The position numbers were made by a program, and so were the translations under genes. From contig JAHCRE010000021.1 in the NCBI GenBank assembly GCA_020148145.1, forward strand, positions 2,538 to 66,537: DNA of 64,000 nucleotides, read 5' to 3'. Each line of letters begins with the position of its first letter. The first letter of the stretch is position 1. The notes beneath the pieces are model-generated. The model did no database searches, was not told the origin of the DNA, and saw only the letters and a program-made list of their open reading frames with translations. Of the stretch, positions 1 to 64,000 are shown in pieces. Source of the DNA: Patescibacteria group bacterium (lineage in GTDB: Bacteria; Patescibacteriota; Minisyncoccia; Minisyncoccales; JAHCRE01).

Positions 1-28
1 AAAAGTTATATGATTGGAGATAGAAATC

Positions 29-188
29 ATCTAAACATCTAAACATCTGAACATGTTAACATATAAACATTCTATAAATACTAAACAGGAAACCACTCAA
101 GCACTCAGATATTAAAATGCTTATATGTTTAAATATTAATATGCTAACGGGTTAACATGCTTAAATGCTTAAATGTTAAAATAGCAAG
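29..188. repeat. About 20 in-phase degenerate octamer units (ATCTAAAC / ATGCTTAA type) running into the start codon of the first pilin-like gene
   Basis: Read directly. 29-68 = ATCTAAAC ATCTAAAC ATCTGAAC ATGTTAAC ATATAAAC. 109-188 = ATATTAAA ATGCTTAT ATGTTTAA ATATTAAT ATGCTAAC GGGTTAAC ATGCTTAA ATGCTTAA ATGTTAAA ATAGCAAG. Both blocks keep the same 8-nt phase (109-29=80); the middle (69-108) is more degenerate. Confidence 0.8.
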
Positions 189-729
189 GAAGGGTTTTAC
201 TCTAATTGAAATAATTGTGGCAGTGGCTATTTTTGCTTTAATTGTTGGGACAATTTCTGGGCTTTTCGTTTCGGCTATCCAAAGCCAAAGAAGGATTTTA
301 GCTACTCAAGAGATTCTAAATCAGGCAAGTTATGTAATGGAATATATGGGCAGAGCCTTAAGAATGGCAAAGAAAGAACTTAATACCCCCCCCATTAGTT
401 GTCTTTCTCGGTATGGCTTAAATTACGAAACCACAGCTAACGGGTTAAAATTTATCGACTACAATGATGTTTGTACGGAATTTTTTTTAGACGCCGGGCT
501 ATTAAAAAAAACAGCAGAGGGTGTTACCCTGCCCTTAACTTCAACTGATCTTCAGGTGAATTCTCTTAAATTTAACCTTTTAGGTGCGGATCAGCCTCCG
601 GCTGATAATCTTCAGCCAAGAGTAACAATTTTTTTAGAAATAGAGACTAAAAGATCCGTACCTGGGTTACCGCCAAAAATCCTAATTCAGACCTCAGTTT
701 CTCAAAGAAATCTCGATGTCCAATATTAA
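157..729 (+). CDS. Type IV pilin-like protein / pseudopilin
   Basis: 190-aa ORF. The N-terminus ...ARKG/FTLIEIIVAVAIFALIV is a prepilin cleavage-methylation motif followed by a hydrophobic helix. Confidence 0.75.
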   Translation: MLKCLNVKIARKGFTLIEIIVAVAIFALIVGTISGLFVSAIQSQRRILATQEILNQASYVMEYMGRALRMAKKELNTPPISCLSRYGLNYETTANGLKFIDYNDVCTEFFLDAGLLKKTAEGVTLPLTSTDLQVNSLKFNLLGADQPPADNLQPRVTIFLEIETKRSVPGLPPKILIQTSVSQRNLDVQY

Positions 730-1129
730 AATGAAATTTATAACTTCTCAAAAAGGCGTTTCTCTCTACCTTGCTTTAATGGTTATGATCATTTTGATAT
801 CTATTGGTTTGGGAATAAGTTTAATCATAGTCAGTCAAATAAAAATGATAAAAGGAATGGGATATTCGGTTGTTGCCCTTTATGCCGCTGATACTGGAAT
901 TGAGAGAGTTTTATATGAAGACAAATGGTGTCGTCAAGCTGGCTGCAGCAGTTTATCCTGGCCCTGCGTAGACTCTACAGACTGTGATGATGGGCGCTTA
1001 GGTGGTAGTATTTCTGGTAGTTTAGATACAGAAATAGATTATCAAGTTGATTTTAATGACGGAGCAACTACTATTATATCCAGAGGAGCATATAAGGCAA
1101 CCAAAAGAGCAATTGAAGCCACAAGATAA
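716..1129 (+). CDS. PilX-like minor pilin / pilus assembly protein (alternative start ATG 731)
   Basis: Hydrophobic N-terminus QKGVSLYLALMVMIILISIGLG. Follows a pseudopilin gene. Cys-rich C-terminal part (GCSSLSWPC..DC). Confidence 0.5.
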   Translation: MSNIKMKFITSQKGVSLYLALMVMIILISIGLGISLIIVSQIKMIKGMGYSVVALYAADTGIERVLYEDKWCRQAGCSSLSWPCVDSTDCDDGRLGGSISGSLDTEIDYQVDFNDGATTIISRGAYKATKRAIEATR

Positions 1130-1130
1130 T

Positions 1131-3194
1131 ATGGTAAAACAGCATGCTAGAAAAAGAATTGAAGGGCTCAAAAAATTAATTAATCACCATCGTTATCTTT
1201 ATCACGTCTTAGATAGACAAGAAATTTCTGAAGCAGCTCTTGATTCTCTAAAAAAAGAGCTTTTTGATTTAGAGCAAAAATTTCCTGAATTTGTTACTCC
1301 TGACTCCCCAACCCAGAGAGTGGCTGGAAAACCCTTGGAAAAATTTGAAAAAGTTAGGCATTCCCAGCCAATGTTATCTATCAATGATGCCTTTTCTCAA
1401 AAAGATACGGAAGACTGGATAGAGAGAGTTTCAAAGCTTTTGACCGAGGAAGAAGTTTCTCAAATTGATTTTTTCTGCGAACTAAAAATTGACGGCTTAG
1501 CGATTGAGTTAATCTATGAAGGTGAAATTTTAAAAATTGGATCAACTAGGGGGGATGGGATTGTTGGTGAGGATGTTACCCAGAACTTAAAGACTACTGA
1601 AGCTATCCCCTTGAGATTAAGAGAAAAAGAAGAGATGATAAGAGATCTAAAAAGGATGGGCTCAGAAAGGATCGCCAAAGAAATTTCAAGGAAAGAACTT
1701 AAAAAAATTGTTGTTCGGGGAGAAGTTTTTATTTCAAAAAAGGAATTTGAAAGATTAAACAAAGAACAAGTCAAACGAGGGCTGGTTCCCTATGCCAATC
1801 CTAGAAATGTGGCAGCAGGCTCGATTAGACAATTAGATCCCAAAATTACTACTCAGAGACATTTAGACTCTTATGCCTATGACTTGATTACTGATTTGGG
1901 CCAGAAAACCCACGAAGAAGGGCACAAAATTTTGAAAGTTCTTGGTTTTAAAATTAATCCTAACAATATCTATTGTAAATCCCTAAAAGAGGTTTCTAAA
2001 TTTCACAAATTATGGAAGAAAGAAAGAGAAAAACTGCCTTATGAGATCGATGGGATTGTAGTTAATATTAACCCAAATAAAATTTTCAAGAAGTTAGGAG
2101 TAGTTGGTAAGGCTCCTAGGGGAATTATTGCCTTCAAGTTTCCCTTAAAGCAATCCACAACCATCATTGAGGATATTAAAATTCAGATTGGCAGAACAGG
2201 AAGCCTGACTCCAGTTGCTATTTTAAAACCGGTTGAGGTTGGTGGGGTAACAATTTCTAGAGCGACCTTACATAACGAGGATGAAATTAAGAGATTGGGA
2301 ATAAAAATTGGTGATACGGCTATTGTTGGTCGAGCCGGCGACGTAATTCCAGATATTATTAGAGTCTTGCCAGAGCTAAGAACCGGAAAGGAAAGAAAGT
2401 TTACGATGCCAAAGAAATGTCCAGTTTGCGGATTTGAGATCATTAAACCAGAAGGGGAAGTTGTCTCAAGGTGCGAGAATCCAAAATGTTTTGCCAAACA
2501 GAGGAGATATTTTTATCATTTCATTTCAAGGGGGGCTCTTGATATTGTTGGGCTTGGCCAAAAAATTATCGATAGGTTGATTGAAGAAGGCTTAGTTCAG
2601 GATCCAGCTGACCTCTTTATGTTAAAAGAAGGTGATTTAATTCCCTTAGAAAGATTCGCTAAAAAATCAGTAAAGAATTTAATAAAGGCAATTCAAGGCA
2701 AGAAAAAAATAACCCTACCAAGGTTTATTTATGCCTTGGGGATTAGAAATGTTGGAGAAGAAACTGCCCAGGATTTAGCAGAATATTTTGAAAGCTTCGA
2801 AAGGTTTAAAGGGGCCAACTCCGAGGAGTTAGAAAAAATTAGGGATATCGGTCCGATAGTGGCTGAATCAATTTATGATTGGTTTTCTAAAAAAAGAAAT
2901 TTGGAATTTTTGGAAAAATTAAAAAAAGTAGGAGTAGAAGTTATTATTGAAAAGAAAGTTAAATATCAGCCATTGAAGGGAAAAACTTTTGTTTTAACTG
3001 GTGGATTGGAAATGATAACCAGGGATGAGGCGAAAGAAAAAATTAGACTTTTAGGCGGAGAGATTTCTGAATCAGTTTCAAAAAGAACCGATTTTGTTAT
3101 CGCTGGAAAAAAACCTGGCTTAAAATACCAAAGAGCAAAGGAACTTGGTATTAAAGTAATCGGGGAAAAAGGATTCCTAAAATTACTAAAATAA
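1131..3194 (+). CDS. ligA: NAD-dependent DNA ligase LigA
   Basis: Adenylation motif ELKIDGLA, Zn-finger CPVCG...C..PKC, HhH and C-terminal BRCT-like region. The ORF track starts at 1047, but MVKQHARKRIEGL at 1131 follows the stop of the upstream gene. Confidence 0.95.
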   Translation: MVKQHARKRIEGLKKLINHHRYLYHVLDRQEISEAALDSLKKELFDLEQKFPEFVTPDSPTQRVAGKPLEKFEKVRHSQPMLSINDAFSQKDTEDWIERVSKLLTEEEVSQIDFFCELKIDGLAIELIYEGEILKIGSTRGDGIVGEDVTQNLKTTEAIPLRLREKEEMIRDLKRMGSERIAKEISRKELKKIVVRGEVFISKKEFERLNKEQVKRGLVPYANPRNVAAGSIRQLDPKITTQRHLDSYAYDLITDLGQKTHEEGHKILKVLGFKINPNNIYCKSLKEVSKFHKLWKKEREKLPYEIDGIVVNINPNKIFKKLGVVGKAPRGIIAFKFPLKQSTTIIEDIKIQIGRTGSLTPVAILKPVEVGGVTISRATLHNEDEIKRLGIKIGDTAIVGRAGDVIPDIIRVLPELRTGKERKFTMPKKCPVCGFEIIKPEGEVVSRCENPKCFAKQRRYFYHFISRGALDIVGLGQKIIDRLIEEGLVQDPADLFMLKEGDLIPLERFAKKSVKNLIKAIQGKKKITLPRFIYALGIRNVGEETAQDLAEYFESFERFKGANSEELEKIRDIGPIVAESIYDWFSKKRNLEFLEKLKKVGVEVIIEKKVKYQPLKGKTFVLTGGLEMITRDEAKEKIRLLGGEISESVSKRTDFVIAGKKPGLKYQRAKELGIKVIGEKGFLKLLK

Positions 3195-3245
3195 AATTGT
3201 GTGAGGCTAAGCCTCGAAAGCCTCGAACAATAGTCTCAAAAATTA

Positions 3246-4337
3246 ATGAAATCTTTTTTAGTCCATTTTAAGAAACTTGATTTAATTGTTATTGTCTCCA
3301 CTCTTTTACTTGTTGGAATTGGTCTTTTATCAATATATAGTTCTTCTCTTTCAAGGGGAGATTTTTTCAATTTTAAAAAACAAATTATTTTTTTGGTAAT
3401 AGGGATTTTTCTGATGATAGCTTTAAGTTTTTTTGATTGGCGAATTTTTCAAGATGACCCTTATTTAATTTTAATTTTGTACCTTATTTGCCTAGTTGCT
3501 TTAGCCGGTTTATTTTTTTTCGCTCCCGAAATCAGGGGAGTGAGGTCCTGGTATAAATTAGATGTAGTTTCAATTGATCCAATTGAATTTACTAAAATTA
3601 TCTTGATAATTTTATTGGCTAAATATTTCTCAATGCGTCACGTTGAGATGTATCGCAAAAGGCATATTTTAGTTTCTGGTCTTTATGTTTTAATTCCGAG
3701 TCTTTTAATTTTTTTTCAACCCGATTTAGGCTCAATTCTGATTTTAGTTATTTTATGGGTAGTAACCTTGATTATTTCAGAAATAAAAATTAGCCATTTT
3801 CTGACTCTTTGTCTTTTTTTTCTTTTGATTTTAATTTTAAGTTGGTCATTTTTTCTAGAGGATTATCAAAGACAAAGGATTTTGAGCTTTATTTCCCCTC
3901 AGATTGAACCCTTAGGTATGGGTTGGAGCCAGGCTCAGGCAAAAATTGCTATAGGGTCAGGGGGAGTTTTTGGCCAGGGAATTGGCAAAGGCTCTCAAAC
4001 TCAATACGGTTTCCTTCCTGAGCCCCACACAGATTTCATTTTCTCTGCTATTGCTGAAGAAATGGGCCTGATAGGTATTTTTATTTTATTTTTCTTATTT
4101 TCGATATTGATTTTTAGAATAATAAAAATTGCCCAGTTTTCCAGTAGTAATTTTCCCCGACTTTTTGCCTCGGGCTTCGCTATTTTATTGATTTCCCAAA
4201 TTTTTATTCACATCGGAATGAATCTGGGGATTTTGCCAATAATTGGCATTCCTTTACCCCTGATAAGTTATGGAGGAAGTAGTTTAATCATTACCTTCGT
4301 TGGTTTGGGTATTTTACAAAGTATTAAAATTCATTAA
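3246..4337 (+). CDS. SEDS family peptidoglycan polymerase (FtsW/RodA/SpoVE)
   Basis: Polytopic membrane protein with the typical C-terminal LPLISYGGSSL motif and an LPEPHTDFIFS block. Confidence 0.88.
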   Translation: MKSFLVHFKKLDLIVIVSTLLLVGIGLLSIYSSSLSRGDFFNFKKQIIFLVIGIFLMIALSFFDWRIFQDDPYLILILYLICLVALAGLFFFAPEIRGVRSWYKLDVVSIDPIEFTKIILIILLAKYFSMRHVEMYRKRHILVSGLYVLIPSLLIFFQPDLGSILILVILWVVTLIISEIKISHFLTLCLFFLLILILSWSFFLEDYQRQRILSFISPQIEPLGMGWSQAQAKIAIGSGGVFGQGIGKGSQTQYGFLPEPHTDFIFSAIAEEMGLIGIFILFFLFSILIFRIIKIAQFSSSNFPRLFASGFAILLISQIFIHIGMNLGILPIIGIPLPLISYGGSSLIITFVGLGILQSIKIH

Positions 4338-4527
4338 GAAAACTATTGTCGTAAATTGAGTTTGGGATATAACAATTTAGTATCTCTTGACCCAAGAATC
4401 TTAAATCATTATGATTTTAATTAGTTCTTGGAGATTTTAGAGATTTGCAAAAATCTGGGAATTTAGGTTACCCAACCACCCGTTGAAGGAAAACCACCAG
4501 AAAAATTAGAAAAAGAGTAAAAAGGAC

Positions 4528-4555
4528 TTGACAAAATTTTAAAGAAGGATAAAAT
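4528..4555 (+). promoter_or_regulatory. Candidate sigma-70 promoter upstream of rpoB
   Basis: TTGACA (4528-4533), 16-nt spacer, TAAAAT (4550-4555). About 110 nt upstream of the rpoB ATG. Confidence 0.45.
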
Positions 4556-4664
4556 TAATATCACCCTTTATTATTTTTATAATTTCATCACCCCTTCTAA
4601 TTTAAATATTTCCTGCCTTGATTTACCCTAAAATGAAGATTTAGGGTAATTTTCTGTTTTTTTT

Positions 4665-7600
4665 ATGAAAAAAATAAGATTTAAGAATTTTTCAAAATCC
4701 AAGGTTTTTTTATCTTTACCTTATTTGCTGACCCTGCAAAAAGAAAGTTGGAGGAGATTTTGGGAGAGAGATTTAAAAGAACTTTTTCAAGAGGTATCGC
4801 CAATCCGAGATTATACTGGCGAAGAATTAGAGCTCTGGTTTCTGGGTTATAAATTAGATGAGCCAAAATACAAAACTGATTTAGAGGCAAAACAAAATAA
4901 CGATTCTTATCAAGCCCCCTTACGGGTTAGAATAAAATTAGTTAACCTTAAAACAAAAGAAATCAAAGAACAGGAGGTTTTTTTAACTGATTTCCCCTTG
5001 ATGACTGAAAGGGGAACTTTTATTGTTAATGGGGTGGAGAGAGTGGCAATTTCTCAACTTATTCGTTCACCCGGGGCTTTTTTTACCACCAAAACCACAA
5101 GAGGTAAAAATTATTTTGGAGCAAAAATTATTCCTAACCGAGGGGCTTGGCTTGAATTTGAGACTGAACCCTCTGGCTTCATTGGAGTAAAAATTGACCG
5201 GAAGAGGAAAGTTCCAGCTACCATTTTATTGAAGGCTTTTGGGCTTGATAAAGAAGAAAAGATAAAAGAACTTTTCCAAAAAGTAGATAAAGGAAAAATA
5301 AAGTACATCAAAGAAACTTTATCTCGAGATCCTACTCATAATCAAGCCGAGGCAGTGGTTGAAATTTATCAGAGATTACGACCAGGGGATTTAACTACTC
5401 CTGATACTGCCCGAGAATTGCTTGAAAATATGTTTTTTAATTTCTCCAGATACGATTTATCAAAAGTGGGAAGATGGCGGATGTGGCAGAGGCTTCCTGA
5501 ATTAAAGCCAAAAGTTAATAAAAAAGCTCGGGCTAAAAGTCCAACAGAGGAAATTACTGTATCAGATAGGGTGCTATATCCAGAGGATATTGTGGCTGTT
5601 TTAAGAGAGATTATTCGCCTTAATAATGATCCCGAAGGAAAACCCGATCAAATTGATCATTTAGGCAATCGGAGGGTAAGAACCCTATCTGAACTTTTGC
5701 AAAATAGACTAAGAATAGGGTTAATGAGAATGGAAAGAATCATCAAAGATAGAATGTCAACTTTAGATATTTATACCTTGACCCCTATTCAATTGATTAA
5801 TCCTCGACCCTTTATGGCAGTGGTTAAAGGATTTTTTACTTCTTCTCAAATAGCTCAATTTATGGATAATGAAAATCCTCTAGCCGAGTTAGAACATAAA
5901 AGAAGACTATCGGCTACCGGGCCAGGAGGTCTTACCAGGGAAAGGGCGGGATTTGAGGTAAGAGATGTTCAGCCTTCTCACTATGGAAGAATCTGTCCTA
6001 TTCAGACTCCAGAAGGACCAAATATTGGATTGGTTGGCCATCTAGCTAGCTTCGCTCGAATTAATCCATATGGGTTTATTGAAACTCCCTATTTCAAAGT
6101 GAAAAATAGTAAAGTGACTAAGGAAATTCACTATCTTAATGCCCATGAAGAAGAAAGATACAACATTGCCCATGCTGGGGTGCCTATTGATGAAAAAGGA
6201 AATATTATTCCCAAAAAAGTGGAGGCAAGAATAAAAAGCGAGCCAGGACTAATTGACAGAAAGAAAATTGATTTTTTTGATGTTTCCTCTGAACAATCTA
6301 TTTCCATTGCTTCCGCTTGTATTCCCTTTTTGCAAAATAATGATGCCAATAGAGCCTTGATGGGTTCAAACATGCAGCGTCAGGCAGTCCCCCTTATTAA
6401 ACCGGAGGCTCCCTTAGTCATAACTGGAGTGGAAGAGAGAGTAGCTAAGGATTCTGGGCAGGAGATAATTGCTAAAGAAGATGGAATTGTTACTGAGGTT
6501 GATGCTAGACACATTAAAGTGAAATCTCAAATCTCAAAAAAAGAAAAAATTTATAACTTAAGAACTTTTATTAGAACCAATCAATATACTTGCTCTCATC
6601 AGAAACCTTTAGTTAAAAAGGGTCAAATAATAAAAAAGGGAAATATTTTGGCTGATGGAGGAGGAATATCCCAAGGCTATTTGGCCTTGGGCCAAAATAT
6701 TTTGGTTGCCTTTTTACCCTGGAGGGGAGGGAACTTTGAAGACGCAATTTTGATTTCAGAAAGATTAGTTAGAGATGATAAATATACTTCAGTTCATATT
6801 GAAAACTTTAGTTGTGATGTTAGGGAGACAAAATTAGGACCAGAAATTACTACCTCTGATATTCCAAATGTCTCGGAAGAAAGATTAAAAGATTTAGATG
6901 AAGAAGGAATTATCAGAATTGGGGCAGAAGTCGGACCAAATGATATTTTAGTTGGGAAAATTTCGCCAAAAGGGGAAGCCGATTTAACTGCCGAGGAAAG
7001 ACTGCTACGTGCAATTTTTGGAGAAAAGGCCAGAGACGTAAAAGACACTTCTTTACGAATAGAACATGGGAAACGGGGACGAGTGATTGGGGTGAAGGTT
7101 TTTTCTCGGGAACTCGGTCATAAACTTGAACCCCGAGTTATAAAAAAGATTGAGGTTAAAATAGCCGAGATTCGGAAAATTCAGTCAGGCGATAAATTGG
7201 CCGGCCGCCATGGAAATAAGGGAGTGATTTCTAAAGTTTTACCAGTAGAAGATATGCCATTTTTGGAGGATGGAACTCCGGTAGATATTATTTTAAATCC
7301 TTTAGGCGTAGTCTCAAGAATGAATATTGGTCAGGTTTTAGAAACTCATCTTTCTTTGGCAGCAAAGAAATTGGAATATATAGCTATTTCGCCAGCTTTA
7401 GCTGGAGCAACTGAAAGAGATATAAAAGAAGAGTTGAAAAAAGCTGGTTTATCAGAGGATGGAAAGGTTAAATTATACGATGGAAGAACCGGGCTTCCCT
7501 TTCCAGAAAGGATTACTGTAGGTTATATCTACATGATGAAATTGATTCATATGGTTGAGGATAAAATTCATATGCGATCCATTGGTCCTTATTCTTTGAT

Positions 7601-7886
7601 TACTCAACAGCCCCTGGGAGGGAAAGCTCAGTTTGGAGGTCAAAGATTTGGGGAGATGGAAGTCTGGGCCTTAGAGGGATATGGAGCAGCCCACACTTTG
7701 CAGGAGATGTTAACGATAAAATCTGATGATGTTCCGGGAAGAGCGGCAGCTTATGAGGCAATATTAAAAGGAGAGGCAATTAAAAATCCTAATCTGCCAG
7801 CCTCTTTTAACTTATTGATTAATGAATTAAAGGCCTTGGGGTTAAATGCTGAAGTTAAAGAAAAGCCAAAAGAAGAAAAAACCTAA
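4665..7886 (+). CDS. rpoB: DNA-directed RNA polymerase subunit beta
   Basis: 1073 aa with conserved blocks (RSPGAFF, GRHGNKGV, NPLGVVSRMN, GGQRFGEMEVWALE). Confidence 0.97.
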   Translation: MKKIRFKNFSKSKVFLSLPYLLTLQKESWRRFWERDLKELFQEVSPIRDYTGEELELWFLGYKLDEPKYKTDLEAKQNNDSYQAPLRVRIKLVNLKTKEIKEQEVFLTDFPLMTERGTFIVNGVERVAISQLIRSPGAFFTTKTTRGKNYFGAKIIPNRGAWLEFETEPSGFIGVKIDRKRKVPATILLKAFGLDKEEKIKELFQKVDKGKIKYIKETLSRDPTHNQAEAVVEIYQRLRPGDLTTPDTARELLENMFFNFSRYDLSKVGRWRMWQRLPELKPKVNKKARAKSPTEEITVSDRVLYPEDIVAVLREIIRLNNDPEGKPDQIDHLGNRRVRTLSELLQNRLRIGLMRMERIIKDRMSTLDIYTLTPIQLINPRPFMAVVKGFFTSSQIAQFMDNENPLAELEHKRRLSATGPGGLTRERAGFEVRDVQPSHYGRICPIQTPEGPNIGLVGHLASFARINPYGFIETPYFKVKNSKVTKEIHYLNAHEEERYNIAHAGVPIDEKGNIIPKKVEARIKSEPGLIDRKKIDFFDVSSEQSISIASACIPFLQNNDANRALMGSNMQRQAVPLIKPEAPLVITGVEERVAKDSGQEIIAKEDGIVTEVDARHIKVKSQISKKEKIYNLRTFIRTNQYTCSHQKPLVKKGQIIKKGNILADGGGISQGYLALGQNILVAFLPWRGGNFEDAILISERLVRDDKYTSVHIENFSCDVRETKLGPEITTSDIPNVSEERLKDLDEEGIIRIGAEVGPNDILVGKISPKGEADLTAEERLLRAIFGEKARDVKDTSLRIEHGKRGRVIGVKVFSRELGHKLEPRVIKKIEVKIAEIRKIQSGDKLAGRHGNKGVISKVLPVEDMPFLEDGTPVDIILNPLGVVSRMNIGQVLETHLSLAAKKLEYIAISPALAGATERDIKEELKKAGLSEDGKVKLYDGRTGLPFPERITVGYIYMMKLIHMVEDKIHMRSIGPYSLITQQPLGGKAQFGGQRFGEMEVWALEGYGAAHTLQEMLTIKSDDVPGRAAAYEAILKGEAIKNPNLPASFNLLINELKALGLNAEVKEKPKEEKT

Positions 7887-7906
7887 GGTCAATTTAATAA
7901 ATAAAT

Positions 7907-10900
7907 ATGCGTGTAGCAGATTTAGAATCAATTAAAATAAGATTAGCCTCGCCGGAGGAGATTTTGTCATGGTCCCATGGTGAAGTGATAAAACCAGAGA
8001 CCATTAATTACCGGACCCAAAGACCAGAAAAAGATGGTCTTTTTTGCGAAAGAACCTTTGGACCAGTAAAAGATTACCAGTGCTATTGTGGAAGATATAG
8101 AAGGATTCGCTATAAAGGAATAATTTGTGATAGATGTGGGGTGGAAGTGACAAAGTCAATTGTCAGGAGAGAAAGGATGGGTCATATAAAACTAGCCACA
8201 CCCTGCTCCCATATTTGGTTCTTAAGAGGAGTGCCCTCGCGGATAGGAATGGTTTTGAATATCTCCGCTCCCCAATTAGAAAGAGTAATTTATTTTGCTG
8301 CTTATATCATAACTAAGGTGGATGAAAAGGCAAAGAAAAAAACCCTAGGAGAAATTGAGAAAGAATATAAAAGAAAAATTAAAAAAATTAAAAATAAAAA
8401 GAAAGAAATTCAAAAATTGAAAGAAGCCAGAGATAGAGCAAGAGAGGAAGTCTTAGGAATTAAACCCTTAAAGATCTTATTAGAGATAGAATATCGTAAC
8501 CTTTCTTTAAAATACGGAGAGATTTTTGAGGCAGGAACTGGGGCAGAGAGCTTAAGGAGGATTTTTGAGAAAGTTGATTTAAAAAAGAATATTTTGAGCC
8601 TGAAAAAAGAATTGGAAAAGGCCTCAGGAATAACTAAAAGAAAAATTTTTAGGAGGTTAAAACTTCTCCAGGGAATGATTAGGGGTGGGATTCGCCCAGA
8701 ATGGATGTTCCTAACTATTCTACCAGTTTTACCTCCAGATTTGAGACCAATGGTTCAACTAGATGGCGGCCGTTATGCCTCTTCAGATTTAAATGATCTT
8801 TATAGAAGAGCGATTAATCGAAATAACCGACTTAAATATCTTTTAGAGATTAATGCTCCAGAAGTTATTGTTAGAAATGAAAAAAGAATGTTACAGGAAG
8901 CAGTTGACGCTCTAATTGATAATGGAATGCGGAAAGGGACAATGATTCGAGCCACCACCGGGGGGAGGAGACTTTTAAAATCTCTGGCTGATATGCTTGA
9001 GGGAAAACAGGGGAGATTCAGGCAGAATCTTTTGGGGAAAAGGGTTGATTATTCTGGAAGATCAGTGATTGTTGTTGGTCCAGAGCTAAAACTTAATCAA
9101 TGTGGACTTCCAAAAAAGATGGCTTTGGAGCTCTTTAAACCTTTTGTTATTAGGAAAATCTTAGATAAAGAATTAGCCTATAATGTCCGGGGAGCCTCAA
9201 GATTAATTGAAGGGGAGACAGATGAGGTCTGGGCTATTTTGGAGGAAGTAGTAAAAGATAAATTAGTTTTACTCAATCGAGCCCCAACTTTACACCGGTT
9301 AGGAATTCAGGCCTTTTATCCAGTTTTAATTGAAGGAGAAGTAATTAGAATTCATCCAATGGTTTGTGGAGCATTTAATGCCGATTTCGATGGTGATCAA
9401 ATGGCAATCCATCTTCCTCTTTCAGCCGAGGCCCAAAAAGAAGCCAGTGAAATAATGTTGGCAACCTTAAATCTTTTAAAACCAGCCACTGGTACCCCAG
9501 TTGTTACTATTTATCAAGATATTGTTTTGGGTTGTTATTGGCTAACCAAGATAAAACCGGGAGTAAAAGGAGAAGGAAAGATTTTTGCTAGTCCTGAGGA
9601 GGCGAAAATAGCCGTTAAATTTTCTCAGGTTGATCTTAAAGCAAAGATAAAGGTTAAGATTAAAGATCAAGTCTTAGAAACCTCAGTAGGAAGAATCTTA
9701 TTTAACCGGACTCTTCCTGAAGATTATCCCTTTCAAAATATTAGAATAAATATAAAGGAGTTAGAAAGAATAGTGGGGGAGATTTTAGCTAAATATCCAA
9801 TAGAAATCTATCAAGAAATTTTAGATAAGATTAAAAATTTGGGATTTGAATACTCTACTATTTCTGGTATTTCCTGGGGGATGGATGATTTAATTGTCCC
9901 TCCAGAAAAGAAAGAGATTTTAGAACGAGCAGAAAGAGAAATAGGACAAATTGAAACTCACTTTAAAAAGGGACTTTTATCTCCAGAAGAGAAAAGTAGT
10001 AAGATTATTGAGGTTTGGACCAAGGTTAAGTCAAAAATTGAAAGGCTAGTTCCCGAAACTCTACCTCAACACGGTTCTGTTTTCCAAATGATTGATGCTG
10101 GAGCCAGGGGATCCTGGAGTCAACCTGTTCAGATGACCGGAATGAAGGGCTTAGTGATTAATCCAGCCGGGCAGATTATTGAGTTGCCAGTAAAGAGTTC
10201 TTTCAAAGAAGGACTAGATGTCTTGGAATATTTCATTTCTACTCATGGGGCCAGAAAAGGGACAGCAGATACCGCGCTTCGTACCTCCACTGCCGGTTAT
10301 TTAACTAGGAGACTTATTGATGTTTCTCATGAAGTAATAATTTCAGAAGAGAACTGCCGGGATAAAAAAGGAACCGAAATATTAAGAGAAGATGCTGAGG
10401 AAATTGGTCAGGATTTTCTTTTGAAGATTGTTGGCAGAATAGCATTAGAAGATATCAAAAAGAAAAAATCAAAAAAGAAGATTGTTAAAAAAGGAGAAAT
10501 TATTGATTGGCAGAAGGCAAAAGCAATAATTGAAGCTAAAATTGAAAAGATTCGAATTCGCTCACCTCTAAGTTGTAAATCTATTAGAGGAATTTGCCAG
10601 AAATGTTATGGTTGGGATTTAGGGAAAAACCAACTTATAAAATTAGGGGAGGCAGTAGGAATTGTGGCTGCTCAAGCAATAGGAGAACCGGGTACCCAGC
10701 TTACGATGAGAACTTTCCATTTAGGAGGAGTAGCCGGAGGGGGCGATATTACCTTTGGCCTTCCTAGGGTTGAGGAAATTTTTGAAGCCAGAATACCAAA
10801 AGGAAAGGCAGAAATTTCTCATGTTGAGGGAAAGATAATTGAAATTACCCCAGCAGGAATAATTAAAATTAAACCTAAAACCAAAAATCCAAAACTTAAA

Positions 10901-11461
10901 AAAGGAAAAACAGTGGTAATGGAATATAAAATTCCAGCAAAGATGGCAATCTGGGTGGAGCCTGGACAAGAAATCAAAAAAGGTCAACAACTTTGTGAAG
11001 GAAATTTAGATTTAAAAGATTTTTTTAAACTCAAAGGAAAAGAGGAAACTCAGCGTTATATTGTTAAGGAAATTCAGAGCATTTACGTCTCCCAAGGAGC
11101 CACTATCCATGATAAACATATCGAAGTAATAGTTCGCCAGATGTTTTCTCGAGTAAAGATTAAAAATGCCGGGGATTCCTTTTTCACTCCCGGTGAAATT
11201 ATAGAGCGACCTAAGTTTTTAGAGGAGAATCTTAGACTAAAAAAAGAAAATAAAAAACCAGCTCAGGGAGATCTGGTTTTGCTTGGAATTTCCCGAGTAG
11301 CCTTGACTACTGATAGCTTTTTATCAGCAGCGTCTTTTCAGGAAACTTCTCGAGTTCTGATTAAAGCGGCCATTGAAGGAAAAGAAGATAAACTTTTGGG
11401 ATTGAAGGAGAATGTAATAATTGGTAAACTAATACCAGCAGGAACCGGGCTTAGAAAATGA
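7907..11461 (+). CDS. rpoC: DNA-directed RNA polymerase subunit beta'
   Basis: 1184 aa. Zn-binding CYCGRYRR..C..CGV, catalytic NADFDGDQM, trigger-loop and bridge-helix blocks. Confidence 0.97.
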   Translation: MRVADLESIKIRLASPEEILSWSHGEVIKPETINYRTQRPEKDGLFCERTFGPVKDYQCYCGRYRRIRYKGIICDRCGVEVTKSIVRRERMGHIKLATPCSHIWFLRGVPSRIGMVLNISAPQLERVIYFAAYIITKVDEKAKKKTLGEIEKEYKRKIKKIKNKKKEIQKLKEARDRAREEVLGIKPLKILLEIEYRNLSLKYGEIFEAGTGAESLRRIFEKVDLKKNILSLKKELEKASGITKRKIFRRLKLLQGMIRGGIRPEWMFLTILPVLPPDLRPMVQLDGGRYASSDLNDLYRRAINRNNRLKYLLEINAPEVIVRNEKRMLQEAVDALIDNGMRKGTMIRATTGGRRLLKSLADMLEGKQGRFRQNLLGKRVDYSGRSVIVVGPELKLNQCGLPKKMALELFKPFVIRKILDKELAYNVRGASRLIEGETDEVWAILEEVVKDKLVLLNRAPTLHRLGIQAFYPVLIEGEVIRIHPMVCGAFNADFDGDQMAIHLPLSAEAQKEASEIMLATLNLLKPATGTPVVTIYQDIVLGCYWLTKIKPGVKGEGKIFASPEEAKIAVKFSQVDLKAKIKVKIKDQVLETSVGRILFNRTLPEDYPFQNIRINIKELERIVGEILAKYPIEIYQEILDKIKNLGFEYSTISGISWGMDDLIVPPEKKEILERAEREIGQIETHFKKGLLSPEEKSSKIIEVWTKVKSKIERLVPETLPQHGSVFQMIDAGARGSWSQPVQMTGMKGLVINPAGQIIELPVKSSFKEGLDVLEYFISTHGARKGTADTALRTSTAGYLTRRLIDVSHEVIISEENCRDKKGTEILREDAEEIGQDFLLKIVGRIALEDIKKKKSKKKIVKKGEIIDWQKAKAIIEAKIEKIRIRSPLSCKSIRGICQKCYGWDLGKNQLIKLGEAVGIVAAQAIGEPGTQLTMRTFHLGGVAGGGDITFGLPRVEEIFEARIPKGKAEISHVEGKIIEITPAGIIKIKPKTKNPKLKKGKTVVMEYKIPAKMAIWVEPGQEIKKGQQLCEGNLDLKDFFKLKGKEETQRYIVKEIQSIYVSQGATIHDKHIEVIVRQMFSRVKIKNAGDSFFTPGEIIERPKFLEENLRLKKENKKPAQGDLVLLGISRVALTTDSFLSAASFQETSRVLIKAAIEGKEDKLLGLKENVIIGKLIPAGTGLRK

Positions 11462-13545
11462 AAAGGAAAAATCGAAAAAAATTAAATAAACTCCTGGCTG
11501 AAAAGAAAAAATCCGAAAAGTTTGGTTTATCTGAAAAAACAAAAAGATTGATTTTGGGAATTTTAATGTTCTTGTTGACCATTATTATTGCCTTGAGTTT
11601 TTTTGATTTAGCAGGAGTAATTGGGACTTATCTAATAAAAGGCTTTACTTTCTTAATTGGGAAAGCAATTTTTGTAATACCATTACTCTTTGTTTTAGAA
11701 GGTTTAATATTTTTTAATACAAAGTATAAAAAATTTTTATCCCCAACCATTTTAGCAATTTTCATTCTGATTTTAGGAATCTCGGGAATTTTTGGTGCTT
11801 TTAATTTAAATCAAAAACAAGGGGGCTGGTTGGGTTATATTTTTAATTCTTTTCTTCAAAAGCTCTTTGGTTTTTGGGTGACCCAGATTATATTTACTAC
11901 TCTAATTATTGTCGGAGGTTTAATTTTCTGGCAATTTTTTCGCCAACCTCCACCCTTAGAAGAAAAAAAACCCTTAGTTTCGCGAATATTTCAAAAGATA
12001 GAGAGATTCCCTAAGTTTAAGGTAAAAGGGGTTGAGCCCATTCCTAAGCCTCAAGAAGTTAAGCTAAAACCTCAGGAAATTAAAATGCCTTCTTTAGAAT
12101 TAAAAACTAGACCGTTAGAAACTACTCTTGTCAGTAGAACTTATCGATTCCCACCCTTCGATTTACTGGAGACTGATCGGGAGATTCCGAGTAGCGGTGA
12201 TACTAGAACAAACTCTGCCATTATCAAAAAGACTTTAGAAAATTTTAATATTAGAGTTGAAATGTCAGAAATAAATATTGGTCCAACAGTAACTCAGTAT
12301 ACTTTAAAGCCAGCTGAAGGGGTGAAGTTATCCAAAATTACTAATCTTTCTAATAATTTAGCCTTGGCTTTAGCTTCCCATCCAATTAGAATTGAAGCCC
12401 CTATTCCTGGAAGGTCTTTGGTGGGAATAGAAGTTCCGAATAAAGTTAGGGCTCAGGTTAGGTTAAGAAATTTGATTGATAATCCTGATTTTCAAAAATC
12501 CGTTTCTAGCCTCCTTTTTGCTTTAGGAAGAGATGTTTCGGGTAATCCGGCCTATGCTGATCTTTCTAGAATGCCCCACCTTTTAGTTGCCGGCTCCACT
12601 GGTACTGGTAAAACTATTTTTTTAAACTCCCTAATTTTAAGTCTTCTCTATCGAAGTTCTCCAGAAATTTTGAAACTTATTCTAATTGACCCCAAGAGAG
12701 TTGAGTTTTCCATTTACAACGAGTTGCCCCATCTTTTGTGTCCAGTAATCTATGATCCTTCTCGGACAGTCAATGCGCTACATTGGCTGACTAGCGAGAT
12801 GGAAAGAAGATTCGATGTTTTATCGGAGTTTAAAGCAAGGGATATTGAGAGTTATAATCGGATGATTAAAGAAAAGAGCGAACTAATGCCCTACATTATT
12901 TTAATCATTGATGAGTTAGCCGATTTAATGGCGGCTAAAGGCAGGGAAGTAGAGGCAGGTATTGTTAGATTGGCTCAGATGTCAAGAGCGGTTGGAATTC
13001 ATTTAGTAGTGGCTACTCAGAGGCCATCAGTTGAAGTAATAACTGGTTTAATCAAGGCCAATATTACTTCTAGGACTACCTTCCAAGTAGCCTCCCAAGT
13101 TGACTCAAGAACTGTTTTAGATATGGCCGGAGCAGAAAAACTTTTGGGTTTAGGGGATATGCTTTATGTTTCAGCCGAGATTGTCAAGCCAAGAAGAATC
13201 CAGGGAGCCTATGTTTCAGAAAAAGAAGTTAAAAAAGTGGTTAATTGGATAAAAAAAGAAAGCGAAAAATTAGAAATTGGAGAAGAAATGAAAGAGGAGC
13301 TAACTCAAGATTTAGAAAAAGACTTGAAGGCTTCTGGGAGAGAATTTTTACATGGTTTAGAAGATCCCTTATATGAGGAGGCAAAAAGAGTAGTGGTTGA
13401 AGCTAGGAAGGCATCAGCTTCTCTTTTACAAAGAAGATTGAGAATTGGTTATGCTCGGGCAGCTAGACTAATTGATATGTTAGAAGAAAAAGGGGTGGTA
13501 GGGCCAGGGGAAGGAGCGAAACCAAGAAAAGTTTATTTAGAATAA
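11458..13545 (+). CDS. ftsK: DNA translocase FtsK/SpoIIIE
   Basis: N-terminal TM helices, Walker A GSTGTGKT, DELADLM, C-terminal gamma (winged-helix) domain. ATGA overlap with the rpoC stop. Confidence 0.9.
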   Translation: MKRKNRKKLNKLLAEKKKSEKFGLSEKTKRLILGILMFLLTIIIALSFFDLAGVIGTYLIKGFTFLIGKAIFVIPLLFVLEGLIFFNTKYKKFLSPTILAIFILILGISGIFGAFNLNQKQGGWLGYIFNSFLQKLFGFWVTQIIFTTLIIVGGLIFWQFFRQPPPLEEKKPLVSRIFQKIERFPKFKVKGVEPIPKPQEVKLKPQEIKMPSLELKTRPLETTLVSRTYRFPPFDLLETDREIPSSGDTRTNSAIIKKTLENFNIRVEMSEINIGPTVTQYTLKPAEGVKLSKITNLSNNLALALASHPIRIEAPIPGRSLVGIEVPNKVRAQVRLRNLIDNPDFQKSVSSLLFALGRDVSGNPAYADLSRMPHLLVAGSTGTGKTIFLNSLILSLLYRSSPEILKLILIDPKRVEFSIYNELPHLLCPVIYDPSRTVNALHWLTSEMERRFDVLSEFKARDIESYNRMIKEKSELMPYIILIIDELADLMAAKGREVEAGIVRLAQMSRAVGIHLVVATQRPSVEVITGLIKANITSRTTFQVASQVDSRTVLDMAGAEKLLGLGDMLYVSAEIVKPRRIQGAYVSEKEVKKVVNWIKKESEKLEIGEEMKEELTQDLEKDLKASGREFLHGLEDPLYEEAKRVVVEARKASASLLQRRLRIGYARAARLIDMLEEKGVVGPGEGAKPRKVYLE

Positions 13546-13625
13546 AAATTGCTAATTTGAAAGAAATAAATTATTATTAAATAAGAACCTACCTTCGGCA
13601 GAACCTTGACTTCTTCGAAATTAAG

Positions 13626-14615
13626 ATGAAAAAGAAAACTGAGCAAAAAAAGGATTTGAAAGAGGCGGTAGCTGAGATTAAACAAAGATTTGGTGAGGGG
13701 GCGATTATGAAATTAAAAGAGGCCAAACCAGTCGCTGTTGATGTTATTCCTACCGGTTCAATTTCCTTAGATTTAGCCTTGGGAGTAAGTGGTATCCCTA
13801 GAGGAAGAGTAGTTGAAATTTTCGGACCTGAAGGAGGAGGGAAAACAACTTTGGCGCTTCATATTTTAGCTGAGGCTCAAAAAAGAGGAGGTCAAGCAGC
13901 CTTTATTGATGCTGAGCATGCTTTGGATCCTGATTGGGCAAAAAGAATCGGAGTAAATGTTGATGATCTTTTAATTTCCCAGCCAGATTCTGGAGAACAA
14001 GCCTTAGAGATCGTTGAGACCTTAGTTAGATCAGGAACAGTTGATGTCATTGTTATTGATTCAGTAGCTGCTTTAACTCCTCGGGCGGAAATTGCTGGTG
14101 AAATGGGAGAATTTCAAATCGGTCTCCAGGCTAGATTAATGTCGCAGGCCTTGAGAAAATTGTCTAGCATTATTTCAAAAACAAAGACATCGGTTATTTT
14201 CTTGAATCAGACTAGGATGAAAATTGGTATTCGCTTTGGAAACCCCGAAACCACCCCAGGAGGATTAGCCCTAAAATTTTATTCCTCAGTGAGAATTGCC
14301 TTGAGGAGAATTGCCCAGATAAAACATGGTGAGGAAATTATTGCTAGCAGAATAAAGGCAAAAATAGTTAAAAATAAAGTAGCCGCTCCTTTTAAAACCA
14401 CTGAATTCGATATTTATTACAATGAAGGAATTTCTTATCTCGCCGATATTTTAAATACCGGAGAGAAAGTGGATATTGTTAAAAAAGCCGGGAGTTGGTT
14501 TCAATATGAAAATATAAAACTGGGCCAGGGAATTGAGGGAGCAAAAAAATTTTTAAAAGAAAATCCAGAAATCACAAAGAAAATAGAAAAAGCTATAATA
14601 AGCCAAGCCAAATAA
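13626..14615 (+). CDS. recA: Recombinase RecA
   Basis: [13 protein letters not shown]-loop, [18 protein letters not shown]. Confidence 0.97.
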
Positions 14616-14656
14616 AAACGGCCAAAGTTTATAAAATAATTGAGCCGTTTTTTTAT
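14614..14656. terminator. Possible bidirectional terminator between convergent recA and rpsR
   Basis: ACGGC (14618-14622) / GCCGT (14644-14648), flanked by an A-run and a T-run. The loop is long (21 nt), so this is weak. Confidence 0.35.
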
Positions 14657-14661
14657 TTAGA

Positions 14662-14859
14662 TTACTTGGTGGTATAGGGCAATAATCCTAAATGCCTCGC
14701 TCTCTTAATCGCTTTAGCCAGTTTTCGTTGGTGCTTAGAGCAGACTCCAGTTCTTTTTTTTGCCCTAATTTTTCCTGAGCCTGAGATAAATTTCCGCAAA
14801 AGTTCTATATCTTTAAAATCAATTTCATTTATTCCTTTTTGACAAAAATAACAATCCAT
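14662..14859 (-). CDS. rpsR: 30S ribosomal protein S18
   Basis: 65 aa; ...FKDIELLRKFIS..GKI..KKRTG.C.KHQRKLAKAIKRAR.LGLLPY. Confidence 0.93.
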   Translation of the reverse strand: MDCYFCQKGINEIDFKDIELLRKFISGSGKIRAKKRTGVCSKHQRKLAKAIKRARHLGLLPYTTK

Positions 14860-14880
14860 AGTTTTTTACTTCGTAAAAAA

Positions 14881-15453
14881 TTAGAAATTGATTAAACGAT
14901 TACTTTTTTTAATATTTTTTATTTTCTCTAACAGCTGCAGGTTTTCTAAAGCCCAGCATTGTTTAAATTCTAAATCATTGGGAGAAGTATAATTAAATAA
15001 ACTTTTCGGCTTTATGTGATCAATTTCAATTTCTCCTTTCAAAAATCTTTCCCAATTCATCCTATTTTTAAACTGTTTCTCCAAATGCTCTTTTAATTCC
15101 TCTACTGTGTATCCTACTAAATCCTCCCACCTTCTACCTTTCTTCATTTCTTTTAAACTATTCCTAATTGAAACCTCCATCCGGTGATCTAAATTTCCTT
15201 TTGGTGTCTTTCTTTTTTTCCTATTAAAATGCCGGTGTATTTTCCGTTCCTTTTCGGGATTATTTTTTTTCCATTTGGTGCAAGCAATATACCTTTCTTT
15301 CTTATGGGTAGCTCTGTATTTTCTACAAATAGCATTAGCTCTTTCGGGATTTTTCTTTCTCCACAATCGCCAATATTCTTTTAATTTCTCTCTATTTCTT
15401 CCACGCCATTTTTTATGGTATGTTTTTCTTTTTTCGGGGTCTTTATAAGGCAT
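14881..15453 (-). CDS. HNH endonuclease with a basic repeat-rich N-terminal region
   Basis: C-terminal IDHIKPKS...NLQLL...N..KSN (HNH/His-Me finger). The N-terminus is made of K/R/W-rich repeats (K.YHKKWR.RNREKLKEY...). Confidence 0.8.
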   Translation of the reverse strand: MPYKDPEKRKTYHKKWRGRNREKLKEYWRLWRKKNPERANAICRKYRATHKKERYIACTKWKKNNPEKERKIHRHFNRKKRKTPKGNLDHRMEVSIRNSLKEMKKGRRWEDLVGYTVEELKEHLEKQFKNRMNWERFLKGEIEIDHIKPKSLFNYTSPNDLEFKQCWALENLQLLEKIKNIKKSNRLINF

Positions 15454-15483
15454 TACTTAATTATATCACATAAAACCCAAAAG

Positions 15484-15636
15484 TTAAAGAAATGTTCTGA
15501 AAATGGTTTTAATCTTTTGTATTTTTTCTTTATTTTTTCGATGATATTCCTTCTTATTTTTGAGTATCTTTTCCCTATTCTTCTGATAATACTCTTTTTT
15601 ATTTTGTCGTTCCTTTTCCTTGTCTTTGTAAGCCAT
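15484..15636 (-). pseudogene. 50-codon ORF resembling the N-terminus of the adjacent HNH gene (fragment or remnant)
   Basis: My translation is MAYKDKEKERQNKKEYYQKNREKILKNKKEYHRKNKEKIQKIKTIFRTFL. Compare HNH MPYKDPEKRKTYHKKWRGRNREKLKEYWRLWRKKNPE. Too short to appear in the ORF track. Confidence 0.4.
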
Positions 15637-15743
15637 AATTCTTATAATTAACTCTCATAGATTGTGAGTACTTGAAAAAATAACAAATAAAACGCTCACT
15701 TATTTATTACTTTATTATAAGCATTTTAAGAGTTTTTATTGAC

Positions 15744-16187
<444 letters not shown>

Positions 16188-16209
16188 TTATTTACTATTT
16201 CAATTATAA

Positions 16210-16650
16210 TTATTCACCCAAAATTTCTTCCAATTTTTTTTCAATTTCTTTCAATTCGACCTTTGGAGCCCGCCCGGGTCTTTCAGGAGCTGGAATCTCT
16301 TTTCCAGAGACTTTTCTAAGGACTGGTTCTTTTCTAAAGATTTTGGCGGGAATTTCAATTACCTTTTTTTCTTTTTTAGTTATTACATAACGGAGAACTT
16401 GACTTTCAGATTTGAGTTTTTTCTCCAAATTCTCCAATTTTTTAGAGTCAAGATGAAAATCTACACTAATTAAATAGGCTGTCCCCCTTTTTTTTATTAG
16501 ATAGCCCAGTTCTCTCTTAAGAGGATTTTTTACTTTACCTAAACTCCCTCCTTCTTCTTTAATAAAGGAATTTGTCTTTTCAGAAAAATTTTTAATTTTC
16601 TCTTCAGAAAGTTCTGGTGAAACTAAATAGGTTAATTCGTAGTACTTCAT
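16210..16650 (-). CDS. rpsF: 30S ribosomal protein S6 with a C-terminal extension
   Basis: MKYYELTYLVSPELSEE... is a typical S6 N-terminus. The start is moved to M11 of the tracked ORF (16650), which removes the overlap with ychF. Confidence 0.85.
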   Translation of the reverse strand: MKYYELTYLVSPELSEEKIKNFSEKTNSFIKEEGGSLGKVKNPLKRELGYLIKKRGTAYLISVDFHLDSKKLENLEKKLKSESQVLRYVITKKEKKVIEIPAKIFRKEPVLRKVSGKEIPAPERPGRAPKVELKEIEKKLEEILGE

Positions 16651-16663
16651 TTTTTTCTTCAAA

Positions 16664-17707
16664 TTATATTTTAAATTCAATTACATTTCCATTCTGAACT
16701 AAATAATCTTTTCCAACTGTTTTTATCCAACCTAATTCCCGGGCTTTTGTCCAAATTCCGGCCTCAACCAGCTTTCGCCAGGAGATTATTTCAGCACGGA
16801 TGAATTTTTTTTCAAAATCAGAATGGACTTTTCCTCCAGCCTGAGGGCATTTTAGACCTCTTTTTAGGGTCCAGGCTTTTGTTTCTTTTCCTCCGGCAAC
16901 CGTGAAAAAGGTGATTAAATCAAGAACATTGTAACAACTTAAAATTAACTGGTCAAGCGAGCTTTTTAATTTAAGCTCCCCTTTTTCTTTAAGAGAAAGT
17001 TCTGAGATTTCTTCTTCCAGTTTTAAATTAAGAGAGATAGAACTAACCCCTAATTCTTTTTTTAATTCAAATTTCTCTTGACTATGGTTTAGGAGATAAA
17101 CAATTGGTTTTTGGGTTAAAAATTGAAATTCGTTAAGTTCTGATCTTTCTTTTTCAGTTAAATTAAGTTTCAATATTAATTTTCCTTGAGCTACCGCCTC
17201 TCTAACCCTTTTTAAAAGTTCCCATTTTTTTAAATCCTTTTTGCCTTTTGTTTTGATATCTTTTCCTAATTTCAAAAGTAGATTTTCTAGGGTTTCCAAG
17301 TCTTTCATTAAAAGCTCAGTTTCAATAATTTCAATATCTCTTTTTGGATCGATGTCGCCTTCAACGTGCTCAATTTTCGGGTTTTCAAAAGCTCGGACTA
17401 CTTCAACTATGGCATCGCAATTTCTAATATAGCCTAAAAATTGATTTCCCAACCCCTCCCCTTTATGAGCCCCCTTAACTAAACCAGCAATGTCAACAAA
17501 TTCAATTGTAGTGGGAGTAATTTTTTCCGGTTTAATAACTTTGGCAATTTCTTCCAATCTTTTATCGGGGATAGTAACAAGGCCATAATTTGGATGAATA
17601 GTGGTAAAAGGATAAGGGGCAATATCAACTTTCTTTTTTGTTATAGCCTTAAATAAAGTTGATTTTCCAACATTTGGTAAACCAACAATGCCAACTGAAA
17701 AAGACAT
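16664..17707 (-). CDS. ychF: Ribosome-binding ATPase YchF
   Basis: GLPNVGKSTLF P-loop, DIAGLVKGAHKGEGLGN, C-terminal TGS-like domain. Confidence 0.92.
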   Translation of the reverse strand: MSFSVGIVGLPNVGKSTLFKAITKKKVDIAPYPFTTIHPNYGLVTIPDKRLEEIAKVIKPEKITPTTIEFVDIAGLVKGAHKGEGLGNQFLGYIRNCDAIVEVVRAFENPKIEHVEGDIDPKRDIEIIETELLMKDLETLENLLLKLGKDIKTKGKKDLKKWELLKRVREAVAQGKLILKLNLTEKERSELNEFQFLTQKPIVYLLNHSQEKFELKKELGVSSISLNLKLEEEISELSLKEKGELKLKSSLDQLILSCYNVLDLITFFTVAGGKETKAWTLKRGLKCPQAGGKVHSDFEKKFIRAEIISWRKLVEAGIWTKARELGWIKTVGKDYLVQNGNVIEFKI

Positions 17708-17731
17708 ATTAGTATGATATAATAAAAATAT

Positions 17732-19141
17732 ATGAAAATCAACCCTAATATTTTTCGAGCTTACGATATCCGAGGGGTTTTCCCGAGTGATTTAAATGAA
17801 GAAGTAGCCTATCGAATAACTTTAGCGTATACTTATTTGTATCCATGGGCTGAAAGAATAGTTGTTGCTCATGATCCGCGCACAAGTTCTCCTGCCTTGA
17901 CTGCGAAAATTACTAAGGCCTTAATTGAAACCGGTAAAGAAGTAATAGATATTGGTATAGCTCCCGACCCCTTATTTTATTTCTCAGTTTTTCACTACCG
18001 TTTCGATGGTGGCATTATGGTTAGCGGCTCTCATAATCCTAAAGAGTATAACGGGCTTACCTTACATATTCGAAAACCAGATAAAGAAATTAGCGAAGAT
18101 GCTATTGGAAAAGATTTAGAGAAGATAAAAGAGCTAGTTATAAGAAATGAAAAATTAAAGAGACAGAATAAACAGGGGAGAGTGACTACTTTCCATCCTA
18201 CGAAAGACTATATCAATTACGTAACAGACAGAATCAACCTGAAGCGTTCCTTAAAAATCATTATTGATTCGGGTAATGGGGCTGTTGGGTTTTTGCCTGA
18301 AAAAATTTTTAAAAAACTTGGTTGTCAAGTTAAAACAATTTACGGTGAATTCGATGGGGCATTTCCTCATCATTTACCCGATCCTTATCAAGAAAAAAAT
18401 ATCAAGGATATTAAAAAAATGGTTGTGAGAGAAAAAACCGATTTAGGTTTTGCTTACGATGGTGACGGGGATCGGGTTGCACCAATTGACAATCAGGGGA
18501 GGGTAGTGAGAGGCGATTTTTGTCTCTTGATGTTAGCCCAGCAGGTCCTCAAAAAGAAAAAGGGGCCAATTGTTCACGATATGAGAGTTTCCAAAGCCTT
18601 TTTAGATGAGATAAAAAAGAGGGGAGTAAAAACTTATTTTTCCATTTCTCATCACAATGCCGTTATTGATAAAATTATCGAAAAAGGAGCTGTTTTCGGA
18701 GGTGAGATTACTTATCATTTTTTGTTTCCGCTCGACTATTATCTTTGTGACGATGCTATCTTTTCTTCTCTAAAATTAGCTGAAATTTCTTCAGAATATA
18801 AAAATTTTGCTAAATATATCGATAGTCTGCCCCGTTATCATACAAGTCCAGAGGTATTTATTGATTCGACTGACGAAGAAAAGTTCAGAATTATTAAAAA
18901 TTTACAGAAATATCTCAGAAGAAATAATTATGATTTTATTGATATTGATGGGGCACGGATTAATTTCCTTCATGGTTGGGCTTTAGCCCGGGCAGCTAAT
19001 ACCACTCCAATTATAAAATGCCGCTTTGAAGGCGATACCAAAGAACATTTAATTGAGATAGAAAAAAAGGCTTTGGAGATTTTCAAAAAAGTTGGAATTC
19101 CTGTAACAAAAAAAACCTACCAAGAGTTAGGTTTCGAATGA
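17732..19141 (+). CDS. Phosphomannomutase/phosphoglucomutase (alpha-D-phosphohexomutase family)
   Basis: Active-site SGSHNP and metal-binding DGDGDR motifs. Confidence 0.85.
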   Translation: MKINPNIFRAYDIRGVFPSDLNEEVAYRITLAYTYLYPWAERIVVAHDPRTSSPALTAKITKALIETGKEVIDIGIAPDPLFYFSVFHYRFDGGIMVSGSHNPKEYNGLTLHIRKPDKEISEDAIGKDLEKIKELVIRNEKLKRQNKQGRVTTFHPTKDYINYVTDRINLKRSLKIIIDSGNGAVGFLPEKIFKKLGCQVKTIYGEFDGAFPHHLPDPYQEKNIKDIKKMVVREKTDLGFAYDGDGDRVAPIDNQGRVVRGDFCLLMLAQQVLKKKKGPIVHDMRVSKAFLDEIKKRGVKTYFSISHHNAVIDKIIEKGAVFGGEITYHFLFPLDYYLCDDAIFSSLKLAEISSEYKNFAKYIDSLPRYHTSPEVFIDSTDEEKFRIIKNLQKYLRRNNYDFIDIDGARINFLHGWALARAANTTPIIKCRFEGDTKEHLIEIEKKALEIFKKVGIPVTKKTYQELGFE

Positions 19142-19143
19142 GA

Positions 19144-19160
19144 ATGAGAACAGTTCTCAT
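19144..19160. terminator. Hairpin between the convergent phosphohexomutase and trpS genes
   Basis: ATGAGAA-CAG-TTCTCAT: perfect 7-bp stem with a 3-nt loop. Confidence 0.5.
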
Positions 19161-19173
19161 TTGGGACAGACCG

Positions 19174-20151
19174 TTATATAAGGCCCATTTTCTTTTTAAC
19201 TTTGCACATTGTAGATTGGGCTAAAACTCTAGCCTTCCCTGCTCCTTTTTCCAAGATATTTTTGATATAAACTTCTCTTTTGAGAAGCCCTTTTTTCTTT
19301 TGGCGAAAAGGTTCTAAAGAATTTATTAAAAGTTTTATTAGAGATTTTTTGAATTCTTCGTAACCCCTGCCTTTAAAATTCCTTTCTATTTCTCTAATTG
19401 ACTTTCCGCTAAAGAGGGAATAAATAGTTAAGAGATTAGAAATTCCTGGTTTTTTGATAGGGTTATATTTTATTTTTTTCCTTGGATCAGTAATGGCTAC
19501 CATTATTTTTCTCTTAATTCTTTCTGGGCTGTCAAAAATTCCAATACAACCTTTAGGGTCGTCAGTTTTTGACATTTTCTTTTTTGGACCCTGCAAAGAC
19601 ATAATTTTTGCCCCTATTTTAGGAAGAAGAACCTTAGGTACTTTAAAAGTTTTACCAAATTGCCGATTAAATTTTCTAGCAATAGTTCTAGCTAGTTCAA
19701 CATGTTGCTGTTGGTCTTTACCAACTGGAACTAAATCAGTTTGATACAATAAAATATCAGCAACCATTAATAAAGGATAATTCAAAAGTCCGGCATTAAC
19801 GTACTCTGGATGTTTTTTTGTCTTTTCTTTAAATTGGGTCATCCTTTTTAATTCTCCTAAAGGAGTTATTGTGCCTAGTAGCCAAGCCAATTCAGCGTGC
19901 TCTTTTACCTGAGACTGAACAAAAAAGATGCACTTTTCTGGATTTAAACCAGCTGCCAAATAGGAGATAGCTAGCTCCTGAATATTCTCTTGAAGCCCTT
20001 CAGTTTTGTAGGGAGTAGTTATGGCATGTAAATCAACAATACAAAAAACACACTCATTTTTCTCTTGGAGCTCAACCCAATTCTTTATAGCACCCAAATA
20101 ATTCCCTATATGTAATTCACCTGTTGGCCTGACGCCACTAAAAATCCTCAT
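19174..20151 (-). CDS. trpS: Tryptophan--tRNA ligase
   Basis: HIGNYLG (HIGH) and KMSKT (KMSKS) motifs; size and overall pattern fit class I TrpRS. Confidence 0.95.
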   Translation of the reverse strand: MRIFSGVRPTGELHIGNYLGAIKNWVELQEKNECVFCIVDLHAITTPYKTEGLQENIQELAISYLAAGLNPEKCIFFVQSQVKEHAELAWLLGTITPLGELKRMTQFKEKTKKHPEYVNAGLLNYPLLMVADILLYQTDLVPVGKDQQQHVELARTIARKFNRQFGKTFKVPKVLLPKIGAKIMSLQGPKKKMSKTDDPKGCIGIFDSPERIKRKIMVAITDPRKKIKYNPIKKPGISNLLTIYSLFSGKSIREIERNFKGRGYEEFKKSLIKLLINSLEPFRQKKKGLLKREVYIKNILEKGAGKARVLAQSTMCKVKKKMGLI

Positions 20152-20248
20152 AATTTAAGTCGAATTAACAGTTTTTTAGTTAATCAGTTTTTAAATTTTA
20201 ACATAAATTGATATTTTTCGAAAGCAAAGTCTTCTTAATTCCGATCAA

Positions 20249-21403
20249 TTAATTTTCTTCGTAATAAAACGGAGTTCTTTCATTTAATATGTCGACAGCT
20301 CGATAGTTCCCCTTTCTTCTTATATCAGCTTCGTATTTAACGGTTATCTTTTTTTCCTTTGTGAGTATTCCTACTCCATGGTGAGGTAAAAGTTCAGTTT
20401 CTTTATTAATAGCAAAAATACCTAAGCTTCCCGGCTTGGGAGTAAGAGTACATCTTATTGCCCGAGGGAGAAATTTCTCTTCAAGATTGATATCATATCT
20501 AGTTTTATGAAAAGCATAATATTTTAAGTCCGTTTCTATGGCAGTCTTATAAAGATCGTTTCTGATTTTTCTGAATTTGGCAGGTAATTCTTTATCTTTG
20601 ATGTTGAGATTGTAAACATCAAAGAGATCTTCAAGAGAATGGGCTCTAGAATTAATACTGGTAAATAAAGTAGGGAAAAGTCCTTCTATTTTTTCTCGAA
20701 TAATTTTGTTTCCCTTATTGAACTTCTTGGATATTTCTCTGAGGTTCTCTTTATACTTTTTTCTAAATTCAGGTAGTACAGTTGTGATTTTAGCTAAATC
20801 ATGGAGTCTTATAGTGTCAGTTATACCGAGTTCTTTAATGAATTCGTTGACATAGTTGCAATAGTTTACTGCTTCTCTTTTTGAAATACCAAAAAAATTA
20901 TGGAAAACTACCCCTTCAGTTAAAATAATAAACTTTGCCCCTGGCTTATAAATACTATAGATTAATTGAGTAATGTCAAATAACCTTAAGATAAAGCCTA
21001 ATTCTCCTAAATCAGGTTTTCTCCGCGTAGTTTTTAAAAGATTGGGAGACTTAAAAGGCAATCCCAAAATCGTAAATTCTATAGACTTTCTCTTTTTGAT
21101 AAAATAATCTATTCTTTCAGTAAGAGTTTTTCTAAAATTTTTGATATATTTTATTTTCCCCGCTCTTATTTCCGGATTTTGAAAAATTCTTAAAATATTT
21201 GAAGCAATATCAAGATTTTTATCAAATCTAAAATCAACATCAGATATTCTCTGGATCTTCTTGACAAATTCTTTTAACTGAAAATCCGAAATTCGAATTT
21301 TCTTAAGAGTTTTGTATTTTTTTTGCTCCAGCCCCACCTCAAAAGGTTGGATTGAAGAAATTAAAGAATGAACTAGTAATTTATTAAAGTAGTTTATTTT
21401 CAT
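20249..21403 (-). CDS. PvcA/DIT1 (isonitrile synthase family)-like protein, paralog 2
   Basis: ILGLPFKSPNLLKTTRRKPDLGELGFILRL...IYKPGAKFIILTEGVVFHNFFGISKREAVNYCNYVNEFIKELG and C-terminal RCTLTPKPGSLGI...LPHHGVG. These fit my recollection of the PF05141 core (LPAFPxKSPN...LPD.aE...Y.PGA...I.SDGxVF.DL.G..D..V..Y; RLSIHP...G.K.GI; TPWH). Confidence 0.6.
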   Translation of the reverse strand: MKINYFNKLLVHSLISSIQPFEVGLEQKKYKTLKKIRISDFQLKEFVKKIQRISDVDFRFDKNLDIASNILRIFQNPEIRAGKIKYIKNFRKTLTERIDYFIKKRKSIEFTILGLPFKSPNLLKTTRRKPDLGELGFILRLFDITQLIYSIYKPGAKFIILTEGVVFHNFFGISKREAVNYCNYVNEFIKELGITDTIRLHDLAKITTVLPEFRKKYKENLREISKKFNKGNKIIREKIEGLFPTLFTSINSRAHSLEDLFDVYNLNIKDKELPAKFRKIRNDLYKTAIETDLKYYAFHKTRYDINLEEKFLPRAIRCTLTPKPGSLGIFAINKETELLPHHGVGILTKEKKITVKYEADIRRKGNYRAVDILNERTPFYYEEN

Positions 21404-21435
21404 AATAGAAAGAAAAGAGAGGCTGAGGCCAATAT

Positions 21436-22593
21436 TTAATTGACATCAGCCTCCTTGGGTTTGTAGTAAAAGGGTTGGTCTTCTTGATCATCGTCAACAT
21501 AGACTGCTACGACTTCTCTATACCCTAATAGGATTCGTATTAATAGCGTTGCTAAATGAGTAATCTCGACTGGTCCCTTTGGTATTACCACAGGTATCCC
21601 ATGATGAGGAGGACGCACTGTTGGTATTCTAAAGCAAAACCTCTCTGGTTTATAAGTGATGCTGAAATATAAGTGCTGAGGAAATCGCTTAGCTATTATT
21701 TCGGTTTTCGCTTCGTTAAATGCTACATATTTCCATGCTATTTCTTTTGCTCGATCCCTTAAAAACGCTCTTAGTTCTCTATGGCGAGAAGTCATATCTA
21801 TATAATGATCCCCATAATAGATAACTATAAGATCTTTTAATGGAATCTTGGTTACATCTTGGGACCAGAACATTACCTCCACAAAGGGGTCTATCTGGGA
21901 TCGGTATCTAAACCACTCTTCTCCAGTTCTTCCTTCCTTTAGTCGTCTCAGATTTTCTAAAGATTTTTGATATCTCTCATTAAATTCGGGTCCTTCTATT
22001 GCTTTTTTGAGATCTTTGATCTTTATTATCTTTTCTCCTCCAAGAAGTTTAATGAATCTTTTCATTGTCTCTAGGTACAAAGCCACATCTTCTTTTGATG
22101 CCCCAAGTAAACCTCGATATGCTTCCCCTTCTGCAAGTACAGTCCATTCTATCCCGGGTGGATATTCAGTTTTGACAGCTTCGTTTATCTGTAAAAGTCT
22201 TTGAACAAAGATTAGCTCTCCCAGATCAGGCGTTCTCCGGTTGGTTTTTAATGGATTTTTGTAGTTCTTAAATGGCCAGGCTATAAAAATTATCTTGATT
22301 GGTTCTCCTTCTCCGACGAATTCCTCAATCTTATTTAGATAGTGAACTCTTTTTGTTGCCTTGTCAATGTCTCGGTCTCCGTGTTTCTGAAAGAACTGAA
22401 TTTGTCTCCAGATTCTTCTAATTTCTCCTTTCCTAGTTCCTGCTAATTTATTAGGAACCCAGAAAAAGCGCTGGTTTTCTTCTATCGCCTCCCTAATCGA
22501 TCTAAGGTGTTTGCTTGGTATCCTGTCCACCGACAGTCTTCCGTTTTTCATTTCTAACCCTTTTACCCATTCTTCTATTTTTCCTTTTCTCAT
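21436..22593 (-). CDS. PvcA/DIT1 (isonitrile synthase family)-like protein, paralog 1
   Basis: FIAWPFKNYKNPLKTNRRTPDLGELIFVQRL...EYPPGIEWTVLAEGEAYRGLLGASKEDVALYLETMKRFIKLLG; ...FSITYKPERFCFRI...RPPHHGIPV. Strong SD AAGGAGG 8 nt upstream of the ATG, which is unusual in this window. Confidence 0.6.
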   Translation of the reverse strand: MRKGKIEEWVKGLEMKNGRLSVDRIPSKHLRSIREAIEENQRFFWVPNKLAGTRKGEIRRIWRQIQFFQKHGDRDIDKATKRVHYLNKIEEFVGEGEPIKIIFIAWPFKNYKNPLKTNRRTPDLGELIFVQRLLQINEAVKTEYPPGIEWTVLAEGEAYRGLLGASKEDVALYLETMKRFIKLLGGEKIIKIKDLKKAIEGPEFNERYQKSLENLRRLKEGRTGEEWFRYRSQIDPFVEVMFWSQDVTKIPLKDLIVIYYGDHYIDMTSRHRELRAFLRDRAKEIAWKYVAFNEAKTEIIAKRFPQHLYFSITYKPERFCFRIPTVRPPHHGIPVVIPKGPVEITHLATLLIRILLGYREVVAVYVDDDQEDQPFYYKPKEADVN

Positions 22594-22633
22594 TCTATCT
22601 ACCTCCTTTTTAAGGTGCTTTTTCTCTGGAACT

Positions 22634-22657
22634 AAAAAACCCTCTTTTTAGAGAGGG
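22634..22657 (-). terminator. Intrinsic-terminator-like hairpin inside the 264-bp spacer upstream of the PvcA-like genes
   Basis: Minus strand reads CCCTCT-CTAAAA-AGAGGG followed by TTTTTT. It lies 41 nt upstream of the ATG at 22593. Confidence 0.5.
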
Positions 22658-22857
22658 TGGTTTTGGCTCAAAATCTGTTTTTAAAAACTTAACATATAAG
22701 ATCGATCCTTAAACCAAAACCACTCCTTCCAAAAAAGGGGTACCAATTAACTTCCCAAGTTATAATCTTTCTAAGGTTTCCCATACTTTTTAGTTTTTCT
22801 ACTTAATAACTTATCTTAATCAAGAATACTTGTCAAGAGCTTTCCAAATTACGATTA

Positions 22858-24561
22858 TTAGATTTCAATTACCACTGGTAATATCATTGGCCTTCTCTGA
22901 GTCCTGGTATATAAAAATTGACCGATTTTCTTTCTTATTTCATTTTTAACATGAGCCCAGTTAACTGCTCCTCCTGAACCAGTGGCTTTGTTAACAATAT
23001 CTATTACTTTTTTCCGGGTTTTTTGTAATAACTCCTTTGACTCTCTAAGATAAACAAACCCTCTTGATATTATATCAGGAGAACCCCTAACTTTACCAGT
23101 TTTTTTATCAACCACAGCCACAATGACAAACATTCCATCTTTGGCTAAAATTTGGCGGTCTCTCAAGACAACCTCACCCACATCACCAATTCCTAATCCA
23201 TCAATCATTACATAATTTGAAGGAATAGCCCTTTTTTCGATAAAAATTCTTTTTTTATTTAAATTAACAACCTGGCCATTTTCAGCTATCACTATATTTT
23301 TTTCTGATAGGCCCATCTCTTTAGCTAATTTGCCATGGTTAACTAGCATTGAATATTGTCCATGAATTGGCAAGAAGAACTTTGGTCTAATGATTTTAAT
23401 CATTTGCTTTAACTCTTCTTTCTGGGCATGACCCCCAGCATGAATATCCATCATTCTATAGTGGAAAACCTTAGCTCCTTGTCTTAAAATATTATCTTTT
23501 AAAAACTGGACTGTTCTTTCGTTACCCGGGATAACTGAAGAAGAAAGGATGACCGTATCTCCCCTTTTGATTCTAAGAGAAGGATGTTCTTTATTGACAA
23601 TTCTCATTAAGGCGGCTGATCTTTCTCCCTGAGCCCCGGTGCAAAGAATAGTTATTTTTGAGTCAGGATAATTTACAATTTCTTTGGTTAGAATTTTTGT
23701 TTTCTTTTTTATCTTGACATATCCCAAAATCTTTGAAATCTCAACATTAGTTTTCATTGAATAGCCTTCGATTACCACTTTCCTTCCATATTTCTCAGAT
23801 AAAGTAATGATTTGTTGAATCCGATTAATTAAAGAAGCAAAAGTAGCAGCAATAATTCGGCCGGTAGATCTTTTAAAAATTTTCTCTAAATTTTCTAAAA
23901 TTTCTTTTTCTGAAAAAGAATGACCTTCTTCTTCAGCTCCGGTGGAGTCTGACATCAATAGTAAAATTTTTCTTTTACCAATCTTTTTTAATTTCCAAAA
24001 GTCGGTTGGTAAATCATTTATTGGATTTTCATCAAATTTAAAGTCAGAGGTATGGAAAATATTTCCCACTGGGGTTTCAATAAACAGCCCTAAATTATCA
24101 GGAATATTATGATTCATTCTCAAAAATTCAATTTTAAAGGGACCAAGTTTTATTTTTGACCTATCTTTAATTTCGCGAATATTCAATTTTGGTCGGAGAG
24201 GAAAATCCTCCTGCCTTTTTAAGATAATCCCTCGAGTTAAAGGAGAGGCAAACATAGGCAGACCATCAATTTTTTTAATTAAATAGGGAATTGCCCCGAT
24301 GTGGTCGTAATGGCCATGGGTAAAAACTATCCCTAAAATATTTTTTTCTTTGCCTTTAAGATAAGAAATATTAGGGACAATATAATCAATTCCAGGCATA
24401 TCTTCCTCTGGTAACCTGAATCCCATATCAATAATTAAAATCTTCCTTTTGTATTCCAGGAGCATCATATTCCGGCCAATCTCACCCAGGCCGCCCAGAG
24501 GGATTATTCGGAGATTTTTTTGTTTCTTTGGTTTAGTCATGTTTATCAAATCAAAAATCAA
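22858..24561 (-). CDS. rnj: Ribonuclease J (metallo-beta-lactamase / beta-CASP)
   Basis: HGHYDHIG motif, beta-CASP region and C-terminal domain. 567 aa; the true start is possibly M8. Confidence 0.9.
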   Translation of the reverse strand: MIFDLINMTKPKKQKNLRIIPLGGLGEIGRNMMLLEYKRKILIIDMGFRLPEEDMPGIDYIVPNISYLKGKEKNILGIVFTHGHYDHIGAIPYLIKKIDGLPMFASPLTRGIILKRQEDFPLRPKLNIREIKDRSKIKLGPFKIEFLRMNHNIPDNLGLFIETPVGNIFHTSDFKFDENPINDLPTDFWKLKKIGKRKILLLMSDSTGAEEEGHSFSEKEILENLEKIFKRSTGRIIAATFASLINRIQQIITLSEKYGRKVVIEGYSMKTNVEISKILGYVKIKKKTKILTKEIVNYPDSKITILCTGAQGERSAALMRIVNKEHPSLRIKRGDTVILSSSVIPGNERTVQFLKDNILRQGAKVFHYRMMDIHAGGHAQKEELKQMIKIIRPKFFLPIHGQYSMLVNHGKLAKEMGLSEKNIVIAENGQVVNLNKKRIFIEKRAIPSNYVMIDGLGIGDVGEVVLRDRQILAKDGMFVIVAVVDKKTGKVRGSPDIISRGFVYLRESKELLQKTRKKVIDIVNKATGSGGAVNWAHVKNEIRKKIGQFLYTRTQRRPMILPVVIEI

Positions 24562-24636
24562 ATATTAAAAATACAGATTAAAATTCAAAAATTTTAAATT
24601 TTGATTTTTGCATTTTAAATTTAAGCGAAGCAAAGA

Positions 24637-24720
24637 TGCGGGTAGGAGGACTTGCACCTCCATGGGATTTTTCCCACAAGTTCCTGAAACTTGCGCGTCT
24701 TCTAATTCCGCCATACCCGC
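24637..24720 (-). tRNA. tRNA-Leu (anticodon CAG), class II with a long variable arm
   Basis: Minus strand GCGGGTA-TG-GCG..CGC-G-CAAGT-TTCAGGA-ACTTG-TGGGAAAAATCCCAT-GGAGG-TGCAAGT-CCTCC-TACCCGC-A. CCA is not encoded. Confidence 0.87.
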
Positions 24721-25296
24721 TCATTTTAAAAAATCTAAATTTTTTGGCATTTTTTTTAAAGGTTTTTTCCAGCGAAGTTTTGGTATTTTTTTATAATTTT
24801 TATTTTTTATCCAACCAGATTTTGTATAGTAATAGCAGGCTCCCTGTTTTTTTTCAAATAAACGATAATCGTTTTTACATTTTTTGTTGATCCAATTAGC
24901 CATTTTCAATTCAGAATTTGAAGAATTAATTGCTAAATGGCCGAAATTTGGTGAAACAACAATGAAATCACCCCTCTTGGCCTTAACTACATAGACATCT
25001 TTTACAACATTTCCTTTACACTTTTGCATCAAAAAGATTACTTCCCCCTTTAAAATAAAATAGATTTCTCCGTATTTATTAGAATGCTCATGACCTTTGG
25101 TTTTAACAAATTCCCTCCCTAACATTCTGGAAGGAATAGAGGTTATATCATACCTTAAACTATTTTTTTCTTTAATTCCTCTCCAGACATAATAAAGTTC
25201 AAAATTTTGAGCAGTTTTTGCCCACCTTTGATCATAGAGAACATTTTCCATTTCTTTTAAGAATCGGATTTTGGGTTTGGTTTTTACCATTTCCAT
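24721..25296 (-). CDS. Cupin-type glucose-6-phosphate isomerase (archaeal-type cPGI)-like protein
   Basis: TKGHEHSNKYGEIYFILKGEVIFLMQ ... VVSPNFGHLAIN resembles the cupin PGI motif (T.GH.H...E.Y..L.G.g..llq ... P..aHr..N). Confidence 0.65.
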   Translation of the reverse strand: MEMVKTKPKIRFLKEMENVLYDQRWAKTAQNFELYYVWRGIKEKNSLRYDITSIPSRMLGREFVKTKGHEHSNKYGEIYFILKGEVIFLMQKCKGNVVKDVYVVKAKRGDFIVVSPNFGHLAINSSNSELKMANWINKKCKNDYRLFEKKQGACYYYTKSGWIKNKNYKKIPKLRWKKPLKKMPKNLDFLK

Positions 25297-25315
25297 GCCC
25301 TCTTTGTCTTAATGT

Positions 25316-25507
25316 ACCAATTCGTCGCGGCACGCGTCCGAGCCCACAGATTATGTGCTCGGCGCTAACACCGCTCCTTAGAAACCCACGGTTTCTAACG
25401 CTCGCTTTCAGCTCGCTGTTTTCCTTCATGGGGACGCCACCCACCCACCACCCTCCCGCTTCGCGGGCCCCTACCCAGTTTCCCCGACCCCCTTTGTGAA
25501 AATTGGT
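25316..25507 (-). ncRNA. G+C-rich structured intergenic element A (unknown class; related to element C)
   Basis: Closed by the 7-bp inverted repeat ACCAATT (25316-22) / AATTGGT (25501-07). Internal hairpins: TTAGAAAC-5nt-GTTTCTAA (25377-98), CCGAGC-13nt-GCTCGG, CCCGC-GAA-GCGGG. Orientation is inferred from block sharing with element C. Confidence 0.4.
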
Positions 25508-25510
25508 CCA

Positions 25511-27565
25511 TTATTTCCAAGCCCTTCGTGTTCGGATATACCAATTTTCAATTCCTGAAAATCTTTTTGAAGGGTCAGTAATTATCTTTACATTTATTCC
25601 CCTTATTTCTTCAGAGACAAAATAAATATAATCGGGATTGCACAAAAATACAACCGGAGCATCACTAATTAGAATTTTTTGGAATTCTTGATATTTTTCT
25701 GCCCCCTCTTTTTGGTTTTGAATCTGGCGTCCTTCCTCCAGTAATTTGTCAACAATTTCATTTTCATAAAGGGCTAAGTTTAATCCCGGGTCTTTTTTCT
25801 GGGAGGAGTGCCAGAAGGGAAAGGGGTCGGGAAAAGCACCCAAAACTTCACCAAATAATAAAACCTCATAATCTCGCGGTTTAATAATATCTCTTTTCAG
25901 GGCGGAGATATCGGAAGTCTTGATTTCAATTTCTACTCCTAGGGCCCGCCACTGATTTTCCAAAAGATTGGCAATCTCTATTAAAAATGGCTGATTAACT
26001 GTTACTAAAGAAAATTTGAGCGGTAAGACTTCTTCAGGCGCTTCAAAACAAACTTCATTTAATTTTGCCCTAGTGGTTTTACTTACTAGGCCGGTACCTT
26101 TTTTAAACCCCCAAGGTTCCAAGATCTCTTCTTTGTATTTTTCCTGAAATCTGATTACTGCCTTTTTGGTCAAATCTCCAAAAAGACCGGTAATTTTTCC
26201 TTCAGGATAAACATTGGGATCTTTAGCTAGACATTTTTGAAGTTCTTGAACTTCTGTTCCCCGAGAACCTGATTTTAAGTCGCTTTTAAATTGAAAAGCC
26301 TTCTCTTTTTCAATAGTTTTTTCTCTTAGACCTTTTTCATTTTCAAGGAACCCTGCCTCATCTAAAATTTCTTTAGCCTTTTCAATATTAAATTGATAAG
26401 TTTTAGAAGGGGGTGAAAATCCATAAATTTCTGGTAAAATCGGGGAGTCGACAATTTTTCCTTGCCCTATTAGAATTTTTTCTACGATTTCAGTCTTGTT
26501 GGTTCCATAATTTAAGGCCTTTCTTACTTTTTTTTCAGCCAAAACCTCTGATTTTTCGGGATTGAAAAATACGGCAAAATATCTTGGTAGAGAGAGATGA
26601 TAATCTAAAAATTGATTCTTTTTTAAAAGATGGTAATTTTTTAGTGAAATAATTGAGAATCCTTTAATTTCTCCTTTTTTGATATTCCCAATTAAATCTT
26701 CTTCTTTCTCAAAAAACTGAAAAGAGATTTCAGAAATATTTGGAATTTTACCAAAATAATTAGAGTTTGAGGTTAAAGCCAGAGATTTTATAAAGCCTAA
26801 CTCGTCTTTTTTTACCTCTTTTAATTTATAAGGCCCAGAACCAATAGGATTTGAATTATAAATTGCTAAAGGAAAATTTTGGGGAGAAATGTCCTGCCAG
26901 ATATGTTTTGGCAAGATTTTTAAGGTTAGATTTTCGAGAAAGGCAGAATAAGGATTTTTTAGTTTAAAACGGATAGTAAAATCCGAGATTTTTTCAATTT
27001 CTACTCCCAGCCAAGCTGCTCGGAGGGGGCTTTTGTAATCAGGGTCTTGGATTGTTTTTATAGTAAAGATTATGTCATCGACTGTTAATGGAGATTTATC
27101 GTGCCAAGAGACATTCTTTTTTAAATGAAATTCGAAAACCCTTCCCTCTTCTTTAATTTCAGGATAATTTTGGGCTAAATCGGGAACAATCTGACCATCT
27201 TGGGTATACTTCATTAAACCGGAAAAAATGAGTTCGACTAAATCTCGATCGACATCTTTGGTTGGAGCATAAATTGGATTGATAAATCTTGGGAAACCTA
27301 CTACCCCTTCAATATAAACTCCACCCGAAGCAGGCCTTATTTCCGTATTTTTGAAATAAAAATTGATTAAAAGAAAAATAAAAGAACTAAAGGCTAAAAT
27401 TAAGAAAATAAAAAAAGAAATTTTTTCTTTTTTATTTAAAACTTTTAAAAACTGCCTCCACTGTAACTTAGAAGGCATCCTTCCTCCAACTTTCTTAGAA
27501 ATCGGGGACCACAAAAATTTTTTGAGAGAGTTTAAAAAAACCTTTATCTTAAATTTACTTGACAT
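25511..27565 (-). CDS. Membrane-anchored ABC-type substrate-binding protein (family 5, peptide/nickel-like) with an embedded peptidoglycan-binding-like domain
   Basis: N-terminal TM helix and overall SBP_bac_5-like blocks (GSGPYKL, LNYGTNK...). The insert GTEVQELQKCLAKDPNVYPEGKITGLFGDLTKKAVIRFQEKY resembles PG_binding_1. Confidence 0.7.
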   Translation of the reverse strand: MSSKFKIKVFLNSLKKFLWSPISKKVGGRMPSKLQWRQFLKVLNKKEKISFFIFLILAFSSFIFLLINFYFKNTEIRPASGGVYIEGVVGFPRFINPIYAPTKDVDRDLVELIFSGLMKYTQDGQIVPDLAQNYPEIKEEGRVFEFHLKKNVSWHDKSPLTVDDIIFTIKTIQDPDYKSPLRAAWLGVEIEKISDFTIRFKLKNPYSAFLENLTLKILPKHIWQDISPQNFPLAIYNSNPIGSGPYKLKEVKKDELGFIKSLALTSNSNYFGKIPNISEISFQFFEKEEDLIGNIKKGEIKGFSIISLKNYHLLKKNQFLDYHLSLPRYFAVFFNPEKSEVLAEKKVRKALNYGTNKTEIVEKILIGQGKIVDSPILPEIYGFSPPSKTYQFNIEKAKEILDEAGFLENEKGLREKTIEKEKAFQFKSDLKSGSRGTEVQELQKCLAKDPNVYPEGKITGLFGDLTKKAVIRFQEKYKEEILEPWGFKKGTGLVSKTTRAKLNEVCFEAPEEVLPLKFSLVTVNQPFLIEIANLLENQWRALGVEIEIKTSDISALKRDIIKPRDYEVLLFGEVLGAFPDPFPFWHSSQKKDPGLNLALYENEIVDKLLEEGRQIQNQKEGAEKYQEFQKILISDAPVVFLCNPDYIYFVSEEIRGINVKIITDPSKRFSGIENWYIRTRRAWK

Positions 27566-27571
27566 TTAAAA

Positions 27572-27787
27572 TCAGAGAATTAGATTCAAAAGGGCTAAGA
27601 TAATAAAAAGAACCCCTAAGATAATAGTAGCCCCCAAAAATTTTTTTTGGATACCCCGACGAGTAGCATAGAAACCACCGGTTTCACCAAAGGCAGAACC
27701 TAAAGCAGTCCCTCTTTGCTGTAAAAGAATAAAGATAAGTAAAAATATTGTAACGGTGATTTGAAAAATTGGCAAATAATTACTCAT
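27572..27787 (-). CDS. secG: Preprotein translocase subunit SecG
   Basis: 71 aa with two TM helices and LLQQRG..LGSAFG. Confidence 0.85.
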   Translation of the reverse strand: MSNYLPIFQITVTIFLLIFILLQQRGTALGSAFGETGGFYATRRGIQKKFLGATIILGVLFIILALLNLIL

Positions 27788-27793
27788 AAAAGA

Positions 27794-28138
27794 TTATTTT
27801 TTAATAAAAATTGAGACAATAACGCTTAATCCCCAGACAATAATTATAGTCCAAAAAAAGGATGTGATGCCAGAAATTTTTAGTTCAGGGAAGATAAAAT
27901 CAACAATCCAAACCATCCCCATGTTTATTATTAAAGTAAATAAACCAAAAGTTAAAATTCTGAGAGGCAGAAAAATTTTTTTCAAGATTGGCTTAATAAA
28001 AAAATTAATTAAGCCTAAAACCAGACCAGATAGGAGCAAAACTTGGAAGGAGCCGGTAAATTCTACTCCTCGGACAAATTTAGTAGCCAAAAAAAGACCT
28101 AAGACCCCAGCAATGATTTGTAAAATTAAATGCCTCAC
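27794..28138 (-). CDS. Four-TM membrane protein, phage holin family IV (YvlD/DUF360)-like
   Basis: 114 aa; the pattern LGL.NFFIKPILK..FLPL..LTFGLF.LIIN is typical of PF04020. Confidence 0.55.
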   Translation of the reverse strand: MRHLILQIIAGVLGLFLATKFVRGVEFTGSFQVLLLSGLVLGLINFFIKPILKKIFLPLRILTFGLFTLIINMGMVWIVDFIFPELKISGITSFFWTIIIVWGLSVIVSIFIKK

Positions 28139-28169
28139 TTATTGAGAATAAAAGATTTTTTAATTAATG

Positions 28170-29483
28170 TCAACCCAAAAACCTCTTTTTTCTCAATTTT
28201 CTATGATAAGAAATGGCAAATCGGTGAGCTTCATCCCGGAGCTGCAAAATTAAATTAAAAATTTCTCTAGAAAGATTTTTTAATAAAATTGGCTTTTTTT
28301 GATTCTCAATATAAAGTTTATTTCCTTTCTTAGCAAGAGCAATAACCTTAATATTTTTTGTTTCTGAGCGGGCAGCTTTTAATTGGGTTTTTCCTCCATC
28401 AATTAAGATTAAGTCTGGCCGGCCCCATTCTGGATGTTGAAATCTCCGAAATAAAATTTCCCTTATCATTGCTAAATCATTTGATTTCCCAGTAATTTTT
28501 ATTTTAAATTTTCGATAAAAATTTTTATCAGGTTCTCCGTTTATAAACACCACCATTGAACCAGTAGCTAAATTTCCTTGAAAGCCAGAAACGTCATAGG
28601 CTTCAATTCTCTTGATTCCCCTTTTAATTTTAAGAAGTTTTTTTAAGTTTTTTTCGGTATTTCTCCATTCAAAAATTTTTGCCTGTCTGTCAAAACCCAC
28701 GGCTTCAGACACTGGCAGGCGGGTATGAGAGAGAATTTTTCTTAAAGCCCTAATTTGATCTCTAATTTTTGCTGCCTTTTCAAATTTTTTTTCTTTTGCT
28801 ACCTTTTTCATTTCTTTTTTTAAATCTTTTAATACCTGAATTTTCTTTCCCTGGAGAATTTTTTTCAAACTTTTAACATTTCTCTGACATTCATTTTTTA
28901 TTTGATAAAAGACCTGGGGAATTTGTTGGCTAAGTTTCGATTTCAAAAGGCAGGGAGCTGGACATCTATCTAGTTGATACCAAAGGCAAGGTCTTTTTGG
29001 TAAATTTTTACAGGACCTATAAGGAAAAACCTTTCTTAAAATTTTTAGAGTTTGTTTTAGAGCCCTACCTTCAACAAATGGCCCAATGAATTTAGTTTGT
29101 AGTTTGTAGTTTGTAGTTTGTAGTTTAATTTGGTGGGTCCAAAAAACTCTTGGGAAATCCTCTTTTGTTATTCCGGTATAAAAGAAGTTTTTATCATCTC
29201 GCCAAATTACATTGTATTTTGGTTGATGTTTTTTAATTAAATTTGCCTCTAAAATTAGAGCCTCAATTCCTGAATCAGTTTTTAAAAATCCAATTTTTTT
29301 TGTTTGATTTAAAAAAAGATCTTCTTTAAACCCAGGTTGTTGAAAATGATTTTTTATTCTTTCTTGAATATTGGCCGCCTTGCCAATATATAATTTTCTT
29401 CTTCTATTCAAAAAGCAATAAACTCCCGGTGCTTTTGGAAGTTTTTTAGTTTCCCCCTTTTTTATAAATCGAAATCCTTTCAT
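28170..29483 (-). CDS. uvrC: Excinuclease ABC subunit C (short form, ends after the endonuclease domain)
   Basis: GIY-YIG N-terminus (PGVYCF...LYIGKAANIQERIKNHF), UVR-like KFEKAAKIRDQIRAL, C-terminal DEAHRFAISYHRK. At 437 aa there is no (HhH)2 tail. Confidence 0.88.
   Translation of the reverse strand: MKGFRFIKKGETKKLPKAPGVYCFLNRRRKLYIGKAANIQERIKNHFQQPGFKEDLFLNQTKKIGFLKTDSGIEALILEANLIKKHQPKYNVIWRDDKNFFYTGITKEDFPRVFWTHQIKLQTTNYKLQTKFIGPFVEGRALKQTLKILRKVFPYRSCKNLPKRPCLWYQLDRCPAPCLLKSKLSQQIPQVFYQIKNECQRNVKSLKKILQGKKIQVLKDLKKEMKKVAKEKKFEKAAKIRDQIRALRKILSHTRLPVSEAVGFDRQAKIFEWRNTEKNLKKLLKIKRGIKRIEAYDVSGFQGNLATGSMVVFINGEPDKNFYRKFKIKITGKSNDLAMIREILFRRFQHPEWGRPDLILIDGGKTQLKAARSETKNIKVIALAKKGNKLYIENQKKPILLKNLSREIFNLILQLRDEAHRFAISYHRKLRKKRFLG
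29093..29120. repeat. Tandem heptanucleotide repeat (TAGTTTG x3 + TAGTTTA) inside uvrC
   Basis: Read directly. Encodes ...KLQTTNYKLQTK... in the linker after the GIY-YIG domain. Confidence 0.9.
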
Positions 29484-29573
29484 ATTAAAGATTTTAATCT
29501 AAAATTTTTGATTTTTCAATAGATACCTATTGTTGAAATTTTTTAAAATTTCAGATATAATAGGAAGTTAATT

Positions 29574-29657
29574 ATGTTCAAAGATTTTATTAAAATTCGG
29601 GGAGCTAAAGTTCACCCCGTAAAATTCGCTTCGCTCATCACGTGGCAAGTAATCTAA
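29574..29657 (+). other. 27-codon upstream ORF duplicating the UvrA N-terminus
   Basis: [27 protein letters not shown] versus Uvr[20 protein letters not shown]. Preceded by TATAAT (29556-61) and AGGAAG. Confidence 0.5.
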
Positions 29658-29661
29658 AAAT

Positions 29662-32553
29662 ATGACCAAGAATGTGATAAAAATCAGAGGAGCGAGAGTA
29701 CATAACTTGAAGAATATAAACTTAGATATTCCCCGAAATAAACTGGTAGTTATTACTGGAATTTCAGGTTCTGGTAAGAGCTCTTTAGCCTTCGACACCT
29801 TATATGCCGAAGGACAGAGAAGATATGTTGAGAGTTTATCTGCCTACGCCCGTCAGTTTTTAGGAGTAATGGATAAGCCAGAAGTTGATAAAATCGAGGG
29901 AATTTCCCCGGCAATCTCAATTGACCAAAGAAAAGCAGCTCACAATCCTCGCTCCACTGTTGGAACAATTACCGAAATTTATGATTATCTAAGATTATTA
30001 TTTGCCCGAGTTGGTAAACCCCATTGCCCAAAATGTGGAAAGGAAATTTCTCGTCAAACTATTGATCAGATAACTAAACAAATTTTGAAATTGCCTAAAA
30101 GAACTAAGATTTTAATTTTAGGACCAGTGATTCGCGGCCGAAAAGGAGAACGCCGGGGCCTAATAGAAGAAATTCAAAGATCAGGATTTGTCAGGATAAG
30201 AATAGATGGAATTTTGCATCGAGTAGAAGAAGCCCTATCTCTAACCTTAGATCGAAAACGGAAACATAATATTGAAGTAGTTGTTGATAGATTAATAATT
30301 GAAAAGGATTTAGATAGATCAAGATTAGTTGATTCCCTGGAGATAGCCTTAAAATTAGGAAAAGGAATAGTAATAATAAATCGAAAATCAAAAGATTTGC
30401 TATTTTCCGAACATTTTGCCTGCGAGAGATGTGGAGTTTCTTTGCCAGAATTGGAACCTCGTATTTTCTCTTTCAATTCTCCCTATGGGGCCTGTTCTCT
30501 CTGCCAAGGCTTAGGAGAAAGATTAGAGATTGACCCAAAATTGGTTATTCCTAATCCTAACTTATCAATTGCTGAGGGAGCAATTTTCCCCTGGGCTCAC
30601 GCCTCCCATAAAGTTGGCAGACAGGGTTATTATTGGTGGAAACTTCAAGGTTTAGCTGATAAACATAATTTTTCATTAAATACTCCAATAAAAGATTTGT
30701 CAAAGAGAGCTGTTAATTTAATTTTATACGGCGATGAAGAACTTGAAGGAGTAGTCTCTAATTTGGAAAGAAGATATCATGAGACTGATTCAGAATATGT
30801 TCGTCAGGAAATTGAGCAGTATATGATTAAAAGAAAATGTGAACAATGTCAGGGAAAAAGATTAAAATCTGAGGTATTGGCAGTTAAGGTAGCGGGAAAG
30901 TCAATTGATAAAATTGTTGAAGTGAGCATTAAAAACACAAAAAAGTTTTTTAGAAATTTATTAAACCAAAAACCCTTTGTCCTGAGCCCTAATGAGCAAA
31001 AAATTGCCCAACCTATTATTAAAGAAATCCTTGACCGTCTTCAGTTCCTGATTGATGTCGGTTTGGATTATTTAACCTTAGATCGAAAAACTCAGACCTT
31101 AGCTAGTGGAGAAGAACAAAGAATAAGATTAGCTACTCAAATTGGCTCCCATTTAACTGGTGTTTTATATATTTTAGATGAACCTTCAATTGGTCTTCAT
31201 TCAAGAGATCAAAGCCGACTTATTGGAACTCTAAAAAAATTAAGAGACCTTCAAAATACTGTTGTCGTTGTTGAACATGATCCCCAGACAATAATGGCAG
31301 CTGATTGGATAATTGATATTGGGCCAGGAGCGGGAAAGCGAGGTGGACGGATTATTTTTCAGGGAACACCAAAACAATTATTAAAAGCAAAGACTCTGAC
31401 TGGAGATTATATGGCCGGAAGAAAGAAAGTTGAAATTACAAAGTCAAAACTAAATACCCTCCCATCACCCTTCCGCCAGAAAGGCAGGCTCCTCGTCAAA
31501 GTTCCCACCAAAGTCTTGGCTTCGTCAGGTAAGCAAAACCATTTAATTATTAAAAAAGCAGCTGAGCATAATCTGAAGAATATTAATGTTAGAATTCCCT
31601 TGCAAAAATTTGTCTGTATTGCTGGAGTCTCAGGTTCTGGGAAAAGTTCTTTAATGAATGATATTTTAGCCAAGGTTTTAATGAGAGAATTCTATAGAGC
31701 AAAAGAAGAACCGGGAAAATTTGAAGAGATATTAGGAACTGAATTTTTGGATAAAGTAGTTTTAGTTGATCAGTCTCCCATTGGTCGAACTCCTAGGTCA
31801 AATCCAGCGACTTATACTGGTGCCTTTTCTTATATTAGAGATCTTTTCTCAAAGACTAAAGAAGCCAGAATCAGAGGATATCGACCCGGCCGTTTTAGTT
31901 TTAATGTTAAAGGCGGGAGATGTGAGGCCTGTCAGGGTCAAGGCCAGATTAAAATCGAAATGTATTTTCTCCCTGATGTCTATATTGAATGCCAGGAATG
32001 TAAAGGGAAGAGATTTAATAAAGAAACCTTAAAGATTGAATATAAGGGGGAAAATATTGCCCGAGTTTTAGAGATGACGGTTGAAGGGGCTTTAAATTTT
32101 TTCAAAAATATCCCCAGCCTTTCTCGAAAATTAAAAACACTCAATGATGTTGGTTTGGGTTATCTCCAGATTGGTCAACCAGCTCTTTCTCTGTCTGGTG
32201 GGGAGGCCCAGAGAGTAAAGTTAGCCACCGAGCTTTCTAAAAAATCAACTGGAAAGACTTTATACATTTTAGATGAGCCAACTACTGGTCTCCACCCCGA
32301 TGATATTAAAAAATTACTTTTTGTCTTGCGAGAATTAGTGAACCGGGGAAATACAGTTTTAATTATTGAGCATAACTTAGATGTGATAAAAAATGCTGAC
32401 TGGATTATTGACCTAGGACCAGAGGGAGGGGAGAAAGGGGGTTATATTGTTGCTACAGGTGCACCAAGAGAAATTATTAAAAATAAAAAAAGTTATACCG
32501 GATACTATTTAAAACAAGTTTTGGCTAATTCCCATTTTAATAAGTACTCTTGA
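29662..32553 (+). CDS. uvrA: Excinuclease ABC subunit A
   Basis: 963 aa. Two ABC ATPase modules ([25 protein letters not shown] x2) and Zn-finger Cys clusters. Confidence 0.97.
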
Positions 32554-32578
32554 CATATTTTTTTGTCTAAATAATAAT
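32550..32578 (+). promoter_or_regulatory. Candidate groESL promoter
   Basis: TTGACA (32550-55, overlapping the uvrA stop), then an A/T-rich -10 region TAATAAT about 16-17 nt downstream. Confidence 0.45.
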
Positions 32579-32588
32579 AAAAAGAGAA

Positions 32589-32615
32589 TTAGCACTCAAA
32601 GGTTGGAACTGCTAA
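32589..32615 (+). promoter_or_regulatory. CIRCE-like inverted repeat (HrcA operator type)
   Basis: TTAGCACTC-N9-AACTGCTAA versus consensus TTAGCACTC-N9-GAGTGCTAA. Left arm 9/9, right arm 7/9. Lies 31 nt upstream of groES. Confidence 0.7.
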
Positions 32616-32645
32616 ATATTATTTAAAGATGAAAAAAATAAAACT

Positions 32646-34701
<2,056 letters not shown>

Positions 34702-34725
34702 ATGACCCAAAAGCAATTTTTTCCA

Positions 34726-34745
34726 AAGCCCCTCTAGGGGCTTTT
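34726..34745 (+). terminator. Rho-independent terminator after groEL
   Basis: AAAGCCCC-TCTA-GGGGCTTTT. Confidence 0.7.
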
Positions 34746-34778
34746 GTATTGACTCATTTTTAGTTATAATAGAATAAT

Positions 34779-35516
34779 ATGGGGAAAACTAAACCAAAAA
34801 AAATCCCTAGACGAACTCGCAAACCAGTAATTACCGAAACAGTTTCAATTATTGCTCATCAGTTGAAGTCTCCCCTTTCGGTCATTAAAGGATATTTAGA
34901 AGCTCTAATTTCTGGTGATTGCGGGAGAATAAGTTCTTTTCAGAAAGAATACCTTTCCGACGCTCTTGAGAATGTTGAGAGAATGAAAAAAAATATTGAT
35001 GATCTTTTAATTGTCCAGAGAGTTGAGGAAGGAAGATATGAAATAGTTACTAAGCCCCTATCATTAGAGGAAATAGTCTTTCAGATTTTAGCCGATTTTT
35101 CTCTTTGGGCTAAGGCTTTGAATTGCCAGATTTTATTTAAAAAGCCTAAAGCACTACCTCGGGTCCTTGGCGATCCTAAGGGTATTAGAGAGGTGATTGA
35201 GAATTTAATTTCCAATGCCATGAAATATAGTCGGGGAAGAGGAAAAGTGGAAATTTCTATCTCTTTAAAGGCAAAGAATGAAAAACTCATCTTTGCTTGT
35301 AAAGATAATGGAGTTAGTGTTCCTAAAAAGGATTTCAAGAAAGTTTTTACCAAATTTTACCGCTCAGAAAAAGCAATGGAATTAGATCCTTCTGGTGCTG
35401 GCCTCGGTCTTTATATAAACAAAGCAATTATTGGGTTATGTGGGGGGGAAATTTGGTTTTCTAAAAATAAGGGTTTTGGAATGACCTTTTATTTTAGTTT
35501 ACCTATTGCCAAATAA
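34779..35516 (+). CDS. Soluble sensor histidine kinase (HisKA + HATPase_c only)
   Basis: H-box IIAHQLKSPLSVIKGY, N-box NLISNAMKYS, G-boxes DNGVSV and GAGLGL. No TM segments or sensor domain. Confidence 0.85.
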   Translation: MGKTKPKKIPRRTRKPVITETVSIIAHQLKSPLSVIKGYLEALISGDCGRISSFQKEYLSDALENVERMKKNIDDLLIVQRVEEGRYEIVTKPLSLEEIVFQILADFSLWAKALNCQILFKKPKALPRVLGDPKGIREVIENLISNAMKYSRGRGKVEISISLKAKNEKLIFACKDNGVSVPKKDFKKVFTKFYRSEKAMELDPSGAGLGLYINKAIIGLCGGEIWFSKNKGFGMTFYFSLPIAK

Positions 35517-35521
35517 AATTT

Positions 35522-35911
35522 ATGCCCAAAAAGAAACCAAAAATCTTAATGATTGAAGAAGATCGATTTTTAAGAAAGATTTACAGAAATAAATTATCAG
35601 ACAGCGGTTTTGAATTTATAGAAGCGATTAATGGGATAGAGGGTTTAAACAAGATTTTTTCTGAAAAACCAGACCTAATTTTGCTAGATATAATTTTACC
35701 AAGAAAAAATGGTTTTGACGTTTTAATTGAGATAAAAAGAAGAACCGCTACTAAAAAAATTCCAGTAATTATTCTCTCCAATTTAGGCCAAGAGTCAGAT
35801 GTTAAAAAAGGTCTTTCTCTGGGAGCAAAAGAGTATTTAGTAAAAACAGAAGTTAATCTCTCTGAAGTAGTAAATAAAGTAAAAGAGCATTTAGTAAAAA
35901 CTAGTTTATGA
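35522..35911 (+). CDS. Single-domain response regulator (CheY-like receiver)
   Basis: KILMIEED, phospho-acceptor context LILLDIILP, ...ILSNL, KEYLVK. Confidence 0.85.
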   Translation: MPKKKPKILMIEEDRFLRKIYRNKLSDSGFEFIEAINGIEGLNKIFSEKPDLILLDIILPRKNGFDVLIEIKRRTATKKIPVIILSNLGQESDVKKGLSLGAKEYLVKTEVNLSEVVNKVKEHLVKTSL

Positions 35912-35912
35912 T

Positions 35913-37598
35913 ATGAAAATCACTGAAAAACTTTTAAAAGAGATTTTGGTTGATTCAGAATTGATTTCTCCAAAAGATTTTAATTTAGCAAAATCAGAGG
36001 CGGAGGATAAAAAAAAACTTCTTGAGGAGATCATTATTGATAGAAAATTGATCTCTGAGGAAGAATTGGGCTCTCTTATTTCCGATAAGATTGGTTTCCT
36101 ATTCGCAAATTTAAAGAAAGTAAAAATAAATAAAGAAGTTTTAGAAACTATTCCAGAGATTGTAGCAAGAAAACAAGAAGTTATTGTCTTTGATAAAACT
36201 AAAGAAGGGTTAAGAGTTGCAATGGCCCACCCAGAAAATTTAGAATTTCGAGAATTTCTTGAAAGAAAAACAGGGGAGAAGGTTATCCCTTATTTTACTA
36301 CCAAAAGAAATATCTCAGCCGTCTTAAAATATTACAAAAAAGAAATAAAAGAAGAATTTGAGGAAATTATTGGTAAGACCCTGGAAGAGTTTAAAAAAAT
36401 TGAAACCAGAGCTCCCCAGTCCTTACCTATTATAAAAATAGTTGAATTAATTCTAAATTATGGTTATGAAAATCGAGCTTCTGATATTCATATTGAGCCT
36501 TATATTAATCAAACTATCTTAAGATATCGAATTGATGGAGTATTGCATGACATTTTGACCTTACCTAAAAATATTCATGATTTTTTAATCTCCAGAATTA
36601 AAATTTTAGCTAAGTTGAGAACCGATGAACACGAAGCCGCCCAAGACGGCCATTTTTCATTTCAGGCTCCCGAAGAGAAATTTGATATCAGAGTTTCAAT
36701 AGTACCAATTGAGGAAGGAGAAAAGGCGGTAATGAGACTATTAGCAGAAAGAGCTAGGAAATTTGAGCTTAAAGAGTTAGGATTGGACTCAAAAGACCTA
36801 AAAATAATTAGAAAAAATCTTAAAAAATCTTGGGGAATGATTTTGGCCACCGGACCCACCGGTTGTGGGAAAACCACAACTTTGTATGGGATGTTAAAAA
36901 TTTTAAATACTAGAGGAGTTAATATTATGACCATTGAGGACCCAATTGAATATGATATTGAGGGAATTAATCAAATTCAAGTTAATCCCAAGGCTAAATT
37001 AGCTTTCTCTCAAGGCCTCAGGGCTATAATTAGACAAGATCCAAATATTATAATGGTAGGGGAGATAAGGGATGAGGAGACGGCAAAATTGGCAATAAAT
37101 GCAGCTATGACTGGCCACCTAGTTTTATCAACTTTCCATGCCATTGATACCCCGACCGTTTTGATAAGACTTTTAGATATGGGAATTGAACCGTTTTTAG
37201 TTATTTCAACTGTTAATGTTGTCATAGCCCAAAGATTGGTTCGAAAAATTTGCTCAAAATGTATTGAAAGCTATGAAACTCCTTTTTCAGAGATTAAAAG
37301 GCTTTTAGGAACTGATTTTGTTTCAAAACTACCAAAAACAAAAAAAAATCAAGTTCGACTTTTTCGAGGCCGAGGCTGCCCCCTTTGTCAAAAAACAGGT
37401 TTTTTGGGGAGAATAGGGATTTTTGAAATTTTAGAAATGAAAGAACCAATTAAAAAATTGGTTTTAGAAAAAGCCCCTTCCTCAAAAATTAAAGAGGAGG
37501 CAAAGAAACTGGGAATGACTACTATGGTTGAAGATGGATTAAAGAAGGTAGAGATGGGAATTACCACTATAGAAGAAGTTTTAAGAACAGTAAAATAA
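35913..37598 (+). CDS. pilB: Type IV pilus assembly ATPase PilB/GspE family
   Basis: N-terminal T2SSE_N-like repeats, Walker A GPTGCGKTTT, Asp/His boxes, tetracysteine CSKC...CPLC. Confidence 0.9.
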   Translation: MKITEKLLKEILVDSELISPKDFNLAKSEAEDKKKLLEEIIIDRKLISEEELGSLISDKIGFLFANLKKVKINKEVLETIPEIVARKQEVIVFDKTKEGLRVAMAHPENLEFREFLERKTGEKVIPYFTTKRNISAVLKYYKKEIKEEFEEIIGKTLEEFKKIETRAPQSLPIIKIVELILNYGYENRASDIHIEPYINQTILRYRIDGVLHDILTLPKNIHDFLISRIKILAKLRTDEHEAAQDGHFSFQAPEEKFDIRVSIVPIEEGEKAVMRLLAERARKFELKELGLDSKDLKIIRKNLKKSWGMILATGPTGCGKTTTLYGMLKILNTRGVNIMTIEDPIEYDIEGINQIQVNPKAKLAFSQGLRAIIRQDPNIIMVGEIRDEETAKLAINAAMTGHLVLSTFHAIDTPTVLIRLLDMGIEPFLVISTVNVVIAQRLVRKICSKCIESYETPFSEIKRLLGTDFVSKLPKTKKNQVRLFRGRGCPLCQKTGFLGRIGIFEILEMKEPIKKLVLEKAPSSKIKEEAKKLGMTTMVEDGLKKVEMGITTIEEVLRTVK

Positions 37599-37860
37599 CA
37601 CTCCATATCGGAAGGGGGTCGGTCAAGACGCGAGGCTTCTCCGCGAAACCTGCGAAGCGGGTTGAGTCGGAAAGCCCCATCTGGGAAACCATTCGGTTCT
37701 CCCGTATAGGAAAATATTAAAAACCGAAGGGACGCGAGAGTTCTTAGCTCTGCGGAAACTCCCGTCCTAGGGTTTTTAAAGAGCGAGCCCGAAGCGAGCG
37801 AAAGCGAGCGCCAGAACAGAGTTCTGGTGAGGGCGAGCGACTAACCTTTGTAATAGCACT
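37599..37860 (+). ncRNA. G+C-rich structured intergenic element C between pilB and pilC (unknown class; related to element A)
   Basis: Shares ordered blocks with the minus strand of element A: AAGGGGGTCGG (37612-22), GCGAAGCGGG (37652-61), CCCCAT (37675-80), GCGAGC-GAAAGCGAGCG (37794-810). These are followed by a hairpin (CCAGAAC-AGA-GTTCTGG, 37811-27). Confidence 0.4.
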
Positions 37861-38910
37861 ATGTTTTTTGTTTCTCAAAAAGAAAAAATGTTTTTTGCTG
37901 AGCATCTCTCTCTAATGATTAAAGGGGGAATACCTCTTACTGAGGCCTTAGAAACCTTAAAGAATGAGACTAAATCAAAGACCTTTAAAAAAACTTTAAA
38001 TAATATTTTAAAAAGAATTTTAGAAGGAGAGAGGCTAAACAAAAGCCTCGGACGTTATCCAAAAATTTTTGATAAATTTTTTTGTAATGTGGTTAAAGTA
38101 GGAGAAGAAAGCGGAACATTAGAAGAAAACCTAAAGTATTTAGCCGGCCAGATTCGATCAGATTATGAGATGAAAAAAAAGGTAAGTGGGGCTCTCATTT
38201 ATCCGGTAATTATCATTACAATGGCTTTAATAATTGCCTTAGTGGTAACCCTTTTCATTTTACCTAAAATAACTAATCTTTTTCAGTTTTTAGAAGTCGA
38301 ACTACCCCTGACTACCAGAGTTTTAATAGGTAGCACTTTCTTTTTTAAAAAATACTGGATTTTTATAATAATTGGAATAATTTTTTTAATTTCCGCTTTT
38401 AGAATTCTCCAAAGGTTTAAATCTACTAAATTTTATTTTGATAAAATCAGCTTTTCTTTGCCATTTTTTAGTCAAATTTTTAAAGGTCTTAATTTAGCTC
38501 GATTTTCTCGAACTCTTTATACTCTTTTAAAGAGTAGGATGCCAATTCTTGAGGCCTTAGAAATTTGTGCCGATACTCTCCCAAATGAAGTCTTTAAAAG
38601 AAGTTTAATTTTGGTTAGATCTGGCGTGGAACGGGGAGAAAAAATTAGTCAAGGATTTAAAAGATTTCCTCAAATCTTCCCCCCAATTTTTTCTCAAATG
38701 GTAGTGGTAGGGGAAAGATCAGGCGCCTTAGAAGAAAGTTTTTTATATCTGGCCGAGTTTCATGAGGGAGAAGTAGATTCTATTTTGAAAAATCTTTCCG
38801 GTATCTTGGAACCAATTTTACTAATTTTAGTTGGAGCTTTTGTTGCCTTTGTTGCTTTAGCAATTATTACCCCAATTTATCGATTTATCGGTGCCTTTAG
38901 ATTCAGGTAA
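37861..38910 (+). CDS. pilC: Type IV pilus platform protein PilC/GspF family (short N-terminus)
   Basis: Two T2SSF repeats (GIPLTEALETL...; RMPILEALEICAD...) and three TM segments. At 349 aa it lacks the about 50-60 aa N-terminal region of many PilC proteins. Confidence 0.88.
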   Translation: MFFVSQKEKMFFAEHLSLMIKGGIPLTEALETLKNETKSKTFKKTLNNILKRILEGERLNKSLGRYPKIFDKFFCNVVKVGEESGTLEENLKYLAGQIRSDYEMKKKVSGALIYPVIIITMALIIALVVTLFILPKITNLFQFLEVELPLTTRVLIGSTFFFKKYWIFIIIGIIFLISAFRILQRFKSTKFYFDKISFSLPFFSQIFKGLNLARFSRTLYTLLKSRMPILEALEICADTLPNEVFKRSLILVRSGVERGEKISQGFKRFPQIFPPIFSQMVVVGERSGALEESFLYLAEFHEGEVDSILKNLSGILEPILLILVGAFVAFVALAIITPIYRFIGAFRFR

Positions 38911-38914
38911 AAAA

Positions 38915-39538
38915 ATGAAGAGTTTTACCTTAATTGAATTTTTATTAGTGATTGGGATTATTGGAACCTTAATATCTTTTACCCTATCCTTGGGCTTTAG
39001 TTTTTATAAAAACCAACAGCTAGAAACCCACGGCCAAGAAATTTTGCAGATCCTTAGGAGGACCCAAGCTAAAGCAATGTCAGTTGAACTCGATTCTTCT
39101 TTCGGAGTTTATTTAACTGACGACAATTATACTCTTTTTAAAGGAAACTCTTATACCGGCAGAGACGCTCAATACGATGAAATTTTTAATTTAACCCAGA
39201 TTATAAAAATTAGTGGTCTTTCCGAAATTGTTTTTTTAAAAATAGAAGGATTGCCAAAAGAGAGCCCTGCCTATTGTGGAGGGATTTGTACTCCATGTAA
39301 TGAATTTACGAGCCAGAGACCATGTAGAAAACAAGATGGCTGTAGTTGGAATCGATTGTTAGGTCGGTGTACTGGTCCTTGTACTCCCTGCAATAACTAC
39401 CAAAATCAGGCTGAATGCGAAGATCAATCAGGTTGTTCTTGGTATCCAGCCAGTCGGGGCGGAAACATTATTTTAAGTAGCAATGGTGATAGTAGAACAA
39501 TAAATATAAATGAAATAGGAAGGGTAAACCTTGAATAA
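38915..39538 (+). CDS. Minor pilin/pseudopilin with a tandem 5-Cys repeat module
   Basis: MKSFTLIEFLLVIGIIGTLISF prepilin motif. C-terminal CGGICTPCNEFTSQRPCRKQDGCSW / CTGPCTPCNNYQNQAECEDQSGCSW. Confidence 0.7.
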   Translation: MKSFTLIEFLLVIGIIGTLISFTLSLGFSFYKNQQLETHGQEILQILRRTQAKAMSVELDSSFGVYLTDDNYTLFKGNSYTGRDAQYDEIFNLTQIIKISGLSEIVFLKIEGLPKESPAYCGGICTPCNEFTSQRPCRKQDGCSWNRLLGRCTGPCTPCNNYQNQAECEDQSGCSWYPASRGGNIILSSNGDSRTININEIGRVNLE

Positions 39539-39544
39539 TTGGCT

Positions 39545-40423
39545 ATGAATTCAATTAATTTAGGAAAAGGACAGTCTTTAATTGAACTTATTATTGCTAT
39601 AGGAATTTTTATAACAGTGATCAGTGGCTTAGCTTTTTTTGTACTTAATAGTTATCTCTCTGGCCTTTTGGCTTCGGAAATAACAATGGCAAATTTTTTG
39701 GCCGAGGAAGGAATAGAGGCAGCAAGGTCAATCAGAGATAATTCTTGGGACGATCTTTTAATTGGAAATCATGGCTTAGCGATTTCTGGAAATCATTGGG
39801 TTTTTCAGGGAAGCCAGGAAGATATAAGTAGTGAATTAAAAGAAGGGAAAAGGATTATCACGATTAAAAGCGTTGATTCTGATAGAAAAAAAATTACTTC
39901 CAAAGTTAATTGGCAATTTAATGAAGGAAAATCTCAAGAAGTTCAATTGATTACTTATTTCACTAATTGGCAAAAAATTACCAGAGTTGAAATAAGAAAA
40001 CCAACTGCCCATACTGATTCTGCTGGAAGAACCACTAGAGACTCTAATGCTTATGACTATCCAGATGGAACTACCTATGCTACTACTCACTATGATGCTA
40101 CAGCTGATCCCTCAATTACATTTCATACCTGGCAATTAGCAACTCAGAGTTATACCTCTTTGGTTTTGAAATATCGCTATCATGCTCAGGCAGCAGGAGA
40201 TGACAGGTATGCCATTACCTATTCTACAACTGGTTGTAGTGGGACTTTTACTGATTTGGTTTCTCCAACCTCGGCCGGTGCCTCTGATACTATCATTTCG
40301 GTTAATCTCTCTCCTTCCCAGGATTTATCCCAACTCTGTCTAAAAATTTATTCCATAAGAACCGGACAGGCTGACCATAGAAGGCTCTACACCAGAGATG
40401 TCTGGGCTGAGGGTATCTATTAA
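39545..40423 (+). CDS. Minor pilin/pseudopilin-like protein
   Basis: GKGQSLIELIIAIGIFITVISG prepilin-like N-terminus. The start could also be TTG 39539. Confidence 0.6.
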   Translation: MNSINLGKGQSLIELIIAIGIFITVISGLAFFVLNSYLSGLLASEITMANFLAEEGIEAARSIRDNSWDDLLIGNHGLAISGNHWVFQGSQEDISSELKEGKRIITIKSVDSDRKKITSKVNWQFNEGKSQEVQLITYFTNWQKITRVEIRKPTAHTDSAGRTTRDSNAYDYPDGTTYATTHYDATADPSITFHTWQLATQSYTSLVLKYRYHAQAAGDDRYAITYSTTGCSGTFTDLVSPTSAGASDTIISVNLSPSQDLSQLCLKIYSIRTGQADHRRLYTRDVWAEGIY

Positions 40424-40426
40424 TCT

Positions 40427-40942
40427 ATGAGAAATCAAGGATTTACCTTAATTGAATTTATAATTTATATTTCAATTGTTGTTGGGATTTTAGTTTTAAT
40501 GACTGGATTTTTATGGAATATTATTTTTGGTAACATCAAGGAAACTTCCTATCAGGAAGTTCAACAGAACGGTCGATTTGTTTTAACAAAAATAATCCAG
40601 GAAATAAAAAAAGCCACAGGTATTAATAATCCCTTACCGGGCGAATTAGCTAATTCTCTTTCTTTGGCCATGTCCGATTCTAATTTTGACCCAACAATAT
40701 TTGATCTTTTTCAGGGAAAGCTGAGGATCGCTCAAGGGATTGGTAATTCTTATGAATTAACTACAGATCGGGTAATTGTAACTGATCTCCGATTTACCAA
40801 TCTCTCTTACGAAAATACCCCAGGAACAATCAGAATAGAAATGACAATTGAGCATTCAAATCCTGCTAATCTAATCGAATACCAGGCCTCAACTAATCTA
40901 AAATCAACAGTTTCTTTGGTCCCTGGTGGAGCTGCCCCTTAA
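40427..40942 (+). CDS. Minor pilin/pseudopilin
   Basis: MRNQGFTLIEFIIYISIVVGILVL prepilin motif. Confidence 0.7.
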   Translation: MRNQGFTLIEFIIYISIVVGILVLMTGFLWNIIFGNIKETSYQEVQQNGRFVLTKIIQEIKKATGINNPLPGELANSLSLAMSDSNFDPTIFDLFQGKLRIAQGIGNSYELTTDRVIVTDLRFTNLSYENTPGTIRIEMTIEHSNPANLIEYQASTNLKSTVSLVPGGAAP

Positions 40943-40943
40943 T

Positions 40944-41372
40944 ATGAAATTAAATTTTATTAAAAAGAATCTTTCAGAGAGTCGCTGGCAACAAGAGCAA
41001 TCAGGCTTTATTGCCCTGATGACAGTTTTAATAATTTTTGCTGTCGCTCTATTGGTTGGTTTAAGCGTTAGCTTACTTAGTATTAGCGAGGCTACAATGG
41101 GATTTAAAAAAACTCAGTCTTCCCAGGCTTATTTCTTGGCCAATCTTTGTGCCGAGCAGGCGCTGGTGAAATTAAAAGAAAATATTAATTATTCTGGAAA
41201 TGAAACAATTGACATAGAAGGGGGTAATTGTCAAATTTTGCCAATTGAAGGGAATTGGAGTATAAAGGTTTTAGGAAGTTTCCAAAATCAAACAAAAAAG
41301 ATAAAAATTGAAATTTCTCAAATTAATCCAGAGATGATAATTTCTTCCTGGCAGGAAGTAGCAGATTTTTAA
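40944..41372 (+). CDS. PilX-like pilus assembly protein
   Basis: QSGFIALMTVLIIFAVALLVGLSV hydrophobic N-terminus. The ATG at 40944 follows the upstream stop; the track starts at GTG 40926. Confidence 0.5.
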   Translation: MKLNFIKKNLSESRWQQEQSGFIALMTVLIIFAVALLVGLSVSLLSISEATMGFKKTQSSQAYFLANLCAEQALVKLKENINYSGNETIDIEGGNCQILPIEGNWSIKVLGSFQNQTKKIKIEISQINPEMIISSWQEVADF

Positions 41373-41373
41373 T

Positions 41374-42447
41374 ATGCTTAATCTTTTTCAAAAACCCTTT
41401 GGTTTAGATATCTCTGATTATTCAATAGAGGTGATTTCTCTTGGCGGTTCAATAAAAAATCCCAAGCTTCAAGCCATGGGAAGAAAAATTTTAACTCCAG
41501 GAATTTTTAAGGATGGAAAAATTTTAAATAAAGAAGATCTAAAAAAAATTCTTAAAAATCTAATCCCCAGTCCTCAATTTGGAAAAATAAAAACAAAAAA
41601 ATTAATTTTTTCTATACCTGAATCCAAAAGTTTTATTCATATTCTTGAACTCCCAAAAGATTTAAAAAAACCAGAAATTTTAAAATTTATAAAATCCCAA
41701 GCCAGCCAGACCCTCCCCTTTTCTCTAACTGAACTTTATTTTGATTTTCAGATTAAAAATTTTGAAGTTCTCTTAGTGGCTGCTCCCAAAAATATTGTCA
41801 ATGATTATTTAGAGGTATTTAAATCTTGTCAGCTTCGACCGATAGCCTTGGAGGTTGAGTCAATGAGTTTAGCCCGGGCCTTAATCAAAGAAGAAAAGGA
41901 AATAATCCTAATTGCCGATATTGGTACTAGGATGACAAATTTCAGCCTTTTTGATAAAAAAAGATTGAGATTGAGTATTTCTATTCCTGTTGCCGGAAAT
42001 AAATTCAGCCAGGCAATTTCAGAAGAATTAAAAATTCCTCTTAAAGAAGCTGAAGATCTTAAAAGAAAGGTTGGTTTAAATCCAGAGATTAAAGAGGGAA
42101 GAATTTTTTTAATTTTGCAAAAAGAAATTCAAAAAATAATTAAGGAGATAAAAAATATTGAGAAATATTTTCAAAGAAAAGAAAAAAAGACTATTAAAAA
42201 AATAATTCTCGCTGGTGGTTCAACCGCTTTACCAAATATTTTAGAATATCTATCTGAAAATTTAGAAAAAGAAGTTATAATTCCTGATCCTTGGGTAAAG
42301 ATAAATATCGATATTTTAAAGAAAAAAAAATATTTTAAAGAAACCCTAAAGATTAACCAAATTTTTTACTCCACTGTTATTGGCTTGGCTTTGCGGGGAT
42401 TAGCTAAAAATCCCAAAAAAACTGGAATTAACCTAATTGGTAAGTAG
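41374..42447 (+). CDS. pilM: Type IV pilus assembly protein PilM (actin-like ATPase)
   Basis: FGLDISDYSIEVISL N-terminus, ...ILAGGSTALPNI..., and position in the pilus locus. Confidence 0.8.
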   Translation: MLNLFQKPFGLDISDYSIEVISLGGSIKNPKLQAMGRKILTPGIFKDGKILNKEDLKKILKNLIPSPQFGKIKTKKLIFSIPESKSFIHILELPKDLKKPEILKFIKSQASQTLPFSLTELYFDFQIKNFEVLLVAAPKNIVNDYLEVFKSCQLRPIALEVESMSLARALIKEEKEIILIADIGTRMTNFSLFDKKRLRLSISIPVAGNKFSQAISEELKIPLKEAEDLKRKVGLNPEIKEGRIFLILQKEIQKIIKEIKNIEKYFQRKEKKTIKKIILAGGSTALPNILEYLSENLEKEVIIPDPWVKINIDILKKKKYFKETLKINQIFYSTVIGLALRGLAKNPKKTGINLIGK

Positions 42448-42532
42448 TTTTCCACAGGTTTTCTATTTTATTTTGTGTTATATTAAAAATAATAAAGGTC
42501 GAGTTTATAAACTCTAAACTTTAAATTTTAAA

Positions 42533-43021
42533 ATGTTAAAAACTAAAGGGTTTACTCTAATTGAACTTTTAATAGTTATTGGAATTGTGATGATTTTAAT
42601 GGCAACTGCCCTGATAGCAATTAACCCTTTTAGACAATTTGCCATGGCTAATGATGCCAATAGGTGGAGTGGGGTAACTACCACTATGAATGCTGTTTCT
42701 CAGGCGATGGTAGATGGACGCGGGGCTTTTAATTGTACTCCGGCCGGTGCAGCTGTTACCGATTGTCCTGCGACCGGCGATACCATTCCTACCTCTGCCA
42801 CAAATATGGCTGATCCAACTTCTGACCCTACAGGCTATGATATTTGTAACTGTATTGTTGATACTTATGTAGCAACTATGCCCTATGACCCTCAGAATGG
42901 AGGCTATACAGATTGTTTAACTTATGATACCGACTATAATATTTCCTGTAATACAGCTAATGGGAGAATTACCATTGAAGCTCCCGATGCTCAGCTTGAA
43001 ACAATCAGTATAACTCGCTAA
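42533..43021 (+). CDS. Type IV major pilin candidate, paralog 1
   Basis: MLKTKG/FTLIELLIVIGIVMILMA; C-terminal variable Cys-containing domain. Confidence 0.8.
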   Translation: MLKTKGFTLIELLIVIGIVMILMATALIAINPFRQFAMANDANRWSGVTTTMNAVSQAMVDGRGAFNCTPAGAAVTDCPATGDTIPTSATNMADPTSDPTGYDICNCIVDTYVATMPYDPQNGGYTDCLTYDTDYNISCNTANGRITIEAPDAQLETISITR

Positions 43022-43107
43022 ATAGTCGAGAGATAAATAAAACTTACTGCTCCAGAATTAGGTAAGAAATTTTATATAAAAGATCGAAGATATAAAAATC
43101 TAAAATT

Positions 43108-43608
43108 ATGGAGGTTCTAAAAACTAAAAAAGGCGGGTTTACTCTAATTGAACTTTTAATAGTTATTGGAATTATTGTGATTTTAATGGCAGCTACCTTG
43201 GTAGCAATTAATCCTTTCAGGCAGTTTGCCATAGCTAATAATGGAAATAGATGGAGTGGAGTAAATACCATTTTGAATGCCGTCTCTCAAAGGGTGGTGG
43301 ATAATCAAGGACGCTTTGCTTACAATGAACCAAATTTCGCTATAACTGATTGTCCAGCTACTGGAGATGATGTTCCCGCTGTTGCAACAGCCATAGGTTC
43401 AGCTGGCGGTCAATATGATTGTTGTACTGCTCTTGCCCCTACCTATACAGCAGCCCTGCCTTATGACCCTCAGTTTGGAAGCTTTGGCACTACTTGTGCT
43501 GATCCTTATGATACTGACTACAGTATTTCCTGTGACTCAGCTACTGGTAGAATTACTGTTTGTGCCTTAGATTCCCAACTTGGCGAGACAATCTGTGTAA
43601 CTCGCTAA
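43108..43608 (+). CDS. Type IV major pilin candidate, paralog 2
   Basis: MEVLKTKKGG/FTLIELLIVIGIIVILMA. Shares a 39-nt identical stretch (43135-43173 = 42548-42586) with paralog 1, then diverges. Confidence 0.8.
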   Translation: MEVLKTKKGGFTLIELLIVIGIIVILMAATLVAINPFRQFAIANNGNRWSGVNTILNAVSQRVVDNQGRFAYNEPNFAITDCPATGDDVPAVATAIGSAGGQYDCCTALAPTYTAALPYDPQFGSFGTTCADPYDTDYSISCDSATGRITVCALDSQLGETICVTR

Positions 43609-43664
43609 ATAATTAATTAAAAAACTTATTTTCAGAATTTAGACTAACTTGTTTTAATCTATTG

Positions 43665-43716
43665 ACGGTAAAAGGTACCAAAATGAATTTAATTTTACCT
43701 TTGACCGTTTTTTTAT
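43665..43716 (+). terminator. Terminator-like long hairpin after the pilin genes
   Basis: ACGGTaAAAGGTA ... TACCTTTgACCGT followed by TTTTTTT. Confidence 0.55.
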
Positions 43717-43875
43717 TACCGAAGAATTTGAGATTACCTTATAACAAACCCCACTTGATATATAACAATACCTGCATTATAATTCAAACTAGTAATAACT
43801 AATTAACAATTAGCATTAGAGAGAAAACCTTTTAAGGATTAAAGGTTTTCTTCAATGTTTTTTGTTCACTAACTT

Positions 43876-44421
43876 ATGGTTATTTTCTGGATTATTTTAG
43901 CCATTATCATTTTCTGGTTAATTTCTACCTACAATCGTTTGATTACTTTTAGAAATCGGGCCAAAGAGGCCTGGGCAGATATCGATGTCCAGTTAAGGAG
44001 AAGATACGATTTAATTCCTAATTTAGTTGAGACAGTTAAGGGCTATGCCGCTCATGAGAAAGAAGTTTTTGAAAAAGTAACCGAAGCCAGAACTCGGGCA
44101 ATGGGGGCTAAAGCAATGAAGGAGAAGGGAGAGGCTGAAAATTACCTTTCCCAGACCTTAAAAACCCTTTTTGCTGTAGCCGAAAATTATCCTCAATTGA
44201 GAGCTTCTGAGAATTTTTTAGAATTACAACGAGAAATTCGGGATACCGAAGACAAAATTCAGGCTGCCAGGAGATTTTATAATACAAATGTCAGGGATTT
44301 AAATATCAAGATAGAAAGTTTTCCCTCAAACATTGTTGCTAAAATTTTCAATTTTGAAAGAAAGGAATTTTTCGAAATTGAAGAAGCAGCTCCTAGAGAA
44401 CCAGTTACTGTGAAGTTTTAA
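43876..44421 (+). CDS. lemA: LemA family protein
   Basis: N-terminal TM helix, then YNRLI..RN...AWADIDVQLRRR.DLIPNLVETVKGYA.HE. Confidence 0.88.
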   Translation: MVIFWIILAIIIFWLISTYNRLITFRNRAKEAWADIDVQLRRRYDLIPNLVETVKGYAAHEKEVFEKVTEARTRAMGAKAMKEKGEAENYLSQTLKTLFAVAENYPQLRASENFLELQREIRDTEDKIQAARRFYNTNVRDLNIKIESFPSNIVAKIFNFERKEFFEIEEAAPREPVTVKF

Positions 44422-44426
44422 TTTTA

Positions 44427-45323
44427 ATGACCTTATATACTCAGGCTGAAAAAAATATTAAGAAAACCTGGCTGTATTTGAGTTTCTTTTGTCTTTTGGT
44501 CATTGGAATTGGTTGGTTAATTTCCTATTCTTTACAGAGCCCAGTAATTTTTTGGATTGCATTGGTTTTCGGCATTTTTACGAACCTTTTTTCTTATTGG
44601 TACTCTGACAAGATTGTTTTGGCAATGGCTAGGGCCAAACTGATTGAAAAAAAGGACAACCCTGAACTATATCGAATTGTTGAGAACCTTTGTATTACCG
44701 CCGGCTTGCCTTTACCTGAAATTTATATTATTAATGAACCACAGCCAAATGCCTTTACTACTGGAAGAAACCCAGCCCATGCCGTCATAGTAGTAACCCA
44801 GGGATTATTGAATAAACTTGAGAGGGTGGAATTAGAGGGGGTGATTTCTCATGAATTAGCTCATATTGGTAATAAGGATATGCTATTGGCGACAATTGTT
44901 GTTATTTTAGTTGGAATAGTAGTTCTAATGACTGATTTTTTCTTCAGGATAAGTTTTTGGGGGAGGTCAAGAGATAGAAGAAAAAGAGGAGAAGGAGGTC
45001 TCATCATGATAATTGCTTTAATTCTAGCTGTTTTTGCTCCCCTTTTGGCAACTTTAATAAAACTGGCTATTTCCAGAAAAAGGGAATTCTTAGCAGATGC
45101 AGCCGGAGCTCTTTTAACAAGATATCCTGATGGATTGGCCAGGGCTTTAGAGAAAATTTCAAGAGACCCGACACCATTAAGGGTGGCCAATGATGCAACT
45201 TCTCATCTTTATATAATTAATCCTTTTCGGGGCAGGGAGCAAAAATCCTGGCTCCACCGTTTGTTTATGACCCATCCCCCAGTTGAAGAAAGAATAAGAG
45301 CCCTTAGAGGTATGAAAATATAA
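44427..45323 (+). CDS. htpX: M48 family zinc metalloprotease HtpX-like
   Basis: HELAHIGN zinc motif, four TM segments, C-terminal THPP.EERI. Confidence 0.88.
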   Translation: MTLYTQAEKNIKKTWLYLSFFCLLVIGIGWLISYSLQSPVIFWIALVFGIFTNLFSYWYSDKIVLAMARAKLIEKKDNPELYRIVENLCITAGLPLPEIYIINEPQPNAFTTGRNPAHAVIVVTQGLLNKLERVELEGVISHELAHIGNKDMLLATIVVILVGIVVLMTDFFFRISFWGRSRDRRKRGEGGLIMIIALILAVFAPLLATLIKLAISRKREFLADAAGALLTRYPDGLARALEKISRDPTPLRVANDATSHLYIINPFRGREQKSWLHRLFMTHPPVEERIRALRGMKI

Positions 45324-45327
45324 AACC

Positions 45328-45858
45328 ATGCTCTGTCCTATTTGTAAAAAAGATTTAGAAAAAGCAATTTTTTATAATATCGAGATAGATTTCTGCCCCA
45401 AGTGCCTTGGTATTTGGTTTGAGGAAGAAGAATTAAGGTGGGTTAAAGATGAAAAAGATGAAGGATTAATTTGGTTAGATATTGATCTTTGGAAAAATAG
45501 TAAAAAATTTAAAATTTATCCAGGTATAAGGCTTTGTCCTTTCTGTAGGTTTCCTCTTTACGAAGTATATTATGGTGATTCCCGGGTCATTGTTGATGTT
45601 TGTAATTTGTGTCATGGAATTTGGTTGGATAGGGGAGAATTTAAAAGAACAATTGAATATTTAAAAGAAAAAGCAGATTATGAGACCTTAAATCATTACG
45701 CCAAAAATTTACTGAAAGAAGCAACGGAAATACTCATTGGCCCGGAAACTCTAAGAGAAGAAATTTTAGATTTTCTAGCAATCTTGAAAATTTTAAATTA
45801 TAAATTTGTTACCCAATATCCAACAATAACAAAGATAATTTCTAATTTACCCCGTTAG
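45328..45858 (+). CDS. Zinc-ribbon (zf-TFIIB-like) domain protein
   Basis: Two CPxC...CPKC/CxLCHGIWLD units (C.IC...FC.KC.GIWF..EEL). Confidence 0.55.
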   Translation: MLCPICKKDLEKAIFYNIEIDFCPKCLGIWFEEEELRWVKDEKDEGLIWLDIDLWKNSKKFKIYPGIRLCPFCRFPLYEVYYGDSRVIVDVCNLCHGIWLDRGEFKRTIEYLKEKADYETLNHYAKNLLKEATEILIGPETLREEILDFLAILKILNYKFVTQYPTITKIISNLPR

Positions 45859-45928
45859 AAATTTAGGAGAGAATAAACTAAAAGAAGTATCCCATTGAAA
45901 TCTCTAACGGGGTTTACCTAAATAAAAA

Positions 45929-46013
45929 GGAGAGGTGCGCCGAATGGTAAGGCACTGGTTTGGAGAACCAGCGGGTAGAAATTCCCTTGCAGGTTCGAGT
46001 CCTGTCCTCTCCG
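45929..46013 (+). tRNA. tRNA-Ser (anticodon GGA), class II
   Basis: GGAGAGG...CTGGT-TTGGAGA-ACCAG-long variable arm-GCAGG-TTCGAGT-CCTGT-CCTCTCC-G. Confidence 0.9.
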
Positions 46014-46083
46014 TAAAAGAAGTTATTAAAAAAATTGTGAGGTAATAAGCTTTTAAAAGGAAATAAATTAAAATAATAGAATT

Positions 46084-47592
46084 ATGCCAGATTCAATTGC
46101 TGAAAAAATTACTCTTTTTAAAAAACCTCTAAAGGTCCTTTTTGTAGTTGCTGAAGTTTATCCCTATGCCTCAGTTGGGGGATTGGGGATGGTAGTTTTT
46201 TCTTTATCTCGAGCTCTTAAAAAAATGGGATTAGATGTCCGAATCTTTATGCCAAAATATGGCTTAATTGATAAAGAAAAATATCAGCTAAAGATGATTT
46301 CTAAAGGATTAAAAGTTCCAACTGATGAAGAAGCAGAAGGAAAAAATTTTTTAATTTGTAATATCAAAAGATATTCACCCCCTATACCTGATGTTCCAAT
46401 TTATTTTTTAGAAAATATGGAATATTACGAAAAGAGATCTAATGTTTATGGCTATTCTGATGATCCGATTCGTTTTACTCTTTTATCCCGGGGGGCCTTA
46501 GAATTTTTACGTCAATCAGACTGGGTTCCTGATATCATCAATTGTGCTGACTGGCACACTGGTGCTTTACCAAATTATTTAAAAACTGTTTATAGTAATG
46601 ACTCTGTTTTGGCAAAGATTAAGACAATTTTTTCAATTCACAATCTTGCTCATCAGGGAGTTTTCGATCACCGCTTTGTTTCGGAGTTAGACCTTGATGA
46701 TGGAAAATCCCCCATTTCCCCCTTTTTTTCAGAAAGACTTTTAAAACAAAATTTCATGAAAAGAGGAATTATTTCTTCTGATTTGGTAAATACCGTTTCT
46801 GAGACCTATGCTCGAGAAATTTTGACACCAGAATATGGTGAAAAATTAGAGGACCTTTTAAAAGAAGTTAGGACAAAGATTTTCGGGATTTTAAATGGTT
46901 TGGATTACCGGGAATTAAATCCTGCCACTGACAAATTAATATCATTTAATTTTAATACCTCAAGTCTTAAAAAAAGAGTTGAAAATAAAATCCATCTTCA
47001 AAAAGAATTTAATTTAGAGATTTCTCAGGATACCCCAGTTTTAGGGATGGTCACAAGACTAGATGAGCAAAAAGGGATTGATCTTTTATTCCCAATTTTG
47101 GAAATCTTACTGTCTGAATTTAAGACCCAATTTGTTATTGTCGGAGGAGGCAAAGCAAATTATCGAAGTTTTTTTGAAGAAATTAATAAAAAATTCCCAA
47201 AAAAAGTCGGTTGTCATTTAATGCCTGATTTTACTTTGGCCAGACATATTTTTGCTGGTTCAGACTTATTTTTAGTGCCATCTAAATTTGAACCCTGTGG
47301 CATTACCCAGATGGAGACGATGAGATATGGAGCGATACCAGTTGTTAGAAAAACAGGTGGTTTGGCTGATACCGTTGAAGATTTTGATCCCAAAAAAAAT
47401 TCGGGAACCGGTTTTGTTTTTGAGAAATTTAATTCTTATGCCCTTTTTGCCTCAATTATCCGAGGTTTAGAAACTTACAAATACAAAAAAATCTGGCAGA
47501 GTTTGCAAAAGAGAGTAATGAGGGCTGATTTTTCCTGGGGAACCTCAGCTAAGAAATATTACAATCTTTACAAAAGAGCAATCTCTTTATGA
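46084..47592 (+). CDS. glgA: Glycogen/starch synthase (GT5), paralog 1
   Basis: FVVAEVYPYASVGGLGMVV, ...HNLAHQG..., PSKFEPCGITQMETMRYG. Confidence 0.85.
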   Translation: MPDSIAEKITLFKKPLKVLFVVAEVYPYASVGGLGMVVFSLSRALKKMGLDVRIFMPKYGLIDKEKYQLKMISKGLKVPTDEEAEGKNFLICNIKRYSPPIPDVPIYFLENMEYYEKRSNVYGYSDDPIRFTLLSRGALEFLRQSDWVPDIINCADWHTGALPNYLKTVYSNDSVLAKIKTIFSIHNLAHQGVFDHRFVSELDLDDGKSPISPFFSERLLKQNFMKRGIISSDLVNTVSETYAREILTPEYGEKLEDLLKEVRTKIFGILNGLDYRELNPATDKLISFNFNTSSLKKRVENKIHLQKEFNLEISQDTPVLGMVTRLDEQKGIDLLFPILEILLSEFKTQFVIVGGGKANYRSFFEEINKKFPKKVGCHLMPDFTLARHIFAGSDLFLVPSKFEPCGITQMETMRYGAIPVVRKTGGLADTVEDFDPKKNSGTGFVFEKFNSYALFASIIRGLETYKYKKIWQSLQKRVMRADFSWGTSAKKYYNLYKRAISL

Positions 47593-49076
47593 TCTGGGCA
47601 AATTTTTTACATATTTATCAGCCGCCGCGTCAAGTTACAGAAATTTTTGATCGAGTAGTTAATGAAAGCTATCGTCCTCTGATCGAGAGTTTTAAACAGA
47701 ATCCTGAAATTAAAATTAATCTTAATATTAATGGCTCTCTATCAGAGCAGCTTTTGGAAAGAGGTTATGAAGATGTGATTGAGGGGTTGCGATTTGTTGC
47801 TGAACGTGGCCAGATAGAATTTACTGATAGTGCCAAGTATCATGCCTTATTGCCGCTTTTACCAGAAGACGAAATTAGGAGACAGATCATATTAAACCGA
47901 CAAACCAATCAAGAGATTTTTGGGTCGGTTTATAAACCTGCAGGATTTTTTCCTTCTGAAATGGCTTACGCTCCAAATTTACCTGCGATTTTGGAAAATT
48001 TAGGTTACAAATGGATAATTATCGATGAAATTGGTCTAAATGGAAAGGTCAATCAAGTAGACACAAAAATTATTTACGAGATTGCTGATACCGATTTAAA
48101 AGTTTTCTTTAGAGAACGCAATCCTTCGAATTTAATTATGAGTGCTTTAGTTAGACGGGAGCAAGATTTTCAAGAAATTATGAAAGATGAATATATTAGG
48201 GAAGGTTATATGGTTACTGGTATGGACGGAGAAACCTTTGGACATCATCGCCCAGGATTACTCAAGCTATTGATTGGGCTTTTAACTTCGAAAGATTTTG
48301 ATCACGCATTTATTTCCGAATTACCCAAATTTTTCAAAGCTCGAGAAGAAATTTCACCAGTGACTTCAACTTGGGCATCTACCGAAAAGGATATTAAAAA
48401 TGGGGTTCAATTTTTAACTTGGAAAGATCCAGAAAACCTGGTTCATACCTGGCAATGGGAACTGCAGAGATTGGCCCTTTCTGTAGTTAAGGCCCGTGAT
48501 GAGAAAAATCCTAAAATGCAACTTAGCCGTCATAAATTAGACCAAGCTCTCGCTTCAGATCACTTTTTTTGGGCATCAGCTCGGCCATGGTGGTCGTTAG
48601 AGGTTGTGGAGGCAGGAGCTTGGGCATTATTGGATACAATTAGAAGTGTTCCAGACGTAGAAGAAGCTCAAATTAGATTAGCAGAAGACTATTATCAGAA
48701 AATTATAGCTAAGATTTTCGAGTGGCAACGCACAGGCTACATACGCAAAATTTATAAAGAATACAAAGAACATCCTAGAGTTCCTTTTAAAACTCGGACT
48801 ATCGAAAAAGGAGAACCTTGGGTTTACGATGCTTTTGTGGAGTTAATGAAAAAAGCCGTGAAGGAGGCAGCAAAGAAAGAGAATTTTGAAAAAGCGATTT
48901 TATGGAGAGACGCTATTTGGAAATTAGAAACTAAAAATGATATTTATGATGCTATTCACGCAGTAGATTTGTTAAGAAAACAGATAACTAATGCTGAGAT
49001 TTTGGATATGATCGGTAAATATCGTAAAAAATATGAGCGTTTATCATCTGGACAGCCCGAACAAAGGGGGCTTTAA
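47589..49076 (+). CDS. Glycoside hydrolase family 57-like protein with a C-terminal UVR-like motif
   Basis: N-terminus WANFLHIYQPPRQ, GMDGETFGHH block, C-terminal NFEKAILWRDAIWKLE (UvrB/C-type helix). Confidence 0.7.
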   Translation: MIWANFLHIYQPPRQVTEIFDRVVNESYRPLIESFKQNPEIKINLNINGSLSEQLLERGYEDVIEGLRFVAERGQIEFTDSAKYHALLPLLPEDEIRRQIILNRQTNQEIFGSVYKPAGFFPSEMAYAPNLPAILENLGYKWIIIDEIGLNGKVNQVDTKIIYEIADTDLKVFFRERNPSNLIMSALVRREQDFQEIMKDEYIREGYMVTGMDGETFGHHRPGLLKLLIGLLTSKDFDHAFISELPKFFKAREEISPVTSTWASTEKDIKNGVQFLTWKDPENLVHTWQWELQRLALSVVKARDEKNPKMQLSRHKLDQALASDHFFWASARPWWSLEVVEAGAWALLDTIRSVPDVEEAQIRLAEDYYQKIIAKIFEWQRTGYIRKIYKEYKEHPRVPFKTRTIEKGEPWVYDAFVELMKKAVKEAAKKENFEKAILWRDAIWKLETKNDIYDAIHAVDLLRKQITNAEILDMIGKYRKKYERLSSGQPEQRGL

Positions 49077-49093
49077 ACTCTATTTTAAAAATT

Positions 49094-49285
49094 ATGATTA
49101 AAAAAATTAGCTTACCCAAAGAGTATCAATTTTTGACTAATAAATCTTTTGTTAAAGATTTTTTTTAAAAAATATTTTTTTCAAAGTCAAAAAAATAAAA
49201 ATTCAAGAAATTAAAGAAAGTTCGGTTTTAATGGATAACGCTTTAAAAATATTTATTAATTATCAAATTAGATTAGTAAACAATA
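49094..49285 (+). pseudogene. Frameshifted, diverged duplicate of the 5' end of the downstream kinase gene
   Basis: MIKKISLPKEYQFLTNKSFVKDFF* then, shifted by one nt at a T8A6 tract, ...KIQEIKESSVLMDNALKIFINYQIRLV. Compare kinase LLDKKWVGNFFQGRF...RIKILKIFLNYQRISIRY. The nucleotide block TTAAAAATATTT.TTAA.TTATCAA is shared. Confidence 0.45.
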
Positions 49286-49288
49286 TTA

Positions 49289-50323
49289 ATGTCAATTTTA
49301 AATTTGTTAGACAAAAAATGGGTTGGGAATTTCTTTCAAGGCCGTTTTGCTAAATATTTTCCCGAAGCAGAAAAATTAATAGATTTTAGAATAAAGATTT
49401 TAAAAATATTTTTAAATTATCAACGGATAAGTATCAGATATAACCTGCTTTTATCTTCCCAGAGTAAAAGTTTTAAAAAGTCGGTAATCGTTAAAGCAGA
49501 GAAAAAAACAGGTTCCGTCAAAAAAACTTCTGGAATAGAAATAGATTATTTAACCAACCTCTTTATAAAAGCTCAAGGATTAAATTATCTTATTCCTCGT
49601 ATCTTAGAATATTACCAACCGTTAGGGGCTTTTTTTTATGAACCAATTGAGGGCCTTTGCCTTAAGCAATTAAGCATTGAACACCGCAGCGAAGAATTTA
49701 TGAAACTTATCCCAAAGGTTGCCGTGGCTATTAAAAAAATACATCAGTTTAGAAATAAATACCAAATAATTTTAAAAAATCAAGCCTGGGAAAACGAACA
49801 ATATAAACATAATTTATTTTTAATAGAAAAATACTACCCTTTTAATTTCGAACGTTTTAAAAAATTAATTAAAGCTTGTAAAGATTTCAAACTAAAACAT
49901 AAAGATGATTTCTCTTCCGAAAATTATTGTTTGACTCATGGCGATCTTCATAGTGGAAATATTTTTATAACTGACCAACGAATAAAATTTTTGGATTTTT
50001 CCGATGCTGGATTATATGACCCTCTTAGCGACTTAGGTTCTTTTTTCATTCATACTGAATTAATGTTTGAGTATGACTTCCACCAAAACTACCAAGAAAT
50101 GATTAAGGAAGTTAGAGGTTTGTTTTATCAAGATTATTTTAACCGTTCCCCAACTAATTCAGAAAAAAATAGAATCTATTATTATATCCTTAATAATTTG
50201 TTTCGAATTATCGGTTATGCTGCCCTAAACGAAGGTAGTTATAAAAAACTGACAGGGCCGAATAAACTACTAGAAAAATTAATTAAAATCGGGGAAGAAA
50301 AATTAATTTCTAAAAATTTTTAA
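49289..50323 (+). CDS. APH/choline-kinase-fold phosphotransferase (possible sugar kinase)
   Basis: Catalytic loop LTHGDLHSGNIF and FLDFSDAG (DFG-like). Confidence 0.65.
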   Translation: MSILNLLDKKWVGNFFQGRFAKYFPEAEKLIDFRIKILKIFLNYQRISIRYNLLLSSQSKSFKKSVIVKAEKKTGSVKKTSGIEIDYLTNLFIKAQGLNYLIPRILEYYQPLGAFFYEPIEGLCLKQLSIEHRSEEFMKLIPKVAVAIKKIHQFRNKYQIILKNQAWENEQYKHNLFLIEKYYPFNFERFKKLIKACKDFKLKHKDDFSSENYCLTHGDLHSGNIFITDQRIKFLDFSDAGLYDPLSDLGSFFIHTELMFEYDFHQNYQEMIKEVRGLFYQDYFNRSPTNSEKNRIYYYILNNLFRIIGYAALNEGSYKKLTGPNKLLEKLIKIGEEKLISKNF

Positions 50324-50329
50324 AAAAAT

Positions 50330-51727
50330 ATGAAAGTTCTATTTGTAGCTTCAGAAGTAGCTCCCATTGCTAAGGTTGGAGGTTTAGCTGACGTAGTCGG
50401 ATCTTTACCTAAGACCTTAAAAAAAATGGGGGTTAACGTTTCTGTAGCTTTACCTTTTTATGAGGTAATAAAGATTAAAAAGAAAGACTTAAAATTAATT
50501 CAGAAAGATATTCTTGTTAGATTTAAACAAAAAAGAGAGAGCTTTAACCTCTGGCAGACCTTTTTACCCAAAAGTCGTGTTCCCCTTTTTTTAATTGAAA
50601 ATAAAAACTACTTTCCTGGAAAATATGTTTATCCTGAAGCTGATGCTTCTTCCGGGGGAAGCGAACAAGAGTTCAGTAGATTTTTATTTCTGTCGGTAGC
50701 TGCCATAAAAGTGGCAAAACTGATTAAGGCTAAAATTTTGCATTGTCATGACTGGCATATAGCATTAATTCCTTTTTTGGTCAAAAAAGAAAATTCTAAA
50801 GTAAAGACACTTTTAACCATTCATAACTTAAGATATCAAGGTATATATCCTAATAAACTTGTCAATAAATTTTTAGGAACAAACTTCTCTAAAAAAAAAG
50901 TAAATTGCCTAAAACTGGGAATTTTAACTGCTGATTTTTTAAATACTGTAAGTCCAACCTATTCCCGAGAAATTTTGACCAAAAGATATGGTGAGAATTT
51001 AAATAGAATACTTTTAAAAAGGAAAAAAGATCTTTTTGGGATTTTGAATGGTATCGATCAAGATCAATTTGACTCAAACACTGATCCCAATTTGAAAGTA
51101 AATTATTCTTTCTCCACGGTGAATAAAAAAAGAGAAAATAAAGCAGATCTTCAAAAAATTTTAAAACTTCCTCAAAGTCAAAAAACTCCTTTATTCAGTT
51201 TTATCGGACGTTTAACTTTTCAAAAAGGAGTTGATTTAATTAGTCAAATTGTTCCTGACTTAGTAAGTTCTGGTTGCCAATTGGTGATTTTGGGGGTAGG
51301 AGAACGAAAATATGAAAAAAAGCTCTTAAAATTAGCAAAAAGATATCCAAAAAATGTCTCGGTTCAAATCAAATTTGATCCAGTCTTAGCTCAAAAAATT
51401 TATGCTGGTTCTGATTTATTTCTAATGCCTTCTCGTTTTGAGCCTTGCGGCTTAGGTCAGTTAATTGCCCAGAGATACGGGACTATTCCGATTGCGAGGA
51501 AAACCGGAGGCTTGGTTGATACAATAGAGCAAGAAAAAACCGGATTTCTTTTTAAAAAATACAAAAAACAAGCTTTTTTAAAAATCATTAAAAAAGCTTT
51601 AAAATTTTATCAAAATCAGAAAAAATGGAGAAAATTAATTAAAAAAGCAATGGAAAAAGATTTTTCCTGGAAAAAATCAGCCAGAAAATATCTAAAATTA
51701 TACAAAATTTTAGCCCTTGATTTTTAG
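50330..51727 (+). CDS. glgA: Glycogen/starch synthase (GT5), paralog 2
   Basis: FVASEVAPIAKVGGLADVVGSLP, HNLRYQG, PSRFEPCGLGQLIAQRYG. Confidence 0.87.
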   Translation: MKVLFVASEVAPIAKVGGLADVVGSLPKTLKKMGVNVSVALPFYEVIKIKKKDLKLIQKDILVRFKQKRESFNLWQTFLPKSRVPLFLIENKNYFPGKYVYPEADASSGGSEQEFSRFLFLSVAAIKVAKLIKAKILHCHDWHIALIPFLVKKENSKVKTLLTIHNLRYQGIYPNKLVNKFLGTNFSKKKVNCLKLGILTADFLNTVSPTYSREILTKRYGENLNRILLKRKKDLFGILNGIDQDQFDSNTDPNLKVNYSFSTVNKKRENKADLQKILKLPQSQKTPLFSFIGRLTFQKGVDLISQIVPDLVSSGCQLVILGVGERKYEKKLLKLAKRYPKNVSVQIKFDPVLAQKIYAGSDLFLMPSRFEPCGLGQLIAQRYGTIPIARKTGGLVDTIEQEKTGFLFKKYKKQAFLKIIKKALKFYQNQKKWRKLIKKAMEKDFSWKKSARKYLKLYKILALDF

Positions 51728-51750
51728 CAAAAATTTGATAAAATTAGGAT

Positions 51751-53496
51751 ATGATTTTTTCTCCAATCGATGAGATAAAAAATAGATTGGACATTGTTGA
51801 GGTAATCAAAGGTTATATTAAATTAAAAAAAGCCGGACAGAATTATAGAGCACTTTGCCCCTTTCACTCTGAGAAAAGGCCCTCATTTTTTGTTTCGCCA
51901 GCCAGACAAATCTGGCATTGCTTTGGGTGTAATTTAGGGGGGGACATTTTTAGGTTCGTAATGCAAGTTGAGGGAGTTGAATTTGGCGATGCCCTGAGAA
52001 TTTTAGCCCAAAAAGCTGGGGTTGAGTTAAAAAGGCAAGATCCAAAATTAAGAACTGAGAGACAAAGACTTTACGAGGTTTATGAATTATCCACTCTTTT
52101 TTTCGAAAAGCAACTTAAAGGAAGTAAAAGAGGTCAAGAGGCAAAAAAATATCTCATTCAAAGGGGGATAAATGAAGAATCAATTAAAAAATGGCAAGTT
52201 GGCTATGCTCCTGAAACCTGGAGAGGTTTGACCGATTTTTTAGTTTCAAAAGGTTACAGACCAGAGGAGGTGGAGAAGGCTGGTTTATCTATAAAATCTG
52301 AAACTGAAAATTTCTATGATCGATTTCGGGGAAGAATTATTTTCCCCATTTTTGATTTAAATTCTCAGGTTATTGGTTTCGGTGGTCGAATATTTGCAGA
52401 AATTAAAAAAACAGATAAAGAAGTAGCGAAATACATTAACATCCCTAACACCTTACTTTATGATAAAAGTCGGATTTTGTATGGCTTAGATAAGGCAAAA
52501 ATGGAAATTAGAAAAAGAGATTCCTGTATCTTGGTCGAAGGATATACTGACGTGATTATGAGTTCCCAGGCAGGTTTTGGAAATGTAGTAGCAACTTCCG
52601 GAACTGCCTTAACTCCTTATCAATTAAAGATCCTTAGACGTTTCACAGAGAATTTATTAACTGCTTTTGATATGGATGTTGCCGGAGATTCAGCAACTAA
52701 GAGAGGAATAGATTTAGCCCAGTCTACCGGTTTTAATATAAAGATTGTTACTATGCCAGAAGATTTAGATCCGGCTGATATTATTTCCAAAAACCCAAAA
52801 GACTGGGAAAAAGAAATTAATCAGGCCAAATCAATCCTCGATTTTTATTTTGAAAACACTTTTTCAAGATTTGATAAAAAAACACCACAAGGGAAAAAAG
52901 AAATTTCAAGAATTATATTACCGGTTATAAAAAGGATTCCAAATAAGATTGAGCAGGCCCACTGGGTTCAGCAGTTGGCAAAGGCCCTTGAGGTTAAAGA
53001 AGAAGATGTGGCAGTTGAATTGAGGAAAACAAAAATAGAGCCCCAAGAAATCGAAACTGAAATTACCTCTCTGCCTCCAAAATCAAGAAAAGAACTTTTA
53101 GAAGAGAGGTTCTTAATCTTAGCCTTGAAATCTCCAGAAAATCTTAAAAAAGTTTTCAAAGAAGATTTTCATTTTTTTTCTCCCAAAACTTCCCAGATCT
53201 TTGCTTATTTTAAAAAAGAAATTCCAGAGAAAAAATTAGATTCTGAATCAACGGATTTTTTAAATTATATTTATTTGAAATCAGAAATTGAAATTGAAGA
53301 AGGAGATTCAAAAGAGGAATTTAAAAACTGTCTAAAGGAAATTAAAACTTTAGAAATTAAAAATAAATTAGATAAAATTTCTCGGGAGATTAAAAAGGCT
53401 GAAGAAGAAAAAGATTTAACAAAAATTCAGAAACTTTTGGAGGAATTCAATCTTTACTCAAAATCGCTCCGCGATTTGGAGACCTCAATTCAATAG
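51751..53496 (+). CDS. dnaG: DNA primase
   Basis: Zn-ribbon [11 protein letters not shown]...HCFGC, RNAP domain, TOPRIM VEGYTDV. Confidence 0.93.
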
Positions 53497-53506
53497 CCCC
53501 GAATCT

Positions 53507-54757
53507 ATGAAAAAAACAAAAAAAATAAAGAGAATAAAGAAAACAAAGAAAGCGAAAAAGACGAAAAGAAAAAAAAGAGCAAAAAGAACAAAAAAGAGAC
53601 CCTTACCTGTCAAAAAAAGAAAAAAGATCAAAAAACGAAAAAAGATTAAAAAAAGAAGGCCTAAGAAAAAGGCAAGAGTGCCCAAAAAGAGAAAAGAGAT
53701 TATTACCCCAGAAAAAATTCAGGCTTTAAAAAAAAGGGGGAAAGAGCGAGGCTTTGTTACCTTGGCTGAGATTTTATATTTTTTCCCAAAAATAGAAAAA
53801 GATATTCAAGGTTTAGAGGAACTTTATGGAGAATTGGAAAAAGAAGAGATTCAGGTTAAAGAGGCTAAAGAACTTTTGGAAGTAAAAGAGATTCCTGAGA
53901 AAAAAAAGGTTCTTAAAAAATCTAGAAAATTAAAAATCGACCCAGTCCAGATGTATTTAAAAGAAATTGGAAAAGTATCTTTTTTGACTGCTGATGAAGA
54001 AAAGGAATTATCTAAAAGAATCGAGAAAGGAGATGAGGCGGCAAAGAAAAAATTAGCCAGGGCAAATTTAAGATTGGTAGTTTCTATTGCCAAAAGGTAT
54101 ATAAGAAGATCCCCAAATTTAACTTTACTTGATTTAATTCAAGAAGGAAATCGTGGCCTTTTCCGGGCAGTGGTAAAATTTGATTGGAGAAGAGGATATA
54201 AGTTTTCTACCTATGCTACCTGGTGGATAAGGCAGGCGATTACTAGGGCTTTGGCTGATCAGTCCAGAACTATCAGAGTTCCAGTCCATATGGTTGAAAC
54301 AATTTCAAAATACGTTAAGGTTAAAAGAAAACTTTTACAGGATTTAGGTCGAGAACCTTTACCAGAGGAGATTGCTGCTGAGATGGGAATTAATGTTAAC
54401 AAAGTCCATCATATCAAGAGGGTTTCTCAGAAAACTGTCTCTCTAGAAACTCCGGTTGGGGAAGAAGAAGATAGTACTTTAGTTGAATTTATCGAGGATG
54501 AAAAGACAATTTTACCATCTTTATCTGCCGCTAGAACTCTTTTAAAAGAAAGATTAAAAGAAATTTTAGTTGACTTGACTCCTAGAGAACAAAAGATATT
54601 AAGAATGAGATTTGGTTTAGACGATGGAATCACCCATACATTAGAAGAAGTAGGAAGAGTATTTGGAGTAACTAGAGAAAGAATTAGGCAAATTGAAGCC
54701 AAAGCCCTAGAGAGGATAAGAGAACATAGAAAGCTTAAAAAGTTGAAAGGATACTAA
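53507..54757 (+). CDS. rpoD: RNA polymerase sigma factor RpoD (sigma-70 family) with an extremely basic N-terminal tail
   Basis: Region 2 (LIQEGN.GL..AV.KFD...[16 protein letters not shown]) and region 4.2 ([20 protein letters not shown]). The first 65 or so residues are almost only K/R. Confidence 0.93.
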
Positions 54758-54794
54758 AAATATTTTATAATATAAGTGTCGCTTCGCGACACAT

Positions 54795-55124
54795 TCCGGC
54801 GTAGCGCAATGGTAGCGCGGGTGCCTGTGAACTTATACGCAGCTTCCTCGAGAAATCGAGGTTGAAAAACGAGGTGAATTGCGGGAAGCCTAATCCGCCT
54901 TAGGCGGAATGGTAATCCGCAGCCAAGCCCTGTGAGATAATTTCACATCTCATAGGGAAGGTTCAGAGACTATCCCGAAAGGGAGTACCCATTCAGAGAG
55001 TAAATTCTGAATGGGGAAGCGCCTCGCTCCCACAATTTTTGGGAGATGAGATAGTCCACCCTTAGTGGAAACACTAGGATAAGGTGTAAGCACTAGGTTG
55101 TAGGTTCGAGTCCTACCGCCGGAG
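54795..55124 (+). tRNA. tRNA-Asn (GUU) interrupted by a group I intron (exons 54795-54828 and 55087-55124)
   Basis: Spliced product: TCCGGCG-TA-GCGC-AATGGTA-GCGC-G-GGTGC-CTGT/TAA-GCACT-AGGTT-GTAGG-TTCGAGT-CCTAC-CGCCGGA-G. Discriminator G73 fits Asn. Thr(UGU) is the alternative if splicing occurs after U33. Confidence 0.8.
54829..55086 (+). ncRNA. Group I intron (IC3-like, no ORF) in the tRNA anticodon loop
   Basis: AATGGTAATCCGCAGCCAAGCC and GAAGGTTCAGAGACTATCC closely match blocks I recall from the Azoarcus tRNA-Ile and cyanobacterial tRNA-Leu introns. P7 GACTATC/GATAGTC. P1: exon CUGU pairs with GCAG (54839-42), with U.G at the splice site. Terminal G at 55086. Confidence 0.85.
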
Positions 55125-55125
55125 C
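55103..55125 (+). repeat. Direct repeat copy 1 (tRNA-Asn 3' end), GGTTCGAGTCCTACCGCCGGAGC
   Basis: Identical 23-mer recurs at 58172-58194. Confidence 0.9.
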
Positions 55126-55194
55126 AGGCTAGTGCTCGATTCGAGCGACCGAGATGCCTTTGGCTTGTGTCCAGTCCGCAAAGCTGATATTTTT

Positions 55195-55214
55195 CGCCCG
55201 AGAGTTTTTCTCGG
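55195..55214 (+). terminator. Hairpin module beta (CCGAGAG-TTTT-TCTCGG), copy 1
   Basis: CGCCCGAGAGTTTTTCTCGG. Near-identical copies end at 58221 and 63663; an inverted half-copy lies at 58572-58584. Confidence 0.5.
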
Positions 55215-55253
55215 ACTTTTCGTTTTACAGGGAAGGAGATATAATGAGGTAAG

Positions 55254-56888
55254 ATGAAAAAAGCGATTTTAATAATATCCGTAATAATCCTTGTAATTGT
55301 TATATTGGTTTTTCTTTTTTTTGTTGGTTTTTCAAAGATATCAACAAATAAGGATATCTATAAAACAAGAGAAGAAGTTATTGTTTCTTTTTCTGATTTT
55401 AGACTACTTCGCTGTAACACTAGCCCAAGTATTACAAACATGTTATTTTATTATGAAACTTCAGAGGGCTGGAAAAGAATAATCCACGAAGACTGGCATG
55501 TTACCTGGGGAGGCATAGCTTGCGTTGATGGTAAGCCCGTACACGGTGTTCATCCAGGAGATATACAAAGATGTACTTTTTTTATCCTTCCATATAAATC
55601 GGGAACATATACTTGGGACTCTAAAGTTTATGAATCAAAAGGGGTGGAAGAAATTTGCGGAGAATTAGAGAAACCCGTTCCTTCTTTTCAATCAAAACCT
55701 GCCTCTCCTGGCAAATATAAAGTAAAATTTGGCAGTGCACAAAAAATTTTTGAGATTAAGGAAGCGATACTGCTAGAACAAATAATACCGCAGGGCGAAG
55801 AACAAGAAAAAGAAACTAGATCAAATAAAGTTCTGACATTACTTACCAAGGTGCCGGCAGACTACAGAAACTTTGCTGATCGTTATGTTGCGTTAAGCTC
55901 ATTGGATATCACAACCGGAGAAAAAACAGAACTTACCCGTTGGGCAGCCTGTGAAGCAACTATTGTACTGTCTCCAGATAAGAATAAGATAGCATATTTT
56001 ATAAAACCGAATGATCGATGCGAAAAAGAATACTATGAGGGAGGTGATGGTCATACAGAATTATGGATATCTGACATATCGGGTAAAGATAAACAGCCTG
56101 CCGCGCGATGGGTATGGAAATTCACTACCCCAAAGTGGTCAGCAGATGGAAAATATGTTGCGTATGACCGGGTCATTGAACACCCCTATCCGCAAGAAAG
56201 AGAACATATATTACTTGTGTATGATCTGCAGAAAAAGACTGAGCAATCTCTTGGATCATTTTTCGGAGCGGCTCATAAGATTATTGGATTTTCTCAAGGT
56301 AGCGAATCGGTCTATTATAATGATGGTCAATTCCTCTACAAAGTAGATATCTCAAACCAAGATAGAGAAAAAATATATACTCACGAATATGGCTTTTATC
56401 AGCACTTTGTGGTATCTCCGGATAGTCGCAGCATTGCTGTCTTTAAAGAGGAGGACTGGTACGGAGGGAAAACGACTCCTCTGGAAACAAAGATTGGGGT
56501 AATCGAAACGTCAACCGGAAAGTATCGCGAACTCTATAATGGCACAGACGCCTTCGCATCTTATACTTACCGAAATAGCTTCGTTTTTCTACCAGATAAT
56601 TCTCGTGTAGTATACGGAACGGCAAAAAAAGGTGAAGGAGGGTTGTGGGCTATTGATATAACTACAGGCGAACGAAAGGAATTAGAGGAAACTTCATCTT
56701 CAACTCTGCACGGAATAGCGCCAATAGCGCTATCTGCAGACGGCGATCTTGTGCTGTATAGCGGTTGGGCATCAGAAACAACATATTATTATACGATCTC
56801 CCTATCTACTGGCGTCGTCACAAACCTTGAGAATACCCGTACCGCTACGCCATACTCAGGAGAGAGATTTTTGGATTGGTTAAATTAA
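55254..56888 (+). CDS. Membrane-anchored PD40/TolB-like beta-propeller repeat protein
   Basis: N-terminal TM helix. Repeated ...SPD...IAY / SADGKYVAY / SPDSRSIAV / LPDNSRVVY / SADGDLVLY motifs. Visibly higher G+C than the core genes. Confidence 0.6.
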   Translation: MKKAILIISVIILVIVILVFLFFVGFSKISTNKDIYKTREEVIVSFSDFRLLRCNTSPSITNMLFYYETSEGWKRIIHEDWHVTWGGIACVDGKPVHGVHPGDIQRCTFFILPYKSGTYTWDSKVYESKGVEEICGELEKPVPSFQSKPASPGKYKVKFGSAQKIFEIKEAILLEQIIPQGEEQEKETRSNKVLTLLTKVPADYRNFADRYVALSSLDITTGEKTELTRWAACEATIVLSPDKNKIAYFIKPNDRCEKEYYEGGDGHTELWISDISGKDKQPAARWVWKFTTPKWSADGKYVAYDRVIEHPYPQEREHILLVYDLQKKTEQSLGSFFGAAHKIIGFSQGSESVYYNDGQFLYKVDISNQDREKIYTHEYGFYQHFVVSPDSRSIAVFKEEDWYGGKTTPLETKIGVIETSTGKYRELYNGTDAFASYTYRNSFVFLPDNSRVVYGTAKKGEGGLWAIDITTGERKELEETSSSTLHGIAPIALSADGDLVLYSGWASETTYYYTISLSTGVVTNLENTRTATPYSGERFLDWLN

Positions 56889-57081
56889 TTTTGGTTTAAC
56901 ACATATTTTTGGATCACCTAAAATTGCGTCTTCTTGCCGGGTTTCTGCCAAGGCGGTTCAGTCCTAAGCTCTTCGAAGGGTTTTTGTTTTGGAAAGAATG
57001 TGGTAAAACGAATAATTCAACCTCAACCGGAGAAAAAGCACGAACAAACATCAAGTCAAAACACTCTTTTGTGGTCATCCA

Positions 57082-57144
57082 GTAGGTTCTAATGTTGTCC
57101 ACGACTCGGAGCAGGTTAGTGCTCGGTTTGAGAGACCGAGCCGC
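57082..57144 (+). repeat. Degenerate tRNA-3'-end + flank repeat (module alpha), copy R2
   Basis: GTAGGTTCTAATGTTGTCCACGACTCGGAGCAGGTTAGTGCTCGGTTTGAGAGACCGAGCCGC. Compare tRNA end + flank GTAGGTTCGAGTCCTACCGCCGGAGCAGGCTAGTGCTCGATTCGAGCGACCGAG. Confidence 0.75.
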
Positions 57145-57278
57145 ATCTCATTTTCAGAATCAGTTCGAGAAAAAAATCGCCCTACCCCGCTAGGAAATCG
57201 AACTTTTCCGAACAAATAGAAATTCGCCGACGAGGCGAATTTTTGTTAGAATGAAATAAAAGATAATCTAATTAGCTT

Positions 57279-58055
57279 ATGGAGATAACTTTTTTAGGCA
57301 CTGGCGGAGTATTAGGAGTTCCTGTTTGGTCCTGTAATTGTAAAGTTTGTAAAGAAGAAATCAAGAAAGACAAAAGAAATATTAGGACAAGACCATCAAT
57401 TTTAGTTACTTCTGGAAATAAAAGAATACTTGTTGATACCGGCCCTGATTTTAGAGCCCAAATGCTAAGAGAAGGAATAAAAAAAATTGATTATGTTCTC
57501 TTAACTCACATTCATATGGATCATAGTGCTTGCCTGATGGAATTAAGAGCTGGAGGCAAACTCCAGTTAGAAATACCAAAAGAAGTCTACGAAGGATTGA
57601 AAGAAAACAGAAGAGTTTTAAGTTATTTATTCGCCAGAAATCCAGACATCAAAATTGACATATTTAAACCTAAAAAGATTGGAAATCTTTTTGTTGAACA
57701 AATTAAGGTTAAACATAAAAAAGATTATTCAGAAGAAGAACAACCAACTTTCGGCTTTCTTTTTATAGAAAATGGATACAGGGTTGCATATATTCCTGAC
57801 TTCTCTGAAGTAGTAGATAAAGAAAAGGTAAAAGGCTTAGATATTTTTATATGTGACGGTGCAACTCTTGAGACTAAGTGGGGTCATATAGGTATTAAAG
57901 GGGGTATTAAATTATATAAAGAACTTAAACCAAAATTAATGATTTTTACTCATTTAAACCACTCGCACTCACATAAAGAACTTGAGAAATACGTGAGTCA
58001 ATTCGGCAATATTAAATTAGCTTACGATGGTTTAACTATTAAGGCAAATGATTAG
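57279..58055 (+). CDS. MBL-fold metallo-hydrolase (PhnP/PqqB-like)
   Basis: HIHMDH motif; N-terminal CNCKVC cysteine cluster, as in PhnP-type enzymes. Confidence 0.72.
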   Translation: MEITFLGTGGVLGVPVWSCNCKVCKEEIKKDKRNIRTRPSILVTSGNKRILVDTGPDFRAQMLREGIKKIDYVLLTHIHMDHSACLMELRAGGKLQLEIPKEVYEGLKENRRVLSYLFARNPDIKIDIFKPKKIGNLFVEQIKVKHKKDYSEEEQPTFGFLFIENGYRVAYIPDFSEVVDKEKVKGLDIFICDGATLETKWGHIGIKGGIKLYKELKPKLMIFTHLNHSHSHKELEKYVSQFGNIKLAYDGLTIKAND

Positions 58056-58129
58056 AAAAATTAAATTATCAGACAAGGTATCCTTATTGCCCAATTCCCA
58101 AAAAACCAAACTCCAGTATTGTACTCTTT

Positions 58130-58221
58130 GGAGCAGACCGAGCCGCCTATCCCGTTAGGGCGACCGAGAGGGGTTCGAGTCCTACCGCCGGAGCCCGTCG
58201 CCCCGAGAGTTTTTCTCGGGG
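58130..58221 (+). repeat. Composite repeat R3: truncated alpha + GTTAGGGCGACCGAG hairpin + perfect 23-bp tRNA 3' end copy (58172-58194) + beta hairpin
   Basis: GGAGCAGACCGAGCCGCCTATCCCGTTAGGGCGACCGAGAGGGGTTCGAGTCCTACCGCCGGAGCCCGTCGCCCCGAGAGTTTTTCTCGGGG. Confidence 0.85.
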
Positions 58222-58286
58222 TTGATTTTGAGTTAGAGATTTGATAGAGTAGATTTAGATCGTTAACAAAAAATGGGAGTGAGAAG

Positions 58287-58508
58287 GTGAGTAATAGATA
58301 CCAAAACATATATACTATTGGCTTCTTTGTCACATTTATCGGGGCTTTGCTTTGTATGTTCGGTGTAATATGGGAATCCTTATTCTTCATAGCTCTTCCA
58401 ATGATAGTTATCGGAATAGCCTTCACCACATATGCGTCGTGGGATGACAGAGATTTGCGAGACACGAACCGCTGTAAGAACGAGGCCCAACAGAAGTGTG
58501 TAATCTAA
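58287..58508 (+). CDS. Small two-TM membrane protein (GTG start)
   Basis: 73 aa and hydrophobic, followed by a clean terminator. Function unknown. Confidence 0.45.
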   Translation: MSNRYQNIYTIGFFVTFIGALLCMFGVIWESLFFIALPMIVIGIAFTTYASWDDRDLRDTNRCKNEAQQKCVI

Positions 58509-58534
58509 ATCCTCTCTATTTAAATAAGGAATCC

Positions 58535-58566
58535 AAGTCAGGTTTTTTAAACACCTGACTTTTTTA
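58535..58566 (+). terminator. Rho-independent terminator
   Basis: AAGTCAGGT-9nt-ACCTGACTT followed by a T-run. Confidence 0.7.
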
Positions 58567-58584
58567 TTCAACCCCGAGAAAAAC

Positions 58585-58647
58585 AGGTTCTAACATCGTC
58601 CGTCCCTCGGAGCAGGCTAGTGCTCGGTTCGAGGTGACCGAGCCGCC
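58585..58647 (+). repeat. Degenerate tRNA-3'-end + flank repeat (module alpha), copy R4
   Basis: AGGTTCTAACATCGTCCGTCCCTCGGAGCAGGCTAGTGCTCGGTTCGAGGTGACCGAGCCGCC. Confidence 0.8.
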
Positions 58648-58648
58648 T

Positions 58649-58682
58649 AAAAATCGCCAAGAAGGCGGTTTTTTAGTAGAAT
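58649..58682 (+). promoter_or_regulatory. Hairpin + T-run + TAGAAT -10 box module directly upstream of the ATG at 58689
   Basis: AAAAATCGCC-AAGAA-GGCGGTTTTTT then TAGAAT (58677-82), 6 nt before the ATG. Analogous modules lie at 57221-57252 (TAGAAT) and 61378-61409 (TATAAT). Confidence 0.5.
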
Positions 58683-58688
58683 GGGGTA

Positions 58689-60059
58689 ATGTTTATTAAA
58701 GAAGAAAAAACCAATATTAAATATCTCTTAATTGTAGTTGTTTTAGCTGCCATTGTTGGCGGAGGAATTTTACTTTATGCAAAACAGACCGTAAAAGAGT
58801 TAAGTTTTCTTAGCTACTTCCCAGAGATAAAAAAACCTGAAAAAAGGCCAGAAAAAAAGCCCGTCTATCTTAAATTATTTGAAGAAGTAAGGGAACAACT
58901 AATTTCTAAAAAAACTGATTTTTTGGAAGTTAATCTTGCTAAGATGAAAATAGGGCTTTACAAAAAGGGTCTTATGACAAAAGAGGTTTTTATTTTAACA
59001 AAAGGAGATCCTCAAGGTTGGGGAGGGTCGGCAGCTGGGATATATAAGGTTATATCTGGAAACAAGCTCAGCTTTTCGGTTATTTCAAATGTTTATATGC
59101 CATACGCTCTTCGCTATTACGGGAAGTATTACCTTCACGGAGAGCCCTATTATCCTGGGGGAGGGCAGCTTGATTCTTCAATTTCAGGAGGTTGTCTTCG
59201 TCTGAGCAACGAAGACGCAAAACTCATTTATGAATTAACCGAACTAGATATGCCTGTTTTAGTGACAGATAAAGAGAAGGATCACTATGAATATTCTAAG
59301 CAAAAATTATCCAGGTTTCCGGAAATTTCCGCTCAGAGTTATCTGGTGGCAGACTTGGATTCAGGATATGTTTTTGCCGAAAAGGATTCTCGGAAACGAC
59401 TTCCCGCGGCTTCATTAACAAAATTAATGACAGCTGTAGTTGTAGCTGAGAATATGAATTTAAGAAAACCTATTTTGGTAAAAGAAAAAATGCTTGAAGC
59501 TTACGGTTCTACCGAAGGACTGGAATCCGGTGAATGGTTTAGGGTGGTGGAATTGTTTTACCCTCTTTTGATAGAATCCTCTAATGATGCTGCCGAGGTT
59601 CTTAGTTATTTCTTAGGCAGAGAGAAAACTATCAAACTAATGAACGAGAAAGCCGAAGCTATTTTCATGGAGCAGACAGAATTTGTTGATCCTTCTGGTT
59701 TTGCTCCCGAAAACGTTTCCACGGCCCGAGACCTCTTTTATTTGGTCAGATACTTATTAAATAATCGTCCTCCAATTTTAGAGATTACCAAAGGGAAAGA
59801 GGTATTGAGCTTTGGAGAGGTTGATTTTGAAATTGAAGAGTTATGGAACAAGAATGTTTTTATTAACGACCCAACTTTTGTTGGCGGAAAGACGGGTTTT
59901 ATTAAGGCTTCTAAATACACGGCTGTGTTTATTTTTCGTTTTACCGCTCAAGACGGCACAGAACGTAACATAGTGATTATCCTTTTGGGCTCTGAAAATA
60001 ATGAGACCGATACCCAAAAAATTTACAAATGGCTTCAAGAAAATTATTTCGAAAAATAA
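58689..60059 (+). CDS. Membrane-anchored fusion: L,D-transpeptidase (YkuD) domain + D-alanyl-D-alanine carboxypeptidase (S11/PBP5-like) domain
   Basis: YkuD: YLHGEPY...SGGCLRLSNEDA. S11: ASLTKLMTA (SxxK), SSNDAA (SxN), GGKTGF (KTG). Confidence 0.8.
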   Translation: MFIKEEKTNIKYLLIVVVLAAIVGGGILLYAKQTVKELSFLSYFPEIKKPEKRPEKKPVYLKLFEEVREQLISKKTDFLEVNLAKMKIGLYKKGLMTKEVFILTKGDPQGWGGSAAGIYKVISGNKLSFSVISNVYMPYALRYYGKYYLHGEPYYPGGGQLDSSISGGCLRLSNEDAKLIYELTELDMPVLVTDKEKDHYEYSKQKLSRFPEISAQSYLVADLDSGYVFAEKDSRKRLPAASLTKLMTAVVVAENMNLRKPILVKEKMLEAYGSTEGLESGEWFRVVELFYPLLIESSNDAAEVLSYFLGREKTIKLMNEKAEAIFMEQTEFVDPSGFAPENVSTARDLFYLVRYLLNNRPPILEITKGKEVLSFGEVDFEIEELWNKNVFINDPTFVGGKTGFIKASKYTAVFIFRFTAQDGTERNIVIILLGSENNETDTQKIYKWLQENYFEK

Positions 60060-60180
60060 AAAAGTTATTTTGATTTCTCCAAATAAAACAGAATTTTTCT
60101 CGGGTTTTATTGTGCGGGGAAAGAGGTACAATAATATAAAAATAAAAGGTCGATAGATATAAATTAAAACAAATGAAAAT

Positions 60181-61233
60181 ATGTCTTTTATTATAGAAGG
60201 TAAAACTAACTTAAAGTATATTTTAATTATACTTATTCTGGCCGTCTTGGTTGGCGGGTGGGCTTTATGGTTGTCAATAGAAGAAGAGATTTCTCCTGTC
60301 GAAGAAATTAAAGACGAGGTTTTAACTCTTCTTGAAAATCTCAAACAAGAAACTGGAATAGATTTTTCAGGGATAGAAGAGCTTGAATTTAAGTGGATTA
60401 TTAAGGTAGACCCCGAAATAGGAGAAGAAACTGTAGCTGGAAAAGGATTTGAAGCTGAACGCATATCAAGTGAACAATATGATAGTATTGAACTGTTTTT
60501 AAAAGATAATGGCTTTGAAGTAGATCTTTACAATATAGCTGCTGGCACTATTTCAGAATTAACAGGATATATCAAAGGCAAGACTGTTTGTACTGTTGCA
60601 GGAGGTTTTACCGGATACAAAGAAGCAGAAGGCCAGTGGGTTCCGACTGATACTGATAATAACTGGGACACAACTATCAAATGTGGCAAGGTAGAGAAAA
60701 CCAAAATAGAATACGCAACAGAGGATTGGCAGGTTTATACGAATGAAAAATACGGCTATTCTTTGAAGTATCCTCAGCCCTGTCTTTATGGTCCTTTGCC
60801 AGGTTATTGCAAGCAAAGTCCACCAGAAGAAAGACCCCGGGAATGTCTGTGCTACTTTAATGCTGAAGATCCAAACAACGTGTCTCTGGCAACATTTACC
60901 GGCACAAAATCTGATTTAACCGGTGCTGAATTTGTTGTTTTCCATTCTATTTACGTTGATTATTATAGTCCTCCTGCTGGTACAGACCTGGTTGAATGGG
61001 TTAAAGAAAACTTTTCTTACTATGACGATATTCCCGATGAAATAAATATGGAAGTAGACGGAATACCAGCTTTAAGGGTTTACACTCCTTTTTCAGGAAT
61101 GGCCTGGTCTCAAGAAGATATCTACTTTATAAAGAATGATAAACTTTTTAAGATTAGTATGTTAGATGTAGACAACCAAGATAATAGGGCACTGTATGAT
61201 AAAATACTTTTTACTTTTAAGATTTCGGAATAA
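60181..61233 (+). CDS. Membrane-anchored/secreted hypothetical protein
   Basis: N-terminus MSFIIEGKTNLKYILIILILAVLVGGW is shared with 58689 and 63701. No recognisable catalytic motif. Confidence 0.5.
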   Translation: MSFIIEGKTNLKYILIILILAVLVGGWALWLSIEEEISPVEEIKDEVLTLLENLKQETGIDFSGIEELEFKWIIKVDPEIGEETVAGKGFEAERISSEQYDSIELFLKDNGFEVDLYNIAAGTISELTGYIKGKTVCTVAGGFTGYKEAEGQWVPTDTDNNWDTTIKCGKVEKTKIEYATEDWQVYTNEKYGYSLKYPQPCLYGPLPGYCKQSPPEERPRECLCYFNAEDPNNVSLATFTGTKSDLTGAEFVVFHSIYVDYYSPPAGTDLVEWVKENFSYYDDIPDEINMEVDGIPALRVYTPFSGMAWSQEDIYFIKNDKLFKISMLDVDNQDNRALYDKILFTFKISE

Positions 61234-61299
61234 ATTCCAATAATTCCCTCATCTGTCCCAATACTATCTCTGGATACTTAAACACCTCTTCCTATTTCA

Positions 61300-61370
61300 A
61301 GGTTCTAAAATCGTCCGCTAGACCGAGCATGCGACCGAGAGGCCCTAGGCGTTAGGGCGACCGAAGGGTC
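61300..61370 (+). repeat. Mosaic repeat R5 (tRNA-T-arm-like AGGTTCTAAAATCGTCC + GACCGAG motifs + GCCCTA/TAGGGC hairpin)
   Basis: AGGTTCTAAAATCGTCCGCTAGACCGAGCATGCGACCGAGAGGCCCTAGGCGTTAGGGCGACCGAAGGG. Confidence 0.7.
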
Positions 61371-61415
61371 TCATTTAAAAATCGCCGAAAGGCGATTTTT
61401 TGGTATAATAAAGGA

Positions 61416-62006
61416 ATGAAAACTAAAGTTTTAATTATTTTAATAATTTTAGTTGGTTTAACAGGGATTTGGCTGGGCTTAAGATTTATAATTGACAAAT
61501 CCAAGCCGCTAGAGCCTATTGCCTGCACAATGGACGCAAAACTCTGCGCGGACGGTTCTTATGTCTCTAGAATTCCGCCGAAATGCGATTTTGCGCCGTG
61601 TCCAGAAACAAAAACAATAAAACTTTATTATTATAATTACGAACTGGATAGAGACGAGTGGGGGAATATCGCTTGTAGTAGAAATGGATTGGTGCCGGTT
61701 GAGAGAAAAATTCCAATAACCAAGACGCCGATTCAGGATACTATCAAACTTTTGCTTTCGGGCAAACTTAACGATGAAGAGCGGGCTCAGGGAATCAGCA
61801 CAGAATATCCTCTGGAGGGGCTTTCGTTGAAAGGAGCCTCATTAGGGGAGGGCGTTTTAACGCTCGAATTTGACGATTCCAACAACAAAACCGTTGGCGG
61901 CTCCTGCCGGGTGGGCATTCTTTGGTTTCAGATTGAAGCAACGGCCAAACAATTTTCAGAAGTCCAGCAAGTCCGCTTTCTGCCAGAGGAAATTTTTCAG
62001 CCGTAA
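61416..62006 (+). CDS. Membrane-anchored GerMN-domain-like protein
   Basis: IKLYYYN...VPVERKIP.TK.PIQDTIKLLLSG.L..EE...G.STE.P....L......GVLTLEF pattern. Confidence 0.6.
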   Translation: MKTKVLIILIILVGLTGIWLGLRFIIDKSKPLEPIACTMDAKLCADGSYVSRIPPKCDFAPCPETKTIKLYYYNYELDRDEWGNIACSRNGLVPVERKIPITKTPIQDTIKLLLSGKLNDEERAQGISTEYPLEGLSLKGASLGEGVLTLEFDDSNNKTVGGSCRVGILWFQIEATAKQFSEVQQVRFLPEEIFQP

Positions 62007-62025
62007 GATAAACTATAAGTAAATT

Positions 62026-62400
62026 ATGACCAGAAATAAAAAAATTATCACTATCTTTGTCGCGTTAATTGTTATCGGGATAGTTTTTGTTGTCAGTTAT
62101 TATAAATTAATCAATAAAAACTCGGACGAAGTTATAGAGATAGCACAACAGACAAAAGAAGTTCAGGAATTTTTGAAGAAATATCCTGAAGCAAATCTAA
62201 AAGTAATAATCGGGGATATATTTGACAAAATTGCCTTTGTTGAATATATAGTTAGAACTGAGAAGGAAAGATTAAACTTTTTCATTTATATTGATAAAAC
62301 CACGGGGGAAATAGAAAGGATGGAAATCGCGGTTTTAAATGAGACAGGACTGGAATACAGCACTGACAATATTCTAGGATTTTTATTTAATCAACCATAA
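62026..62400 (+). CDS. Small membrane-anchored hypothetical protein
   Basis: N-terminus MTRNKKIITIFVALIVIG, similar to the ORF at 63036 (MARNKKIIIIATITALVV). Confidence 0.45.
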   Translation: MTRNKKIITIFVALIVIGIVFVVSYYKLINKNSDEVIEIAQQTKEVQEFLKKYPEANLKVIIGDIFDKIAFVEYIVRTEKERLNFFIYIDKTTGEIERMEIAVLNETGLEYSTDNILGFLFNQP

Positions 62401-62411
62401 AATATTTTAAA

Positions 62412-62669
62412 ATGCCAATCACTTTTGATACCGATCTTCTCGGCCCATTCTTATCAGAAAATCAGTGGATTTTTTGGTTGATTCTTCTTTGGACTTTACC
62501 TTGGAAAGGGGTGGCCCTTTGGAAATCAGCCAGAAATAGCCACAAGAAATGGTTTGTAGCCTTACTGATACTCAATACAATGGCTATTTTAGAAATTGTA
62601 TATATTTTCTTCTTTAGCAAGAAAAAGGCACAAAAGTCAGATAATTTAAAATCAAACGAAGTATTCTAA
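62412..62669 (+). CDS. Small two-TM protein (DUF5652-like)
   Basis: WKGVALWKSARNSHKKWFVALLILNTMAILEIVYIFFF pattern, recalled from a family common in CPR genomes. Confidence 0.5.
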   Translation: MPITFDTDLLGPFLSENQWIFWLILLWTLPWKGVALWKSARNSHKKWFVALLILNTMAILEIVYIFFFSKKKAQKSDNLKSNEVF

Positions 62670-62678
62670 CTACACCAA

Positions 62679-62909
62679 ATGAAAATTTCCCGAATAATTG
62701 CAATATTTCTTATTGTCTTTCTGTGCATCTCGGGGATTTCCTTGTTAGTTTCATATTTTCTGTTTAATCCTCACGACATATGTTTTCTTTGCCATCTCAG
62801 GAATTGCGTTTGGGTTTTGTATTTTGGTGTTAATCCCTCCGACTTAAATGGAGATGGTAAAGTAGATACACAAGATGTAAGTATTTTACTAAAACCATTC
62901 ACTAAATAA
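62679..62909 (+). CDS. Small membrane protein with a dockerin/EF-hand-like DLNGDGKVDTQDV motif (possibly a remnant)
   Basis: 76-aa ORF with a single Ca-binding-type repeat at the C-terminus. Confidence 0.3.
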   Translation: MKISRIIAIFLIVFLCISGISLLVSYFLFNPHDICFLCHLRNCVWVLYFGVNPSDLNGDGKVDTQDVSILLKPFTK

Positions 62910-63035
62910 TGAAGTATGGTTATCTTAGCCTAGTCCTTTTGATAATAAGCGGGTCCCGAATCAAGAGCCTTTGCTTTTGAGAAAAAAAAGAATTGCCCTC
63001 GGTTACTTATCTAAAAAATATTTCAAAAGACAAAA

Positions 63036-63218
63036 ATGGCCAGGAATAAAAAAATCATTATAATTGCAACAATTACTGCTTTGGTCGTTATAGTGGCATG
63101 GGCGCCGTGGCTGGATAATCAAATTCTGCACGATAAGGTGTTTCAGGAAAGAGCTAAAATAGATGGAACAATAGATAAATACACTGGTGAGCTGATTTGC
63201 GACTACAATGTGATGTAG
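63036..63218 (+). CDS. Small membrane-anchored hypothetical protein
   Basis: 60 aa, with an N-terminus paralogous to the ORF at 62026. Confidence 0.35.
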   Translation: MARNKKIIIIATITALVVIVAWAPWLDNQILHDKVFQERAKIDGTIDKYTGELICDYNVM

Positions 63219-63320
63219 GCGCCATTTGGCAGATGGGTGGCAAGTTGCGAGGGCGGTTACTATGTAACTTTTTGGGGTAAAATATTATTGCCCTAGGGCG
63301 GTTTTTGATATAATAAAAAT

Positions 63321-63518
63321 ATGGATAATAATCTATCTAAAAAAAGATGGTCAAAAGAAGGCGCGATTATTGGAGCAGTTGTTGGGGCAATTAGTGGATT
63401 TTTAACTGGCTGGTTAAAAGACGAATTCGGGTTTGATTTTTTAACACGACTCTTAATAGTAGTTATTGTTAGTATTATTGTTGGGGGGATATTGTATTTT
63501 TTGCTAAGGAATAAATAA
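63321..63518 (+). CDS. Small two-TM hypothetical protein
   Basis: 65 aa; TATAAT (63309-14) lies 6 nt upstream of the ATG. Confidence 0.4.
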   Translation: MDNNLSKKRWSKEGAIIGAVVGAISGFLTGWLKDEFGFDFLTRLLIVVIVSIIVGGILYFLLRNK

Positions 63519-63612
63519 GTTTTTTACACTTTTTCATTTTAGCTTAAAAACGCCCCGACCGAGGGGCGTTATGGGGCACGTCTAAAAACCGTCAAATTTG
63601 TTCCTGAAACCT

Positions 63613-63663
63613 AGGTTCTAGACCGACTACGGGAGCCCGCCGCCCTGAGAGTTTTTCTCGGGG
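63613..63663 (+). repeat. Repeat R6 (T-arm-like AGGTTCTAGACCGAC + acceptor-like GGGAGCCCGCCGCCC + beta hairpin)
   Basis: ...ACGGGAGCCCGCCGCCCTGAGAGTTTTTCTCGGGG versus R3 GCCGGAGCCCGTCGCCCCGAGAGTTTTTCTCGGGG. Confidence 0.75.
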
Positions 63664-63700
63664 TTTGTTTTGCGGGCGGTTTGAGTTATAATTAGACAAT

Positions 63701-64000
63701 ATGCCTTTTCTTACTCAAGGTAAAACTAGTTGGAAATATATTTTAATTGTATTGATTTTAGCTATTATTGTTGGCGGAGGTATTTTAGTATGGCGGTACT
63801 GGTGGATACCGAAAGAAAAAGGAAAGTTATGCTTTAATGAAAAATATGAGACAGAGCGAAGATATGTTGGTGGCTTTGGGAAATTGATTGATTTAACGCT
63901 CAAGAGTGGCGATAAACTTAGAGAAGTAATTAGAAAAGATGGGAATATTGCATTACAGGGAATTAGTAACCTCACTTGTTTGGAAATGTTGAATATAAAT
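63701..64000 (+). CDS. Partial (3'-truncated by the window) membrane-anchored protein of the GKT..KYILI family
   Basis: My translation is MPFLTQGKTSWKYILIVLILAIIVGGGILVWRYWW..., open to the window end. It is not in the ORF track because no stop is reached. The tracked minus ORF 63715-63975 is its antisense shadow. Confidence 0.55.
   Translation, partial: MPFLTQGKTSWKYILIVLILAIIVGGGILVWRYWWIPKEKGKLCFNEKYETERRYVGGFGKLIDLTLKSGDKLREVIRKDGNIALQGISNLTCLEMLNIN

Follow-up and report, generated by a model that had tools for sequence, protein, structure and literature searches.

tRNA-Asn locus and downstream gene units

The window, that is, the whole 64-kb stretch of DNA analyzed here, contains a tRNA-Asn(GUU) gene on the + strand (54795-55125), whose exons (54795-54828 and 55087-55125) are separated by a group I intron that interrupts the anticodon loop (54829-55086; Rfam RF00028, 88.7 bits in a permissive scan). 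In the unspliced window, the gene is missed both by ARAGORN and by the Rfam scan at the gathering cut-off; after removal of 54829-55086, ARAGORN identifies a canonical 73-nt tRNA-Asn(gtt). Synteny between rpoD and tRNA-Asn is retained in relatives, with the upstream genes in the same order, and everything 3' of tRNA-Asn is different. A search for a strain of the same species yielded no close one, the best RpoD identity being 82%.

The region 3' of tRNA-Asn consists of gene units on the + strand. Unit 1 (55254-56888) encodes a membrane-anchored beta-propeller-like protein of 544 aa, for which only seven homologs were found, in other contexts, beside tRNA-Ser or tRNA-Gln. Units 2 (57279-58055) and 3 (58287-58508) encode an MBL-fold hydrolase of 258 aa (Pfam Lactamase_B_2, 1.6e-28) and a small two-TM protein of 73 aa, respectively. 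Unit 4 (58689-61233) comprises a YkuD and Peptidase_S11 fusion (58689-60059) and a 350-aa anchored protein (60181-61233). Unit 5 (61416-63518) encodes six small proteins, mostly membrane or secreted, including a Germane domain protein, a DUF5652 protein, a dockerin-like fragment, and a glycine-zipper/holin-like protein. The cargo annotation in the preliminary description was thus broadly right for the MBL-fold hydrolase, the YkuD and Peptidase_S11 fusion, Germane, and DUF5652; the dockerin and propeller matches are weak. No recombinase is encoded in the 64-kb window.

Repeat modules in the window

The spacers between the units are built from repeat modules, all on the + strand and all absent from the other 55 kb of the window, which carry core genes. 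The preliminary description had placed these modules downstream of tRNA-Asn, and each is indeed present at or near the coordinates it gave. The central module, T, has two forms. T1 is a 24-nt form corresponding to the 3' end of tRNA-Asn, and T2 is a conserved 29-nt element, AAACAGGTTCTAACrTCGTCC-N6-CGGAGC. Both share the inner motif (A/G)TCC...CGGAGC. With this motif held fixed, the outer motif AGGTTC(G/T)A lies 5 bp further out in T2 than in T1.

The first copy, T1-a (AGGTTCGAGTCCTACCGCCGGAGC, 55102-55125), is formed by the last 24 nt of tRNA-Asn itself, and may serve as an attB-type left half-site with the crossover region. T2-a (AGGTTCTAATGTTGTCCACGACTCGGAGC, 57084-57112), preceded by an arm of about 45 nt (together 57040-57112), is proposed as an attP-type half-site that delimits unit 1 distally. 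T2-b (AGGTTCTAACATCGTCCGTCCCTCGGAGC, 58585-58613) is identical to a copy in another contig (L007), T2-c (61300-61328) is degenerate and ends in CCGAGC, and AGGTTCTAGACCGACTACGGGAGC (63613-63636) is a diverged 24-nt T1-like copy. The copies starting at 57084, 58585, 61300, and 63613 had been noticed before; a sixth, T1-b (58171-58194), had been overlooked, although its positions 58172-58193 reproduce 22 nt of the tRNA-Asn 3' end without a mismatch (no such copy is expected by chance). A regular expression for T finds five copies in the window vs 0.24 expected in simulated sequence (maximum of two in 200 simulations).

Module alpha is present in three full copies starting at 55121, 57108, and 58609, with 0-2 mismatches to a 25-mer and none expected by chance. 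Outside T they occupy 55126-55158 (alpha-1, AGGCTAGTGCTCGATTCGAGCGACCGAGATGCC, directly 3' of T), 57113-57145 (alpha-2), and 58614-58647 (alpha-3, in a segment ending at 58682 that continues with a hairpin at 58649-58675 and TAGAAT at 58677-58682). The copy described earlier as truncated is internally deleted (58130-58147) and forms a composite (58130-58168) with a hairpin, GCCCTA..TTAGGGCGACCGA, at 58144-58168. This hairpin, termed hairpin iii, recurs at 61343-61366 (repeat family D15), as described earlier. In other genomes, it is the arm directly 5' of T1, and the junction of GCGACCGAGAGG with GGTTCGA is found again in three contigs (L004, L005, and L009).

Module beta is represented by three copies, with matches to the module at 55199-55214, 58204-58219, and 63646-63661, and an inverted half-copy, in agreement with the preliminary description. 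Beta-1 (CGCCCGAGAGTTTTTCTCGG, 55196-55215) is a terminator-like hairpin. Beta-2 (58199-58222), a terminator hairpin, follows T1-b in place of alpha, and is plausibly the original tRNA trailer displaced by insertion. Beta-3 (63642-63664) is followed by TATAAT (63687-63692) and by a gene with its start at 63701, which extends beyond the end of the window. The inverted half-copy (58568-58584, 17/17 complementary, repeat family I13) immediately precedes T2-b, the two spanning 58568-58613.

The AAAATCGCC hairpins (repeat family D10) are each followed by TAGAAT or TATAAT, as had been reported. Upstream of the MBL gene, the segment 57150-57252 contains an extra module (57150-57215), found also in L015 and L005, then a hairpin (57220-57243) and TAGAAT (57247-57252). 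The T2-c spacer (61300-61409) contains GACCGAG repeats, the second hairpin iii, another hairpin (61377-61400), and TATAAT (61404-61409). Recurrence of GACCGAG is confirmed by 12 copies in the window vs 1.8 expected; the earlier count of at least nine in the spacers is slightly high, since eight + strand copies lie within 55.1-63.6 kb. Similarly, the statement that a repeat precedes every gene or gene group was an overstatement: no T copy separates the two genes of unit 4, in whose spacer (60060-60180) beta is matched only weakly, and unit 5 is a single block of six genes without internal repeats.

Distribution of T in Patescibacteria

At least 120 Patescibacteria metagenome contigs contain T2, the conservation of which extends from AAACA to directly after CGGAGC. 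Of 279 T matches, 220 have the 29-nt length and 42 the 24-nt length. Thus, T2 is a discrete element of many Patescibacteria genomes, and not, as "degenerate" copies had been taken to be, a product of local decay of this tRNA. tRNA-Asn accounts for 17 of the 42 tRNAs in the fetched loci. At the tRNA-Asn loci, all 26 other T copies are located downstream on the same strand, with none upstream and none on the opposite strand.

Homology between related contigs is lost precisely at the 3' edge of T, at ...GGAGC(A), in the pairs L019/L020, L051/L096, L112/L048, and L002/L129. Four related contigs differ in the first unit enclosed by the edges of T1 and T2, and six different upstream units are each followed, from the T2 edge on, by one and the same promoter module. 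Copies of T2 with a common upstream unit also have the variable N6 in common; it differs in copies that share only the downstream side. The arm 5' of T2-a aligns with sequences 5' of T2 in L051, L010, and L004, and in two contigs with recombinase genes, L069 and L127 (see below). Variation at the repeat boundaries, proposed earlier as a check, is observed in related lineages, where the same tRNA-Asn flank is joined to different gene units. The suggested search for alpha elsewhere was also productive: in 13 genome stretches from other Patescibacteria species, T is followed by alpha.

The units between T sites have a median size of about 0.8 kb and often consist of one gene; L061 has up to eight near-identical T2 copies, one per gene. 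T1 with alpha is also found right after housekeeping genes, lacking the 5' half of the tRNA, at orthologous positions in L008/L011 and L002/L129.

Recombinases at the edge of T

Extension of the recombinase search beyond the window revealed recombinases at the repeat edge in relatives. Genes of large serine recombinases (LSRs) with the Resolvase, Recombinase, and Zn_ribbon_recom domain architecture converge on the T edge at tRNA-Asn in five elements (L019, the element of which was also read as L142-144, L020, L032, L145, and L146), adjoining the tRNA position that corresponds to T1-a. In L127, an LSR gene lies at the edge of a T2, and in L069 an LSR and a T2 occupy opposite ends. A search seeded with the L019 LSR produced further recombinases, all of them LSRs. 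For intact LSR elements anchored at tRNA-Asn, the far end (attR) was not recovered; in L142 and L145 it is >10 kb away.

These observations bear on a more conventional explanation, by which tyrosine integrases formed tRNA islands, and the T copies are displaced tRNA 3' ends at various stages of decay. The mismatch-free repetition of 22 nt of the tRNA 3' end in direct orientation 3 kb downstream is a textbook signature of such islands, accretion in tandem at tRNA genes is a familiar phenomenon, and T begins on its left at the T-loop, a known integrase sublocation. Against this, a validated XerD seed and a catalytic-motif search detected no tyrosine recombinase among 1129 ORFs of the T-bearing loci, the recombinase at the T edge is of the serine type in every case, and T2, being 5 nt longer than T1 and conserved as such in >200 copies, does not form a decay series. 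Hence we regard this origin as unlikely.

The position of T relative to genes suggests another explanation, a selected 3'-UTR or intergenic element that mimics the tRNA-Asn 3' end and acts as an RNA processing, stability, or termination signal with no recombination involved. Indeed, 257 of 267 T copies lie between genes; 85% have the orientation of the upstream gene and are placed before its terminator, at a median of 60 nt past the stop codon. An intrinsic terminator and, beyond it, a promoter come after most copies, and conservation of the T sequence between genomes is very strong. However, neither a conserved RNA fold nor covariation was found in T or in T with alpha, T1 contains only the 3' strands of the T and acceptor stems, and T is missing from the core genes of the window. 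Such a role also does not predict the strict position 3' of tRNA-Asn, the homology breaks at the T edge, and the recombinase genes there, and we consider it similarly improbable. Even less credible is an origin from MITE-, REP-, or BIME-like mobile repeats, small and non-autonomous, that were transposed into intergenic DNA and resemble the tRNA end by chance: T, alpha, hairpin iii, beta, and the hairpins do form a mosaic of many combinations across loci, with many copies per contig in some lineages and T copies of one contig more alike than those of different contigs, but we saw no terminal inverted repeats or target-site duplications, the orientation to tRNA-Asn is uniform, whole genes and not the repeat alone differ between identical T edges, and the search with the L019 LSR gave only recombinases of the large serine type.

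Origin of the array

Most probably, though with moderate confidence, the repeats are attachment sites of an LSR family that integrates mobile DNA at the 3' end of Patescibacteria tRNA-Asn, and the window contains accreted recombinase-less units. The 5-bp shift between T1 and T2 agrees with the published rule for LSR half-sites, by which attB and attP differ in the placement of the outer motif, 5 bp further out in one of them (PMC3783163), and we count it in favor of the participation of LSRs. T1 would then be the attB-type and T2 the attP-type left half-site, with strand exchange by the LSR inside the invariant CGGAGC, a few bases from the 3' edge of T. Each entering element would join at this edge and carry its own T copy at the far end. 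If such entries recurred and the recombinase and most other genes were then lost, what remained would be a row of co-oriented gene units after the tRNA, with a T at the end of each, and single-gene units could arise in this way. Alpha, beta, hairpin iii, and the hairpins with TAnAAT may represent arm, terminator, and promoter pieces that flank T and travel with the units, entering new combinations each time an old T acquires a new right side by recombination.

Several observations count against this reading. Canonical LSRs recombine only attP with attB, and so the arrays of near-identical T2 copies, as in L061, are not explained by simple repeated integration. T1 with alpha after housekeeping genes is not predicted, and co-orientation of T with the upstream gene before a terminator would be expected from an RNA role as well. 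Dyad symmetry around the proposed center is weak (at best 14/25 positions, and none at some junctions), no conserved right half-site or inverted copy of the outer motif was seen, and an LSR is present in only five of about 145 loci. The window itself encodes no recombinase, and attR of an intact element at tRNA-Asn was not recovered.

Comparison with known systems

Among known systems, the attP/attB sites of LSRs (Listeria A118/LI, Bxb1, phiC31) are similar in the recombinase domain architecture next to the site, in the short sites with a junction inside a few invariant central bases, and in the inner motif at a fixed distance from the center with the outer motif 5 bp further in one class (PMC3783163). 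Unlike them, here a tRNA gene is targeted at its 3' end, the left half-site alone is conserved, no recombination directionality factor was identified, and attP-type half-sites occur in tandem, one per gene, which is not a product of attP x attB recombination.

Composite SCC islands consist of serial units with direct target repeats, include cargo-only units, and are mosaic (e.g., bioRxiv 10.1101/336396). In staphylococcal SCC and pseudo-SCC elements inserted at rlmH (orfX) by Ccr serine recombinases, as here, insertion is serial at the 3' end of one conserved gene, short direct target repeats bound the units, and many cargo units lack a recombinase. The T-bounded units differ in their far smaller size, tRNA anchor, two repeat length classes, and Patescibacteria hosts.

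Integrons and CALINs (attC clusters without an integrase) likewise consist of single-gene units of one orientation, with a conserved recombination site at the end of each, form arrays without a nearby recombinase, and have repeats more alike within an array than between arrays. Here, however, neither IntI nor another tyrosine recombinase is found, T lacks both an imperfect palindrome of the attC type and the R''/L''-L'/R' organization, the units have their own promoters and terminators, and the anchor is a tRNA and not attI. Tandem accretion of streptococcal ICE/CIME and of islands in Klebsiella, where tRNA-Asn is a hotspot (PMC4891358), also yields arrays bounded by att repeats in which integrase-less elements persist, but with tyrosine integrases, long identity segments, and elements of many kb. 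The pdif modules of Acinetobacter plasmids are gene modules without a recombinase between conserved ~28-nt sites, but these are XerC/D sites of alternating orientation. Enterobacterial BIME/REP are mosaic extragenic modules past stop codons, but their units are palindromic and do not bound exchangeable genes.

In summary, the data support the earlier view of an accretion zone anchored on tRNA-Asn, bounded by recombination sites and cassette-like in its logic. Given the lack of a recombinase in the 64-kb window and the divergence among its T copies, the array looks like a relic of accretion and not like one that is currently active. The preliminary description was aware of no described system of this kind; nevertheless, the T-anchored system of Patescibacteria is not without precedent, as its parts match the attachment sites of LSRs and the tandem accretion of SCC composite islands.

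The tRNA-Asn gene and its downstream modules

The array in the window is headed by an interrupted tRNA-Asn(GUU) gene, on whose unspliced sequence both ARAGORN and a default Rfam scan are silent. A permissive Rfam scan identifies the interruption as a group I intron (88.7 bits) situated in the anticodon loop, and excision of positions 54829-55086 leads ARAGORN to call a canonical 73-nt tRNA-Asn. The tRNA-Asn genes of the relatives L016-L020 are intron-less. The RpoD protein encoded nearby is extended at its N-terminus by some 65 residues rich in lysine and arginine (53507-53800), and alignments with its closest homologues cover only 84-86% of the protein.

All repeat modules listed in the preliminary description were recovered downstream of tRNA-Asn, all on the forward strand. 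Module alpha is present in three copies, with none expected by chance, and module beta in three copies and a perfectly complementary inverted half-copy. Hairpin iii (GCCCTA..TTAGGGCGACCGA) occurs twice, and the AAAATCGCC hairpins, followed by TAGAAT or TATAAT, three times. Copies resembling the T-arm and acceptor stem start at 57084, 58585, 61300 and 63613, and an exact 22-nt copy of the tRNA-Asn 3' end, absent from the original list, lies at 58172-58193. The pattern of the T element, that is, the 24-nt tRNA-Asn 3' end (T1) or its conserved 29-nt relative (T2), has five copies in the last 9 kb of the window and none in the other 55 kb, compared to 0.24 per simulated window. The heptamer GACCGAG occurs 12 times in the whole window versus 1.8 expected; its recurrence in the spacers is real, but the reported count of at least nine was slightly high, as the 8.5 kb of the array contain eight forward-strand copies. 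Similarly, many genes are preceded by a repeat, but not every one, since the spacer 60060-60180 and the six-gene block 61416-63518 are repeat-free. The 64 kb indeed encode no recombinase, and the T copies within the window differ from one another; for both reasons the array looks old and eroded.

The PD40 cargo gene is not tied to T, as its homologues adjoin tRNA-Ser or tRNA-Gln without T elements. A near-identical N-terminal leader, M.F..(E/Q)GKTN.KYILI.....A..VGGG, is common to three cargo genes that otherwise show no relationship (58689-58762, 60181-60257 and 63701-63777); it corresponds to the DNA repeat family D1 with 65-75% identity. A similar leader is found in a PD40 homologue from L149. 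The leader may be a lineage-specific membrane anchor or secretion signal.

A widespread family of T elements

The repeats of the window are members of a widespread family, not local debris, and the finding is real and more general than was known at the time of the preliminary description. An exact-pattern scan for alpha, of the kind proposed there for other CPR genomes, matched 13 stretches in other Patescibacteria genomes, including three complete Nealsonbacteria chromosomes, and one IMG/VR contig. In all these matches alpha is preceded either by a tRNA-Asn-like 3' end, GGTTCGA(G/A)TCCTAnCGCCGGAGC, or by AGGTTCTAACATCGTCCGTCCCTCGGAGC. The latter form had been taken for a degenerate copy; it is identical in L007 and at position 58585 of the window, and a scan for it identified at least 120 metagenome contigs.

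Among the matches listed, T comes in two discrete length classes: 42 copies measure 24 nt (T1) and 220 copies 29 nt (T2). Conservation sets in at AAACA, is interrupted by the variable hexamer N6 and stops abruptly past CGGAGC. In the fetched loci, T is intergenic in 257 of 267 copies, lies on the strand of the upstream gene in 85% of copies at a median of 60 nt past its stop codon, and is usually followed by a terminator and then a promoter. Arrays may be dense: L061 contains eight T2 copies in 5.9 kb, and some contigs have one T2 per gene. The median length of the inter-T segments (n = 118) is about 0.8 kb; cassette-level homology among them is limited to three pairs, too few for statistics.

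Two local arrangements deserve separate mention. In L034 (954-4947), T2 copies of two subtypes, roughly 1 kb apart, alternate in the order A, B, A, B, A. The first two A-subtype copies are followed by segments with 79% identity to each other, as if a block of two units had been duplicated in tandem. L061 (reverse strand, ~1700-1775) and L096 show, in succession, a degenerate T2 (GGTTCTAACATTGTCCAGTAGGAG), a little sequence resembling the P-arm (the region of about 45 nt ahead of T2) and a complete ACGATG-subtype T2, which may be what is left of an almost wholly deleted element.

Variable units at T edges behind tRNA-Asn

The nearest relatives found, with RpoD proteins 80-82% identical to that of the window, retain the order GroEL, LemA, M48 peptidase, glycosyltransferases, DnaG, RpoD, tRNA-Asn, and the gene content past tRNA-Asn is different in each genome. 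In the fetched loci, most of which were retrieved by the T2 pattern, tRNA-Asn accounts for 17 of the 42 tRNA genes. All 26 further T copies in tRNA-Asn loci are downstream of the tRNA on its own strand, none being upstream or on the opposite strand. Three metagenome contigs (L075, L112 and L049) start or stop about 50 nt ahead of tRNA-Asn; such assembly breaks would be expected if strains vary downstream of it.

The positions of homology breaks are exact. In pairwise alignments (L019/L020, L051/L096, L112/L048 and L002/L129), homology crosses T and stops exactly past ...GGAGC(A), with unrelated DNA beyond; L019 and L020 encode identical RpoD proteins. Four related contigs are near-identical up to the 3' end of tRNA-Asn and contain three different first units, each extending from the T1 edge (the 3' end of the element) to the next T2 edge; a fourth module behind T2 is present in two of these contigs and absent from a third. 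One promoter module starts at the first base past T2 in six contigs with unrelated upstream units. The hexamer N6 of T2 is common when the upstream unit is common, and different when only the downstream side is. Thus, N6 tracks the upstream unit, which places the joint at the 3' end of T. The test suggested in the preliminary description, that is, a comparison of units bounded by the repeats, is therefore positive, although the differing units come from related lineages and not from conspecific strains.

The promoter module TTGACC-N17-TATATT, followed by the palindrome ATATCCTAATATAGGATAT, is conserved in L112 (471-560 and 1238-1330), L021, L034, L061, L074 and L122. It begins right at the T2 edge in six contigs, and the second L112 copy has no preceding T2. 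The palindrome looks like an operator.

Serine recombinases at T edges

A search seeded with the gene behind tRNA-Asn in L019 revealed homologues in four more T-bearing loci. All recombinases tested contain the Resolvase, Recombinase and zinc-ribbon domains and hence are large serine recombinases (LSRs). The LSR gene converges on T, its 3' end being a few tens of bases from the T edge. Such genes are located at the tRNA-Asn T edge in L019 (with L142-144, three further contigs of the same element), L020, L032, L145 and L146; the L145 enzyme, from a different genome, shows 72% identity, and the L146 enzyme 69%. In L127, an LSR gene is found at a T2 edge, and in L069 an LSR gene at one end and T2 at the other are 8.7 kb apart. 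The sequence just past the junction is alike in three LSR elements (CAyrTGGGA), and the P-arm is conserved ahead of T2 in L069, L127, L051, L010 and L004, and ahead of the window T2 at 57084. No LSR relatives were confirmed in IMG/VR; one IMG/VR contig that has a T2 close to its end encodes a terminase, a portal and a major head protein and is a genuine fragment of a phage.

The LSR elements at tRNA-Asn in L142 (1-9995) and L145 (1-7237) carry defense-island-like cargo, which includes a DEAD helicase accompanied by an N6/N4 methyltransferase, and a Fic protein together with a type I restriction-modification system. In L009 (6785-6904, reverse strand), a LOOT RNA (RF03000, 94.8 bits) lies directly behind the 3' end of an LSR gene; another enzyme of this family may use it as its target for integration.

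Islands inserted into tRNA genes by tyrosine integrases would likewise leave, at the far end of the island, a displaced copy of the tRNA 3' end in direct orientation, as seen in the exact 22-nt copy at 58172-58193. However, such an integrase is absent from the window and from every fetched locus: a search with a Pfam-validated XerD seed and catalytic motifs found no tyrosine recombinase among 1129 ORFs of the T-bearing loci. As this explanation also accounts neither for the serine recombinase at the T edge nor for the discrete 29-nt form, we consider it unlikely.

Geometry of the putative att sites

The inner blocks (A/G)TCC and CGGAGC are at the same distance from the 3' edge in T1 and T2, whereas T2 has the outer block AGGTTC(G/T)A 5 bp farther from that edge. 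In serine-integrase att sites, the motif of the recombinase domain is fixed and that of the zinc-ribbon domain is 5 bp centre-ward in attB relative to attP (Rutherford et al., PMC3783163). T1 and T2 show exactly this published shift; on that reading of the sequences, T1 would be a B-type and T2 a P-type half-site. Dyad symmetry is weak (11-14 of 25 positions). Five of six junctions have their best centre 2.5-6 nt inward of the T edge; the sixth, L146, has no centre of this kind. The predicted crossover centre within CGGAGC is thus suggestive only. Since this block is identical in both partners, a crossover inside it would produce the observed break just past GGAGC. The right half-site, past T, is not conserved, and alpha was rejected as a symmetric right half-site because its GGTTCGAG has the same orientation as T, where an inverted one would be required.

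A possible history of the window array follows from the LSR model. The exact T1 at 58171, with hairpin iii before it and beta behind, would be the original tRNA end with its terminator, displaced by about 3 kb of inserted DNA that starts with alpha and in which the propeller and MBL genes lie. The insert itself would hold a further joint of P-arm, T2 and alpha at 57040-57145, and the units beyond it would end at 58585, 61300 and 63613. Alpha, beta, hairpin iii and the hairpin/TAnAAT module would then be arm, terminator and promoter sequences beside T, and their re-pairing at each joint would explain the mosaic combinations in the window and elsewhere.

Besides the unconserved right half-site, three observations are left over. 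Canonical LSRs join attP to attB only, and therefore repeated simple integration fails to yield rows of T2, one per gene. The strong sequence conservation of alpha is not accounted for by the LSR model. Finally, T1 with alpha occurs without the tRNA 5' half directly behind housekeeping genes, at orthologous positions in two genomes, and these copies do not fit the model. In L002/L129 and L008/L011, the tRNA-less T1 abuts stop codons of genes that by eye resemble an aminoacyl-tRNA synthetase and a Clp ATPase; L002 and L129 are homologous there up to the T edge, and L008 and L011 up to the end of alpha.

Absence of a common RNA fold

If T were an element of mRNA 3'-untranslated regions, the strand and position of its copies would be accounted for. 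A common structure was sought at several levels. In Rfam, the group I intron is the only hit above threshold in 54600-64000, the best other one being RNAI with 20 bits versus a threshold of 47 bits. Single-sequence folding of 17 T + alpha copies gave nothing in common beyond the alpha hairpin, and mutual information among 207 distinct T2 copies detected neighbor effects only and no pairing; the latter analysis rests on T2, as the alpha copies are too invariant for it. A role in the RNA is improbable, as it explains neither the absence of any fold nor the anchoring on tRNA-Asn and the exact homology breaks. Even less probable is MITE-like spread of T copies, which accounts neither for their uniform orientation nor for whole genes differing between identical T edges.

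Relation to integrons and significance

The arrays had been described as integron-like in logic, with sites unlike attC. The organization is indeed integron-like, but an integron is headed by an IntI-type tyrosine recombinase with attI and the promoter Pc, whereas T arrays are headed by tRNA-Asn. The attC sites of integrons are imperfect palindromes, with R''-L''...L'-R' boxes, that fold in single-stranded form. In T, neither an internal palindrome nor covarying positions are present; an attC-like reading of GTTCTAAC / GTTAGGGC was rejected for want of a palindromic partner. The system is best filed with the att sites of serine integrases and with the tandem accretion known from SCC composite islands. 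Its parts thus have precedents, although the limited collection of literature searched contained no description of such a system in Patescibacteria.

A more far-reaching possibility, which we regard as doubtful, is that T2 is the recombination site of an active gene-cassette system widespread among Patescibacteria, in which a serine recombinase supplied in trans captures, excises and reshuffles single genes with their own promoters and terminators at the T sites that follow tRNA-Asn. It is kept in play by the T2 copies, which are more alike within contigs than between them, a pattern that hints at ongoing activity or homogenization rather than passive decay.

With their readable putative attB/attP pair, the predicted tRNA-targeting serine integrases may serve as tools for genome engineering. 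In Patescibacteria (CPR), whose genomes are tiny, the acquisition and exchange of surface and accessory genes are poorly understood. If the conserved 24/29-nt site behind tRNA-Asn marks where units are swapped, it would provide a simple sequence handle for a variable gene pool in metagenomes and would account for the assembly breaks at tRNA-Asn. The active system, if it exists, would be functionally analogous to the integron, but with another family of recombinases and with a site derived from a tRNA; if single-gene arrays are actively shuffled, cassette systems of the integron type would have been invented twice, independently.
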